Of a DNA stretch of 64,000 nt, positions 1-64,000 are shown one piece after another. The position numbers and the translations under genes were made by a program. Under the pieces are notes generated by a model. It was not told the DNA's origin and made no database searches. It saw only the letters and a program-made list of their open reading frames with translations. The stretch is taken from contig CAVSHF010000005.1 in assembly GCA_963727805.1 (NCBI GenBank), forward strand, positions 64,001 through 128,000, read 5' to 3'. The DNA is from an uncultured Nitrospiraceae bacterium. Lineage in GTDB: Bacteria > Nitrospirota > Thermodesulfovibrionia > Thermodesulfovibrionales > Dissulfurispiraceae. Position 1 is the first letter of the stretch. Every line of letters begins with the position of its first letter.

Positions 1-645
1 ATCTTTAGATTTCATGGTTTTGGCATAATCATTATCAGAAGTCGGTTTCACGGTAGATACATCAGTCCCGACCTTATGGCACCTGCACTCACCCTTACCG
101 GTTTTACAGTGCTCGCACGTGCAACCTGCGCCGCAGGAACAACCCTTTTCACCCGCCTTGCACTTACATTCGCCTTCTCCGGTTTTGCAATGTTCGCATT
201 GACAGTTCTGACCGCACTGGCAGCCTTTGGCCCCCTTATCGCACTTGCACTCGCCCTTACCGGTTTTACAGTGCTCGCACGTGCAACCTGCGCCGCAGGA
301 ACAACCCTTTTCACCCGCCTTGCACTTACATTCGCCTTCTCCGGTTTTGCAATGTTCGCATTGACAGTTCTGACCGCACTGGCAGCCTTTGGCCCCCTTA
401 TCGCACTTGCACTCGCCCTTACCGGTTTTACAGTGCTCGCACGTGCAACCTGCGCCGCAGGAACAACCCTTTTCACCCGCCTTGCACTTACATTCGCCTT
501 CTCCGGTTTTGCAATGTTCGCATTGACAGTTCTGACTGCACTGGCATTTAACGGTATCTCCAAAGGAGAGGTCAGAAAACGAAGCAGTGCCAAAAAATAC
601 TAGAACGCTGACAATCAAGCACGTCGAGAGAATTCTTTTCAACAT
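1..645 (-). CDS. Secreted cysteine-rich metallothionein-like repeat protein (3' end runs out of the window)
   Basis: Hand translation of the minus frame absent from the ORF track. AGGAGG RBS at 654-659, ATG at 645, signal-peptide-like MLKRILSTCLIVSVLVFFGTASFS, then six 27-aa units (CxCxxxCxCEHCKTGxGECKC). No stop before position 1. Confidence 0.85.
   Translation of the reverse strand, partial: MLKRILSTCLIVSVLVFFGTASFSDLSFGDTVKCQCSQNCQCEHCKTGEGECKCKAGEKGCSCGAGCTCEHCKTGKGECKCDKGAKGCQCGQNCQCEHCKTGEGECKCKAGEKGCSCGAGCTCEHCKTGKGECKCDKGAKGCQCGQNCQCEHCKTGEGECKCKAGEKGCSCGAGCTCEHCKTGKGECRCHKVGTDVSTVKPTSDNDYAKTMKSKD
79..546. repeat. Coding tandem repeat: about 2.9 copies of a 162-bp unit, each made of two diverged 81-bp subunits
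   Basis: Nearly identical blocks start at 84, 246 and 408. Confidence 0.95.
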
Positions 646-958
646 AAAGACGGCCTCCTTTCACAAAGTTTATGGTTTTAATTGTAACAAATCCATTGTG
701 CATTACACTACTAAAGTCAATTGGGAAGGTCAGGTTGTAATCAACGAAATTTTCATGATGCTCCTATGTTGCTTTTTGTGAGACCCAGATAGCGGCCAGG
801 GCGCGTCTGTCTTTATAGACTTGTAAGTGTGGTCTGCGATAAAAAACGCAACATGATAGGTCGTGATATCTACTTAAAATCTCCAGTGTGCGGATAAAGC
901 TCATTGCACGAGGTTTCTACTGGCTATCATCAGCTGTCAAGGCTGGCGTCTCATCGAC

Positions 959-1306
959 CTACAAGCGTTTGGATATAGAACTTAGCTTTCGATACAGCCA
1001 AGGAAGCATTTGGAACCACTGGAAATAACCTATAGCTACAAAAAGCGGCCAAATACATAGACTAAACACAATACCGCCCGGAACAACGAGACCGGTAAGG
1101 TTAAACAGCATTTCGAAAATCCCTCCCAGTAGCGCCATTAAAGCGTACCCAGTAGGGAACGTTAAAAATAGCATCAAATAACAAAACGCGATATCAGCAT
1201 CGGGGATCTCTCGTTGCACAAAAGCAAACACGAGGACGGCTAGGCAGCTACAGAGCCATAGTAACAAAAGGATGCGGCCAGGCAGTTTATGTGGAATCAT
1301 CATCAC
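959..1306 (-). CDS. Hypothetical membrane protein, possible orphan immunity protein
   Basis: 115 aa with about 3 hydrophobic segments; lies in a cluster of small co-oriented AT-rich genes. Confidence 0.6.
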   Translation of the reverse strand: MMMIPHKLPGRILLLLWLCSCLAVLVFAFVQREIPDADIAFCYLMLFLTFPTGYALMALLGGIFEMLFNLTGLVVPGGIVFSLCIWPLFVAIGYFQWFQMLPWLYRKLSSISKRL

Positions 1307-1913
1307 TTGACGATTAACCGCTAATTTCTTTTATTTTCATCTTTCTGCAACATAGCACAATTTTAGGCATCAGAATGAATAGTAACTCCTACATATAGAA
1401 TATCCAGGGGGGCTCACAATCTATCATAGAATCTTATAATCGCGAGTCGGCTCGCTACGCAACAGATACCATGTTACGACTGGTAATGCTCAAAGCTGAG
1501 TTGCCCAATTCGCTTAGTGTGGTTGTTGTGTGCACTCCTTTTCATGATCCTCCAGATAATGGCAACAGCTAACCGAGGCACAAGGCAGTTCCCCTTCCGG
1601 TGGTAGCCTCCGGGTGAAGCACCACCGGAGTGCGGCCAAACCAGAAACAGATAGTAGTATTGCCAGTAGTCCTACCCCGGCCAGCATAATAACTAGGCCG
1701 GCTGCCACTAGCTGTCCTGCCACTATCAGAAGCCTGATCGTTACTGACCTTGCCTTACACATAACCCACTTACTGCTGTTTTCCCCCACGCTGATCCAGC
1801 GCAGCTCCTAGTTATAGGTGCTTTCAATCCAGCGACTCCTGATCTGGCGTCTCTCGCTCACCAACAGTATTACCGAGGCGTCATAGTCCCGCTTGTGCTT
1901 TCCGTCTCATTGC

Positions 1914-2516
1914 TTATTTCTCTATTTCAGGCGGTATGCCAATTATCGGCAACTCGATGTCCGCTAAGTTTATTAGAATAATATTACTAAGCTTTGACAT
2001 CTCTATGACACGAGCAGCACGTGCCGTTACTATCGGTCCAAAAGAATCTTTTGGAAGAAAGAAATCGCACCCATCCCATTGATCTAATCCCACATGAAGG
2101 CCTTTGTAGAATTTCCCAACTGGTCCATTTGGAAGCAGCCGTTTCTCAATAATAGCGGATTTATTATAATCAATTGGCCCGCAGCGTCCAGTGATACTCA
2201 ACCCGTGAAACCCCGAAATCATCTCGCCATTTATTTTGCTCACGACAACTGGAAATACCATCCAACCAGTTAAACTATTCATCGTTAGAACATCTTTTAG
2301 TTTATCCGAAATAAGATACAAGCCTACCCGCCCAGTATCTAATACATCTCCTATTTTATGCCCATATTTATGCTTAAACTGTATTGGAAATTGAATATTC
2401 GCATAGTCGCCCATCAACAATGCAGCTTTGGCATATTTTCCGACTGTATGAACCTGAAAATTTGATGCTAGCAATTTGCTTCCAAAATCATAAAAATAGT
2501 TTATTTCTAGTTTCAT
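1914..2516 (-). CDS. Putative polymorphic-toxin immunity protein (Imm43/DUF1629-like)
   Basis: Motifs LISDKLKDVLTMNSLTGW, GLSITGRCGPID and WDGCDFF resemble this family. Start is likely the ATG at 2516 rather than 2603. Confidence 0.6.
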   Translation of the reverse strand: MKLEINYFYDFGSKLLASNFQVHTVGKYAKAALLMGDYANIQFPIQFKHKYGHKIGDVLDTGRVGLYLISDKLKDVLTMNSLTGWMVFPVVVSKINGEMISGFHGLSITGRCGPIDYNKSAIIEKRLLPNGPVGKFYKGLHVGLDQWDGCDFFLPKDSFGPIVTARAARVIEMSKLSNIILINLADIELPIIGIPPEIEK

Positions 2517-2650
2517 TCCTATTTCGTGGGCCAGCACGTTTGCAATGTCATATATATAAATACCGATCACATAGTGATTAAAAGTGTACAGCGATATGCA
2601 CATCCTTACCTATCTGATCGGGAGTGAACTGCCTTCTTATCTTCATTCAA

Positions 2651-2908
2651 TCATAAATTCTTAATGAATGCCCACATTAGAAACAAGGAGCAGATTAAAG
2701 CTAGTGCACCAACTACCCTAACATTTATCAAATAGCTAGCCGATTTCACAGAGTTCTTAAGCATATCACTATGAGCGGTAAGTCCTTGATTAACATTATT
2801 GATCGCAGAGGCCTGAATCTTCTCTGGGAATATCAAACAGACTATTCCAAGTAAGAACAGTAGCAATATAAAGAGCAATAAGCCAATAGTTTTCATGATG
2901 TTCACCAC
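2651..2908 (-). CDS. Small two-TM membrane protein, possible immunity protein
   Basis: Two hydrophobic helices; start overlaps the stop of the upstream Gly-rich fragment. Confidence 0.55.
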   Translation of the reverse strand: MVNIMKTIGLLLFILLLFLLGIVCLIFPEKIQASAINNVNQGLTAHSDMLKNSVKSASYLINVRVVGALALICSLFLMWAFIKNL

Positions 2909-3030
2909 TTACACCCAGAATTACCGGGGCCTTGGAATGAATAGTTATAGCTGCCTCCAAATTGAGGTGTGACTATGCCAGCACCTCTAGCAATTCCATT
3001 CCCCCGGAGACCCAGATACAGATGCGCCAT
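2902..3030 (-). pseudogene. Possible orphan Rhs/polymorphic toxin C-terminal tip
   Basis: Gly-rich GIARGAGIVTPQFGGSYNYSFQGPGNSGCKW* coupled to the downstream membrane gene. Confidence 0.35.
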
Positions 3031-3169
3031 CTTTCTGCAATATAGCACAAAATTGTTCCTACTTATACCCTTGATCCCGCCCGATATATCGAGGCTGCTT
3101 TGTTTCAACCGGCAATCATTAAGCTGAAACGCGCACAAGAAATCTAAACAGAAGTATAGAACGCTTGAT

Positions 3170-3589
3170 TTACGTGTTTTTACCTGTATGCCGTAATCTT
3201 GCAAACAAGCCACCTGAGAGTGCGAGCAACATGGCGACCCAGACGAACATGAAGTATGAGACCAAAACACCCAGAAATGCCTTAAATTCCCCCTGAACTA
3301 AAAAAATACCGCCGACAACAACCGGATGATCAACGAATAAAACCAGAGCCCCAACAAGAGACGCTCGCCAAAGTCCGCGCTTCTCAAAATGCACCGCGAC
3401 CCAGCCGGAATATACAACGATAGCTGCTCGAATTAGATTGAATGGAACTAAATAATCAAATGAGCTCCCACCCCCATGGGAGACGGATGCCGGCATAATG
3501 AGTCCAACAAGGTGCCAGAGCAACGAGTTCGCTGCTGCGACGACGAGTACCGATTTAACGGTTTGTAATTTGTCAAAGAGGCGTCGCAC
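3170..3589 (-). CDS. Hypothetical membrane protein (about 4 TM), probable gene cassette ORF
   Basis: Hydrophobic 139-aa ORF starting right after the attC-like site. Confidence 0.6.
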   Translation of the reverse strand: MRRLFDKLQTVKSVLVVAAANSLLWHLVGLIMPASVSHGGGSSFDYLVPFNLIRAAIVVYSGWVAVHFEKRGLWRASLVGALVLFVDHPVVVGGIFLVQGEFKAFLGVLVSYFMFVWVAMLLALSGGLFARLRHTGKNT

Positions 3590-3596
3590 CTGGGTT

Positions 3597-3661
3597 ACAC
3601 AAGGTAAAGCTTACAGGGAGGTGTAAGTTTCACGCCGATCCCGTGAAGCGCGTCGTTGTGC
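3597..3661 (-). mobile_element. Integron attC-like site with a degenerate R' box
   Basis: Minus strand reads GCACAAC (R'') - 5 bp - GCTTCACGGGA ... TCCCTGTAAGC - 5 bp - CTTGTGT (R'). It is a 65-bp imperfect hairpin with unpaired bases, just after a stop codon. Confidence 0.6.
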
Positions 3662-3667
3662 TTTAGT

Positions 3668-4009
3668 CTATTTACTTTCATTCTTATCCTGCATTCGCTT
3701 GCGGTGGCATTCAGGGCACCACTTTGGTTCGTTATATATATTGCCTTTTTGGATTTCAAAATATTATTTCTGTTGTTGCGCGGTCCAAACCTCTTTTTTG
3801 CCGCAGCCTGCACAAGTAAAGTGAATGTCTTTATAGTAGAATTTTGCGGCATAACCGCCACCATGGGCTTGACTATCAGGATCAGCAGACAATACACCTT
3901 TCGGAATTTCTACGCCTTTTACAATAAGGCCTTCTCGCTCCAGCCTTGTAACGCGTTTTTCTTCGCGTTTTCTCTTGATCGGATTTTTAGAAACTTGCTT
4001 TCTCATCAT
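3668..4009 (-). pseudogene. Zinc-ribbon domain protein (zf-trcl-like) with an in-frame TAA
   Basis: YYKDIHFTCAGCGKKEVWTAQQQK*YFEIQKGNIYNEPKWCPECHRKR; the second CxxC lies past the stop at 3764-3766. Confidence 0.75.
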
Positions 4010-4787
4010 TTTTCATATGCACAACAAGTATTAAACAACTTGGTCTTATCTGCCAAAAGTATATCACAATACAACAGAGATTATTCACGTATTCCTTTAA
4101 TATCATTTCGTTATAAATTAACAACTTCGCATTAGCTGCGAATTACATGCAAATACTAACTTGGTATAACATGGGCTTTATGGCAAAAGGGCAATCTGGA
4201 CCATGATTATTCCCAGTATCGACTGGCGAGATACGTGAAAAGTAGGGAGAAAAAGGGAGTCCTGAGCGAAGCCATATTTGTATCGGTAATCATCGATTCA
4301 GCAAAGCTGTGGAAACTAGAGGTTACTTGGTGAACCCAACAGTGAGAACCTCCACAACGCATTTCACTTCTAAGGAATTAGATGTGACTGACGGAGGGAC
4401 TCAAGAACTGTCCGCTATGATCCAGAACCGGTGTCCGCGTTGCTCCGAAATAGGTTTCCTCAAACGCCGAAATACGCAATTACTAAACGCCCGCTGCAAG
4501 CCGTTACTACCGTTTGTTTATTTTGGGATTATACGTCCACAAGACTGTCGGAGAGCATTATGTCCACTTGATTATCCGCAAACGCTAACTTGCAGATTAT
4601 GCCTATTTGCGGAAGAATCAGATAGAAATCTTTGCAGATCAGCAAGTTGCTTGAGCTCTAGAAGAACTGTCGGACATAAGCACAGTCTGCCCAAGCTCAG
4701 GAAAGATGCTAAGAATTTCATGAAGGATGCTGAAGATTATTCTGGAAGACAGTAGTTATGCATCATACAAATGCTCTTCATTTCATT

Positions 4788-5345
4788 TTAAGGTGTTTGT
4801 GGTGGAAGTACGTTCATTTTTAGTGATTCAATACGGCCTTTGAACATCTTGTAGGATTCTCCAGATTTTTTCCTGTTCAGCTCCATAATACCTCTGACGT
4901 TTGCATCTGCTGAGACTAGTATATCTTGAAGGCGCCGGTTTTCCTTCCTTTGACGTTCTATCTTCGCGCTTTGATCAACTTTTTCATCTTGCCCGCTAAC
5001 CGATTTTGCCCTGGCAGCAATAGCATCGCTGATAAACCTGTCAAGATCACTTGAAGCACTGTTTGTATAAAAGACGCTCAATGGAACATCTACGACATTT
5101 GCGGATTTCTCCTCTGTAGCATCTAGAAATGAGTTTACGGATAAAGCTGCCTTGTTATATGAATCAATAAGATGTTTGCGGGTATCGTCGGAAAGGTCTT
5201 TTCTTGCGCTTGTTTCATCAAGCAGATAGTTTGCAAGAAGGATTTTCTCGCATGCAACCCTCAGTCCGTCAGTTCTTTTGACTTCGTAGCACCCTGCCAA
5301 AAGCAGGCATACTAAAGTAAATACAATACAAACTGTTTTCTTCAT
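4788..5345 (-). CDS. Hypothetical lipoprotein
   Basis: MKK, a hydrophobic stretch and lipobox LAGC. Confidence 0.75.
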   Translation of the reverse strand: MKKTVCIVFTLVCLLLAGCYEVKRTDGLRVACEKILLANYLLDETSARKDLSDDTRKHLIDSYNKAALSVNSFLDATEEKSANVVDVPLSVFYTNSASSDLDRFISDAIAARAKSVSGQDEKVDQSAKIERQRKENRRLQDILVSADANVRGIMELNRKKSGESYKMFKGRIESLKMNVLPPQTP

Positions 5346-5831
5346 AGAGGTGCCTTCACGTTATTTGTGTGGTGTTTCGAAAGTTTTTACTGGTATGGTC
5401 TGTCCAGTGCTTCTTCATAGTGTCATTGCTAGGAGAAGCACGGCGAAGCAATTTTGCAGCAAGATTCTTCGCTCCGCTCTCATCAATAGACTTATTATAG
5501 TGATTTATGCTAATCATTACCACATTATACAATTTGATTAAACCCAATTACCCTATCAAAAATATAAACAAAAATGGATCGTTGCCTCATGTAAGCATAA
5601 AGTTATGCAATAAGCCTTGCCCATTGAATGCGCATTTAAGTGGTCGCGATGAGACATTCCAGAAAAAAGACTTCTCTGATATCTCACTGCTTTTTGTGGA
5701 GTACAACCTTGAATAATTACTCTTCTATCATACCTCAAAACGTTTATTTGTAGAGACTATGCTTGATTGCGAGCCTCCTGTGTTTTTCAGCAATTGATCT
5801 TTTTGCGAAGTAGTACCCATATAGAGGGCAC

Positions 5832-6217
5832 GTGTCAAGAGAAAAAATATCCCTATCAAGAAAATCCTTCTTGTTTTTTTGTTTCAGTTATCATCGTCTA
5901 TCACCAGTGCCGTTTTTTCTTTAAATAGTGTGTCAGCCTTCACTGCACCACGCACCCATCAGGATTAAGGTAATGCCCCAAAACATGTACTGCAAGGCAA
6001 AACCCTTTCCGCTCATATGCGGACCAGAAAACCTTCGGTACCGGGCCGGGTCCATTTGTTATATCTCAGATTGCATGGTTATTAACCAACCCTCACTGGC
6101 TCCCGACGCGGACAGTAAAGACGTCGATAACTTTTATGTTACTGCAGGGGACGGGTTCCAATCAGGTGCTTGGCTTATTTCCAACTACTCAGTAGGTTCA
6201 TCGTCCCCTCCAGGTCC
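5832..6217 (-). ncRNA. Predicted seekRNA/bridge-RNA region of the IS1111-type element
   Basis: About 385 bp of non-coding sequence between the transposase stop and the right IR, the position known for IS1111 guide RNAs. Inferred from position only. Confidence 0.55.
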
Positions 6218-7237
6218 TTATTGAAATGCTTTATCCGGCATAAATATAACCCCATCCCTCATTATGTAATACGCAGCTCGGGTCAACTTGTGCGCCAGAG
6301 CGTTATGTGCAATAGGAGCGTTTGTTTGTTTCAGCTTGCGCTGATAATATTTTTGTGCTTCGGCATCGTGGAACCGTGCATGGTCTGAAGCTTCAGAAAA
6401 CGCCCATGCCAGATACTTATTGCCGTTCTTCCTGTTGCCGGTCCCTTTCTTTTTGTCATTACTAAACCTTCCTGCTGGGACTTTCCTGCAATATGAAGCG
6501 TAGTTACCCACAGTCCGGAATCGTTCGATAGAACCAGTTTCTAACATGATAGTAGATGCGAGGATCTTGCCTACCCCAGGCATGCTTAGAAGACGGTCAT
6601 AGGGATGACTTAAATGTATCCTTCCATCAATGATGTCCTCCATCGCCTTGATCTGTCTGGTCATGAAGTCTATAGTTTCCTTGCTCACTTTACCCGCCAG
6701 TGCAAGATCCTCGTTGTCAGCAAACAGAGGACTTACTCTGTCCGTCATCAGAAACTTCACATCGTTTGACTTCAGTCTACTGCCCAGGTTCCGTGCCACA
6801 ATGTTCTGCAGGCTTACGATGAGAGATGTCCTCAGTTTTACTAAATGTCCTCTCTTCCTCAACAGATCCCTTATCGGCCGTTCTTCTTTTGGGTAAATGT
6901 ACCCCTTAGGCAATATGCACAATCGAAGCATCTCGGCAAGCCAGAAGGCATCATGTTTGTCAGTAGAGTATTTCAGTCCAGCGTATTGCTGAGCTTTCAT
7001 TACGTTGGCTAGATGCACCTGGTATCCCTCCTCCTTAAGTAGATCAACTAAAAAGTACCAGTTGTATGTCGACTCTACAACAATCCCTTCAATGTCACCT
7101 TTGTATGGCCTGAGCGTTTCCTTGATTGTTGCCGGTTCATTAAGGATCTTCTTCTTGAAAATCCTCTTTCCAGTTTCATCGATGATTCCCACATACGAGT
7201 TGTTTGAATGTAAATCAAAACCTGCGTATAATCCCAT
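6218..7237 (-). CDS. IS110-family DEDD transposase/recombinase
   Basis: GFDLHS, VVESTYNWY, TDKHDA, PGVG and GNKYLAWAFSEA motifs; RBS AGGAGG before the ATG at 7237. Confidence 0.95.
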   Translation of the reverse strand: MGLYAGFDLHSNNSYVGIIDETGKRIFKKKILNEPATIKETLRPYKGDIEGIVVESTYNWYFLVDLLKEEGYQVHLANVMKAQQYAGLKYSTDKHDAFWLAEMLRLCILPKGYIYPKEERPIRDLLRKRGHLVKLRTSLIVSLQNIVARNLGSRLKSNDVKFLMTDRVSPLFADNEDLALAGKVSKETIDFMTRQIKAMEDIIDGRIHLSHPYDRLLSMPGVGKILASTIMLETGSIERFRTVGNYASYCRKVPAGRFSNDKKKGTGNRKNGNKYLAWAFSEASDHARFHDAEAQKYYQRKLKQTNAPIAHNALAHKLTRAAYYIMRDGVIFMPDKAFQ

Positions 7238-7706
7238 ACGGCACCTCCTAAAGGTTAAGATTGGCGTCTTGCCTTTGAGCATATCAATATATGATATGCT
7301 CGGGAGGTGCCCTTTATATGATTATCAGGTGTATCAATCATCCGGAAGGTGTTAACCGCCACTGATAGTTACTTGGTAGAGTTATGAGCGGACCCCTGAT
7401 GATTATCACTTATACACCGCAGGTTAATTAGAATACCTGTATGTGGTTGTTATTGTGAAAATTTAACATCAGCTGTTCACGTTAGTCTTTAAAGACCTGT
7501 TGGTGCAGTTAGCAGCTTCAGAGCAAATAAGCCATTGGTACTAGCCAAGTAATAGAGTAATTAACAGACTGTATAGTTTTTGTATACCAGACAGGAACAA
7601 ACACGGGATAACACCGTGCAAGATGTTATCCCGTGAGTTTCAGATTATCAAGCAATATCAAACATTATCTACCAGCGGATGAAACACAGTATCTCCTTGA
7701 AAATAC

Positions 7707-7749
7707 ATAGCATTCAAGAGGTCGACGGTTCGATCCCATTCAGCTCCAC
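7707..7749 (+). repeat. tRNA-Ala(GGC) 3'-half fragment 1 (att core)
   Basis: ATAGCATTCAAGAGGTCGACGGTTCGATCCCATTCAGCTCCA: anticodon loop to discriminator base only, no D arm. Confidence 0.85.
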
Positions 7750-7814
7750 TCTAGGATCTCTTTTATTCTCAATACTTTTGCTTGCCATTGAAATTCTCGC
7801 CCTTACCCGATGAC

Positions 7815-8245
7815 TGCTTGACTGTATAGTTTTTGTATAGTTGGCCCTTCGTTCAAAGTTATATCGAGCATATCATCCGCCTATGTCATATGCGCCGCCG
7901 CATGATGAGCATACTAAGAATCATTTTGATATCCTTATGCCCCAAGAGTTCCTTTACTGTGGTATTTTTTACTCCCGCCATAGCCAAATGAGAAGCAAAC
8001 GTATGCCTCAAGTCTTGAAATTGAAAAATCTGTAATGCCTGCTTTCCTGCAAGCCGTGTGAACGTTCCGCTTCATGTCTTGATAGGGGTTACCTGTTGCA
8101 TTGTCAAGGAAGAAGTAAGGAATATCAGGCTGCCGTGTGACGCAATCGCTTGTTTTTTCCAGGAAGCATTTTTACTGTCCTGATACGCTTCAGGATTTCC
8201 TCTTCCGCCATATCCCATTCAACTGCCTTCGTGAACATATGGGAA
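7815..8245 (-). pseudogene. Tyrosine integrase remnant, internally deleted and frameshifted
   Basis: Fragments KAVEWDMAEEEILKRIRTVKMLPGKNKRLR, TGNPYQDMKRNVHTACRKAGITDF and DLRHTFASHLAMAGVKNTTVKELLGHKDIKM. Confidence 0.85.
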
Positions 8246-8312
8246 ATTCTCAATCTTTGGTGTCCACTTTTTATTAGCGCACCTCACCATTTACACGTTG
8301 AAATTCTTCTTC

Positions 8313-8660
8313 TCAATCTGACTTCTTTATTACGACCGTCTTTGAACTTAATCCAAGTTCAGCATTTGCCCGCGCTTGCTCTATGCCATTGACTAGTCGT
8401 TCAATCCTGCCTCCGCTTCCAATCTTATCTATTTTCTTCTTGGCTTCAGATCCTGCTTGCCGCTCTCGCATATCTCTGTCCTTCTGAATGATCGCTCGGT
8501 TATATTCTCGATTTTTTTCATCATCCTTTGATGTATAGTTTTTTAAATCCGCATTGGTAAATACTTTGCCGCCGACATCAGCAGCCCAAGATTGGGTGAT
8601 ACTTACTATAATTATCGCCACAATCGCTAGACTAATAATAGCTTTTCTCTTGTGTTTCAT
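8313..8660 (-). CDS. Hypothetical secreted protein
   Basis: Signal peptide ending SWA-AD, followed by KVFTNADL. Confidence 0.65.
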   Translation of the reverse strand: MKHKRKAIISLAIVAIIIVSITQSWAADVGGKVFTNADLKNYTSKDDEKNREYNRAIIQKDRDMRERQAGSEAKKKIDKIGSGGRIERLVNGIEQARANAELGLSSKTVVIKKSD

Positions 8661-8722
8661 GATCTCACCATTACTCGCAATATGTTATCACAATATACAT
8701 TCTATCGCAATTAAATCAACCC

Positions 8723-8902
8723 ATGCAGTTTCTATGCAGTTCGTATCTGAAAAGATATGCAAGAAAAGCATATCATCTATTCTTTGTTATACGATCCCAG
8801 GTAAGTATTTGCACGGATTTGAAAGGATATAACATGTAACTTGACTGACTACAGCATACATGGCATTCAAGCGGTCGACAGTTCGATTCCGTTCAGCTCC
8901 AC
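8723..8902 (+). repeat. att module 2: arm-type repeats plus tRNA-Ala 3' half (8860-8901)
   Basis: ATGCAGT twice at an 11-bp period, then ATGGCATTCAAG...CAGCTCCA; homologous to 9317-9497. Confidence 0.85.
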
Positions 8903-9097
8903 TTTCCAAAATGGCAACATACAAATTCTCGGCTCTCCGGGCCTCTTCCTATTGTCTGGCTCATTGCTGTCAGGGCTGCTGGGTGACAGCTCTCAGGCGT
9001 TAAGCTAAATGGTGGAAGTCTCTTCAGCATTTGTTCTTAATGCCTTATACATCATTGTAGTGCCACTAAAGGAAAACATTTCTTCAATGAAAAAGGA

Positions 9098-9247
9098 TCA
9101 TTCAGAAGATCCTCTTTTTTTCAACAGCTCGGCGAGCTTGCTTTTAGCCCTTTTCAATTCTTCAGGAGGCATTTTTATTTTCCTGATGGCGGCATCGATT
9201 AGGGCAATCGCTGCCTTCAGCTCACGATTCAAGTTATCCATACTCAT
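9098..9247 (-). CDS. Small helical hypothetical protein (49 aa)
   Basis: Hand translation MSMDNLNRELKAAIALIDAAIRKIKMPPEELKRAKSKLAELLKKRGSSE*; lies between two att modules. Confidence 0.45.
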   Translation of the reverse strand: MSMDNLNRELKAAIALIDAAIRKIKMPPEELKRAKSKLAELLKKRGSSE

Positions 9248-9316
9248 AGTTTTATTATAATTAGAAATGCGTCCAACCCATAATCGTGAAATTTATAATA
9301 TTTTCCCTTCATGTTC

Positions 9317-9497
9317 TATGCAGTAAATATGCAGTTCGTATCTGAAAAGATATGAAAGGAATGCACATCGTCTATTCTGTTTGGCAATGAGAGATGAAAG
9401 GATTTACAAAGATTTGAAAGAATATGGAAGGTAACTTGACTGATTAAAGCATACATGGCATTCAAGAGGTCGACGGTTCGATCCCGTTCAGCTCCAC
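9317..9497 (+). repeat. att module 3: arm-type repeats plus tRNA-Ala 3' half (9455-9496)
   Basis: TATGCAGT twice at an 11-bp period, then ATGGCATTCAAGAGGTCGACGGTTCGATCCCGTTCAGCTCCA. Confidence 0.85.
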
Positions 9498-9550
9498 TTT
9501 TGAAATCAATAAGTCATGCCATACCATGATTGCCATGAAAAATATGTCTG

Positions 9551-9766
9551 CTAAACTGGCGGATGTCCATCATAACTAAGGTGCCAGGATTGTTTATTGC
9601 AGCTAAAACATTCAACAAACCAAAGATAGCAAGTCTTATTGTTAGACGAATCAACTATTGAATGCCCGACGATTTGATACTGCACATTTCTTCGATTACA
9701 GAATGGACAATCATAAACATGTGTATCCCTGGAATTTTTTTCATCCAAATGAGACATGTCCTGCAT
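9551..9766 (-). pseudogene. Truncated Zn-finger N-terminus (CPFC...CFSC), possibly from a DUF4145-type protein
   Basis: Two CxxC motifs, then an early stop next to att module 3. Confidence 0.4.
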
Positions 9767-9874
9767 CTTGAATCCTCTCCACCATCTTCTTTTGCACCTG
9801 ACAATAATTATATGAGCTGGCTATTTCTTATATTCATGCTAATACTATTTTACAGCACCCATCCTTCGAAAACA

Positions 9875-10057
9875 ATAAAGCTCCGCGGGCTGAAGCCCAC
9901 GGATTCTAGGGCATAATCGGAGACGGAATGGCCCTAACCGCGCCATTCCATCTCCGACTTAAAAGCCTCCGCTACGCAGGTGAAGACTTGCTCCGCTCCG
10001 GGCAGCCCTTTCATCCCCAGGTTTAACAACCTGGGGTTTTCTGGCAGTTTTGATAAA
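9875..10057. mobile_element. Non-autonomous palindromic element resembling IS200/IS605 ends (PATE/MITE-like)
   Basis: GC-rich patch with hairpins CCGCGGGCTGAAGCCCACGG, TCGGAGACGGAATGG...CCATTCCATCTCCGA and CCCCAGGTTTAACAACCTGGGG; no ORF. Confidence 0.55.
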
Positions 10058-10662
10058 ATCAGAGACCTGATCATTGAACGAATCACACACAAACTACTCA
10101 TGCAATAGTGAGAATATTCTTTAGCGAGATAATCTCAGCATAGATGCGAGAAGCGAAACCCTTGAATCATAATCAGTAAAGTGGGGTGCATCCTGGGGAG
10201 CAAGAACAAGGTTAATTGTCTTCGCCTGAGAATGTTTTGACCCGTCTATATGCCGAATATCAGACTTGATGAGTTCCAATACTCTCCTGATTATCAAAAG
10301 GAATCCTCATGGGTTGAGCAGCCGTTCGTCTTAAAGTTTTCAGGCAGTACTATTGCAAAAAAACCTTTTTCCCAGCTGCGGATAGCAAATTTTGGCAACA
10401 CTCTGAATCGGGTGGATCTTGATCAGATAGTTACACTAATCCGCCCTTGGTTTACCTCCCGAAGATTTCACATAGTATGGTAAGGTGTTTTCAGAGAGTA
10501 AGACGCCTATACTGTTACTCCCTAAAAAGTTGTTATTTAGGAATATAGGCGTTCAATCCTATGGTCAGCGGCTTACCGGAGTGCGAATTCCGGTGATGGC
10601 GAACAGTCGTACCGGAGGATGGCGAACACTTGTGAAACATAGCGAAGCCGTACCAAAACATC

Positions 10663-11412
10663 TTACGAAGAGCGTTCGCCTTTCGTCAAGTTTGTCTTAG
10701 TTTTTCTCATCGATTCCCCCTTCAAAGCTATCTTGTGTGAGTTATGGACGATCCTGTCGAGTATGGCGTCGGCTTTTGTAGGCTCTCCGATGCGATCATG
10801 CCATTTGGCGACGGGATACTGGCTGGTAATGATTGTCGCCTTCAGTCCGTATCTGTCTTCCATGACTTCCAGGAAGTGGCCGCGCTCATCTTCGGTCAGT
10901 GGGTCCACGGCCTAGTCGTCAATGACGAGGAGGTCCGTCTTTGCAAGTCTTCCGAGGACCTTGAAGAAACTGCCGTCAGCTTTTGCGATCCTCAGTTCCT
11001 CAAAGAGTCTTGTTGACCGGTATTGTACAGCAGTGAATCCTTCTCGGCAGGCTTTGTTTGCAAATGCCTCAGCAAGGTAAGTCTTGCCGATGCCGGTCGG
11101 CCCGGTGATGATCACGTTATGGTGAGAAGAGATCCACTGACAAGAAGCCAGGGATCTGACGACCGACTTGTCCAATCCCCTGGGGTGCTGATAGTCGATA
11201 TCTTCGATAGTGGCATTGGTCCTCAGGCGTGCCGACTTGAGTCTTCTGGTGAGTTTTCTGTCTTCCCTGGAAGTCCACTCCCGGTCTATGATCATGGAGA
11301 ATCTGTCCTCAAAGCTCAGTTTGCTAAGGGAAGGATTTTCAAGCTGCTCCTTCACTGCCGTTGCCATTGTGTAGAGCTTCATCTGTGAGAGTTTTTCGAT
11401 AGTGTGATTCAA
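10663..11412 (-). pseudogene. istB: IS21 ATPase IstB with an in-frame TAG
   Basis: Walker A GPTGIGKT and Walker B LLVIDD, then TAG (10912-10914) where Trp is typical; the frame continues to ADAILDRIVHN. Confidence 0.9.
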
Positions 11413-11505
11413 CGCTGTCTCCTCCTTATAGTATGTTTGTGGGGTATACTTACCCCTTGGTCGATGCCTCTTAGTCGATTATTGGCTGTCCCATAGAGCC
11501 GATTT

Positions 11506-13044
11506 TCAACTGAAGTACTCTTTACCGCGGATATTGTCATGATATAAGGGCGGGGTCACCTCCTTTTGTTCGGTGATCGGAGTACGGTCGAATCCGGTTT
11601 CAAGCATCTACTTGACGCTCTTGTATGAATAAGCCTTGATATGGACCGCCCGCATAGAGGCTGCTTCCAGTCTCTCCGGCGAGTACTTCTTGCCGAGTCT
11701 CAACAGGCCTATGCAGGATTTGAATCCCTGCTCCGGATGCGGTCGCGTCGTCAGGATGGTCTCGACAAGCTTTGCTGTGGCAGCGCCGGTCTGCTCCGCC
11801 CAGTGGATGATCCTCGATGGAGTCCACTCAAGATGCTTCTGATGCGCTTTCGGCATGTGCTCAGCAATGGTCGTATATCCTCTTGCTTTGAAGCTGCGTT
11901 GATGAGTCACAATGCGATTGTTATTGTGGAAGATCTCCACCGTATCGACAGTGAGGAAGGCTTCTAACTTTTTGCCACGAAGCTGGTAAGGAACGCTGTA
12001 GTAATGATCCGCTACGTCGACGTGGTAATCGATGTTAACCGTTGGCCGCTTGAAGTCGATGTATCGATACCGCTCAACGGGCAAAGGCTTAAGATACGGC
12101 CTCTCAAGGGTCTCAAAGAGTTCTCTGCGGGTACTGTTTAGTTTCCTGAACTTCCGGGTATTCAAGCGTTCCAGAAGTTCCCTGATGCTGGCATTAAGCT
12201 CCTCGATACTGAAGAATGTGTGATTCCTCAATGCCGCAATGATCCATCGGGTGACCAGCAATACTCCGGCTTCCACCTTTGCCTTATCTTTTGGTTTATA
12301 CGGACGTGCAGGGATAATGGCGGTACCGTAGTGCTGCGCCAGACTCAGATATACGGGGTTGAGGTCGGGTTCGTATCGGCAGGACTTCGATACGGCTGCT
12401 CGGATATTGTCCGGGACAAGGATTTGGCTCACACCGTGAAAGTATTCAAAAGCATTGATGTGAGCCTTGATCCAGAAGGGGAGACTCTGCGATGGGAGCG
12501 CTTCGACATAGGTATAGTTGCTTGCTCCAAGGACTGCCACAAAGATCTGAGCTTCGGTGCTCTCGCCTGTGAAAGAGTCGACGATGGGTATCCCTTTGCC
12601 GGCAAAGTCGATGAACATCTTCTCGCCGGCGCGATGCTCCTGCCGTAAACTTATCTCAAGGTTTTTCTCCCAGCGGTGATAATGCTCGCAGAACTGCGTA
12701 AACTGATACCCCTCAGGATGCCGTTCTTTATATTCGAGCCACAACAGTTGAAGGGTGACGCCCTTTTTGCGAAGCTCGCGATGAATCTCCTCCATTGGGG
12801 GCAGCGGACGAAGGGCTGTCTTCCGACTACTGCGTTCACTGAGCATAGCTTCAAGCTTTGCGTCATCAAGGTCCTCAGGAAGTGGCCATGAAATGCCCTT
12901 ATCCTGGGCCTTCTGGACATAATCTACTACTGTGCTCGGCGACACTTTGCAGGACCGGCTTATTTGTCGTTTGCCAAGATGCAGCCCATAATACAGTCTT
13001 AAGATTTCTCTAACCATCCGCATGGATATACCCCTATTAGCCAT
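11506..13044 (-). pseudogene. istA: IS21 transposase IstA, C-terminal tail cut off by a stop/frameshift near 11608
   Basis: DDE core (FIDFAG, VPDN, KDKAKVE). The tail LKTGFDR...HDNIRGKEYFS* is in another frame. Confidence 0.9.
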
Positions 13045-13571
13045 CGCTTCTCCTTCGTCAAAGTTCGTAGAAGAAGGACAATGGCGTATTTGTGTGGAAT
13101 TTATCCAGCTTCGGCTATGTTTATTTCGTCAGGTAGTCTGAACACTTCTATTTCGGTCTCATGGCGAACACCTATATCGGGATTACCCAAAAGTGTTCGC
13201 CATGACTCCGATATCAGTGTTCGCGTTCAGACCGAAACAGGTGTTCGCTTTGCTCCGAAATGAGTGTTCGGCATGGTCCGAAATTCGCACCGGAGACCAT
13301 ACAGTCGGTACGCATATTGCCACACGTACTGGCTACGACAAGTGTCTTCCCGGATGCGCTCGGTTTTGGATCCTCCAAATCACATGTGATTATCAGTTTC
13401 TTTCCTTCTACTTTCGCTTCAATTGCCATTTTCACTCCCTCCTGCGTTAGGCGCCCCTGTTCATTCACATTATGTTCAATAATAATATGGTCAGAAAGTC
13501 ACTCGCTTCTATCAGTTTTCAGGCTCACCCCGTAATAAGCCGCGCCCACGCGGTGAACGCAAAAACAACTT

Positions 13572-14378
13572 TCAGTAATTTACCGGTATACGCATTACAT
13601 ACTGGTAAGGTGGTGTCTCGTAACCGATCAGTGCTGGATTCAGATCTCTTATTGCATTGACCGTAGTGCTATAAAGCCTGGCTATTTTCCCCAGACGGAT
13701 ACGCTTCAGTGTGATTACTTCTTTATAGGTGACAGTTTTGTTTTGAACCGTATTGTCCGATGCAAAACCATACTTCTCAGGTTCCTCTGAGATTGTAAAG
13801 ACGGCGAGCAGGCGAGCAATGTACCGATTGATGACAGCCGGGAACCGTGGTTCGACCGAATTATTTTTCGCGATAATGCGCTTTATTTTCCCTTCACCCG
13901 CATTATAGGCAGCCAGTACGATGTCCCATTCACCGAATATGGCATAAAGGTCTTTTAAATAATCAGCCGCCGCATAAGTCGATTTGACGGGATCCTTTCG
14001 CTCATCGACATAAGCATCCATCCTCAGACCGTACCTCGCTGCCGTGCCTTTCATGAATTGCCAGAGTCCGACTGCATCTCTAGGCCCCACCGAAACAGGC
14101 GAAAAGCCGCTCTCGATGAAGGGGAGATATGCCATTTCATGGGGAATCTCTTTTTTGCCGAATATCGTCTTGATGAAATCGATATACCTGAAGGAATTGT
14201 TGCGCCGTTGCTCGAATTCACTAGGTATCTTACTGGTGAAAAATTCCACGGCGCGTTCGTACATTCCACTGATATGTTCTTTCTCGCTGATTTCCTGAAA
14301 CATCTCGCCGGAAATGCCGGTAACCGGCAGCCCTAAAAGAAAAATTAGCAATGTTGCGGACATGACTATCTTAATCAT
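13572..14378 (-). CDS. Lytic transglycosylase (MltD-like SLT domain plus LysM-like C-terminus)
   Basis: PFIESGF, AVGLWQFM, DERKDPVKSTYAAA and LAAYNAGEG motifs. Confidence 0.9.
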   Translation of the reverse strand: MIKIVMSATLLIFLLGLPVTGISGEMFQEISEKEHISGMYERAVEFFTSKIPSEFEQRRNNSFRYIDFIKTIFGKKEIPHEMAYLPFIESGFSPVSVGPRDAVGLWQFMKGTAARYGLRMDAYVDERKDPVKSTYAAADYLKDLYAIFGEWDIVLAAYNAGEGKIKRIIAKNNSVEPRFPAVINRYIARLLAVFTISEEPEKYGFASDNTVQNKTVTYKEVITLKRIRLGKIARLYSTTVNAIRDLNPALIGYETPPYQYVMRIPVNY

Positions 14379-14928
14379 ATTTCACGACCTCTTAGTAAGG
14401 TTATCACTGGAATTGAAAAGGGGTTTGGGCAGATTGCTTCTTTATGTGAATTTACGTTTGATGTATTAATATAACACTTTTGGGGTCTGGAATGATAGTC
14501 GCACGTACACTCCCCCCCCTGACTCCGACCGTCGATGTGCATGATCCTTGCATGAATATCAGGTAGACTTGATTATAATAGATTGAAGATTTGACGTAAA
14601 TCATAAGTTGTACTCTTCACTTATTAGCAGCATATCAGCGATGTGGCAAGGAAGGAATATTGCAGAAAGACGCTTTTGCCAGACCCTTCAGCTTTCGTCC
14701 CGTACTATGCAAACTATGCAAAAAGTTTTGGGCCTGCCGGAAAGGTGTTCATTTGCAACAGTACTCTGTAAGAAAAGCGGGGTGTCGGAAGAATGCTATG
14801 TCTGTAATCTTCCACTCTCGTGAACGTGAAAATAGGCAAGCTCTCTTTGGTAAACGCAAATCTGTAGATAATTTGTCTTAATATCTCATTTACTGGACTA
14901 TACCAGGCTGGCTGCAGTATATTTCCCC

Positions 14929-15306
14929 TTAAAACATCCTCCTAATCGTTGATACCAAATGATCAGGTGCGCTTTCTTTGGTCAGATATCCAGAAGCTCC
15001 CGCCTTAAGCGCCTTATCAGCATACTGTTCCGGGGCATGCGTGCTTAAAATGAGGACTGGAAGGGACGAAAAACTTTGTTTCAACTCCTTTAGTACCTCA
15101 AACCCGCTTTTTCTAGGCATTGTAATGTCTAACAAAAGTAGGTCATATGTCTGTTTTGATAGCATATCGATTACTTCCTGCCCATCACAGGCTTCTCCCG
15201 TCACAACCATATCGGGTTGCTTATTGACTATCGATCTAAGCCCGTGACGAACAATCTTATGGTCATCAGCGATAAGTATTCGCAGCATCATGCCTCCGTT
15301 AATCAA
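14929..15306 (-). CDS. Response regulator, NarL-type receiver domain only
   Basis: IADDH, LLDITMP and GYLTK motifs; no HTH output domain. Confidence 0.85.
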   Translation of the reverse strand: MINGGMMLRILIADDHKIVRHGLRSIVNKQPDMVVTGEACDGQEVIDMLSKQTYDLLLLDITMPRKSGFEVLKELKQSFSSLPVLILSTHAPEQYADKALKAGASGYLTKESAPDHLVSTIRRMF

Positions 15307-15826
15307 ATACTGTTAGCTATAGTGTATTCACATGTGAGTGATAAATGAAGTGGTTTTTCTCTGATTCTAGTGTAGGTGATTGGCTTACAAACGAATTTGT
15401 ATCGGAATAACGAAGCAATACCCCAACGTCAATTTGCTCAGCTAAGACAGAAATAAAGCGGATCGCAATTGAAATGCTGGCTTACCCAATTGTTTGTTTC
15501 ATCGTGCATAACTCACGTTTCTGGGCTAAGCTGCAGCAGGATTTGGAGTTGCAGATGTGAACATTCTTCAATAGTTCGTTCAAGGGAGACACTCTACGAG
15601 GAAGCGTTTTCAATATTTCTGCTGACTAAAACGACGGTCATCCTCCGGACAGAATTTACCGGATCTCTTGACTGTAACCTTTTTGCTCTCTATACCGTCT
15701 ATAATTTATGCTCAATATAGTGTGACTAGGTAGCTCATAAATTCAATGCTTATTATATTCAGCAACATTTGAGTATGGAAATGATATTCATCTATCGAGA
15801 GTAAAGATCTCATAAGGAGGAAATCA

Positions 15827-16075
15827 ATGACAAATATGGTAACTGCTTTAATCTCTCTATCACTTTTATCAGTATACATCCTTGCTGTCTCTATGCCGAT
15901 ACAAGGTAAGACCTTGAGACAATTAAATCATACAGGGGAGATTGATACTAAAAAGCTGAAAGGGGAAAGGCATTCATCAAGGGCAAGCCATTGGATCATT
16001 GGCACCGTCATTTTAGTCTTAACGGGATATGCCGTTCAAACAGTAAGTTCTTTGCTCCACTTACTGTTCTTGTGA
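15827..16075 (+). CDS. Small membrane protein
   Basis: Strong RBS TAAGGAGG; two hydrophobic segments. Confidence 0.6.
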   Translation: MTNMVTALISLSLLSVYILAVSMPIQGKTLRQLNHTGEIDTKKLKGERHSSRASHWIIGTVILVLTGYAVQTVSSLLHLLFL

Positions 16076-16454
16076 TCATACGAATATACAATATGATCGC
16101 AGGAATTTCTGTATCATAATTTATATTACTCTCTTTATATCACATGTATTGGTAGGAGGAAGAACTGTTGCAGCAAGCCCGGCTTTCACAACCAATGCAG
16201 TTCCGCCGGACTATGCAGATGATCATTTTGAGGCGAGAACAACCAATCCTCGCGAATTGCATCTCCTGCCACGCCATATCTGTCTTCCTTAATATTATCT
16301 TAGTATTACTCTTTTTTTATAGTTAGGCCTATGATCAAGCATAAGACACATTGGTAACAACGCTCGTGACGTGTAGTCATCTTAGTAAGCCGACTCCGAA
16401 TATTGTTGCTCACTCAACTTCACAGTCACAGTCAAGATCGGCACCGTTAAGAGA

Positions 16455-16545
16455 AGCACAACCGCCATCGATACCGGTCCGTAGATGACCGTTGCAAAGC
16501 CATGCACGAACCGGATAACAATCGGCAGGTTATCGCGATAGGCAA
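16455..16545 (-). pseudogene. MFS transporter fragment
   Basis: IRFVHGFATVIYGPVSMAVV resembles VRFLHGFGTAIFVPVGMAFV of the intact MFS at 20670-21887. Confidence 0.55.
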
Positions 16546-16624
16546 AAGGCATGGGAGACCCTTGCGAAGAAACCCGCTGAACAGAGCATTGCAAAACGTG
16601 TGAGGATATTGTGGATCGCGTCTT

Positions 16625-17470
16625 TTACTTGGATGCCTTAGCCACCAAAACCGCGCAGTGTGCGAGTCCTATGACCTTCTCCGTCGAGCTTCCCATAAGA
16701 ATTTTATCGAGTCCGGTCTTACCGTAGGTGCCCATGACAATCAGGTCAACCCCTCTGCCGCCCGCCACCTCAACAATGGCCTCGTATGATCTTCCGTGAG
16801 GAGTCAACGACTCAACTGGTACGCCTTCTTTTTGTGCCATTGACACAATTTTAGCAACATTGGCCTTTGCTTCTGCCAGTTCATCATCTGACCGAACTGC
16901 ACAAAGAGCAACAAGCGAGCTCCCACAGCGCTTTGCGATGCCGATACCGTCGGCAGCTGCCGCTTCACTGTATTTCGATCCATCGGTAGCAACCAGAATG
17001 TTCTGGTACGCTATTATCGCCTCTTTGGGAACGACCAACACTTTACAGGGAGCACTCTTTATGACTTTCGCCACAACTTCTCCCATCATCAGTTTCATAA
17101 GTCCTTTCGCACCCCGCTTGCCCATAATTATCATATCGACTTGTCTGCCCTCCGCCTCCTCAACAATACATTTGTCCGGCGAGTTGTCCGAGCAAATGAA
17201 AGTTTCGCAAGGAACCCCCTCTCTCTGTGCTCGCAGTTTAATCGATGCCAGATGCTGGATTCTCTCCTGCTCTTCCAATTCGATATGCTTTTGCGCAATG
17301 GATTCGTACTCAACATCCATCTCGATTACCGTCATAGCATAGAGAGTACTCGAACACTTCCATGCAAAACTTATTGCCTCTCGTATAGCACCCTCGCTGT
17401 ATTGCGTTCCGTCTGTAGCCAGAAGCAGTTTCTCAGCTTTTCCAACCGGACAATATGTAGCTCCGCTCAT
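16625..17470 (-). CDS. Universal stress protein (tandem USP domains)
   Basis: Two ATDG...D(M/L)IxMG...G motifs. Confidence 0.95.
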   Translation of the reverse strand: MSGATYCPVGKAEKLLLATDGTQYSEGAIREAISFAWKCSSTLYAMTVIEMDVEYESIAQKHIELEEQERIQHLASIKLRAQREGVPCETFICSDNSPDKCIVEEAEGRQVDMIIMGKRGAKGLMKLMMGEVVAKVIKSAPCKVLVVPKEAIIAYQNILVATDGSKYSEAAAADGIGIAKRCGSSLVALCAVRSDDELAEAKANVAKIVSMAQKEGVPVESLTPHGRSYEAIVEVAGGRGVDLIVMGTYGKTGLDKILMGSSTEKVIGLAHCAVLVAKASK

Positions 17471-17549
17471 TTTGTTTCTCCTTTTTGTTCATTAAAGTTT
17501 ATGAACAATGTTCTTCAATCTATCCGTTCACAGCCGCTTGGTTATAAAA

Positions 17550-18862
17550 TTATAACAACATTTTCCATATGTACCCTGCACAAGCCGAGCCAATAATCAC
17601 CGGGATCATCGGCCAGTGGCGGTACTGTATTCCCCAAAAGGTTATCACCGACGCGCCGAGCGCGTACCATTCGATGCCACCACCCTCAGGCAAGATTGCA
17701 TGATGAGTAAAGATAACACCGAGATTCAACACCACACCTACGACTGCGGCTGTGACCGCAGCAAGAGCCGTAGAAAGCAGCGCATTCTTGCGGAGCACCT
17801 CTACAAATGGCGCAAAGAGGAGTATCATTAAGAACGAAGGGGCGAAGGTTACCCATGTTGTAAGGAGACCACCAAGCAGTCCGGCAAGAATAGGATTGAG
17901 ATCACCAGGGTTTAGGTAAGCAGCAAGGGAGCCGACAAACTGGTTAACCATGATGAGCGGTCCCGGCGTGGTTTCAGCGAGTGCAAGCCCGTCCATCATC
18001 TGCTCGGGCTGAAGCCAGCCATAGTGCTGCACCGCCTCCTGTCCGACATAGGCGAGTACTGCATAGGCTCCTCCGAAGGTTACCAATGCCGCCTTGCTGA
18101 AGAGCATGCCGATGTCCATAAAAATGCTCTTTCCTTTCCAAAGAGCCACTACTACGAGCGGTGATGCCCAAACGGCCAGCCAGATTGCTGCGGTAGACAA
18201 CGCCGGACGCCAACCTGTTTCGCGCATTTGTGCCGCCAGCCCGCCTATTAATGTGTGCGCGTCTGCCTGCGTCGTCTCTGTACTGCCGAAGAGCTGTGGC
18301 GCCCGCTGTTTTGCGACAAAACCTACAGCTGCCGCAGAAAACACGATCACGGGGAATGGCACAGATAGCGAGTATATTGAGACAAACGAGGCTGCTGCTA
18401 TCACAACTAAGAACCAGTTTTTTAGAGATTTTCTTGCTATCCTGAAAACCGCATCAGCTACAATGGCGACTATAGCCGGTTTTAACCCATATAGGAGCGC
18501 AGCAACGGCTGGGACGGTTCCCATTGAAGCATAAAGCCACGAAAGCCCCAGCAGGACAAACACCGACGGCAGCACAAAAAGTGTTCCAGCTACAATGCCT
18601 CCCCATGTGCCATGCATCAGCCAGCCTATGTACGTCGCGAGCTGTTGTGCCTCGGGTCCGGGAAGGAGCATGCAAAAGTTGAGTGCCTGGAGGAAATGGT
18701 TTTCGCCTATCCACTTCCGCCTATCCACTTCCGCCTATCCACCAGTTCCTTGTGCATCATTGCTATCTGCCCTGTCGGTCCACCGAAGCTGATACAGCCG
18801 AGCTTGAGCCAGTAGCGAAAAGTTTCCCCAAAGGACGGATGATCGGGTTTAGTGCTGTTCAT
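17550..18862 (-). pseudogene. chrA: Chromate efflux transporter ChrA, frameshifted by a 14-bp duplication
   Basis: N-terminus ([19 protein letters not shown]) from the ATG at 18862 is out of frame with LLPGPEAQQLA, TFGGAYAV and TTPGPLIM. Confidence 0.9.
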
Positions 18863-18875
18863 TCGTTCAGTCCTC

Positions 18876-19877
18876 TCACGTTTTGCTTATGTAGAGCATT
18901 TCGAACACCGCAATCCCATTTTCAAGCGCCTCTGAGTCATCTTTTGCCGACTTCCTTATGCCTGAGAGGATATCTTCCAGTCCTTTAGCTCCAGAGGCCT
19001 TGTATTTATCGTCTCTCATGTCGAGGTCGTGAACGATTTCCGCCATCTTCCTGAGAATCTTATCCTTCAGCCCAAAAGCCTTGATCAGTACCTCAAAGGT
19101 GCACAAGTCACCCGAGTGAGTAAACTCTCCTCCCCTGATATCAAAAGTGGAGGAATTCCTATCAATGTCATCGATCTCCTTCTCGTCTATAAAGCCAAAT
19201 TCAGCCTTGCTGTCTATGAATTTCTTAATCAACCAAGCTGAGGCCATGCGGTCGATGAAGGGCTTCTTCCTTGTGAGCCATAGCCGCCCATGATATTTTG
19301 TAATGTCTCTGGTCAGAATAGGACTATCTTTTTTTACCTCGGCGCCAGCGAACACCACGATCTGAGTCTTCACATCGCGTATTCTTTCAATCAGCCTCTT
19401 TCCCCCGATTGAATGGAAAAAATCGACCGCCGCGATGCTGTCGTATTCCTTGACGAGCTTGTCGAACTGCTCGGAAATGACCTTGATATCCTGTACCCTG
19501 GCCCCTTTCTGTATACTGCCGAGCCTCCTCTCAAGATCATCGAGGGATTTTCCGATGTCCCGGTAATCAGATCCCCTATGCTCATTAAAAAGATCGATTA
19601 TTTCTGAATCCTTCATTGTTTCGATCTTCTCTATTCGCGCAAAGGCACCTTCGCCCTTCATCCCGGAAATTTCAGACACAAGCCATTGCAACAATTCATA
19701 GTGCTCCTCGGTATCGGGCAATATGTAAACGGCTCCTTTTAACTGAGCTGCTCCAACCTTCATCAGCCTTCTCCAAACCCTAACCCTGTTGCTCACTGGC
19801 TTTGAGGGCACAGAGTAGAAAAAAAGCAGCCAAGAAAGAGGCTGTTTATCAGCGGGGGTTTGTTTCTTCTTATTCAT
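18876..19877 (-). CDS. chrB: Chromate resistance regulator ChrB
   Basis: RVRVWRRL N-domain; [23 protein letters not shown] and CTFE C-domain. Confidence 0.92.
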
Positions 19878-19903
19878 ATTATGTTCCTCTTTCTATCCGG
19901 AAT

Positions 19904-20197
19904 TTACGATTCGTTTTCCCATGCCTCAAGACCGCCTTCGATTAATCGGGCTCGTATGCCTTTGCTTAAAAGCTCGTCAAGAACACTGTTGCTGACTGAG
20001 CCACCCCTAGCGCAATAAATAACGACATCCCGGTCTATAGGCAGTTCTCCCGCCCAATCTAGCACAGCGTCAGGCTGTTTCCGCAATGCGCCTTCGATCC
20101 TTTGTGGTCCCGTAGTTAAATCCACTTCACGGCGGACATCAACAATGATGACGTCCTTTAGCTCCTTAAGCTCTTTTGGTTTTATCGATCTTTCCAT
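19904..20197 (-). CDS. Rhodanese-domain protein (ChrE-like)
   Basis: IVDVRR, VIYCARG and IEGGLEAW motifs; inside the chr cluster. Confidence 0.85.
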   Translation of the reverse strand: MERSIKPKELKELKDVIIVDVRREVDLTTGPQRIEGALRKQPDAVLDWAGELPIDRDVVIYCARGGSVSNSVLDELLSKGIRARLIEGGLEAWENES

Positions 20198-20215
20198 ATA
20201 GTACCCTCTAAACAC

Positions 20216-20656
20216 CTACGATTTATCTGTTGACACACGATGTTTGCAATATGCATACAGTGCATCATAGACAATGAACTCACGTTCCAGTATCTCATGA
20301 TCCGACAGCCCGAGCATGCTGAATCCTAGCGCTAACGCAAGCAGTCCCGGCGCTTCAGGCCTACCGTATAAATCGTTTGAAACGTCGGCCCCATGTACCA
20401 TTTTCGCGAGCAGGAGCAGTACAGGATCCGTTATTTTATACTCCGTCACAAGAGCCTCAAAGCTGCATCTTCCCTCATGATGTCAATATTTGACACCTGA
20501 AATGTCATAGGGGATTGCCTTCTATACCTCAGCTATCGGAAGAACGCTGTCTGTAGGAACAAACAGGAACTCCGCGTCTGGATCGATGAACTTCTTGATA
20601 AGCCATGGATAGGCAACTCGGTCAACTTTTACTTTTTCGCGCGTTATCCATTTCAT
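20216..20656 (-). pseudogene. ChrB C-terminal-domain protein (ChrF-like) with a frameshift and internal stops
   Basis: [33 protein letters not shown], then a frameshift, AIPYD...*HHEGRCSFE...VHGAD...YDALYAYC. Confidence 0.85.
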
Positions 20657-20669
20657 GATCTATCTCCTT

Positions 20670-21887
20670 TTATCTGCTACAGGTGCCGAATGCTTTAGCA
20701 TCCTTTTTCCCAAATGATAGCGTCTGTTTTCCCATGAAAAAGAGGAAAACGAGAGCGATGACCACGAGCAGTCCTCCTGGCGCGATAAACGCATAACTGA
20801 ATCCAAAATAGCCGGCGACAATGCCTGCAACAAGTGGACCGGTCGTATGGCCGATATCCATAATTGATCCCAGTACTCCCATTGCTGACCCTCGCTCCTC
20901 ACAACGACTTGCATCAGCAATGAGAGCTGATGTTGCGGAGGTCACGATGGACAGGCAGAGGCCGAGCAAAATGCTCGCTGTAAACATTGTTTCAAATGAG
21001 GGTGAGAGACCAAAAGAACTTATGCAGAGTGCTCCCATCAATGCTCCATAAAAAATCTGCGGCTTCCGCCCGTGTCTATCAGAAAAGCGTCCCATGAGAG
21101 GCTTCGTAAGAGCTAATGTCAGAACCTGTGAAGAAAGCATAATCCCGATTGCCGTTGTGCCGATACCAGCTTTTTGTGCGGTAAGCGGCACGAAGGTTTC
21201 AAAGGTTCCATAAGCAAAGAGTATTGAAGCTTCTACGATACTTGTGATAATGATGGTGCGGGACGAAACCACAGCCAGGAAGCCCTGTCGGATTCCATTC
21301 CAGGTTCTTCTTTCTTCGTGGTGCTCTTCAACAACCGGCATCCGCAGAGTCAGCCAAAGGGTAACGACACCCATAGCACCACAGAATGCGTAAACTGCTT
21401 CGAAGCGCATATCGCCTAGCAGTGTAACGGCACTCAGGATGACACCCCCGATAATCGGAGCGCAGAATCTACCCAGGAGGGTTGCCGTAGAAAACCAGCC
21501 CATCTTCTCGCCGCGCTGCTTAAGAAAAAGATCCGACACAAATGCCATGCCTACTGGCACAAATATGGCTGTTCCGAAGCCATGTAGGAAACGCACCAGT
21601 GCGAGCTGCCAGATCTGTTCCACTAACAGATACATAAAAGGTACAGTCGAAAACACCAAAGAGGAAAGAATCAGCAGTCTTCTGCGACCAAAGCGATCGG
21701 CCATCAAGCCGGCTGGAATACTGAACAGAACTCCGGTCAGGGCTGATACTGCAGCGACCATGCCGATCTCAGACGGGTCAGCTCCCAGATGGGCAGCGAA
21801 GAGCGGCAGCACCGGGCTCTTCGAGATCGTCGAACTGAAGATCGCAAAGAACCCGGTTATGCAGAGGAATCGAAACGGACTCATCAT
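20670..21887 (-). CDS. MFS transporter
   Basis: ADRFGRR and SDRHGRK loop motifs; about 12 TM segments. Confidence 0.93.
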   Translation of the reverse strand: MMSPFRFLCITGFFAIFSSTISKSPVLPLFAAHLGADPSEIGMVAAVSALTGVLFSIPAGLMADRFGRRRLLILSSLVFSTVPFMYLLVEQIWQLALVRFLHGFGTAIFVPVGMAFVSDLFLKQRGEKMGWFSTATLLGRFCAPIIGGVILSAVTLLGDMRFEAVYAFCGAMGVVTLWLTLRMPVVEEHHEERRTWNGIRQGFLAVVSSRTIIITSIVEASILFAYGTFETFVPLTAQKAGIGTTAIGIMLSSQVLTLALTKPLMGRFSDRHGRKPQIFYGALMGALCISSFGLSPSFETMFTASILLGLCLSIVTSATSALIADASRCEERGSAMGVLGSIMDIGHTTGPLVAGIVAGYFGFSYAFIAPGGLLVVIALVFLFFMGKQTLSFGKKDAKAFGTCSR

Positions 21888-21910
21888 ATCGGACTTTCCT
21901 CATCCAGAGT

Positions 21911-21960
21911 ACACGGGTGGCGGTTTCTGCGGAAATTGCGATAGAAACCACCTCCTGTGT
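21911..21960 (-). promoter_or_regulatory. Leader hairpin of the chr operon (candidate chrB-associated RNA motif)
   Basis: ACACAGGAGGTGGTTTCT...AGAAACCGCCACCCGTGT stem between the promoter and the first gene. Confidence 0.55.
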
Positions 21961-21987
21961 CCTTCAAACATCGTATCTTCTGATTCA

Positions 21988-22016
21988 AATGTAACATGCG
22001 TTACTTATTTTGTCAA
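21988..22016 (-). promoter_or_regulatory. Sigma70 promoter with an overlapping palindromic operator
   Basis: TTGACA - 17 bp - TACATT with a TG extension; palindrome GTAAC-N4-GTTAC at 21991-22004. Confidence 0.7.
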
Positions 22017-22261
22017 GCATAATTATTGAACGTTGTGCATCTCCCTCACAGACCACAAAATACAAAGACGTCTGCCTTACATGCTGTCCACGTAACGCAT
22101 ACTTGTGTATTCTGGTAAACATTAGTTTACTTGTGTGCAGTTCCTAGTGCACTCTGGCAAATGAGAGCTGCATTGTAGTCACTGTTACCTCATGCTTTGG
22201 TCATTTGTCCCGCTGACAATTACTGATTACAATATGTGTATCTGGTATACGGAGGTGCAAT

Positions 22262-25200
22262 ATGTCTTTCACGAAAAATACCCTCACTGAAATAATAGCC
22301 TCCCTCCGCCCTCGCTCACTGCAATTCATCAGGAGCCGGCGCGCAAAGACCATTGGAATAATCGCCCTTATCTCTTTCATCCTCTTTTCCATTATCGGCT
22401 TTTTCGTCCTGCCGCCCTACATCAAGCAAATCGCCATTGAGAAGCTAAGTAAAGAACTCGCCCGTGAAGTAAGCATAGAATCGATTAGCCTCAATCCCTA
22501 TACCCTTTCGGCCACAATCAAGGGAGTTGTCATTAAGGAGCCCGACAAGAGCCAGACTTTTGTTTCTCTTGGCAGCCTCCACCTGAATCTGGGGATGATG
22601 TCCCTTATCAAATGGGGTCTTGTTATCAAAGAGATCAAAGTCGAAAAACCTTATTTCCATATCGTCCGGACCGCTGCGAATTCCTATAATTTTTCCGATA
22701 TCATGGAACATGCTAATAAGCCTGCTGACACTGCGCCGCCTTCGAAGCCCTTGCGCTTCTCTCTGAATAATATCCAGATCACTGATGGAAGCATTGACTT
22801 TATAGACAGACCGATGGGAAAGGAACATGCGGTGCGCGCTCTCGCAATTTCCATTCCCTTCATCTCGAACCTGCCATCCTATGTAGACGCTTTTGTGGAG
22901 CCTTCGCTCAAAGCCACTGTCAATGGGACCGATGTCGTCTTCAAGGGCGACACAAAGCTCTTCTCAGACTCGCATGAGACGTCGCTGAACCTCAACCTCA
23001 AAGACTTCAACCTGCCCTTTTATCTGACCTATTTGCCCGTTAAGCCGAAGGCAAACATACGCTCTGGTCTTCTGGACATCGGCATAGTCCTCGCATATCG
23101 TCAATACCGAGACCGTCTTCCAACGCTTACGATCTCCGGTGATCTGCTGCTCAAAAAACTTGACATCGTCGATCTCAAGAATGCACCGGTGGCGAGTCTC
23201 GATTCTTTTGCCTTTTCGATTACGTCGGCTGAACTTTTTGATAAACGCTTCTCCTTCTCAAACATTGTGCTCCAGTCTCCCCACATCACGGTCACCCGCG
23301 ATAGCAGTGGAACTTTGACGCTTTTCAGCCTGCTCCCCGAGCAGTCCACCCCAGTCCAGAAGCAGGAAACCTCTTCGTCCACTGAAGCAAAGGTATCCGT
23401 GGAAGCGGGTAATGTCGAGGTCAGAAAGGGCGTCATCTCCTTTTCCGATGCGAGTACCACGAAACCCTTTACCACAAACCTGAGCCAGATAGAGGTGCGC
23501 GTGGCACACTTCAGCAACGCGAAAGACAAACAAACCACATTCTCCTCAGCCTTCATCACAGAGTCGGGAGAGATCGTGAAGGTGGACGGCGACTTCGGCA
23601 TGGACCCGCTCTTTTGTGAGGCGAAACTCTCATTAGCATCTCTTTCACTGAAGAAGTATATGCCCTATCTCGCAAAACAGGTCCGCTTTGACGTTGTTGG
23701 CGGGAATGTCGATTTGATGACCGGAATCAGATACCGTGCGAGCGGCGAGAAACCGGTGATGCAACTTACCGCCCTCGAAGCATCCCTTAAAGATTTCCGT
23801 GCCGCGATGAGGAATGAGAAGGCTGATTTCCTGAAAGTCCCCGCATTTTCGATCAAAGATACCACCATCGATCTTACGGAACAGAAGGTTGAAATCGGTT
23901 CTATGTCTACGGACAAAGGATTTATCGTTGTCCGTCGGGATAAGGATGGTTCTCTCAACCTTGCAAATCTGATGCCTCCCAGTCCGCACCCCGCAAAACC
24001 GCTTAAGCCCAAAGCTAAGGAGGCGAAGCCGCTGCCTTGGCTTATTACCATTCGTTCCCTGAATGCTGATCACTATGCTGCCAAGGTCGAAGATCTCTCG
24101 ACGGCCGAACCCTTCAGGCTCGATCTCGACGGGATCGCGTTCAAGGCGGAAGGCCTCTCAACAGCAAAAGATACCAAAGCCACGACCTCCTTTTCGTGTC
24201 GCGTCGCCAAAAAGGGAACAGTGACAGCATCGGGGAACGTTTTCCTTGAACCGCTCAAAGTAGCGCTGTCCATCAATGTCAAGAACCTGCCTGTTGCGCC
24301 TTTGCAACCTTACGTAGCGGATAAGGTCAAGGTGTTAATCGCTGGTGGCGCCGTCAATGCCGGCGGGAGGGTCACCGCCTTCATGTCCCCAAAGGAAGGC
24401 CTCAAGGCTTCGTACAAGGGTAAAGTCTGGATAAACCACTTTGCCACTGCGGACCGCGCTACCGCTGAGGACCTGCTCAAGTGGGACACACTCTACCTCG
24501 GCGAAATGGATGTCCGTTATGCTCCTCTTTTTGTTCATATCAATGAGATAGCCCTTACTAATTTCTATTCACGCATCGTCATAAGTGAGAACCGGACGAT
24601 AAATCTGCAGGAGGTCTTCAATACCTCCCAGCCTCAACAGCAGGCTGCCGTTCAGGGACAACCGGCGCAGACAGCAACGCCGCCCGCTGCCAGCGCTCAG
24701 CAGGCTCCTCAGCAGAAGCCTGAACAGAAGAATATAAGTATCGACAAGATCACACTCCAGGGTGGTACTATTGACTTCACCGACCATAGCGTCAAGCCTT
24801 CCTTCAGCGCAAACCTCCTCGAAATAGGCGGTAGCATCTCTGGGTTATCATCGGAAGAAAACAAGTTTGGCGATATCGATCTCAGGGGCAAGTATGACCG
24901 TTATGCACCACTTGAAATCACCGGCAAGATCAACCCGCTCAGAGACGATCTTTATGTTCAACTAAAAGCTGACTTCAAGGATATGGACCTTACCGCGGCA
25001 ACCCCTTATTCAGGCCGTTATGCAGGATACACTATCCAGAAAGGTAAGCTTTCCTTTCAAGTCGAATACCTGATCGTAAAGAGCAAACTGGATGCCAAGA
25101 ACACCGTCTTTCTTGACCAGTTTACTTTTGGCGAGCACGTCGAAAGTCCGAATGCGACAAAACTACCGGTAAAGCTTGCTATCGCTCTGCTGAAGAACCG

Positions 25201-25924
25201 AAGAGGCGAGATTAAGCTCGACATCCCTGTAAGTGGTGATATCAACGATCCGAAGTTCAGCATCGGCAGCATCATTCTCAAAATCCTCCTCAACCTTCTT
25301 GCAAAGGCAGCTACCTCGCCATTCGCCTTACTGGGAGCCGTATTTGGCGGCGGCGGAGAGCAGCTCAGCTATATCGAGTTTGATTACGGAGTATCCACAT
25401 TTTCAGATGAATCGAAGAAGAAGCTCGACACACTCGTTAAGATACTCGAAGATCGACCGGGACTCAAGATGGATATCGAGGGTCACGCCGACCTTGAGAA
25501 AGACCGCGAAGGACTTAAACATTATCTTATAACGCGTAAGGTGAAAGCACAAAAGATTAAAGACCTCACCAAGAAGGGAAAAGAGGCACCATCCCTTAAT
25601 ACCGTGACGGTAACAGACCAGGAGTATCCTGAATACCTGAAGCGTGCCTACAAGGAGGAAAAGTTTCCCAAGCCTCGGAACCTTATCGGCATGGCCAAGG
25701 ACCTGCCGGTGCCGGAGATGGAGAAACTAATGCTCACCAACATGAAGGTGACCGATGAAGACTTGAAAGCCTTGGCATCTGAGCGTGCAATGGCGATCAA
25801 AGATTACCTTTTGAAATCGAAGGAGATCGAACAGGAGCGCATTTTTCTCATCGACCCCAAGTCACTGCAGGCCGAGAAAAAGGAGTCGGCGAAAGCAAGC
25901 CGGGTGGATTTCAAGCTTAAATGA
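22262..25924 (+). CDS. DUF748 domain (AsmA-like) envelope protein
   Basis: N-terminal TM, repeated beta-rich NF/L-SD modules, PYSGRYAGY, AATSPF and an OmpA-like C-terminus. Confidence 0.85.
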   Translation: MSFTKNTLTEIIASLRPRSLQFIRSRRAKTIGIIALISFILFSIIGFFVLPPYIKQIAIEKLSKELAREVSIESISLNPYTLSATIKGVVIKEPDKSQTFVSLGSLHLNLGMMSLIKWGLVIKEIKVEKPYFHIVRTAANSYNFSDIMEHANKPADTAPPSKPLRFSLNNIQITDGSIDFIDRPMGKEHAVRALAISIPFISNLPSYVDAFVEPSLKATVNGTDVVFKGDTKLFSDSHETSLNLNLKDFNLPFYLTYLPVKPKANIRSGLLDIGIVLAYRQYRDRLPTLTISGDLLLKKLDIVDLKNAPVASLDSFAFSITSAELFDKRFSFSNIVLQSPHITVTRDSSGTLTLFSLLPEQSTPVQKQETSSSTEAKVSVEAGNVEVRKGVISFSDASTTKPFTTNLSQIEVRVAHFSNAKDKQTTFSSAFITESGEIVKVDGDFGMDPLFCEAKLSLASLSLKKYMPYLAKQVRFDVVGGNVDLMTGIRYRASGEKPVMQLTALEASLKDFRAAMRNEKADFLKVPAFSIKDTTIDLTEQKVEIGSMSTDKGFIVVRRDKDGSLNLANLMPPSPHPAKPLKPKAKEAKPLPWLITIRSLNADHYAAKVEDLSTAEPFRLDLDGIAFKAEGLSTAKDTKATTSFSCRVAKKGTVTASGNVFLEPLKVALSINVKNLPVAPLQPYVADKVKVLIAGGAVNAGGRVTAFMSPKEGLKASYKGKVWINHFATADRATAEDLLKWDTLYLGEMDVRYAPLFVHINEIALTNFYSRIVISENRTINLQEVFNTSQPQQQAAVQGQPAQTATPPAASAQQAPQQKPEQKNISIDKITLQGGTIDFTDHSVKPSFSANLLEIGGSISGLSSEENKFGDIDLRGKYDRYAPLEITGKINPLRDDLYVQLKADFKDMDLTAATPYSGRYAGYTIQKGKLSFQVEYLIVKSKLDAKNTVFLDQFTFGEHVESPNATKLPVKLAIALLKNRRGEIKLDIPVSGDINDPKFSIGSIILKILLNLLAKAATSPFALLGAVFGGGGEQLSYIEFDYGVSTFSDESKKKLDTLVKILEDRPGLKMDIEGHADLEKDREGLKHYLITRKVKAQKIKDLTKKGKEAPSLNTVTVTDQEYPEYLKRAYKEEKFPKPRNLIGMAKDLPVPEMEKLMLTNMKVTDEDLKALASERAMAIKDYLLKSKEIEQERIFLIDPKSLQAEKKESAKASRVDFKLK

Positions 25925-25944
25925 TCCATAAGGAGGATAGACAC

Positions 25945-26673
25945 ATGAAGACTGCTGTAATAGCAATACTGTTTCTGCTAATAGCCTACCTTACCGGGGC
26001 TTCAGCCGGATTGTTCGATGATGCCCTGAAGGCCGTTGAGCAGCCGTCGCCAAAGGCATCGCAAAAGTCTCCCGACGAAAAAACGACCGCCTCAGGCCTC
26101 CAAGAGGCACTTACTATCGGGACCAAGAACGCTGTCAAAGAGGTCTCCAAGGTCAACGGATATTTCGGTAACGAGGCCATAAAGATATTGCTGCCCGACA
26201 AGATCAAAAAGGCGGGCGATATGCTTAGCACTATCGGCTTCAAGAAGGAAGTGAACGATTTCGTCCTGAGCATGAACCAAGCTGCTGAAAAGGCGGCTCC
26301 TAAGGCATTGCCGATCTTCGAGGACGCAATCAAGCATATGACCTTTGACGACGCGAAGAAGATCCTACAGGGTGGCGATACAGCAGCGACCGCTTTTTTC
26401 AAGGAAAAAACGCAAGTCAAACTGTTCGACGAATTCAAGCCAGTTGTTACCGGAAGTATGGAAAAGGTCGGCGTTGCGCAGTCATACAAGAAAATGACGG
26501 CAGGATATGATCAGTTGCCTTTCGTGAAGAAAGAAGATGTGGATCTTGATCAGTATATTACAAATAAAGCCCTCGATGGACTGTACTACATGGTCGGGCA
26601 GGAGGAGAAAAAAATCAGGACCGACCCCGCTGCACAAGTTACCGACCTGCTAAAGAAGGTGTTTGGAAAATAG
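25945..26673 (+). CDS. DUF4197 domain protein
   Basis: GLQEALTIG, SMNQAAEKA, ALDGL and EEKKIRTDP motifs; RBS AGGAGG. Confidence 0.9.
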   Translation: MKTAVIAILFLLIAYLTGASAGLFDDALKAVEQPSPKASQKSPDEKTTASGLQEALTIGTKNAVKEVSKVNGYFGNEAIKILLPDKIKKAGDMLSTIGFKKEVNDFVLSMNQAAEKAAPKALPIFEDAIKHMTFDDAKKILQGGDTAATAFFKEKTQVKLFDEFKPVVTGSMEKVGVAQSYKKMTAGYDQLPFVKKEDVDLDQYITNKALDGLYYMVGQEEKKIRTDPAAQVTDLLKKVFGK

Positions 26674-26844
26674 CAGGACAAAGCACAGTTGATTTGCCGG
26701 CCACACAGGATGATCAATGGATACCCAATGGGATATGTCCATGTATATTGTCGGGATAGTTACTGATGTTCTGAACTCCTTACGAATACATGCCAGGCAC
26801 AGTGAAAAGACGAACCACTAGCCCAACACATGAGGTGGCAGCAA

Positions 26845-27321
26845 GTGCGACTTTGGACAATCCATCCGAAATATCTCGACCTCCGTGGTCTAGTAGCAGT
26901 ATGGCGAGAAGCCTTGCTTGCCCAAAAGGTGTTGCGTGGGCAAACCGTTGGCTATCGGGCTCATCCACAACTCATCCGCTTCCGCATCCAGCCGCGCCCG
27001 GTCACTTCCATTGCACAATATCTGCTGGGTATCTATGCGGAGGCTGTTGCAAGAGGGTATGGATTCGATCCATCCAGGATCGGACGCAGTCGATCATCGC
27101 AAAAAATCGTCGAAACCGACGGGCAATTGCTTTATGAGTGGCAACTCCTTAAGGATAAGCTGCAAATGCGAAGCCCCGACGAGTTTATGAGGATAAGACA
27201 TGTGACATCGCCCGAACCGCATCCTTTATTTACTATTATTCGCGGCAATGTGCGCGAGTGGGAGCGCGTCAGGGTCATCGGCTCAAGTAACATTAGTAGA
27301 AGCAGTGAGTTGCATAGCTGA
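26845..27321 (+). CDS. Pyrimidine dimer DNA glycosylase/endonuclease V family protein
   Basis: RLWTIHPKYLD..GLVAVWREALLAQKVL.G.T.GY..HPQL.RF. Confidence 0.88.
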   Translation: MRLWTIHPKYLDLRGLVAVWREALLAQKVLRGQTVGYRAHPQLIRFRIQPRPVTSIAQYLLGIYAEAVARGYGFDPSRIGRSRSSQKIVETDGQLLYEWQLLKDKLQMRSPDEFMRIRHVTSPEPHPLFTIIRGNVREWERVRVIGSSNISRSSELHS

Positions 27322-27354
27322 ATTTAAACTACCGGGAAAAAGTTAACGATAAAC

Positions 27355-27963
27355 ATGAAGGTATCAGTCATTCTTGCTCATCCTCAGAAGGGCAGTTTCA
27401 ATAGTGCCATAGCGTTAACAACCGTTGATCAGTTAAAACGGAATGGTCATGAAGTCCGTTTCCATGATTTGTACGAGGAAAAGTTCGATCCCATTCTCAA
27501 GGATACTGAAATACCGAAAAATGCTGACTTGCCGGGATCAGTAGCCGATCACTGCAGGGAAATTGCTGAAGCAGAAGGCATAGTGATTGTCCATCCAAAC
27601 TGGTGGGGGCAACCTCCGGCAATTTTGAAGGGCTGGATTGACAGAGTTATGCGCCCGGGAGTTGCGTACGAATTTCTTGACAACGATGCCGGAGAAGGCA
27701 TACCGAACGGGTTACTCAAGGCAAGCGTTGCCATTGTGTTCAATACGTCGAACACCGAAACAGTAAGGGAAAAGATCATTTTTGGCGATCCTCTAGAAAC
27801 AATATGGAAAAACTGTATATTCGCGCTTTGCGGTATCGGAACTGTTTACCGGCGGATGTTCAATGTCATTGTCACAAGCACGGAAGAGGAGCGGAATATC
27901 TGGTTAGACGAGGTTAGGCAATCGGTTAACGAATTATTTCCATACTATCGACCCCCTCAGTAA
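27355..27963 (+). CDS. NAD(P)H-dependent oxidoreductase (flavodoxin-like fold)
   Basis: AHP..GSFN, DLYEEKFDP and PNWWGQPPAILKGWIDRV motifs. Confidence 0.92.
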   Translation: MKVSVILAHPQKGSFNSAIALTTVDQLKRNGHEVRFHDLYEEKFDPILKDTEIPKNADLPGSVADHCREIAEAEGIVIVHPNWWGQPPAILKGWIDRVMRPGVAYEFLDNDAGEGIPNGLLKASVAIVFNTSNTETVREKIIFGDPLETIWKNCIFALCGIGTVYRRMFNVIVTSTEEERNIWLDEVRQSVNELFPYYRPPQ

Positions 27964-28023
27964 GCCTCACCTTACAGTCAGCGGTTTGGATTGCTCAGCT
28001 GATTTCGGGTATTCTATAACCAT

Positions 28024-28908
28024 ATGATTAAAGATATCACCGAGAGGCTCTATTCCGATATCCCGAAGGAAACCCTCTATCACTATACCACGTTTACGGG
28101 CCTGCTTGGCATTGTAAAAAGCGGAGCGCTATGGGCTAGCGACATCCGCTATATGAACGACTCGGCAGAGATGAAACATACTGCTGATCTCATTGGCACC
28201 GAGATTGCTCAACGCATAGCCGGCGGACACTCGAATCCTAATTTACTGAACCAGTTTATGGACTGGGTATCGCACCGGTTCACCAATGGACATATGTTGT
28301 TCGGCGCATCATTCAGGTCCAATGGTAATCTGCTGAGCCAATGGCGCGGTTATAGCTCACTTGGCAAAGGTGTGAGTATAGGCTTTGATCCGGCCCATTT
28401 ATTGAAGTGCGCTGTGCGACAGTCGTTTCAGGTCGGTAAGTGTATCTATGCATCTTCGGAACAACTTGCACTTATCAAGCAAGTGGTTGATGCGGTAGAA
28501 ATTCTTGCGGAGGAGCGTGTCGGGAATGCCGACGAGTCAAAAGGGCATACGGCTCAATCTTATTACGAGGTTTTTGAAAAAATAGAAAGTGATCTTCTCC
28601 GCATCGCGGCCATATTAAAACACCCATCGTTTCAGGAGGAAGAGGAATGGCGCATTGTATCTCCGGTCCTGACTGATTATGTAACGTCCCCGGTCCTGTT
28701 CCGGGAAGGCACCTCGATGCTCGTGCCGTACCTTGCGTTCGGTCTCCTGCCCGAAAAAAAAGGTCCCATACCTTTGGAGCACATTTTCCTCGGGCCGACA
28801 CCTAACATCAATCTTTCCATGAATTCACTGACTATGTTTCTGTCGCAGAAAGGCATCAAGCCCAGGAATGGGATAGCATACTGCCAGATTCCTTATCGTC
28901 AGCGGTAA
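28024..28908 (+). CDS. DUF2971 domain protein
   Basis: LYHYT, YMND, LLSQWRGY and KHPSFQEEEEWR motifs. Confidence 0.85.
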   Translation: MIKDITERLYSDIPKETLYHYTTFTGLLGIVKSGALWASDIRYMNDSAEMKHTADLIGTEIAQRIAGGHSNPNLLNQFMDWVSHRFTNGHMLFGASFRSNGNLLSQWRGYSSLGKGVSIGFDPAHLLKCAVRQSFQVGKCIYASSEQLALIKQVVDAVEILAEERVGNADESKGHTAQSYYEVFEKIESDLLRIAAILKHPSFQEEEEWRIVSPVLTDYVTSPVLFREGTSMLVPYLAFGLLPEKKGPIPLEHIFLGPTPNINLSMNSLTMFLSQKGIKPRNGIAYCQIPYRQR

Positions 28909-28935
28909 CAAGGCCCGACTTGGCGAGGACCGTGA

Positions 28936-29301
28936 CTAAGGCTTTTGTTCGATATACTCTCCCGAGTCGACAAGTATAGAGTCGCGTAAGGGCTGAATGT
29001 GAAAATAGATCCACGCGTCAACGCTGCTTCCATCTTCGAGCTTTACGGGAACGAGCTCCCTTTTATTGATGCGCGGGTGCCCCTGGAAACGGTCGATTAA
29101 CATCAGCATCTCTTCAGTCACAGAGTAGACCTCGCCCTTAATCTTCGTTACCGGACGCTTGGTTACCACAGGTTTATTCTTGATGATGAAAAGTGCATAA
29201 TCTTCTACCGTGCCGGCACGCCCCAGTAAAGTAGCACCTGATATGAGCCCGTTATTACGGCCTCCCTGCCGAAGCGTCCCGTGAGCGAACAGATAATGCA
29301 T
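28936..29301 (-). CDS. Gamma-glutamylcyclotransferase family protein
   Basis: LFAHGTLRQG, IKGEVY and AWIY motifs. Confidence 0.85.
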   Translation of the reverse strand: MHYLFAHGTLRQGGRNNGLISGATLLGRAGTVEDYALFIIKNKPVVTKRPVTKIKGEVYSVTEEMLMLIDRFQGHPRINKRELVPVKLEDGSSVDAWIYFHIQPLRDSILVDSGEYIEQKP

Positions 29302-29328
29302 CTTTTATACCTCCCGAATTAAGGTTTT

Positions 29329-32300
29329 TCAGGTCTGCCCGTCGCACCACTCGCGGGCGTTCTGGAATATCCTGAGCCAAGGCGAAACGGAGAGAGTCCG
29401 GTGCATCTCCTCGGGCATCCATGCCCAGTTCCACTTCTGAGACGTCCTCTCAGGATGGGGCATGATGGCAAAGTGACGACCATCAGGTGAGCAGAGCGCG
29501 GCGATGCCCTTCGGGGAACCGTTAGGATTGAAGGGGTAGACCTCGGTCGCAACACCTGTATCATCCACAAAGCGCACCGGGGCAAGACCTTTGGCCAAAA
29601 CGTCATTCAAGATGACCTTATCGGGGAAATGGGCGTGCCCCTCGCCATGGGCGACCCAGACTCCCAGCACAGAACCTTCCATCCCCTTGAGCATAATGGC
29701 CGGGCTCTTGTCGATACGTACAGTTGCAAAGCGCGACTCGAACCGCCCCGATAGATTATGAATGAAACGTGGTTGCAACTCGCTGGCTATACCGCGCCAC
29801 GGCACCCATCCCAGAAGGGCCATAAGCTGGCAACCATTGCAGATACCAATGCTGAAGGTATCGGGACGATCATAAAAGGCCTCGAACTGTCGGGCAAGAT
29901 TAGAATGAAAGAGTACCGTAGCTGCCCAGCCCTTGGCAGAATCCATGACATCGGCGTAGCTGAATCCTCCCACCATTGCAAGGCCCTTGAACCGTTCAAG
30001 GGTTATCTTTCTGGCCAACAGGTCTGACATTGTCACATCATAGGGGTCAAAGCCGGCATGATGAAAAACAGCTGCCATCTCGCGGTCGCTGTTACTTCCC
30101 TCTTCGCGCAGAATGGCTACGAGCGGCTTTGATGCGCGCGTCAGAATAAGTTCCGGTGTCGGCGCAGCATCGAAGGTAACGGCAAACGCAGGACCGGGCC
30201 TGTCGTAAATAGCAGCCTTCTCCTGTATGACACAGTCGGGGTTCGCCTGAAGGAGATCTAGGCGATGGCTCGTTTCTTCCCAGAGGGCCCTGAGTTCGGG
30301 CATATCAGCATCGAGAACCGTTTCCGTAGCTATCTTTATCACGATCCGCTTCCCGACAGTCGCTGCGCCGATGAGGGTAATGGGAACATTAAACTCTTTA
30401 AACAGGGCAAGGACCCGATTTTCGGCGTCGGCAGGATACTCAGCGATGAGGCCAAGCTCTTCGGCGAAAAGGATCGAAAGAGCATCGAGGCCCGATCTGG
30501 CGGGCAGGTGCACATCGAGGCCGCAGTTGCCAGCAAAGGCCATCTCGAGAAGAGTAGTGATAAGGCCGCCATCGCTCCGGTCGTGTCCCGCAAGGATCGT
30601 CCCATTGCCGATGAGTTCCTGCATCGCGCTAAAGGCACGCTTAAGAAACGCCGAATCAATCACGTCGGGGCAAGAGTTGCCGATCTGTCCGAAACATTGG
30701 GCTAATGCTGAGCCGCCAAGACGGTAGAACCCTGCGCCGAGATCGACATAAAGTAGTCTGCTGGAGCCAGGCCGCTTGATGTCCGGGGTTACCACTTGGG
30801 TGATATCGGGGCAGGTGGCATAGGCGGAGACAACCAGCGTCCCCGGAGACTTAATCACTTCATGTTCACCCGAAGGATGGGTAACGCGCGCCGCCATAGA
30901 AAGGCTGTCCTTGCCACCGTCCACGGCAATACTCAGTTCGCTCATCAACTCGCTCATTGCAATGGCAGCATCGTAAAGCCTTGCCCCCTCCCCCGGAAGC
31001 TTAGGTGCCCACATCCAATTGGCAGAGCAGCGAATATCTTCGATGGCACTAATCCTCGCCCAGATTATATTAGTAAGCGCCTCGCCCACACTCATCCGCG
31101 CCATGGCAGCGGGATCGATGAGACCCTTGATGGGCTGCTCGCCGATAGCGATAGCCGCACCGGTGAGTCCGAGATGACTCTGAGCAATCACAGCAACATC
31201 GGATACCGTAAGCTGTAGTGGCCCCGCACACTGCTGCCGGGCGATGAGCCCTGTTACTGAACGGTCCACCTTGTTCGTAAGAAAGCGTTTCGAACCGACG
31301 GACACTAGCCTGAGTACCCTTTCAAGTGCTTTGCGCACAGTGAGGTCCCGCGGCAGTTCGAGCGGCTTGCTCCTCAGGGGCTTCCGTGTCAGATCAAATG
31401 TCTTCTGAGGCATGTCGCCCAAGACCTTTTCGAGATCGAGGTTTACCGGAGTCTCTATTCCCCCCTCGGCCTTCACATCGAACAAGATAATGCGACCATC
31501 ACCGATGATATCGCCGATCACCGCACAGGGCACCTTCTCCCGTTCGCACAGGTCGCGGAAGAGAAGCTCCTTGTCTTTATAGATAAGCAGGGCATCCTGC
31601 TCCTGATACTCAGCACCCCATATCTCGACCACCGAAAGTGTAGTGTCGCCGAGCTGGATGGCACGAAGATCGATCTTCGCACCGGCAGGATAGATTATCT
31701 CTTTTACAACATTGCAGTTGCCGCCGGCACCCTGATCATGAATACTCCTGATGGGGTTTGCATCGCCGAGTTCAACGCAGGCGCGGATGACACGGTTGAC
31801 TTTCTGCTCCATCTCGGCATCGCCACGCTGGACTGCATTGAAATCGAGCTCCTCCACATTTTCGCCCTGAATCATACTGGAGGCCGCTCCCCCACCCATT
31901 CCGATGCGATAAGCGGGGCCGCCGACTTTTATGACCACCATTCCGCGCCGGGGCACTTCCTTTTCGATATGGCGGGCATCTATCTGGCCCACGCCGCCGG
32001 TGAACATAATTGGCTTAATCCACTCACGACGCTCGCCATCCGACAGCGTGAGGCCGAATGAGCGTGTGAAGCCCTGTATCAGGGGTTCGCCGAACTTGTT
32101 GCCATAATCAGAGGCACCGTTGCTGGCATCGATCTCTATCTGGAGGGGCGAAGCGAGGTTGGCTGGATATACATAATCATTGCTCTCCCAGGGAAGCTCA
32201 TAGCCGGGTATCCTTAGATTTCCGACACAATAGGCCGCGGTTCCGGCGATTACATAACTGCCCCTACCTGTAGCGTGACCATCGCGTATGCGTCCGCCCG

Positions 32301-33297
32301 TCCCGGTTTCAGCGCCGGGGAATGGCGCCACTCCCGAAGGGAAGTTGTGCGTCTCAGCTGTAAAAATTATATGTTCCGTCAATTCCCGCTCGCGCATAGC
32401 CGAGGGCATACCGGGCTTTTCAGGCATGAGCATGGTGATCGAATAGCCCCTTATAGCGCTCGAATTGTCTTTGAATGCAATAACGCTGTTGTTCGGATTG
32501 AGCTGCCAAGGCTGCTTAACAATCTGCATGAGCGTCTTTGGCATCTCGGCGCCGTCGATAACGAGACGGCCGCCGAAGAACCAGTGGCGAGAATGCTCGC
32601 TGTTAGACTGGCTCAGGTCGAAGCACTCTACATTAGTAGGATTTCGTTTGATATCGTCGACAAAAAGGTTGTAATAATAGTCGATATCCCAGTCGTCGAG
32701 TCCCAGACCCATGGAGCGGTTGATCTCGACGAGGGCCGTCTTGCCCTCCTCGATGAGTGGCACTATAGTGGGCGGGTGAGGAACAATGCCAGTTTCGAAA
32801 CTGGCAAGCGGCGCGGGATAAGCACACTCGGTCATGCGGTCATGGACAAGATCGAGAAAGGACTTAACCCGAACTTTATCCGAAAATGCTTTTCCAGCAC
32901 CCATGAGAAGGTAGCGCCTTGAACGTTCAATACGCAGGATTTTTGTGAGGCCACATGCGTGGCAGATCGAGACAGCATTCGTGGACCAGGCCGTCGAAAA
33001 GTTCATCCGTGGCCCGACTTCGAAGAGCACTGCATCCGGCATATCTTTTTTCAGACCATCGAAAAAACTGGAAACGGAAAATAAGTGGGGTTCGAAGGTC
33101 TCAGCCATGAGCCACCGAAGGATACTTGCTTCATTTTCGTTCAAGGGCGCCGACGTCTCAATATTGAAACAAAACTCTGTCTTCATTTCTTTTATCGCGG
33201 TATCTACACTCCGCGAGATTTTGCCGAGCAATACGTTTTTCTTAAAATCGGAAAGTGCCGGAGTCCGGTAGAGGTGCATCAACTTGTCCCGTGGCAT
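29329..33297 (-). CDS. purL: Phosphoribosylformylglycinamidine synthase (large single-chain type)
   Basis: NSEHSRH, ETHNFP, HDQGAGG, GICNGCQ and MPHPER motifs. Confidence 0.97.
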   Translation of the reverse strand: MPRDKLMHLYRTPALSDFKKNVLLGKISRSVDTAIKEMKTEFCFNIETSAPLNENEASILRWLMAETFEPHLFSVSSFFDGLKKDMPDAVLFEVGPRMNFSTAWSTNAVSICHACGLTKILRIERSRRYLLMGAGKAFSDKVRVKSFLDLVHDRMTECAYPAPLASFETGIVPHPPTIVPLIEEGKTALVEINRSMGLGLDDWDIDYYYNLFVDDIKRNPTNVECFDLSQSNSEHSRHWFFGGRLVIDGAEMPKTLMQIVKQPWQLNPNNSVIAFKDNSSAIRGYSITMLMPEKPGMPSAMRERELTEHIIFTAETHNFPSGVAPFPGAETGTGGRIRDGHATGRGSYVIAGTAAYCVGNLRIPGYELPWESNDYVYPANLASPLQIEIDASNGASDYGNKFGEPLIQGFTRSFGLTLSDGERREWIKPIMFTGGVGQIDARHIEKEVPRRGMVVIKVGGPAYRIGMGGGAASSMIQGENVEELDFNAVQRGDAEMEQKVNRVIRACVELGDANPIRSIHDQGAGGNCNVVKEIIYPAGAKIDLRAIQLGDTTLSVVEIWGAEYQEQDALLIYKDKELLFRDLCEREKVPCAVIGDIIGDGRIILFDVKAEGGIETPVNLDLEKVLGDMPQKTFDLTRKPLRSKPLELPRDLTVRKALERVLRLVSVGSKRFLTNKVDRSVTGLIARQQCAGPLQLTVSDVAVIAQSHLGLTGAAIAIGEQPIKGLIDPAAMARMSVGEALTNIIWARISAIEDIRCSANWMWAPKLPGEGARLYDAAIAMSELMSELSIAVDGGKDSLSMAARVTHPSGEHEVIKSPGTLVVSAYATCPDITQVVTPDIKRPGSSRLLYVDLGAGFYRLGGSALAQCFGQIGNSCPDVIDSAFLKRAFSAMQELIGNGTILAGHDRSDGGLITTLLEMAFAGNCGLDVHLPARSGLDALSILFAEELGLIAEYPADAENRVLALFKEFNVPITLIGAATVGKRIVIKIATETVLDADMPELRALWEETSHRLDLLQANPDCVIQEKAAIYDRPGPAFAVTFDAAPTPELILTRASKPLVAILREEGSNSDREMAAVFHHAGFDPYDVTMSDLLARKITLERFKGLAMVGGFSYADVMDSAKGWAATVLFHSNLARQFEAFYDRPDTFSIGICNGCQLMALLGWVPWRGIASELQPRFIHNLSGRFESRFATVRIDKSPAIMLKGMEGSVLGVWVAHGEGHAHFPDKVILNDVLAKGLAPVRFVDDTGVATEVYPFNPNGSPKGIAALCSPDGRHFAIMPHPERTSQKWNWAWMPEEMHRTLSVSPWLRIFQNAREWCDGQT

Positions 33298-33371
33298 AAG
33301 CTCTCCTTTGCACGTAATAGTGTTTCATTTTAGCATATCCATCTGTCCTTAGATGAAATGTATGGTAAAAT

Positions 33372-35360
33372 ATGCCGATAGATTTATTTATTGAATCTTT
33401 GGAAGGAGAGATCTGCGCTGCGCAGCCTCATAATACGATGGAATTAAGATTAACCTCAAACGAAGTCATCGCCCTGAATAGTGATGAAAGTATCCTCTCC
33501 GCACTCAAACGAGCCGGAATCTATCTGGTAGCATCTTGCGGCGGCAAGGGCGCCTGCGGCAAATGCAAGGTCAACGTCATCGAGGGCGATTTCAAAGCCA
33601 TTGTCTACGGAAAGCTCACCGCTGCGGAAAAAGAAGCTGGTACCGTTCTTGCCTGCCAGACCTTTCCATTGGGCGATTTACTCCTAGCAATACCCAAGGA
33701 ATCGCGTCTGGTCATAGGCGACCAAATCGCCGTATCGAAGACTAAGGACCTTGTTCATTACCTTAGATCATATGGCTTCGATATCAATCCTTTTGTGAAA
33801 ACAATATCCGTTGACCTTCCACCACCAACCATCACCGATAACATAAGCGATTTGGAAAGATTAAGGAGGGCACTGGCGGAGAAGGGAATTGATTCAATGG
33901 TGTTCCGCCACGGCTTCGTTTTACCCATGGGTAAGACCTTGAGACAAGCGGATTGGAACGTTCAACTCTCCTATATAGAAGACCAGGATGCCGGACGCGA
34001 GGCAATAGCCCTTTACCCCCGTTCAAGCGGAAGCTACGGATTGGCGGTAGATATCGGTACAACCACCGTCGTTGTCTACCTCACCAACCTGAAGACGGGT
34101 GAAGTGATCGACATCGGGTCAACCTACAATTCGCAGATAAAATACGGTGACGATGTTATCACAAGGATCGTCCACGCAACTGAAGGCAGCGGACTACAGG
34201 AACTGAAAGATGCCGTCCTTTCAGATATCAACACAATCGTCGACTCGATCACCGAGAGACACACCATCGACCGCATGCTGATTCACTCTGCATCAATTGC
34301 TGGAAATACGACGATGTCGCATATATTCTGGGGCCTTAACCCAGGCTCAATTCGTGAAGAACCGTATATCCCCCTCCTAAACAGTTTCCCGCTATGGAGG
34401 GCTTCAATGGCCGGACTTTCGATACATCCCGAGGCCAGAGTCTATACGGCACCTTCCATAGCCAGTTATGTCGGGGGAGACATTGTTGCCGGAGTTCTTG
34501 CCTCAAAAATGCACCGCAATGAAGAATTGGCGCTCTTCATGGATATCGGCACGAACGGCGAAATCGCTATTGGCAATAACGAGTGGATTATGACGGCTGC
34601 TTGTTCCGCGGGCCCCTGCTTCGAGGGGAGCGGAATTCGGTGCGGCATGAGGGCCACACCGGGGGCAATCGAGTCGGTCAGTATCGACCCCACCACTCTC
34701 GAACCAGCCATATCAGTTATTGGAGGGGGAAGCCCTCTCGGAATTTGCGGTTCGGGTATGATCGATGCCATTTCAGAGATGTTCCTTGCCGGCCTAATCG
34801 ACCAGAAGGGGAAATATCTCGAAGGGAAATCGTACCGGATACGCCGCGGCGAAGACGGACTTGAGTATGTGATACACAGCGACAAGAGGCTCAAAAAGGA
34901 TATAGTGCTCACCGAGGTGGATATCGAGAATCTTATCAGGGCGAAGGCTGCCGTCTATTCGGGTATTTCGACACTGATTACCGAGGCAGGTCTCACTATG
35001 GATGCGATCGAAAGGGTATATATCGCCGGCGGATTCGGCAACTACCTCGATGTGGATAAGGCAGTGCTCCTTGGCATGATCCCCGATCTTCCCGCAGAGA
35101 GGTTCACGTTCATGGGCAATACCTCGATTACGGGCTCTTATCTATGCCTGCTATCAGAGGACTTACGGAAAGAGGCCGAAGATATAGCAAGAAAGATGAC
35201 CTATATAGAACTCTCCGTTTCGAGAATGTTCATGGACGAATATATCTCGGCCCTCTTTCTGCCTCATACCAACATAAACCTCTTCCCGACGGTAGCATCC
35301 CGTCTTATGAAGGCAATGACCCCCATGAAGTTCTGGCTTATGACCAATCCTGATGAGTAG
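33372..35360 (+). CDS. ASKHA-domain 2Fe-2S reductive activator of corrinoid proteins (RACo/DUF4445)
   Basis: CGGKGACGKC, DIGTTT, DIGTNGE, AGPCFEG and AGGFG motifs; the start may be at 33438. Confidence 0.92.
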   Translation: MPIDLFIESLEGEICAAQPHNTMELRLTSNEVIALNSDESILSALKRAGIYLVASCGGKGACGKCKVNVIEGDFKAIVYGKLTAAEKEAGTVLACQTFPLGDLLLAIPKESRLVIGDQIAVSKTKDLVHYLRSYGFDINPFVKTISVDLPPPTITDNISDLERLRRALAEKGIDSMVFRHGFVLPMGKTLRQADWNVQLSYIEDQDAGREAIALYPRSSGSYGLAVDIGTTTVVVYLTNLKTGEVIDIGSTYNSQIKYGDDVITRIVHATEGSGLQELKDAVLSDINTIVDSITERHTIDRMLIHSASIAGNTTMSHIFWGLNPGSIREEPYIPLLNSFPLWRASMAGLSIHPEARVYTAPSIASYVGGDIVAGVLASKMHRNEELALFMDIGTNGEIAIGNNEWIMTAACSAGPCFEGSGIRCGMRATPGAIESVSIDPTTLEPAISVIGGGSPLGICGSGMIDAISEMFLAGLIDQKGKYLEGKSYRIRRGEDGLEYVIHSDKRLKKDIVLTEVDIENLIRAKAAVYSGISTLITEAGLTMDAIERVYIAGGFGNYLDVDKAVLLGMIPDLPAERFTFMGNTSITGSYLCLLSEDLRKEAEDIARKMTYIELSVSRMFMDEYISALFLPHTNINLFPTVASRLMKAMTPMKFWLMTNPDE

Positions 35361-35465
35361 CACGCTGAGAGCATCGCACATCCATGCCCAATTTTTTATT
35401 GCACACTTTCGGAATTTGCTTTATACTTATTACAGAAATTCAAGATCAATAGGAGGGACCACGTT

Positions 35466-35735
35466 ATGAAAAAGGCACTCATCATTATAGCGACAGTTTT
35501 GTTGGTATTTACTGCTACTCTCTCTTTCGCCGCAACAGATAACCAGGACGCAGCAATGATCGGTGACATTCTTATTCTAAGACCTGTGGGACTCTTGGCA
35601 ACCGTACTGGGCGCTCTTGTCCAAGGAATCGGCTTGCCCGTGTCGCTGGCGGGCGGAAATGCAAAAGAGGCTGGCGATGCACTCGTTGTTGCCCCCGCGA
35701 AGTTCACCTTTGCAAGGCCCGTGGGAGATTTTTGA
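35466..35735 (+). CDS. Small exported/membrane hypothetical protein
   Basis: RBS, signal peptide, DILILRPVG...PAKFTFARPVG. Confidence 0.75.
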   Translation: MKKALIIIATVLLVFTATLSFAATDNQDAAMIGDILILRPVGLLATVLGALVQGIGLPVSLAGGNAKEAGDALVVAPAKFTFARPVGDF

Positions 35736-35764
35736 CTCGACAGTTATAATTAATCCCTAACTAA

Positions 35765-35800
35765 AACGGGCGGCAGGTAATTATTACCTGGCCGCCCGTT
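35765..35800. terminator. Hairpin between convergent genes, probable terminator
   Basis: AACGGGCGGCAGGTAA...TTACCTGGCCGCCCGTT. Confidence 0.7.
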
Positions 35801-35822
35801 CAAACTGTTATTGCTTGATAGT

Positions 35823-36191
35823 TTAGTTCACGCCCAGTTCTTTTTTGAGCCACGCCTCGACCGTTTTGTTGATAGGATACATCCCGAAGTAATGTTTCTC
35901 CTTGTTCTCTTCAATAGCCTCGCGCAACAATTCCTTCGGTATTTCTTCGATCTGCGCCACCGTTTCTCCATATTCCTTGGCAGTATGGCGCATTAAAAAG
36001 AGAATGGGCTCGTCGCCCATCGTTTCGATATAACAAATATACCCCTTTATTTCGCCCCTTGCCTCGGTAGTCTCTCCCATTTTTTTGAATCTCGATTCCA
36101 TAACGCTCTGCGGCTCGAGGTCCCATCGAATATTCTCAATTACATAAGGCTCTTTCTTGATATCTTCTAATGTCGAAAGCTGTTCAAACAT
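35823..36191 (-). CDS. DVU0772-like hypothetical protein
   Basis: IRWDLEP near the N-terminus and GMYPINKTVEAWLKKEL at the end. Confidence 0.7.
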   Translation of the reverse strand: MFEQLSTLEDIKKEPYVIENIRWDLEPQSVMESRFKKMGETTEARGEIKGYICYIETMGDEPILFLMRHTAKEYGETVAQIEEIPKELLREAIEENKEKHYFGMYPINKTVEAWLKKELGVN

Positions 36192-36210
36192 GTGGTTTCA
36201 ATCTCCTTTG

Positions 36211-36540
36211 TTATGCCTGTCTTTCCGGCGGCCTTCTTTCGGACACGATACGGCGTTCTATAATGCCCTCATTCCAATCTTTTGAAACATAGAGCCCGCA
36301 ATAGCAGCTTCCGTAATCCTTCACGTCCGGATCTTTGTATACACAAGGACAGATAATATCCTGATCCTTTTCCTTTATCCCCAATGCAAGTCGGCACGGA
36401 CAGGACCGGTAGCCATATCTTTCTTCATTTTTGAGAAGACCGGTGAGAATACCGATTACAAATTCCCTGTCTCTGTTGAGCTGCTGACCTTTCGATTCAG
36501 CATATTTCGAGAGGATTTCGTACAAACGTTCCGGTGTCAT
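36211..36540 (-). CDS. Ferredoxin:thioredoxin reductase catalytic-subunit family protein
   Basis: CPC, CPC and CYC motifs. Confidence 0.92.
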   Translation of the reverse strand: MTPERLYEILSKYAESKGQQLNRDREFVIGILTGLLKNEERYGYRSCPCRLALGIKEKDQDIICPCVYKDPDVKDYGSCYCGLYVSKDWNEGIIERRIVSERRPPERQA

Positions 36541-36797
36541 TCTATACCTAACGTCTGTTTGAGAAGGGGCTCGTCAAAGCCCGTAACAACCTCCTCGATT
36601 ACGACTGTCGGATATGAGCCTGACAGGTTGTATTTCTTAAGCTCTTTTGATGTAAGCCACTGTTCCCCACTATCGAGCGTATCTACCACGATGTACTGAT
36701 AGTCAATCTTATGATCGTCAAGGAACTGCTTGACCTGTTTGCACGCGGCACAAGTACTGAGGGAATAGAGTCGTACCTTTTTCTTCTGCCCTTCCAT
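36537..36797 (-). CDS. Glutaredoxin family protein
   Basis: LSTCAAC, SYPT and GFD motifs; coupled to the FTR gene. Confidence 0.9.
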   Translation of the reverse strand: MEGQKKKVRLYSLSTCAACKQVKQFLDDHKIDYQYIVVDTLDSGEQWLTSKELKKYNLSGSYPTVVIEEVVTGFDEPLLKQTLGIE

Positions 36798-36799
36798 AC

Positions 36800-37153
36800 C
36801 TATGCATTACCTGCCGGACCGTTAGGAGTACTCTTCCGGTTAAGCTCAGCAGCTGCGACTCCCGCATCCTCAAGCATTTCCAGGCTTGCAACGCTCACCT
36901 TGCCCACCGGGATATTCAACACTCTGGCAACCTCACCGAGGGAGACCCCCTTGCCGTAATGCATTTCAGCTATCATGATCTTCAGTGCGTCGTCGAGAAT
37001 ACATTTCTTTAGTTCCTCGTCTTCGAGCTTGATCGTATCACACGCCTTGTCAAAAGCGAGTCCGTTTTTCATCTCTTCTCTGATCGCAGCTATTGATTCA
37101 AAATAGATCTTGTCTTCCTCAGGACTGTATTGTTTGTATTTAACATTTCCCAT
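36800..37153 (-). CDS. Hypothetical protein
   Basis: Co-oriented operon member with an RBS. Confidence 0.75.
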   Translation of the reverse strand: MGNVKYKQYSPEEDKIYFESIAAIREEMKNGLAFDKACDTIKLEDEELKKCILDDALKIMIAEMHYGKGVSLGEVARVLNIPVGKVSVASLEMLEDAGVAAAELNRKSTPNGPAGNA

Positions 37154-37209
37154 GAAAACTCCCCTTTAAAGTGCTTTATATTAAATTACCACATACCATG
37201 GAGTTTTAT

Positions 37210-39828
37210 CTATTTATGAAAAAAAGAGACCACCCTCTCCCTAAGCTCGTCCGCAAAGAATTGATATTGATCTACAGTCGTCGGCTTTGCCTTCATATCG
37301 ATATTGTTGATGCCGAACGGCTTACCGAAAATAACCCTGATCTTGGCGGGCCTGAGAAATTTCGCTCCTCTCGGCAGGGCCTTCGCAGAGCCCTCGATAT
37401 AGACAGGGACCACAGGTATCTTTTTTTCCAGAGCGATGATCCCCACTCCCTTTTTGAAGGGTAGCACTTCTCCACCAAACGACCGGCCTCCTTCGGGAAA
37501 GATGCATAGAGACTTCCCCTGACTCAGCACATAGGATGACATCTGGAGCGCTCTGTTCAGGTATGTTTCGGCATCGATAGGAATTACATGGCTCATTCTC
37601 GCTAAATTTCCCTTAATGGTTCCTGTGAAGAACCTGCTGATACCCAAGAAACAGAGGTTCTCAAAAGTCGAAAAAGGGATTGCGGCGGTAACCACAAAAG
37701 CGTCTATATAGCTTGCGTGGTTGGCCGCTAGCATATATGGCCCTCTTCGGGGAATGTTATCCCTGCCCTGTATCGACATCCGGGAAAAAAGACTGAAAAA
37801 CAATTTCAATGCCATGACCATCAAATAAATAGTAACCTTTTCTGTTGGACCGTGGCTGAAACCCACCTTTCGCAGGTCTTCCTCAGGGGGCTCTTTTTCG
37901 AGTATATCTTTCCAGGTAACGGGTCCGGCATGCTCTCCTTCTTTTCCCTCAGCATATTGTTTCAGCAGCGAAACTACATCGCTGACTGTCTGTGCGTCGG
38001 AGATAAAGGTCTCGGGAAGGCTTACTGAGAAAGCTTCCTCAAGGGATGAGATAAATTCTATCCTCTTCAGCGAATCGAATCCGAGGTCGATTTCGAGGTT
38101 GTCATCCGCCTGAATAGCCGTCATTTCTTCCATGACTGAGTTGATGCAGCCCACAACCTCACGACCGACCTCGTCCTCAAGAAGCGCTTTATCACTGACC
38201 TCGCCCCCTTTTTTCGCCGACACGGCTCCGGCCACTATGTCCTTGAGCATGAACCGCCTCAGCTTGCCCAAAGGAGTGCGCGGCAGCGGCTCGGGATACA
38301 GCATGGACCCTCGAATTCTCATATACTCGGGCAGCCGAGAAGTGACCTCGTTGAGCTCCCATTTCAAAGTCTCCGCAATATTTCCGATATTGCAGTGCCT
38401 CGCATAATCGAGATCAGGTACGATAATCGCCTGTATGGACTCGACAATGCCATTCTTATCAATACCGGTAATGCCAATCTCCTTAATGAGTGGGATATGC
38501 AGGTATGCGTTTTCGACATCCTCAGGATAGATGTTCTTGCCGGAGCTAAGAACAATAACCTCTTTCCTGCGGCCGGTGATAAAGAGATATCCCTCCTTAT
38601 CGATCCATCCCAGATCACCGGTATAAAACCAGCCATTCTTGATTACCTCTGCCGTGGTCGTACTATTTTTGTAATAGCCCGCCATAACCATATCCCCCCG
38701 CACGGTGATCTCTCCATTGTCGATTCGGAGTTCTGCTCCCGGCAAAGCTTTTCCGGCCGAATTCGGTTTTCTTTTCGCAAGCGGATTAAAAGTGATCACA
38801 GGAGAAGTTTCGGTCAGTCCATATCCTTCTAGCACCGTAAAGCCAAGGCCTTCCAGGTCCTCCATTACTGCTGGATCCAAGTGCGCTCCGCCGCTGGCGA
38901 AGAACCGCACTTGCCTGAAATTCTGATGGACGGCCCGAAATATGATTTTCCCCAGGTTGACATCGACAGTGCGCCTGATAGCCGAACACATTTTCAGCAT
39001 TCTCATCAAGAGCGATGCAAGAAATCTCTTCTCTTTCATCTTGCTTACAATTCCGTTACGTATCATCTCGAAGAGCCGAGGCACGCCTAAAACGATTGTG
39101 ACTCCCCCTTCCTTGATGGCCAATATGAGTTCTGCAGCCTTCAGGCCTGGTCCAAAGGTTATGGAAGCGCCAAGCAAGACCGGCACGATAAAGGTACACA
39201 TAAAAGGATACGTGTGGTGCATGGGAAGTATCGACAGTACATTGTCACTGCCCGAAACAAGACCAGCCTGGCTGACAGCGCCGGCGTCGGAGCAGAAATT
39301 TCTGTGCGTAAGCATGACTCCCTTCGGACTTCCCGTTGTGCCCGATGTATAGATGATCGAGGCAACGTCATCGGGAACCGCATCAACGGCGACTTCAACA
39401 GACTTCGTGCCAGGCTGCCGCTGACTCATGGAATCGAAATTGATGCCAGTGACCGGACTGCCTTCGATGGCCTTTAAAACATCGGCGCCGGTTTTCGAAC
39501 TGTAATAGACGATTTTCACTTGGGCATCGGAGAATATGTTATGTATCTCTGCCGGTCCGAGTTGCATGTCGACAGGGACAGCGATCCCCCGACAAAAAAG
39601 TATGGACATATATGCAGCGCACCATTCCGGCCTGTTTTCTGACACAATAGCGATCCTGTCTCCAGAAATAACTCCCAATTCGACAAGATCCGCTGAGAGG
39701 GCTTTTGCACGCGAAAGGAATTCTCCATAAGTTACCGTTTTCCAGGACATCTCAAAATAACGAAAGGCTATGGCGTCCTGGTTCTTTTGAGCTGATGCTA
39801 CAAATAGCGACGGTATATTCTCAGGCAT
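37210..39828 (-). CDS. Long-chain acyl-CoA ligase - acyl carrier - PlsC acyltransferase fusion
   Basis: YTSGTTGSPKG, EGYGLTE, GFDSL, NHASYID and FPEGGRS motifs. Confidence 0.93.
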   Translation of the reverse strand: MPENIPSLFVASAQKNQDAIAFRYFEMSWKTVTYGEFLSRAKALSADLVELGVISGDRIAIVSENRPEWCAAYMSILFCRGIAVPVDMQLGPAEIHNIFSDAQVKIVYYSSKTGADVLKAIEGSPVTGINFDSMSQRQPGTKSVEVAVDAVPDDVASIIYTSGTTGSPKGVMLTHRNFCSDAGAVSQAGLVSGSDNVLSILPMHHTYPFMCTFIVPVLLGASITFGPGLKAAELILAIKEGGVTIVLGVPRLFEMIRNGIVSKMKEKRFLASLLMRMLKMCSAIRRTVDVNLGKIIFRAVHQNFRQVRFFASGGAHLDPAVMEDLEGLGFTVLEGYGLTETSPVITFNPLAKRKPNSAGKALPGAELRIDNGEITVRGDMVMAGYYKNSTTTAEVIKNGWFYTGDLGWIDKEGYLFITGRRKEVIVLSSGKNIYPEDVENAYLHIPLIKEIGITGIDKNGIVESIQAIIVPDLDYARHCNIGNIAETLKWELNEVTSRLPEYMRIRGSMLYPEPLPRTPLGKLRRFMLKDIVAGAVSAKKGGEVSDKALLEDEVGREVVGCINSVMEEMTAIQADDNLEIDLGFDSLKRIEFISSLEEAFSVSLPETFISDAQTVSDVVSLLKQYAEGKEGEHAGPVTWKDILEKEPPEEDLRKVGFSHGPTEKVTIYLMVMALKLFFSLFSRMSIQGRDNIPRRGPYMLAANHASYIDAFVVTAAIPFSTFENLCFLGISRFFTGTIKGNLARMSHVIPIDAETYLNRALQMSSYVLSQGKSLCIFPEGGRSFGGEVLPFKKGVGIIALEKKIPVVPVYIEGSAKALPRGAKFLRPAKIRVIFGKPFGINNIDMKAKPTTVDQYQFFADELRERVVSFFHK

Positions 39829-40609
39829 TGAGCAGTTTCAGGGCCGCATCGTGAAGCCGCTTATTCCCTGAAGCAAGAAGCGGTGCGCGAGTATTTAACC
39901 CGACGATGGTCTTATCAAGACTCTTTCCTGCGGTGTCGGTAATGATGCCACCCGCCTCCTTTACCATAAGATAGCCTGCGGCAAAATCGAAGCTTCGTGA
40001 TGGCGCTGGCGTCACAAAGACGCTAATGGCACCATAGGCGAGAAGCGCAAGATCGAGGGCTGTAGCCCCGAAACAGCGCGTCCGCCTCCCTTCCGAGAGA
40101 AGCCTCACGATCTTCTGAACGTCCCGCCCTGGGACTTGTGCTTCGTAAGCTATGAGATAGAAAAGGTCATCGGCCTGGCTAAATATGCGATCGCCATTAA
40201 AAAATGCTCCCATCCCCTTCTCTGCCCAGAATTCATCCCCTGTCAGAAGATTGATGACATAGGCAAGGGAAATATCTCCAAACGTCGTTCCGTTGCCCAT
40301 GGCTATCGACGTGCAATAAAAAGGGATACCGTTCACGGCGTTCCTGCTTCCGTCAATCGGATCGATAATAACCTGATACCCGCCACCAAGGACCTCCTTA
40401 AGCCCGTATTCTTCCGATACGATATTAAGCGGCTCTTTGAGGTCCTCAAGGCTGCCAATGATGATGTCCTCGGCTTTCTTGTCAATTCGATAGGTCTTGT
40501 CGCCGCCCGCGCCTCTGCCAATAGTCTCTGATGCGAAGGGCCTCAGCCGTGTCGTTCCCAATTCCGAAAAAAGTAACTTCCCGATATTTCTGAGTTTTTG
40601 AATATTCAT
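39821..40609 (-). CDS. Inositol monophosphatase / bifunctional FBPase family protein
   Basis: GAGGD, SEE, DPIDGS and FDFAAG motifs. Confidence 0.9.
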   Translation of the reverse strand: MNIQKLRNIGKLLFSELGTTRLRPFASETIGRGAGGDKTYRIDKKAEDIIIGSLEDLKEPLNIVSEEYGLKEVLGGGYQVIIDPIDGSRNAVNGIPFYCTSIAMGNGTTFGDISLAYVINLLTGDEFWAEKGMGAFFNGDRIFSQADDLFYLIAYEAQVPGRDVQKIVRLLSEGRRTRCFGATALDLALLAYGAISVFVTPAPSRSFDFAAGYLMVKEAGGIITDTAGKSLDKTIVGLNTRAPLLASGNKRLHDAALKLLNA

Positions 40610-40672
40610 TGCACCTGTTATACCTCGCAATCAAAGCATTGACAATGGTTTATAGTCGATATATTATAATCA

Positions 40673-41752
40673 ATGATGAAAAAAGGCAATTTATCAAAAT
40701 TGATACGCCCGAGCGTCCTAGCACTCAAAGCGTATGAGGCAAGGGAGATTCCCTGCGCGGTAAAACTCGACGCCAACGAGAGCCCATACTCCCCACTACC
40801 GCTGGAGAAGGTCTTTTCGAAAAAAGATATCCTTGGTTCGTTGAACCGGTATCCCGACCCTGAAGCCAAGGCTTTGAAAAAGGCCCTTGCCAAAGACCTT
40901 AAAGTTACCGAAAAGAACATCCTTTTCGGCAACGGTTCCGATGAATTAATTTATTATCTCATCACAACTCTTGGTGGTCCGGTGCTTTTTCCGGTGCCGA
41001 CTTTCATCATGTATGGCGTTATAGCACAGGCCCTCGGTGAAAAGGCGATCTCCATTCCGCTTGACGATGACTTCGATCTAGATATTGACAGGATGCTCGC
41101 CATTATTAAAAAGGATAAGCCCAGGCTCGTATTCCTCAGCTCACCAAATAATCCTACGGGTAACTGCTTTTCGACAGACCGAATAATGAAGATCATCGAG
41201 GCGTCAAAGGGGATAGTCGCGGTGGATGAAGCGTACGCGCCCTTTTCGAGCAGCCGAGGATTCCTGCCGTTGCTCAGGGATTATCCTAATCTCATCATTC
41301 TCCGGACCATGAGCAAGATCGGCTTTGCCTCGCTGCGTGTCGGCTATATGATCGCCGACGAAGGGCTGATTCAGGAGGTCAATAAGGTAAGGCTTCCGTA
41401 TAACCTTAACTCCCTCTCTCAGTCGGTAGCGCTCGAAGGCATAAAGAATAAAAAGATTGTCAATGCCCAGATCAGGATTATTACCAGTGAACGAGACCGG
41501 TTATTCGATGAACTGTCAGCCATCGAGGGTATAAGCCCCTTTCCTTCCGAGGCAAACTTCATACTCGTTAAAGTACCTGATGCGGGTAAGATATCCCAGG
41601 GACTGCTGAAACAAGGTATTCTTGTTAAAAATATGGACAAGATGGTACCCAATGCCATCAGGGTAACCGTCGGCTTGCCTCGCGAAAATACCCTATTTAT
41701 AGGTGCGTTGAAAAAGATCCTGCCAAAAATGATCATCAACCCGGAGATATAA
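40673..41752 (+). CDS. hisC: Histidinol-phosphate aminotransferase
   Basis: LDANESP, NRYPD, GNGSDE, PNNPTG, DEAY and RTMSK motifs. Confidence 0.96.
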   Translation: MMKKGNLSKLIRPSVLALKAYEAREIPCAVKLDANESPYSPLPLEKVFSKKDILGSLNRYPDPEAKALKKALAKDLKVTEKNILFGNGSDELIYYLITTLGGPVLFPVPTFIMYGVIAQALGEKAISIPLDDDFDLDIDRMLAIIKKDKPRLVFLSSPNNPTGNCFSTDRIMKIIEASKGIVAVDEAYAPFSSSRGFLPLLRDYPNLIILRTMSKIGFASLRVGYMIADEGLIQEVNKVRLPYNLNSLSQSVALEGIKNKKIVNAQIRIITSERDRLFDELSAIEGISPFPSEANFILVKVPDAGKISQGLLKQGILVKNMDKMVPNAIRVTVGLPRENTLFIGALKKILPKMIINPEI

Positions 41753-41762
41753 AGGAGGCATC

Positions 41763-42347
41763 ATGCGGACCGCCAAGGTTCAGAGAAAAACAAACGAAAC
41801 AGACATTACCATCCAGATAAATCTCGACGGTAAGGGTGAATATGACATCAACACGTCGATCCCTTTTCTCGACCACATGCTCAATCTCTTTTCTTTCCAT
41901 GGCATGATAGACCTGAAGATCAAGGCCACGGGTGATATCGAAGTGGATTACCATCACCTCATGGAAGACCTCGGGATCACTCTGGGAGAGGTGATCAAAA
42001 AAACCCTGGGCGATAAAAAGGGAATCAGGCGCTACGGTCTCGCCACCATCCCTATGGACGAAAGCCTCGCAACGGTCGTCATCGATATAAGCGGGAGACC
42101 ATATCTGGTGTATAACGTAAAGCCACCAAAAGGCTCGCTCAAGGATTTGGAGATTTCACTCTTCGAAGACTTCTTCAGGGCATTGACGACTCACGCCATG
42201 ATCACGCTCCATGTAAACATGGAATATGGCCGTGACCTGCACCATATTATCGAGGCCATATTCAAGGCTTTTGGTCGGGCACTCAGGGAAGCGGTTACTA
42301 TCGATAAGGGAGCTAAGATTCTTCCTTCGACAAAAGGGAAGCTCTGA
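41763..42347 (+). CDS. hisB: Imidazoleglycerol-phosphate dehydratase
   Basis: RKTNETDI, HHLMED, PMDES, HHIIEA and PSTKG motifs. Confidence 0.97.
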   Translation: MRTAKVQRKTNETDITIQINLDGKGEYDINTSIPFLDHMLNLFSFHGMIDLKIKATGDIEVDYHHLMEDLGITLGEVIKKTLGDKKGIRRYGLATIPMDESLATVVIDISGRPYLVYNVKPPKGSLKDLEISLFEDFFRALTTHAMITLHVNMEYGRDLHHIIEAIFKAFGRALREAVTIDKGAKILPSTKGKL

Positions 42348-42353
42348 TTCAAG

Positions 42354-42398
42354 CAAGAAGCGGCCGGCCACATCACCTGTCCTGCCGCTTCTTGTTTT
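42354..42398. terminator. Hairpin terminator between hisB and thyX
   Basis: CAAGAAGCGGC...GCCGCTTCTTG followed by a T run. Confidence 0.65.
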
Positions 42399-42416
42399 AC
42401 TTCTCTATCTGCTATT

Positions 42417-43157
42417 TCAGTCAGCGTAACTTTCAACTCCTCTGAAAAAATCCCTGACTTCCTTCATCTTTCCGCAAGAATATTTTCCCTCCGGACACTT
42501 TCCTTTCAGACAATCCGGTCCGGCCTTGCAGAATATTGTCGGAGCGATTCTTTTAACGACCTTGAGCATCTCTATCGCCATGGCCCTAATCTCCCACTGT
42601 GCTCTGTTGCAGCACCTCTGTCTGAAGAAGTGGATAAGTTCCCTCGCATTCATCGTCAAGATTATCTTCGTTTCACAAGCATTAGGAAGGATAAACCGGG
42701 CGTCCTGATTGGCCTCTTCATCTTTCAGACCTTGCTCCTTCAGTCTCTTGACCAGGTGGTTGTAAGCCTCCTGGGCCTTACCCATAAACTCCTCGAAATA
42801 GAGCGCAAGCTCATGGTCTTTTTTCATGGAAGGAGGAAGCACATAATCGAAGCCGGATTCCTCGCTCACGTACCTCTGGCTCTGTTGGGAATATGAGGCA
42901 AGTCTGTGTCTCACAAGCTGGTGTGAACACGCACGAGATATTCCCTCTACGGCAAAGGTAAAAGAAGCATGCTCGATGGGCGACATGTGACCCATCTCCA
43001 TAAGCTTTTCAACGAATTTCTTCTGATCCTTTGCAGCTATCTTTTCTTTCAGTGCTTCGATGTGCGAAGGGCTGTAGCAAAGTTTTGCAGCCATAGCAAC
43101 CGTCGCTTCAGGGTCAGGCGTGTGCTTCAGTAAGATAACTTTTAATTTTGATTCCAT
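42417..43157 (-). CDS. thyX: Flavin-dependent thymidylate synthase
   Basis: GHMSPIEH, QLVRHRLASYSQQSQRY and AQWEIR motifs. Confidence 0.97.
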   Translation of the reverse strand: MESKLKVILLKHTPDPEATVAMAAKLCYSPSHIEALKEKIAAKDQKKFVEKLMEMGHMSPIEHASFTFAVEGISRACSHQLVRHRLASYSQQSQRYVSEESGFDYVLPPSMKKDHELALYFEEFMGKAQEAYNHLVKRLKEQGLKDEEANQDARFILPNACETKIILTMNARELIHFFRQRCCNRAQWEIRAMAIEMLKVVKRIAPTIFCKAGPDCLKGKCPEGKYSCGKMKEVRDFFRGVESYAD

Positions 43158-43238
43158 GTGAAAATCCCTCTCGCGTTGTAATGTGTCTCATGCAAATTAT
43201 TCACCTTATTATAAACGCCCTGTTTCATTTGTGATTGG

Positions 43239-44072
43239 TTATCTTTGGCCTTTCATCGTTCGTATCCGGGCAAAATCTTCCTGGTACCCATAGATGTGAG
43301 CCCCGGCAGAGTAAGCATACATATAGCCGGATTTCAATCCTGCCTCCTGGGCGACAAGCTGCTTGAACAGTTCAAGACCGGCGAGATTTGAAGGGAAGCC
43401 AGCCCATAGGTCCCAACTTCTGAAATATACTGTTTCCGTAAGAATGTTCTCAACTGGATTACAAGGTGCATCGTTATCTCCGAACACCCTCCCGCATGAA
43501 CAAACCTTACCGATACCCGCTTTATGCACCCACTGGTGACGAACCGGGATTACTTTGAAGTCGATAAGGCGCAAACAGGGAGGATCCAACTTTTGATCTT
43601 TCCCATAGCACAAATCATGGTCTTGCGGGGATCCAACCTCGATCACCGCCTGATTCGTATAAGGTGATTTTCTAAGCATTGCTACTACCCTGTCGAATTG
43701 TGTGCCGAGTGGAGGTATTCCCATATCGACGTTACCAGGCATGGGGTTATGGATCCTACTCGAGTAGCGGTACGTCTCGTTTTCGGACACTGTTGGGTCC
43801 ATTATGTAATCTGCAAAGTAGCTTTCGACGTATTCCATCGAGGTCGGTGACGGTATCCCAAGCGTAGGAGGAATTATCGGAATCATGTCAAGATTAGGAT
43901 GCTCAATGAATACTGCAATCCCCGGATATTGCAATCGGTATTGCTCATTCTCGAAGGAGCCGGCCTGAATGTTCTGCGTATAACAATTATCAAAAATATT
44001 CCAGATCAATTGAAACCATGCGTCCGAAATGGTCTTGGCATTTATTGATACGATCGGGGCCGAATTATTCAT
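43239..44072 (-). CDS. Thymidylate synthase-fold protein (archaeal-type ThyA-like)
   Basis: DPPCL catalytic Cys, FRSWD, GFPSNL and AHIY motifs. Confidence 0.85.
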   Translation of the reverse strand: MNNSAPIVSINAKTISDAWFQLIWNIFDNCYTQNIQAGSFENEQYRLQYPGIAVFIEHPNLDMIPIIPPTLGIPSPTSMEYVESYFADYIMDPTVSENETYRYSSRIHNPMPGNVDMGIPPLGTQFDRVVAMLRKSPYTNQAVIEVGSPQDHDLCYGKDQKLDPPCLRLIDFKVIPVRHQWVHKAGIGKVCSCGRVFGDNDAPCNPVENILTETVYFRSWDLWAGFPSNLAGLELFKQLVAQEAGLKSGYMYAYSAGAHIYGYQEDFARIRTMKGQR

Positions 44073-44312
44073 GTTATTCCTCCGATAAGTCAGCTAAGGA
44101 AGCGATCACATTCCCTTAGTCTGAGTCAATCTTGAATCACCGCATCACGAGAGTCGACATGGAGCACCCCACTTATGAGACTCGTCTTTGCACCCCTATT
44201 TATCCAGCACTTCTCTCACTCTTCGCAACAGGTCGCTGCGGGCTGGCGGCTTGCTAGGCAAATTAATATTCCCTGTACGCAGAAGATCATCAACACCGCC
44301 CCTTTGAAAAGA

Positions 44313-45023
44313 TCACGGTTTACGGTCCAACACTTCCACTACCGCATCGACCATGAGTTGCACAGCCTTTTCCCCTTTCTCGCGCGAAGCTTTGCCCGGA
44401 TTGCCCCAGACACCCCCCTTCCAATACTTCATTTTGTCTTTCACGATGAAAGGCTTCGGTATCTGGGGATATTCCAGGGGCGCCCTTGCCTTGACCAGAT
44501 CAGGCGCCAAGTAGAGCATGATCGACGTTTCTATCTCTCCGGCGTGGGAATCGTTGGGTGTTTCGGCGAGTTCAGCAAGCTCCTTCCAGAGCAGATCATA
44601 GGGTGAAAAAACAGCGATCTGAATGCTCTTCAGCTCACCAACCAGCAATTCAGCGCTCTCCTTGAGGGCAGACATGTGAAGGCTGCCGCCGTGACCGGAG
44701 ATGAGAAGAAAGTTTCTGAGCCCTTTGCGATATGCGTCTTTGACAAGGTCTGCAGACAACCGTCTGAGCGTTGCCGGGGTAATGCCGATGGTACCCGGAT
44801 GATCTCCCGTTGTTGTACATACACCATAGTAGACAAGGGGGGCCAAAAAGAACTCCCTTGTTTTTGCTGCCTTTTTCAACACCTCCTGTATGATGAGCGC
44901 ATCGGTGTTCAGAGGCAAATGGCTTCCATGCTCTTCGATAGTACCAAAAGGGAAAACGATGGTCTTTGTCTGCTTCAAATACCGTTTGAACGCAGACATA
45001 GTGAGATATTGCATTTCAATCAT
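44313..45023 (-). CDS. Creatininase family protein
   Basis: PFGTIEEHGSHLPLNTD, GHGG and HAGEIETS motifs. Confidence 0.92.
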   Translation of the reverse strand: MIEMQYLTMSAFKRYLKQTKTIVFPFGTIEEHGSHLPLNTDALIIQEVLKKAAKTREFFLAPLVYYGVCTTTGDHPGTIGITPATLRRLSADLVKDAYRKGLRNFLLISGHGGSLHMSALKESAELLVGELKSIQIAVFSPYDLLWKELAELAETPNDSHAGEIETSIMLYLAPDLVKARAPLEYPQIPKPFIVKDKMKYWKGGVWGNPGKASREKGEKAVQLMVDAVVEVLDRKP

Positions 45024-45180
45024 ATTCTTCTCCTCAGATGGTTTCCTCCATTTTACAGGGAGAAGACTATAAATGGAAATATGCGTCATCGAGGTCAAAC
45101 AATAACATTACTTGATAACAAAGCCATCGTTCATTCGCAAAATTTGATATAATGATGGAAAGTGCAATGGTGAATAACTT

Positions 45181-46536
45181 ATGTTAACTTTAGACCATAT
45201 AGTAGAGCGCATCGAAAAGAAGAAAGCTGACTATCAGCACTATAACTTTTCGGACACAGAAAACAGTGCCCTCAAGACATTCTTCGATCTCGCACAGGAA
45301 TTTGACTCGCTTGATGCCTTTTATCTGCTCTCCGTGGCTATCCCGAAAAGCTTCTACGGCCTGAACGCTCGGCTATATATCATCAGTCCTAAGACCAATG
45401 CTCTTTCCCTTGCCGCAACTACCGTTGAAAACGATGTCCCTCTGCATACGCCTCTTCCGGTGCATATGCAACCCGGTGATAACCCGTTCATCACCGGGGA
45501 ATATGTTCTTACTCTGACCATCAGGGGTAAGAGGTCTCTTATAGACCAGCTCCCCTTCAAGACAAGCAGGAATGTCATAGGCTTACTTGAGATTTTCCCC
45601 TTCAAGGACAAGACCGTCAGTGAAGAGTTCTTTTTCGAGAAATATGCCAACCGGGTGGGATATAACGTCCACAACCGCTTTATCGCGCAAAAGAATATCG
45701 AACATCTCAAGTTTATCCGCTCTCTCGTTGCCGATATTGAGCATAACATCATCGTGCCGAATATCATCTACAAGCTCTATCTTAGAAATCTGAAAAATAA
45801 TATTAATAAGAATATCGTCATCGAACAGATTTTGAGGGATTGCCTAAAAGAGATGCGCATTGAAGACCCAGTCATGATTAGCACCCTCTCTGAACTCATG
45901 GACGTAAACCGGGGTCTGGTGGGCGAATACGATAATATAGAAAAGCATTACAAGAACATGAGCCTATTTCTGGAAACACTGCTCAGGAGGAGCCATTTCG
46001 ATCAGGGCAGGCTTACGCTTCGGACCAGACAGTGCAATATCAACAAGGAGATCGTACAGCCCCAGCTTGAGCGCTTTATCGAGAGGTTTCAGGAGATGGA
46101 AATTGAGATCAACGACCGTTTCAGCGGTATCCCCGACGAAGATGTCATCAGCGTCGTGGATATAGGCCTGATGTCTCAGGTCTATGCAAACCTTTTCTCT
46201 AATGCACTTAAATATACTCAGGAAGTAGTGACCTATACAGGGGAGACCAAAAAGTACATGTCATACGGCAGGCAGCTTATCCCTAATTTCTTCGGGGAAG
46301 GTCGGGATGGAATCAAATATAACGTCTTTACCACCGGCCCGCATATACCACCCGGAGAAAAAGAGAAGATATTTGAAGACGAGTACCGCGGCTCAAACGC
46401 GGAGTTGAAACCAGGGACAGGCCATGGACTCTCATTCTTAAAGAACGTTATAGAGATTCACGGCGGAGTGGTGGGCTACGAGGAAACTCATAACGGAAAC
46501 AACTTCTATTTCATCCTACCAAAATCAACGAAGTAG
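45181..46536 (+). CDS. Sensor histidine kinase
   Basis: NLFSNALKY and GTGHGL motifs; atypical H box DIEHNI. Confidence 0.88.
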   Translation: MLTLDHIVERIEKKKADYQHYNFSDTENSALKTFFDLAQEFDSLDAFYLLSVAIPKSFYGLNARLYIISPKTNALSLAATTVENDVPLHTPLPVHMQPGDNPFITGEYVLTLTIRGKRSLIDQLPFKTSRNVIGLLEIFPFKDKTVSEEFFFEKYANRVGYNVHNRFIAQKNIEHLKFIRSLVADIEHNIIVPNIIYKLYLRNLKNNINKNIVIEQILRDCLKEMRIEDPVMISTLSELMDVNRGLVGEYDNIEKHYKNMSLFLETLLRRSHFDQGRLTLRTRQCNINKEIVQPQLERFIERFQEMEIEINDRFSGIPDEDVISVVDIGLMSQVYANLFSNALKYTQEVVTYTGETKKYMSYGRQLIPNFFGEGRDGIKYNVFTTGPHIPPGEKEKIFEDEYRGSNAELKPGTGHGLSFLKNVIEIHGGVVGYEETHNGNNFYFILPKSTK

Positions 46537-46559
46537 CGATAAGGCCACCCTACGTACTG

Positions 46560-47744
46560 CTATTGCCGATGCTTGCGCGCTAACTCATCGAGAGCTGATT
46601 CGAGCTTAGTCGACTCTTCTACAATGATTCGAACATATTGCCACTCGTCGGAAGCGGGATCAAGCGTTTTTTCCAGTTTTCTTGCGAAACCGCCTATCGA
46701 GGTGAGGGGATTTCTTATTTCGTGGACAACAGCCTGAACGGCTTCATTGACCGGAGTGTGCTTTGCGCTAAGCCCGGCAAAAGTGGGCAGTGCAAATTTC
46801 GAATCTGCCTCATTCATCTGGATCATTCTTTCGGAGAGCACGCTTAAGGCCTTATTGGCCTTCTCCATGAGACCTAAAAGGTCCTGCTTTCTGTTCATCT
46901 CGATCTTGAGACTGGCAGCAATTTCCTGCACTTCATCGAAAGTAGACACAAGGATATCGGCCAGAATGTCGTGGTCAAGCTGGTAGGCCGTTTCTGCTTT
47001 GTCGAATAAGGGTTGCCATTCCATCGATTTCTCACAGATAAGCGCGGAAAATTCCCTTGCCATGTTGCAGACAGAAACAAGTTCAGGGGCACCCGATTTT
47101 TTAGGTTCAATGAAGTAATGACTTTGGCAGTCGATTATTGACTGAGGGAATTTCCAGTATCTGAGTGTGGCTTCTCCAATCTGACGGTGATTTATGCCGT
47201 AACGTTCCTCTTCCCAGTGGAGGAGCGGGACAAGCGGCTGCAACTTTATACTATCCACCTCACGATCCTTCTTTATATACAGGTCGAAAAAAATTGGGAG
47301 CCCGATTTCAAGGATAAGTCCCCCCACAAAAGCTTCATCCGGTTTGCAGGTCCCAAGCCTTTCGGCGAAGGATTTAGCCAATAAGGCCTGATATAGGGAA
47401 ATCTTCCAGAATTCCTCGTAATCGAGCGCCCCGACACGACCCATTGGGAAGGTATCCCTCAGTGATAGCGAAAGGGCCATGATTCTCAACCGATTCAGTC
47501 CAACCATCTGGATGGCCTGGCCGATGGTGGTGATAGGACTGCCGGTCCGAAAAAAAGCGCTGTTGGCCAGCCTGAGAAGGCGTATAGCAAGAGAAGGATC
47601 TTTTTCGATCACCGAGGAAAGGTCAGCAACGGAGATGTCATCAATGGAAGCCAGTCTTATGAGCTTCATTGCAATAGGAGACATAGCCGGCAGGGAGTAT
47701 CCGGAGGTTATTTTATCAAGGATTTCAGCCTGTTGTTTCTCCAT
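46560..47744 (-). CDS. HDOD domain protein with a C-terminal HisKA-like domain
   Basis: DPSLAIRLLRLANSA and HEIRNPLTSIGGFA motifs; no HATPase domain. Confidence 0.88.
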   Translation of the reverse strand: MEKQQAEILDKITSGYSLPAMSPIAMKLIRLASIDDISVADLSSVIEKDPSLAIRLLRLANSAFFRTGSPITTIGQAIQMVGLNRLRIMALSLSLRDTFPMGRVGALDYEEFWKISLYQALLAKSFAERLGTCKPDEAFVGGLILEIGLPIFFDLYIKKDREVDSIKLQPLVPLLHWEEERYGINHRQIGEATLRYWKFPQSIIDCQSHYFIEPKKSGAPELVSVCNMAREFSALICEKSMEWQPLFDKAETAYQLDHDILADILVSTFDEVQEIAASLKIEMNRKQDLLGLMEKANKALSVLSERMIQMNEADSKFALPTFAGLSAKHTPVNEAVQAVVHEIRNPLTSIGGFARKLEKTLDPASDEWQYVRIIVEESTKLESALDELARKHRQ

Positions 47745-47774
47745 ACTTCAAATTAACAGAAACGGCAGTCTCTG

Positions 47775-48230
47775 TCAATGTGTACGACTGCCGAAGGCTG
47801 CTGTAAAGAAAAGTAAAGCTATCCCGACTGTCAGAGCTGAGTCAGCAATATTGAAAGCGGGCCAGTGGTATTTCCCGACATATACGTCGAGGAAATCTAT
47901 GACATGCCCGTAAAAAAGCCTGTCGAGCAGATTCCCGGCTGCGCCACCCAGCAGAAGTGAGTACGCGATCCTGTTACTCACATCCTTGACCACAAGAACC
48001 GAAAGTACAATGATTGCAACCATAGAAACAACGATGAAAAAGGTGCTGCCGAGCGCCTTGAACATCCCGAAGGCAGAGCCTGTATTTTCAGTATAGACGA
48101 TATTAAAGAAGGGCAAAACACGGATAATATCAAAGGGGCCAATAAACGTTTTGATATAATACTTGGTCGCATAATCGAGGGCAAGGATGATCAGGGATAG
48201 ACAGAAAAAAGAAACAAGCTTTTTTTTCAT
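47775..48230 (-). CDS. lspA: Lipoprotein signal peptidase
   Basis: NTGSAF, GNLLDR, VIDF and FNIADS motifs; follows ileS. Confidence 0.97.
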   Translation of the reverse strand: MKKKLVSFFCLSLIILALDYATKYYIKTFIGPFDIIRVLPFFNIVYTENTGSAFGMFKALGSTFFIVVSMVAIIVLSVLVVKDVSNRIAYSLLLGGAAGNLLDRLFYGHVIDFLDVYVGKYHWPAFNIADSALTVGIALLFFTAAFGSRTH

Positions 48231-51043
48231 TTGAGTACGTTATGGCACCTTTCGCAGATGCCGGGACGGTCGCTGAAAGAGCCGACTAGTGGGCTACGGT
48301 TCCAGCAGCGCTCACACTTGTCCCCAGGGGCTTTCCCGACTTTGATGAAGAGCCCCTTGACCTCTGGACTTTCATAGGCATCGGCTATCATCGCTACTTT
48401 GGGTTGTATTTCGACCTTCGAGACTATGAAGAGGGCCGGTAAAAAGTCCTGGTATTCAGAGAGCAGTATGAAATCCTCCTGCTCAAGAAAAAAAGTAAGC
48501 TCAGCCTCGAGGGCGTTGCCCAAGAACTTATCCTTTCTCTTTATCTCCAAGGCCTTATTTGCCTCGTCCCTTATCTTGATAAGCCTCTCCCACTTCCCTT
48601 CGAGGGCGGTGTCAATGTACTTTTCTTCAGCTTCGGGGAATCCAGCCAAGAATATGCTTTCAGCCTTTGCTTCAGATTCCTGACTGCCGACTCCTGACTT
48701 CTCTTTATCCGGCAGGTATTTCCAGATCTCCTCGGCTGTGAAAGAAAGTATAGGAGCAATAAGCCGCGCCATATCGGAAACTATCCGATACAACACCCAC
48801 TGAGCCGCACGTCTCTCTAGAGAATCAGTCTTGAAGGTATAGAGTCGGTCTTTCAGGATATCGAGGTAGAAGGAGCTCATATCAACGACACAGAAGTTGT
48901 AGACGGAATGAAAGATCTCATGAAAATCGAATCGTTCATAGGCGGCCGTGGTCCTCTTGATCAGGCCATTGAGCCTCGACATCGCCCAGCGATCTATCTC
49001 AAGAAGTCTCACGCTATAATCCTTTCCGTCAAAATCAGATATATTTCCGAGAAGAAACCGCCCTGTATTCCTGATCTTTCGGTATGCCTCGGTAAGCCTG
49101 CTGATGATCTCCTTTGAAAGCTTGATATCGTCACGATAATCTTCTGCAGACACCCACAGCCTGATAATCTCAGCCCCATTGGCTTTAATAACTTCCTGAG
49201 GAGCAATGACGTTGCCGAGGGATTTGGACATTTTTTTCCCCTGCCCATCAACAGTAAACCCATGAGTAAGGACTGTTTCATATGGGGCTTTCCCCCTCGT
49301 TCCGACGGAGGTGAGCAGTGAACTCTGAAACCATCCCCGGTGCTGGTCGCTACCCTCGAGATAAAGTGCCGCAGGCCACGACAACCTCTCGTCTCGTTCG
49401 AGAACCGCCGCGTGGCTCACCCCGGAATCGAACCATACATCGAGGATGTCCATCTCTTTCTTGAGCGAAAAGCCTCCGCATTTAGCGCAGGCCCGACCCT
49501 CACCAAGAAAATCCTTGACCTCCATCTCGAACCAGATGTCGGCACCTTTCTGCTCCGTAAGCGCTACGATCTTATCGAAGAGCGCATCGTCCCGGATAAA
49601 TTCTCCGCAGTCGGCGCAGGAAATGAGCATGATGGGCACTCCCCACGACCTCTGGCGCGATATGCACCAGTCAGGCCTACCGGCAACCATGCCCTGTATC
49701 CTCTCCCTGCCCCAAGCAGGTACCCAAGACACCCTTTCGATCTCTTCCAGCGCCTTTTCTCTGAGGCCACCGTCGTCCATGGAGATAAACCACTGGGCCG
49801 TAGCCCTGAAGATCACCGGCTTCTTGCACCTCCAGCAATGGGGATAGGAATGCCTGATCTTTTCAACCTTGACAAGAGCGCCCTTCTCTTTCAGCAGTTC
49901 GATTATACCCTCATTAGCCTTGAACACGAACTGTCCCTCGAACTCTGGGACGAGTCTCGTGAATTTCCCGTGATCGTCGACGGGTGCGTAGATATCGAGA
50001 CCGTATTTCAGTCCCACCTCATAGTCATCCTCACCGTGCCCGGGTGCTATATGGACAATACCGCTACCTTCTCCCACGGTTACGAAATCGCCGGGGATGA
50101 CTATTGACTCCCGGTCAATGAAGGGATGCCTTGCCCTCAAGCCTTGGAGTGCACTTCCCACCATCTCGGCGACGACCTGTCCACTAATATCAAGCTTTTC
50201 CCTAAGGCCTTCAAGGTTCTCCTTTGCTACTATGAGATATTCGCCATCCTTTTCAACAGCCGTGTAATCCAGTTCCGGATGTACTGCAAGAGCAAGGTTT
50301 GCCGGCAAAGTCCAAGGGGTCGTAGTCCAGATGAGAATCGAGACACTCTTGCCTGCGAGTTTCCCAATAAATTTTACAACATCTTCATCAAGCACCCTGA
50401 ATTTGACGAAGACCGAAGGAGACTCCTTGTCGTTATACTCGACTTCTGCCTCAGCAAGAGCGGTGACGCACGAAGAACACCAGTGCACCGGCTTTTTCCC
50501 TTTGTACACCATGCCATTGTTCACAAATCTGAAGAATTCCCTTACAATCGATGATTCGTACCCATGGGACAGCGTCAGATATGGCTTCATCCAGTCGCCG
50601 AACACACCAAGTCTCATGAATTCATCTCTCTGAATACCGACGAATCTTTCCGCATATTCGCGGCAAAGTTGACGCTTCTCAAAAACGCTCACATTGTCCT
50701 TTTTCTGTCCAAGGTTCTTGTCCACCTGGAGTTCTATCGGCAGACCATGGCAGTCCCATCCCGGTACGTAAGGCGAATAGTAGCCCTGCATCGACCGGTA
50801 TTTTACGATGATGTCCTTAAGGATTTTGTTCAGGGCGTGACCGATATGGATGTTGCCGTTCGCATAGGGTGGACCATCATGGAGTATATAGCGCTTGTCG
50901 CCTCTGTTCTTCTCCTGAAGACGGTCATAGACCTTCGTTTCTTCCCAGAACTTAAGCATCTCTGGCTCTTTTTGACCGAGGTTCGCCTTCATCGGGAAGT
51001 CCGTTTGTGGTAAATTAAGGGTATCTTTATAATCTATTGCCAT
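48227..51043 (-). CDS. ileS: Isoleucyl-tRNA synthetase
   Basis: HIGH, KMSKS and a C-terminal Zn finger; the start is likely MAIDYKDTLNLP. Confidence 0.98.
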   Translation of the reverse strand: MAIDYKDTLNLPQTDFPMKANLGQKEPEMLKFWEETKVYDRLQEKNRGDKRYILHDGPPYANGNIHIGHALNKILKDIIVKYRSMQGYYSPYVPGWDCHGLPIELQVDKNLGQKKDNVSVFEKRQLCREYAERFVGIQRDEFMRLGVFGDWMKPYLTLSHGYESSIVREFFRFVNNGMVYKGKKPVHWCSSCVTALAEAEVEYNDKESPSVFVKFRVLDEDVVKFIGKLAGKSVSILIWTTTPWTLPANLALAVHPELDYTAVEKDGEYLIVAKENLEGLREKLDISGQVVAEMVGSALQGLRARHPFIDRESIVIPGDFVTVGEGSGIVHIAPGHGEDDYEVGLKYGLDIYAPVDDHGKFTRLVPEFEGQFVFKANEGIIELLKEKGALVKVEKIRHSYPHCWRCKKPVIFRATAQWFISMDDGGLREKALEEIERVSWVPAWGRERIQGMVAGRPDWCISRQRSWGVPIMLISCADCGEFIRDDALFDKIVALTEQKGADIWFEMEVKDFLGEGRACAKCGGFSLKKEMDILDVWFDSGVSHAAVLERDERLSWPAALYLEGSDQHRGWFQSSLLTSVGTRGKAPYETVLTHGFTVDGQGKKMSKSLGNVIAPQEVIKANGAEIIRLWVSAEDYRDDIKLSKEIISRLTEAYRKIRNTGRFLLGNISDFDGKDYSVRLLEIDRWAMSRLNGLIKRTTAAYERFDFHEIFHSVYNFCVVDMSSFYLDILKDRLYTFKTDSLERRAAQWVLYRIVSDMARLIAPILSFTAEEIWKYLPDKEKSGVGSQESEAKAESIFLAGFPEAEEKYIDTALEGKWERLIKIRDEANKALEIKRKDKFLGNALEAELTFFLEQEDFILLSEYQDFLPALFIVSKVEIQPKVAMIADAYESPEVKGLFIKVGKAPGDKCERCWNRSPLVGSFSDRPGICERCHNVLK

Positions 51044-51098
51044 AGAAGAAAAAATTAACACTAAAAGCTTTCTCAAGTCAAGAAAGTCACGAAAAAGT

Positions 51099-51983
51099 AT
51101 GGTCAAAAAAGACAAATTAACAACTCAATCGCCCAGACGACTTGGGATTCATACCTCTATTGCGGGAGGCGCTCACCTATCACTCGAGCGGGCCAAAGAC
51201 CTTGGTTGCAACACGATGCAGATATTTTCCCATAACCCCAGGCAATGGGCGGTCTTCGATATCCCAGTTGAATCAGCGGCAGCATTCAGGAAATTGCGGA
51301 GGACCTATAATGTACAACCTGTCTTTATCCATACCTCCTACCTCATTAATCTGGCTGCCGGGGAGCCAGGCATCTTAAACAAATCGATTGAACTCTTAAA
51401 GCGGGAGCTTGACCTCGCCGATATCCTGGAGGCGGAGTATGTCATTGTCCATACGGGAAGCGCTTCAGGAGACAGTGCCATAGAGGCGCGGCGGAGGGCT
51501 GTTGAAGCCCTCAGAATAATTAGCGGGGAGCAAAGATGGAAAGCGGGGATTCTCCTCGAAAATACAGCAGGTGAAAGAGGTGACATCACCTCTCGGATAA
51601 CCGACCTCGCTGAAATCATCGAAAAGGCCCGGAGCCCCCTTATAGCCGGCATTACCGTGGACACCTGTCATGCCTTTGCTGCTGGCTACGATATTCAGCA
51701 TACTGAGGGATTATCTGCACTCATCGATGAAACTCAATCGCGTATTGGACTTAACAAAGTGAAACTTATTCACTTGAATGATGCAAAAAAAGGCCTCAAC
51801 TCAAGGGTCGATAGACATTGGCACATCGGACAGGGAGAGATCGGCCTTAAAGGTCTTCGCGAATTCATCAACCATCCCGCGTTCGAAAATGTCCCACTCA
51901 TTCTCGAAACGCCCAAGAAGAGCGAAGAAGATGACCCGAGGAATCTAAATATCGCAAGAAGACTTCTCAAAATTAAACCATAA
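51099..51983 (+). CDS. nfo: Endonuclease IV
   Basis: GIHTSIAGG, ENTAG, DTCH, HLND, DRH and ETP motifs. Confidence 0.95.
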   Translation: MVKKDKLTTQSPRRLGIHTSIAGGAHLSLERAKDLGCNTMQIFSHNPRQWAVFDIPVESAAAFRKLRRTYNVQPVFIHTSYLINLAAGEPGILNKSIELLKRELDLADILEAEYVIVHTGSASGDSAIEARRRAVEALRIISGEQRWKAGILLENTAGERGDITSRITDLAEIIEKARSPLIAGITVDTCHAFAAGYDIQHTEGLSALIDETQSRIGLNKVKLIHLNDAKKGLNSRVDRHWHIGQGEIGLKGLREFINHPAFENVPLILETPKKSEEDDPRNLNIARRLLKIKP

Positions 51984-52189
51984 CGGCAGCTGTATTTTGA
52001 AAGTATCTTCAATTGTATGTTGTTGTCTGCCGTGTGCTCATATGGGCAGCGGTTGCCCATGCTGCGGATGATTTGTGCATGAATGCGGAAGCTCTACTCC
52101 TGCCGCATTCCGATTACTTTACATACCTGCAAAAAGGGGCTATTATTGTATTCAACAAGCTGCATCAGCTAAATTTTAGGAGAAAGATC

Positions 52190-52759
52190 ATGAATGAAGT
52201 GATTGAGGTCATAAAAAAAAGGCGGTCCGTTCGGTCATATGATGATAGGCCTGTCCCCAAATCCATTATGAACGCAATAATAGAGGCCGGCAATGAAGCG
52301 CCCTCTGCCATGAACAGCCAACCCTGGCGATTTGTCGTAGTGGAAAATCAGGATACCAAGCTGAAACTCCTGCATGCCGCAAAACCGAATGCTAATAAGA
52401 TCATCGACATGATTAAAGATGTCGACCCCGAAAGATATGAGGCGATCAAGCAGCGTTTTGCCCAATTGCCTGATCCTGTGTACTACTCTGCTCCGGCGGT
52501 TGTCTTTGTAATAGGTTCCGGGCGGTATGCAAGTCACTCATGCCCCTTAGCTTGCGAGAATATGATGCTTGCCGCTTATTCGTTGGGACTCGGAAGCTGC
52601 TGGGTCGGATTCGGAGCCATGGTAACCGATGATGCAGGAGTGAGATCAATCCTTGAATTAAAAGAAGATGAAACTATTTTCGGGCCTTTGCTTATCGGGT
52701 ATCCCAAGGAGCATCCGGACAGACCGATTAAAAAAGAACCGCAGATAAAGTGGCTTTGA
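52190..52759 (+). CDS. Nitroreductase family protein
   Basis: RRSVRSY, APSAMNSQPW and GLGSCW motifs; RBS AGGAG before the ATG at 52190. Confidence 0.92.
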   Translation: MNEVIEVIKKRRSVRSYDDRPVPKSIMNAIIEAGNEAPSAMNSQPWRFVVVENQDTKLKLLHAAKPNANKIIDMIKDVDPERYEAIKQRFAQLPDPVYYSAPAVVFVIGSGRYASHSCPLACENMMLAAYSLGLGSCWVGFGAMVTDDAGVRSILELKEDETIFGPLLIGYPKEHPDRPIKKEPQIKWL

Positions 52760-53024
52760 TCCCCCACTTAAGCCGTGTCTGAGATCTGTAATCCGAAGAG
52801 GGGAAAATAGTAGTATCAGACATAAGCAATCGCCATAAAAAAGATGATTAGATTATGTCCGGTATTATCATACATGTCTGCGGGGGAAAAAGCATATTCC
52901 GAAGATGATTCGAAGTTCTTTAAAGACATCAAATCCAGCGATGGAACCTTGATGGATTGCCTTGAGAAAAGGCAAAGAAGTCCCTGCGATGCGCATTCGA
53001 TATTCAATGCATTATGATAAAGAG

Positions 53025-54188
53025 ATGGAAAAGACCAAAATACTCATAACGTGCCCTAAAGGGCTTCCACCCTATCTGAATACGGAATTATCAGTCCTTG
53101 GCTTTCCTGTACTAGACGAAACCATTGCCGGGATTGAGACGGAAGGCACCCTCGATGATACGATGATGCTGAATCTTTCACTGAGAACAGGGCACAGGGT
53201 TCTCTTGCATCTTATGAGCTTTATCGCGGACGATGCCTATGATCTCTACCTGAACGTATCTCAAATCGAATGGGAACGCTTCATACACGAAAATGAATAC
53301 CTGTCGGTCCACTCTTCAGTCGATAATCCGACAATTACTAATCCCCTTTTTGCTAACGTCAAATGCAAGGATGCGATTGTCGACAGAATAAAGGAAAAGT
53401 GCGGGCGGCGACCCGACTCGGGTCCTGAGATGACCGGTGTTGTAGTTTTCCTCTACTGGAAGGGCAACAGGTGCAGTGTCTATCTCGATACCTCCGGTGA
53501 ACCTCTTGCAAAGCGCGGCTACAGGAAGATTCCTTTAAAGGCGCCGATGCAGGAAACGCTCGCTGCCGCGGTGATTATGGCGACCGGGTGGGTCGGGAAT
53601 GGAAACTTCATAAACCCCATGTGCGGTAGTGGCACACTTGCTATTGAAGCCGCCCTAATCGGCCTCAATCGGGCACCCGGCATCCTGCGCAGCAACTTTG
53701 GGTTCATGCACCTCAAAGGTTTTGACAAGGCAAAGTGGGAAGACATGCGAACGAGTTCCAAGGCTACTGCGCGAAAATCACTGAATGGTAAAATAGTGGC
53801 TACCGACAACAACCCTGCTGCAATCCAGGCCGCCAAGAACAATGCAGCTACGGCTGGCGTCGAACATATCATCGACTTTCAAGTATCCGAGTTCCATGGA
53901 ACACCTATCCCCGAAGGCGGCGGGGTTGTCATTCTCAATCCTGAATACGGCGAAAGGCTCGGCAAAATCACATACCTTGAAGACACTTACAAAGGGATAG
54001 GCGATTTCTTTAAACAGAAATGCAGTGGCTATAAGGGATATATCTTTACGGGAAACTTTGAACTGGCAAAGAAGGTTGGCCTGCGCACAAGACGTAAGAT
54101 TCAATTTTTCAATAGCAATATAGAATGTAGATTGCTGGAATATGAGCTTTATGCGGGGAGCAAGAAATTAAAATCAGGAAGCGTGTAG
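53025..54188 (+). CDS. THUMP-domain RNA methyltransferase (RlmL-like)
   Basis: DTSGEPLAKRGYR, APMQETLAA, NPMCGSGT and NPEYGERL motifs. Confidence 0.92.
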   Translation: MEKTKILITCPKGLPPYLNTELSVLGFPVLDETIAGIETEGTLDDTMMLNLSLRTGHRVLLHLMSFIADDAYDLYLNVSQIEWERFIHENEYLSVHSSVDNPTITNPLFANVKCKDAIVDRIKEKCGRRPDSGPEMTGVVVFLYWKGNRCSVYLDTSGEPLAKRGYRKIPLKAPMQETLAAAVIMATGWVGNGNFINPMCGSGTLAIEAALIGLNRAPGILRSNFGFMHLKGFDKAKWEDMRTSSKATARKSLNGKIVATDNNPAAIQAAKNNAATAGVEHIIDFQVSEFHGTPIPEGGGVVILNPEYGERLGKITYLEDTYKGIGDFFKQKCSGYKGYIFTGNFELAKKVGLRTRRKIQFFNSNIECRLLEYELYAGSKKLKSGSV

Positions 54189-54247
54189 TCGAAATAATAG
54201 ACGAAGAGACGCTTGTCGAGGGGATAATAGAAGGCCACTAATTTAAT

Positions 54248-55225
54248 ATGAACAACCTCGCGTTTCAAGAAAGAGACAGAGTACTTGTCCTTGGCGCTAC
54301 CGGTTTTATAGGAGGCCGGCTTATACCCGAACTCCTGAAAAAAAACATCAAACTACGCTTGCTTGTCAGAAGTCCGGAAAAGCTCTCACATGTTATACAC
54401 GATAATACTGCGATTGAAGTCTATCAGGGCGATCTCCTAACAACGCAAGGGCCGAATGCGGCCCTCGGGGGAATTCATTCTGCTTACTATCTTGTACATT
54501 CCATGGGCGGGAAAAGTATCTTCAAGAATACTGAATTTGCAGAAAAAGACAAAGAGGCAGCAAGAAACTTTATCACTGCTGCCGGCAGTGCAGGGCTGAA
54601 AAGGGTCATTTATCTTGGCGGTCTTGGGGAAGCAGAAGATCGCCTCTCGGAGCACCTGAAAAGTCGTGCAGAGGTTGCCAAGATATTATCATCTGGTACG
54701 CCAGCAGCAACTACCCTGCGTGCTGCGATAATCATAGGAGCAGGTGGTGCATCGTTTGAGATGCTCAGGCACCTGGTTGAGCGCCTTCCTGTCATGGCAT
54801 GTCCGAGGTGGATAGACACCCGAATCCAGCCAATTGCCCTCAGAGATGTCTTGTCCTATCTCATTGGATGCCTAATGAACCCTGAAACGGCAGGCGAGTC
54901 CTTTGACATCGGAGGCCCGGAAATACTCACCTACAGGGAAATGATGCAGCAGTATGCGGAAGCTCGGGGGCTCGCCCGAAGGATAATAATTGGCGTGCCC
55001 TTTCTGACGCCGACCCTCTCAGCTTACTGGGTAGACCTCGTCACGCCTGTGCCTTCAGGCATTGCCCATCCTCTTATCGAAGGAATGATAAATGAGGTCA
55101 TATGCAGAGATAATCGCATTGATAATATTGTCCAGATAGAGAAGACCCATTTTAAGGAAGCTGTGAAAATGGCCTTTTCAGAAGAAAAGAGCGGGCCAGG
55201 AATCCATGGACGGGAAAATAAGTAG
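54248..55225 (+). CDS. NAD(P)H-binding atypical SDR (YbjT-like)
   Basis: GATGFIG, YYLVHSM, SEHLKSR and GASFEM motifs. Confidence 0.9.
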   Translation: MNNLAFQERDRVLVLGATGFIGGRLIPELLKKNIKLRLLVRSPEKLSHVIHDNTAIEVYQGDLLTTQGPNAALGGIHSAYYLVHSMGGKSIFKNTEFAEKDKEAARNFITAAGSAGLKRVIYLGGLGEAEDRLSEHLKSRAEVAKILSSGTPAATTLRAAIIIGAGGASFEMLRHLVERLPVMACPRWIDTRIQPIALRDVLSYLIGCLMNPETAGESFDIGGPEILTYREMMQQYAEARGLARRIIIGVPFLTPTLSAYWVDLVTPVPSGIAHPLIEGMINEVICRDNRIDNIVQIEKTHFKEAVKMAFSEEKSGPGIHGRENK

Positions 55226-55632
55226 ATTAGCATAAATCTACCGTACCAGCGATCGTGACCGTCAGACCACTGATGATATTGGACTGTCCTTGTTCTTTGA
55301 AAGAGATTCTTTTGGCGCCATTATGGGGTTGAATAACATGAAAAGCAGCATTAAGCAAGACGTAATTAAGCTTCCTTCTTGAGCGGAAGTCTATCTCATT
55401 ATAGCTTTTTCATATACCATAGTCTTTTCACAGAGAAGAGCATGGAAAAATAATGGCAAGCAAAATTGCATCAAACTCAATTTCTGAACCGCAATGGATG
55501 ATTCAATGCGACGTCATTAGGTATAATCTGCAGATCCGTCAGGATTCAAAGGAGCAACTCAAGAAGGAAGCTTTAGAACGAGAGATAGATGTGAGTTCTT
55601 ACATTTGCGATCTTTGAAAATTCCAGTCAGGT

Positions 55633-57762
55633 TTCCGGGTAGGAGCAGCGATTGCTCGCCACTCCCCCCACAGACCCGGACGAGCCCGATTAAGGCATCC
55701 GGTTCGTCAGTAACAAGAGGCATACAGCCTCTGGCTAACTAAACGGATTCGACCCGTTTAGCGCATAACTTTGCTGACCTGCATGGTTTAGATATCATGG
55801 ACTATTCGGGGCGACGGCAGTGGGAACAGCCGCTCCAGCTTTGGGAATTCATCCTCCCAATTCATCGATCCCTTATTGCTGCGACGACTCAGCCAGTAGT
55901 GCCACGCCTTCCGTACATGCCTGTAGACAAGCAGCAACTTACGGTAATTGCCTCTGATGCCGTAATATTGGTAGTGACCTTTTAACTTAAGGGTTAGAAC
56001 ACGACATTGTTCCTTAAGCGGCTCATGTCGGTGTTCCCGACACCACTCCCAAGCGCGCTTCATGGCCCGGCGCAGCCTTTTCTTGGCTGTTTGCCGCTTT
56101 ACTATCCAGTACCCCCGCCGCGTCTTCGCCCAGTAGTGCGTAAAACCCAAAAAGTCAATGCTCCCATTTTCCTCAGGGTCGCTCTTGCCTTTTGGCCTTC
56201 CGAACCTAACCAGCTTCGTCTTTGTCGGGTGTATCGTTAGCCCGTACTGTTGAAGTCTCTCAGTCAGAACGGGCAATATCCATTGTGCATCAGATTCGTG
56301 TTCGCATCCGATTAGAAAGTCATCGGCAAAACGAATCAGAAAGCTCTGTCCCTTAATGCTGGGCTTCACTTCCTTGACATACCACTCATCCAGCACATGG
56401 TGTAGGAATATATTGGCCAGAATCGGCGATATGACTCCGCCCTGCGGCGTGCCCTTCTCTGGGTATGTCAGAGTTTCCCCTTCTATTACCCCGGCATTCA
56501 GCCATTTGCCGATTAGCCGTATTATTCCTCCATCGTTGACCCTTTGCCTGATTATTTCCAACAGCCTGCCGTGATCGATATTATCGAAATAGCCTTTGAC
56601 ATCCGCATCCACTATCCAGCCGATGTTCCCTTTCACGCATTTCTGTTGAAGCTCGCTTAACGCCTGATGCTGGCTATGGCCGCGTCTGAAGCCGTGAGAG
56701 AAGGCGAAAAAGTCGCTCTCATACACTGCCTCAAGGAGCATCGCTACCGCACGTTGAACTACTTTGTCTTCAAACGTCGGAAGTCCTAACGGCCTTTCCC
56801 CTCCGTCATCCTTAGGTATCCACACCCGGTTTACAGGCGGAGCATGATACCGTCCTCCCTTGAGTCGTGTGTGCAGCTCCCGTAGATTTTCTTCGAGGTT
56901 TGATGCGTATTCTTCTGCTGTGACCCGGTCTATACCGGGCGCAGCGTCTTTTCGGGTCAGCCTGTAGGCTTCCCGCAAGAATTCCACATCTACGTGGTGC
57001 GCCAGCGTAGTGAACACCATCTCCGGATACCGGATGGCCTGCGCTGCAATCCACCGAAGTTTCGTTGATACGGTTTGTGAGTTCGAAGCCTCTCCCATAT
57101 TTCCTCTCGGTGAAACGTTATACCCGGCCTCGCCTTCCCTTCAGTGGGTCCCTTGGTCCTCGGTTCCCCACCTTCCCGGCCCGCTGGGGCCTTCGGTACT
57201 ATGCTCGGCTAAGACTGCCTCATGTCCATCCCTAGTCTCTTCGTTTGTCACTCGATTCCCGGTACCACGTTTGCTCTCTGTCTTCGTTCGTCGATGTGCG
57301 AGAGCCCTCACCGACGCCTGGGGCTTTTGTTCTTCCGGTCGCCCTCTTCCCTTCCGGTTCTCAACGTGGAGACATGCGGCCCTCCCAAGTTCCCGATCTA
57401 TCCCTTTGAATGTATGCCCTGCTCTCAGACCCCGGTGGTGTTCTGATGCTCGCCATTGCGCATTCAGAACTGCTGTCTTCCAGTTGTCCGAGACTGTCGA
57501 CTTTCCCTCCAATGCCCTGAAGGTTATCTTACTGACCACAATGTCAACGATTTCGGGGCTCACTAACACGGCCTACATTCTCGCTACACCCAGCTCCGCA
57601 CCTCCCCTCGCGAGGACGCACGCGGGTTCGCTTCCGACCTGTTGGCTAAGCTTTGGCCGGATGGGACTTGAGGTTTTCCGCCTCTCACCCATTGGATAGC
57701 AACAGCAAATTTCATCTCCTTTTCGCGAGATTCCCGATGCCTTGGATTTACCTTGGCGCGAC
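55633..57762 (-). mobile_element. Group II intron (probably bacterial class E; boundaries approximate)
   Basis: Domain V GAACCGGATGCCTTAATCGGGCTCGTCCGGGTC and domain VI ending CCTACCCGG downstream of the RT gene; about 660 nt of structured RNA upstream. Confidence 0.9.
55788..57098 (-). CDS. ltrA: Group II intron reverse transcriptase/maturase (no endonuclease domain)
   Basis: RPLGLPTFEDK, GTPQGG, RFADD and FLGF motifs, plus domain X GHYQYY. Confidence 0.95.
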   Translation of the reverse strand: MGEASNSQTVSTKLRWIAAQAIRYPEMVFTTLAHHVDVEFLREAYRLTRKDAAPGIDRVTAEEYASNLEENLRELHTRLKGGRYHAPPVNRVWIPKDDGGERPLGLPTFEDKVVQRAVAMLLEAVYESDFFAFSHGFRRGHSQHQALSELQQKCVKGNIGWIVDADVKGYFDNIDHGRLLEIIRQRVNDGGIIRLIGKWLNAGVIEGETLTYPEKGTPQGGVISPILANIFLHHVLDEWYVKEVKPSIKGQSFLIRFADDFLIGCEHESDAQWILPVLTERLQQYGLTIHPTKTKLVRFGRPKGKSDPEENGSIDFLGFTHYWAKTRRGYWIVKRQTAKKRLRRAMKRAWEWCREHRHEPLKEQCRVLTLKLKGHYQYYGIRGNYRKLLLVYRHVRKAWHYWLSRRSNKGSMNWEDEFPKLERLFPLPSPRIVHDI

Positions 57763-57927
57763 GGCCACTTATTCCAATTTAGTTCGGATGCCGGACAGAC
57801 TTATTTAATATGGCGATCATATTGCGCCCCAGAGAATGCGCCATCTCAGGTCTCCAGTACACTTTATAACCATGCATACGGAAACTTCTCGACAATCAAT
57901 GACTAGCTGATATGTATTAAACCTGTC

Positions 57928-58252
57928 AAGTGCCGATAGTCGGTGTTTTCTTATCATGACCTCCTTACTGGATCATGCATTTGGGTCAGAACAGCAGCGA
58001 TAAACGACGGTAGATCACTCTGATATACGCGGGTTGGATACCGCATGACTTGTCTTCGTCGTGGAGTTGCCTCTCTCTACTTTCGTGGGTTTGCCTGTAA
58101 AAAGGCTCCTCATGCAGTCACCGAGGGTTCTCCCAACCGGCTGCTATCCTGGCCGAAATGCACTCCTGTCGGATTAATGTGCATAGAAGCAAATTCATGC
58201 TTCCGGAGCACTGATAAATAACAACTGTTCTATTATTGTAAGCATCATTATG
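57928..58252 (-). ncRNA. Predicted seekRNA/bridge-RNA region
   Basis: About 325 bp of non-coding sequence between the transposase stop and the right IR. Inferred from position only. Confidence 0.55.
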
Positions 58253-59377
58253 TTATGCGACCGTCACTGCAGTGTTGCTCTTTCCCATAATCTCACGACC
58301 AATAGCCCAAATGAATCCTGCCAACTCCCTTGCCACCGCAGTGCATGCTTGCACCTTTAGTTTCCCTTTTTGCATCAGATGCCAGTATCGGCTACATAAC
58401 CGTTTTTGGGCTTTCCATGCAATCGCTTGTACAGCTTCACTGGTCTTTTCTGCCTTTCGCTGGAGGTGAGCTGTTTTTCGCGCCGGCAAACGATAGCTCC
58501 AAGACGCCTCTACAAGTAACCTGCGGACATGTCCATTGCCTGTTTTGGTAATCCCTCCTCTTTTTTGGCGATTGCCGCTTGAATCCTCGCTCGGTACTAA
58601 TCCAAGATACGCCATCAATTGTCGGGGACTCTCAAAACGGCTTATATCTCCTATTTCTGCTACTATAGTCATAGCCGTTACAATGCTCACTCCCCTTAAT
58701 GCCATCAGGGCTTCCACTACAAGCCTCATCGACCAGCTCTCAAGCGCTTTCATTATCTCTTGTTCCACAGCTGTCACTCGTCCCTGAAGGTGTCTTACTA
58801 CATCCACATACTCTTGAAACACGATCTGCTGGATTGGACTTTCAAAGCGGACCTCTTCCATCCAGCGGAAATGTGCTTGGGTCCATTTGCTGTCACCGGC
58901 ATAGACCTTCTTGTTCCGCAATAAAAAACCGCTTAACCGTTGCCGTGCGCGTCGTTCCATGGTCTTCATATCCTCACGCATCCTGGTTAGGTCCCGCATA
59001 GCCTCTTGTTGTTCATCCGGTACCCACACTGCCGTCAGTTCATTCGCCCGGAGCAAACGAACCAAAGACACTGCATCGCGTCGATCTGTCTTCACTCGAT
59101 CTCCCGCTTTCTTCGGGATCAATGAAGGGGCTACCACATCGCACCGATGCCCCATGTCGGTTATTTGCCGATAGATGCCATATCCGCAAGGCCCAGCTTC
59201 ATAACAAAAAACAGCCTTACTTCTCGCTGGCACTACTTTCTTTACCAGCTTCGTTATAGCTTCGGTTGTATTGGCAATCTCCCCATAGTATAGGGGTGTC
59301 CCATGCTTCTCGGCGGTTGCAACTGCTATTGTTTCCTTATGTACGTCCATGCCGATAAATGTGCTAAAATTCTTCAT
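58253..59377 (-). CDS. IS110-family transposase/recombinase
   Basis: GMDVHK, YEAGPCG, KTDRRDA, GLVPSEDSSG and GGITKTGN motifs. Confidence 0.96.
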   Translation of the reverse strand: MKNFSTFIGMDVHKETIAVATAEKHGTPLYYGEIANTTEAITKLVKKVVPARSKAVFCYEAGPCGYGIYRQITDMGHRCDVVAPSLIPKKAGDRVKTDRRDAVSLVRLLRANELTAVWVPDEQQEAMRDLTRMREDMKTMERRARQRLSGFLLRNKKVYAGDSKWTQAHFRWMEEVRFESPIQQIVFQEYVDVVRHLQGRVTAVEQEIMKALESWSMRLVVEALMALRGVSIVTAMTIVAEIGDISRFESPRQLMAYLGLVPSEDSSGNRQKRGGITKTGNGHVRRLLVEASWSYRLPARKTAHLQRKAEKTSEAVQAIAWKAQKRLCSRYWHLMQKGKLKVQACTAVARELAGFIWAIGREIMGKSNTAVTVA

Positions 59378-60013
59378 AACCTGTCCTCCTTAATTGTGGC
59401 TCTGGGCCTTTGGTTTCCTACCTTAAAGCTTAACCCACGTTCTTTAAGGTTGGACAGGTTTAATACATCATGTCTACTTAAAGTCATCGCCACAGAGACA
59501 CGGCATATCATACAAGCTTTCTTCCAGAAATCCAGACCAACGATCTTGTTCCAAAATCTTACGTGCACCTGAACCCCATCGATTTTACGAGTGTCATGAA
59601 TTTGGTGATTAGTCAAAAAAAAAACAACATTAGGATCTCTACATTTACTTACAAATCGCCGATCGCTCCAACACGATTAAGACGCTCCATTGCAATCGGC
59701 AATGCTAAGTGTTTGGTTCTTAGTGCTGCCTGTTCTTAATCGCTGAGCCGGCCAGAGTCTAAATTACCGACAGCTCATGCATTTAAATAAAACGCTGGAT
59801 CGAATAGGAAGATATGCAAGACCGTCACCTTTGATTCTTTTCAACATGCATTAGATTAACCACGCACAGTTATGTATCTTTTTTTACTGTTTGATTTGAA
59901 CCTGTTATAATGTGTGAAGCGATTATTAAACAGGCTAAGATGCTGGAGGAAGAAACTGTAACTAAGTTTAAGCATTAAGTCGAGAACCATTTTGAAGCAC
60001 TCAGAGAACCGCT

Positions 60014-62206
60014 ATGGCTGCGAACAAGAAATCAGTTAAGAAAAACTCCAATACGGAGACGGGGAAAGACAGGAGATTGGAAGCCAAGAGGCCGGATGTT
60101 TCTTCAGACCTGCGCCAGCGAGCTGATGAAATGCTAGTGAAACGACGCGAAGAACTCCACCAAGTGCCATCTGCTGATTTGCAGCGCATATTACACGAGT
60201 TGCAGGTGCACCAGGTCGAATTGGAGATGCAGAACGATGAGCTGCGCCGGACGCAGACGGAACTGGATGACGCAAGGGCTCGTTACTTCGACCTCTACGA
60301 CCTGGCACCGATCGGCTATTGCACCATCTCTGAAGAGGGGTTGATTCTGGAGGCCAATTTTACTGTCGCCACTCTGCTGGGTGTCCCCAAAAAGGCGCTT
60401 TTACGGCAACCAATCACCCGGTTCATTTACAGGGAAGACCAGGACATCTACTACTTGCATCGCAAGAAACTCGTTGAGACCGGTGGGGCGCAGTCGTGCG
60501 AACTACGGATGCTTAAGACCGACGGAGCACCATTCTGGGCATATCTGGAGGCCACCGCCACGCGGGGCGACGGCGATGCCCCCGTGTGCCGCGTCGTGTT
60601 GAACGACATCAGCGAGCGCAAGCAGGCGGAGGCAACCCACCTGTTCCTGTCACAGTACAGCTGGGCAATATCAGATGATGATTTTTTCAAAGCACTGGCA
60701 GAACACTTGGCTGCGAATCTTGGGACGGATTTTGTCTGTATCGACCGGCTGGTCGGTGACGGACTCCGTGCGCGTACACTCGCTGTGTACTTCGACGGCA
60801 AGTTTGAGGACAATATAGAATACGCGCTGAAAGATACTCCGTGCGGTGCAGTGGTTGATCAGAAAATCTGTTGCTTTCCCCAAAAAGTACGTCACCTCTT
60901 CCCCAATGATGAAGTGCTGCAGGAAATGATTGCCGAAAGCTATGTCGGAGTTACACTTTTCAGCTCTGAGGGCAAACCGATAGGGCTGATAGCCCTCATC
61001 GGAAGAACCCCGCTCACAAGTCCCGACCGCGCAGAGCAAGTGTTAAAGCTGGTGGCTGACCGGGCGGCAAGTGAACTGGAGCGTAAAGATATCGAAGAAT
61101 CTCTAAAGCAAAGCGAGGCTTTCAACCAAAGCATCATTGATAGCAACTCTGACTGTATAAAGGTTCTCGATTTGCAGGGAAGATTGCAGTACATGAGCCC
61201 AAACGGACGCAAGATTCTCGGCATAGTTGATATGCAGCCCTTTGTTGGAATGCATTATGCAGATTTTTGGAAGGACCCTGTAAAGGATGATGTGTATCAG
61301 GCCATTGAGCGGGCAAAGGCCGGAGGTCACGGAAATTTCACTGGCTATTGCCCCACATTGGATGGTACACCAAAGTGGTGGGATGTCAGTGTCACACCAA
61401 TATTAAATACGCAACAGGATGTACAAAGCATACTCGTTATTTCGCGGGATATCACCGACCGCAAGTGGGCAGAGGAGCAAATCGAAAGACTGAACGATGA
61501 CCTTCTTGAAAGAAACGATAAGCTGGAGTTGGTGAACAAAGAACTCGAAGCGTTTAGTTACTCGGTTTCGCACGACCTTCGGGCACCCTTGCGGCATATG
61601 GCCGGTTTCGCAAAAATGCTCCAGAAGAAACTAGTCGACGACCCTGACGAAAAAACTCATCAATACATGGTTTCGATAATAGCGGCTTCAAAAAAGATGG
61701 AGAGGCTCATTGACGATCTGCTCTCGTTTTCTCACATCGGGCGTGCCGAGCTACAAATGAGAAAGGTGAGTTTTAACTCCCTCGTGAACGAGGTGGTCGG
61801 CGAAATTAAGGACGAACTGAAGGAACGACAGGTTAGGTGGGAAATCGATGAACTGCCTGACTTACTCGGTGATCGATCACTATTAAAACTTGTGATTGTC
61901 AACCTTGTCTCAAATGCAGTTAAATTCACAAGCCCTCGTTCACAGGCTGAAATCAAGATTGGATGCACTGAAGAGGCTGATAGATTCACCTGTTCAATCT
62001 CGGATAATGGAGTAGGGTTTGACATGAAATATGCGGACAGACTCTTCGGCGTATTCCAGCGTCTTCACACCCAAGAGGAATTTGAAGGTACAGGCATTGG
62101 CCTTGCGAATGTGCAGCGCATTCTATCGCGCCATGGCGGAACAATCTGGGCCGAAGGTGCTGTGGGACAAGGCGCAACGTTTTACTTTACATTGCCAAAA
62201 ATTTAA
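60014..62206 (+). CDS. PAS-GAF-PAS sensor histidine kinase
   Basis: LHELQVHQVELEMQN, SHDLRAPL, NLVSNAVKF and GTGIGL motifs. Confidence 0.95.
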   Translation: MAANKKSVKKNSNTETGKDRRLEAKRPDVSSDLRQRADEMLVKRREELHQVPSADLQRILHELQVHQVELEMQNDELRRTQTELDDARARYFDLYDLAPIGYCTISEEGLILEANFTVATLLGVPKKALLRQPITRFIYREDQDIYYLHRKKLVETGGAQSCELRMLKTDGAPFWAYLEATATRGDGDAPVCRVVLNDISERKQAEATHLFLSQYSWAISDDDFFKALAEHLAANLGTDFVCIDRLVGDGLRARTLAVYFDGKFEDNIEYALKDTPCGAVVDQKICCFPQKVRHLFPNDEVLQEMIAESYVGVTLFSSEGKPIGLIALIGRTPLTSPDRAEQVLKLVADRAASELERKDIEESLKQSEAFNQSIIDSNSDCIKVLDLQGRLQYMSPNGRKILGIVDMQPFVGMHYADFWKDPVKDDVYQAIERAKAGGHGNFTGYCPTLDGTPKWWDVSVTPILNTQQDVQSILVISRDITDRKWAEEQIERLNDDLLERNDKLELVNKELEAFSYSVSHDLRAPLRHMAGFAKMLQKKLVDDPDEKTHQYMVSIIAASKKMERLIDDLLSFSHIGRAELQMRKVSFNSLVNEVVGEIKDELKERQVRWEIDELPDLLGDRSLLKLVIVNLVSNAVKFTSPRSQAEIKIGCTEEADRFTCSISDNGVGFDMKYADRLFGVFQRLHTQEEFEGTGIGLANVQRILSRHGGTIWAEGAVGQGATFYFTLPKI

Positions 62207-62232
62207 GAGCTTCGACCTTAAACAGAATAAAA

Positions 62233-64000
62233 ATGGATGAGAATGTGATAAAGAAAATAAAGGTAAAACCCCCTAAACCGACTACCGCGGTGAAGAAGTC
62301 TTCATCTAAAACATCCAAACCAAAATCTCAAAGATCTCTTGTTGGGGAACATGCCTCTTCAACGCTGCAATCCAAGAAGGCAGCGAATCGCTCACAGCAA
62401 TCTGAAACAGAAGTCGTCGGCGTGTTAGCCTCCGCCGGCAATATCACTTCGCGCAAGCGCATGGAGATGGCGTTGCAAGAAAGCGAAGAGGCATTTCGGA
62501 CTTTGGCTGAAACTGTGCCGCAGATTGTCTGGGCTACCAGGGCCGACGGCTGGAACGTCTTTTTCAATAAACGGTGGGTGGAATACACGGGGTTGACGCT
62601 GGAGGAGAGTTACGGCCACGGCTGGAATATTCCCTTTCATCCTGATGATAAGAAGAGAGCGTGGGATACCTGGCAGCAGGCCACGAAACATGGTGCCACT
62701 TATTCTCTTGAAGTACGCCTGCGACGAGCGGATGGCGTCTATCGCTGGTGGTTGGTTCGCGGCATGCCATTGCTCGACACGACAGGGAAAATTATCAAGT
62801 GGTTTGGCACCTGCACCGATATTGATGATCTGAAGCAGGCGGAACGTCGTCAGACTCTTTCGACTGATATCCTGGGCATTCTTAATAATCCACCTGCACT
62901 GGATGACGCAATCAGCAAAATTATCACAACACTTAAACGGGAAACGGGGTTCGATGCTATAGGGATTCGCCTGCAACGTGGTGATGACTTCCCGTATATT
63001 GCTCAAGACGGTTTTTCTAAGGAATTTATACTCGCCGAAAATACACTGGCTGTTCGTACCCAGGATGGAGGAGTTTGCGTAGATAAGGACGGCAACGTTT
63101 GCCTGGAATGCACATGCGGCATGGTAATTTCCGGAAAGACTGATCCGGCAAATCCCATTTTTACTCCAAAGGGAAGTTGCTGGACCAATGAGTCATGTGC
63201 AAGACCAGACCGCCCTATTGAAGACAAGAGACTTCATCCTCGCGATCGCTGCACACATGAAGGCTTCCATTCCGTTGCGCTTATCCCACTGAGGGCCGGA
63301 AAACGAATTATAGGCATACTGCAACTTAACGACCGCAGGCCCAATCAGTTCACACTCGAAATGATCTCTTTCCTGGAAGATTTGGGCGCACTTATTGGTA
63401 TCGCGGTTGCCCGCAAACGAGCAGAGGATGAGATGCACAAAGCAAGGAAACGGGCCGATACTCTGAACTTAGAGCTCGAAGCCACCAATCGGGAATTGGA
63501 GGAACGGGTAGCCGCTCGTACCGCCGATCTCAGCAGGACCAATGAACAACTCACGCAAGAGATCGGTGAACGGAAACGGGCCGAGGAACAATTGACTCAT
63601 GCATTGAAGGAAGCCAAGCAGCGCGCCGGCGAAACCGAGGCAGTACTAACGGCGATCAACGACGCAGTTCTAGTATATGACGCCGACATGAACGTCGTAC
63701 GTACAGATCGCGGATTTATTCCTGTGTACGGGTTTGATCCCGTTGGGATGAACGTCCGCGAGATCATCGAGCAAACCCAGTGTCGCTACCTCGATGACCG
63801 TCCGTTTCTCTTTGAAGATCAACCAATACCGCGCACCCTGCGCGGTGAAAAGGTTCTCAATCGACAGTTCCGGATTACGCGGCTCGACGGCCAAGAGCGC
63901 ATACTTGAAACCTCATCCACCCCCTTACTCATTGGCGACCGCCTTGTCGGCACTGTTACCGTCTGGCACGATATCACAGAGCGCAAGAAAGCAGAAGAGG
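62233..64000 (+). CDS. PAS/GAF sensor protein, runs off the window end (absent from the ORF track)
   Basis: Open frame from the ATG at 62233: FRTLAETVPQIVW..HPDD..WFGTCTDI PAS domain, Cys-rich GAF domain, coiled coil and a second PAS ending DITERK. Confidence 0.9.
   Translation, partial: MDENVIKKIKVKPPKPTTAVKKSSSKTSKPKSQRSLVGEHASSTLQSKKAANRSQQSETEVVGVLASAGNITSRKRMEMALQESEEAFRTLAETVPQIVWATRADGWNVFFNKRWVEYTGLTLEESYGHGWNIPFHPDDKKRAWDTWQQATKHGATYSLEVRLRRADGVYRWWLVRGMPLLDTTGKIIKWFGTCTDIDDLKQAERRQTLSTDILGILNNPPALDDAISKIITTLKRETGFDAIGIRLQRGDDFPYIAQDGFSKEFILAENTLAVRTQDGGVCVDKDGNVCLECTCGMVISGKTDPANPIFTPKGSCWTNESCARPDRPIEDKRLHPRDRCTHEGFHSVALIPLRAGKRIIGILQLNDRRPNQFTLEMISFLEDLGALIGIAVARKRAEDEMHKARKRADTLNLELEATNRELEERVAARTADLSRTNEQLTQEIGERKRAEEQLTHALKEAKQRAGETEAVLTAINDAVLVYDADMNVVRTDRGFIPVYGFDPVGMNVREIIEQTQCRYLDDRPFLFEDQPIPRTLRGEKVLNRQFRITRLDGQERILETSSTPLLIGDRLVGTVTVWHDITERKKAEE

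Follow-up and report, generated by a model that had tools for sequence, protein, structure and literature searches.

At its left edge, the 64,000-nucleotide stretch analysed here (the window; contig C5 of the query genome, G000:C5:64001-128000) encodes on the minus strand a protein in which six seven-cysteine repeats precede a YtkA/CtaK-like domain. On balance, and from its sequence, we slightly favour reading this product as a predicted exported protein that would store Cu(I) in the periplasm, with a copper chaperone attached to the store. The gene itself is confirmed as real. The architecture is new and is built from known kinds of parts; the portions of the open-access PMC and bioRxiv literature consulted, with subscription journals outside this scope, contained no natural exported bacterial metallothionein, metallothionein–YtkA fusion or YtkA/di-heme pair.

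The gene and its predicted export signal

An earlier note on this DNA had claimed a hidden minus-frame gene, and the claim is borne out. An AGGAGG ribosome-binding site (654..659, minus strand, read 659–654) precedes an ATG at 645–643, and no stop interrupts the frame before the window ends, so that positions 1..645 (minus strand) hold the first 215 codons. Leftward extension of the contig, proposed in the same note as a check, places the end of the gene at C5:63692 (C5 coordinates below 64001 lie outside the window) and gives a product of 317 amino acids (P0001). A putative extended −10 promoter element, TGtTACAAT, lies at 681..689 (minus strand); it is not among the matches of a consensus promoter scanner, and close relatives carry TTGTAA-16-TATAAT with TG at this position (L107).

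Across 137 distinct module cores the differences at codon positions 1, 2 and 3 are 0.16, 0.17 and 0.54, a contrast that is inflated because the cores were selected on nine fixed residues, and both TGC and TGT are used at all seven cysteines. The excess at the third position and the free use of the two codons identify the cysteine frame as the coding frame. Each of the other five frames is broken by stops, in between 5 and 111 of these cores depending on the frame, and the repeat ORFs at 48–593 and 76–603 are therefore shadows, as had been suspected.

Residues 1 to about 29 (559..645, minus strand) form a predicted Sec signal peptide with a putative cleavage site. The N-terminus had been described as signal-peptide-like, and its composition agrees, with a basic start and a hydropathy peak of 3.3 at residues 9–18. 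The predicted structure model has a helix at residues 2–19, and in relatives AxA-like sites close the signal segment. It is from this composition and the like N-termini of the family that we infer the signal. The segment contains neither the RR of a Tat motif nor a lipobox; since RR is absent, the chain would be exported unfolded.

The cysteine modules

Residues 34–189 contain 42 cysteines, six histidines and no aromatic residue, arranged as six 81-nucleotide (27-residue) modules of two types that alternate exactly as the earlier note described. All lie on the minus strand: modules 1, 3 and 5 (type A) at 466..546, 304..384 and 142..222, and modules 2, 4 and 6 (type B) at 385..465, 223..303 and 61..141, with the last cysteine of module 6 at 81–79. 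Module 4 is identical in DNA to module 2, and module 5 to module 3. The DNA repeat has a period of 162 bases, with 2.9 copies and 98% matches, a likeness which indicates that the expansion is recent. Six is the likely number of modules in the query; copies 2–5 are near-identical and one short-read contig skips 324 bases, equal to four modules, which may be an allele with two modules or a collapsed repeat. The relatives L120 and L121 have six modules as well.

Cysteine makes up 27% of the family's cysteine regions, whose 4473 residues include one Trp but neither Phe nor Tyr, and the general description of a metallothionein (high cysteine content in CxC and CxxC, few or no aromatics) applies to them. 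The region of the query has no long helices in the predicted structure and is poorly structured in the prediction. CxxCH is absent from the query and from 54 Cys-rich relatives, so that, in agreement with the earlier note, the protein is not a c-type cytochrome.

Read across the repeats, the module is CxC-x6-CxC-x3-CxC-x2-C. The first spacer among 109 family boxes is x5 in four, x6 in 62 and x7 in 30, and a histidine precedes the fifth cysteine in 153 of 158 cores. The box of Neurospora and Agaricus is CXC-X5-CXC-X3-CXC-X2-C and prefers copper, and in Cryptococcus each further tandem copy adds a Cu5 cluster (PMC4755600, in extract); the query, with x6 rather than x5, does not match this box exactly. 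Tandem seven-cysteine boxes in variable number, the CxC-xn-CxC-x3-CxC-x2-C pattern and Gly/Lys/Ala spacers are shared with the fungal Cu-thioneins (Neurospora/Agaricus MT, CnMT1/CnMT2 and Tremella TmMT; PMC4755600, in extract). The present modules differ in being bacterial, in a spacer of mostly 6–8 residues as opposed to 5, in the conserved histidine, in a permuted end register, and in their signal peptide and fusion to a folded chaperone domain; the likeness meant here is one of spacing and putative way of working. The permuted register, given by the natural ends of the query, is common to a local six-cysteine sister family, which hhalign matches to the query in this register (94%; reversed control, 56%). 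This shared register makes the likeness to the fungal proteins probably convergent.

The cysteine total is a multiple of seven in 40 of 54 search matches (one 5′-cut protein left out). The same holds for 86 of the 107 distinct regions that are complete, a set that leaves out open-ended ORFs together with L117, L146, L201 and L207. Each module comprises a five-cysteine core and a CxC pair, found in both orders. An extra internal pair is present in every one of the 14 regions that have a core at both ends, the single region with a pair at both ends has two adjacent cores, and no surplus core occurs in the 91 cleanly parsed regions. This arithmetic suggests selection on a seven-cysteine unit, the multiples of seven being owed partly to kinship, tandem duplication and possible assembly collapse and the rule being broken by 21 of the 107 regions.

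The Pfam metallothionein matches of the query stay below the cut-off (19.4 versus 31.8 bits). Sixteen relatives were scanned too, and P0150 alone passes, with Metallothio_2 (26.7 versus 23); such scores carry low-complexity bias. The sole PDB sequence match is a weak one to plant Ec metallothionein (E 2), and HMBD (PF19335) aligns to the module with an hhalign probability below 2%, the HMBD side comprising only three distinct sequences.

The YtkA-like domain and the di-heme partner

The earlier note had guessed that a further metal-binding domain lay beyond the window. The linker and the start of this domain occupy 1..60 (minus strand), and the missing C-terminus proves to be a YtkA/CtaK-like copper-chaperone domain, matched by PF13115 over residues 214–298 (C5:63752-64009, nearly all of it beyond the window) with 53 bits against a gathering cut-off of 25.9. 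The note had also held that a match to an already described family would refute its reading: the C-terminal domain has such a match, whereas the modules and the architecture have none. This C-terminus speaks for copper as the metal, and for a role in its delivery besides its sequestration.

The domain contains M260-P-E-H263-G-H265, M291, W294 and W295. W294 is at least 90% conserved, a value to be read with the fact that the search pattern for relatives already included it; W295, aligned with a Trp of CrdA, is probably structural. Like YtkA/CtaK of B. subtilis and the YtkA domain of YcnJ (PF13115; PMC13344008, PMC12362106, both in extract), the domain is extracytoplasmic (here predicted) and has a Met-containing loop. 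Unlike them, the query has no lipobox and no CopC–CopD fusion, carries cysteine modules, and belongs to an MPxHGHG/PGWW subtype that occurs beside a di-heme enzyme. CtaK supports copper loading of a CuA centre. Helicobacter pylori CrdA differs from the query in having no Cys/His and in belonging with an efflux locus (PDB 9ll2, 9ll4; PMC9182242, in extract); in the query genome the CrdA-like MPAMPGM subtype is represented by another paralogue, at C3:1045701.

A gene of the bCcP/MauG di-heme family is present in 77 of 80 loci of the MPxHGHG/PGWW subtype, in several phyla, and lies at most 600 bases away in 32 of the 34 module–YtkA loci with room for it. No such neighbour was found at 30 CrdA-like YtkA loci (1.5 kb flanks), at eight loci with C-terminal modules or at six stand-alone module loci. 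The YtkA domain and the Tyr-type di-heme enzyme form a widespread two-gene unit (L022-L101) in Nitrospirota, Chloroflexota, Proteobacteria, Aminicenantes and others, and the enzyme carries an extra invariant Cys pair. Five partners score below the curated cut-offs for MauG and MbnH (TIGR03791, 143–169 versus 443.85 bits; TIGR04039, 120–147 versus 362.85 bits).

The partner has an invariant Tyr (64 of 64) at the position of Met in canonical peroxidases, which we take to be the position of the ligand Tyr of MauG. MauG has Tyr–His ligation (PMC6405878, in extract). The copper site of MbnP contains a kynurenine made by MbnH (PMC11951088, in extract), which makes the near-invariant W294 a candidate for a similar modification driven by the partner, a speculative analogy that we consider rather doubtful. 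As in MbnP/MbnH, CorA and MopE (PMC11951088, in extract), the gene for a copper-type protein is paired tightly with one of the bCcP/MauG family and conserved His, Met and Trp residues lie near the presumed site; unlike in those systems, the protein family is another one, WW replaces WxW and the partner gene has decayed at the query locus. Similarity to relatives runs there 117 bases past the stop and across the partner start, the ATG of which is lost. About 100 decayed bases of the partner gene lie beyond the stop (C5 about 63575-63680), with no intact di-heme gene near the locus.

An intact di-heme gene of the same clade is located at C3:981633-982907, after a double-YtkA gene in a copper cluster (C3:981633-987648). 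With its flank (G000:C3:981150-987648) this cluster encodes CopC, CopD-YtkA, a His/Met-rich protein, the double YtkA and the di-heme enzyme, and a 133-residue ORF with a Cys-rich tail directly follows the di-heme gene. Elsewhere, the di-heme gene is frameshifted in L029, L044 and L058, and in L037 the frameshift falls between modules and YtkA; these represent sequencing error or decay.

Family distribution and architectures

A protein search gave 176 matches, and at least eight cysteines are present in 54 of 121 proteins (the query and the 120 matches listed). Source names among the matches listed are 'FixH family', 'YtkA-like' and hypothetical, and their hosts are Nitrospirota (Thermodesulfovibrionales, Dissulfurispiraceae) and Desulfobulbaceae. 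Searched with a profile of the module, 1.84 billion representatives yielded only 14 clusters; within the phylum, 13 of 401 genomes matched, eight with the query's family and five with the six-cysteine sister family.

The signal peptide is followed by one to six modules and YtkA, by a different YtkA subtype and then two to five modules, by modules alone, or by YtkA without modules. Forms with modules alone occupy a syntenic locus with one (L164), two (L141, L144, L145) or three (L107, L108) modules, where a hairpin follows the stop and no remnant of YtkA is present; P0122, P0123 and P0152 resemble them at the protein level only. Module-free forms share the query's clade (support 98 in a quick tree) with forms of two, four, five and six modules, and some near-identical proteins have no module at all (P0137, P0143, P0147), so that the modules are dispensable. 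The comparison of copy number in homologues that the earlier note had advised thus gives a variable number, and nature supplies a series of near-identical proteins with 0, 2, 4, 5 and 6 modules beside stand-alone peptides with 1, 2 and 3.

The sister family comprises exported-type proteins with six-cysteine repeats (12 or 18 Cys) in Nitrospirota (L209-L213, L222:2687-, L224 and the P0158 cluster); one copy adjoins a module–YtkA gene (L222). P0162 and L165 are C-terminal-module proteins with an additional, different Cys-rich tail (49 Cys in P0162). Genome G129 has three module–YtkA paralogues (L202, L215, L222), and after each of them comes a di-heme gene, whole or partial.

Proposed function and alternatives

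In the proposed mechanism the unfolded chain would pass through Sec and its thiols would be kept reduced, in a cell whose genome, when searched, yielded two DsbD/CcdA genes but no DsbB or VKOR. Each module would then form a Cu(I)–thiolate cluster, of about five Cu by analogy with the fungal seven-cysteine box and hence some 30 at most in the whole chain. Through its Met/His site, the YtkA domain would load the modules or draw from them and pass copper on, possibly to the CuA centre of a caa3-type oxidase, and capacity would be set by gain and loss of repeats. The 'metal sponge' of the earlier note, with a capacity that scales with repeat number, is likewise inferred from the fungal Cu-thioneins (PMC4755600). 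In relatives the MauG/MbnH-like enzyme, whose gene comes immediately after, may modify or serve the YtkA domain. A bolder version, which we hold only tentatively and think improbable, is a natural periplasmic metallothionein system in which a seven-cysteine Cu(I)-cluster module, convergent with the fungal thioneins, would act alone as an exported peptide of 63–117 residues or as a magazine of one to six units feeding the YtkA chaperone, the Trp of which would be oxidized by a dedicated Tyr-ligated MauG-like enzyme, a new copper pathway with a protein-derived cofactor.

Cys/His ligand sets such as that of SmtA suit zinc too. The modules could thus be a general soft-metal sponge (Zn, Cd, Hg, Ag or mixed) through seven cysteines and a histidine, with the YtkA fusion serving only for anchoring or co-expression. 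The near-invariant histidine of each core, the stand-alone exported-type forms of one to three modules at a locus without a visible copper gene, the weak match to plant Ec metallothionein and the preference of multidomain snail metallothioneins with CxC-rich repeats for Cd or Zn (PMC11645667, in extract) agree with this. Two separate fusions, each to a domain of the YtkA family, and a spacing one residue off the Cu-preferring fungal box speak against it, and we judge it an improbable, if serious, competitor. That the cysteines instead serve as a redox device seems to us distinctly unlikely, whether they buffer thiols or take up electrons for the peroxidase-like di-heme enzyme, or form a spacer held by disulfides. 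The periplasm is usually oxidizing and the di-heme gene is close to nearly all module–YtkA genes, but it tracks the YtkA subtype and not the modules, standing beside module-free relatives and missing from all eight C-terminal-module and all six stand-alone loci. The number of cysteines per module is odd, and DsbB and VKOR were not found in the query's 100% complete genome, which together with the DsbD/CcdA genes makes an all-disulfide protein less likely.

The lineage includes many anaerobes, and a Cys-rich protein with CxxC pairs might in principle bind iron or an Fe–S cluster as a periplasmic electron or iron carrier. Exported Fe–S proteins normally use Tat, whereas the signal here is of the Sec type without RR, and no Fe–S family matched in Pfam, NCBIfam or the PDB; we regard such a carrier as very unlikely. 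Hardly more credit, and if anything slightly less, is due to a precursor for enzymatic cysteine modification. Its signal peptide and Cys/Gly/Lys repeats would have the layout of the bufferin/oxazolin copper-binding peptides, but no MNIO (DUF692, PF05114) gene was found in the genome, where a control genome was positive, or among the neighbours inspected, and ten family members gave no NCBIfam bufferin match at E up to 1.

For the copper reservoir, the nearest functional analogue is Csp1, also exported, cysteine-based and holding many Cu(I) per chain (here predicted). Csp1 is a Tat-exported rigid four-helix bundle (PMC7558416, in extract), whereas the query is of the Sec type, repeat-built, poorly structured in prediction and chaperone-fused; neither hallmark, the RR motif or long helices in the Cys region, is present. 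With SmtA/BmtA and MymT the query shares the character of a Cys-rich bacterial metal binder (here predicted); those proteins are small, single-domain and placed under the cytosolic pool in the extracts of the review (PMC7558416), and there is no family match to them. The bacterial metallothioneins described so far are a handful of small proteins regarded as cytosolic, and Csp1, the exported store of copper already known, is a rigid bundle. If our reading is true, a Sec-exported, repeat-built thionein with a chaperone would be a second way of banking periplasmic copper, with storage coupled to delivery. The pairing of the YtkA subtype with a MauG-like clade provides a candidate substrate for an orphan di-heme family, and a small exported high-capacity binder is of possible interest for metal recovery.

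Genomic surroundings

The query genome encodes a caa3-type oxidase with a CuA motif, a possible copper client. Of the 13 genomes that have the partner enzyme, 11 give a strong COX2 match, versus 26 of 68 overall, but most fall in two genera; the oxidase link is weak, co-occurrence over the 68 genomes being confounded by kinship. No copper gene adjoins the query gene and no copper-regulator site was seen there; its neighbours are mobile and hypothetical genes. With the partner lost as well, this copy may be partly orphaned.

The surrounding variable region (window 900-13000, L001:1900-13600) contains short minus-strand hypothetical genes, HicB, several transposases and an Imm11-like gene at 1914-2603. 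A 48-base repeat resembling a tRNA end occurs at 7703 and 8856, and a short repeat is found both at L001 about 13630-13680 and near window position 3600. A group II intron of 613 bases that contains no ORF (Rfam RF01999, RF00029; L001:13839-14451, G000:C5:62839-63451) sits 240 bases downstream of the query gene; it is active-looking, non-autonomous and one of ten near-identical copies in the genome.
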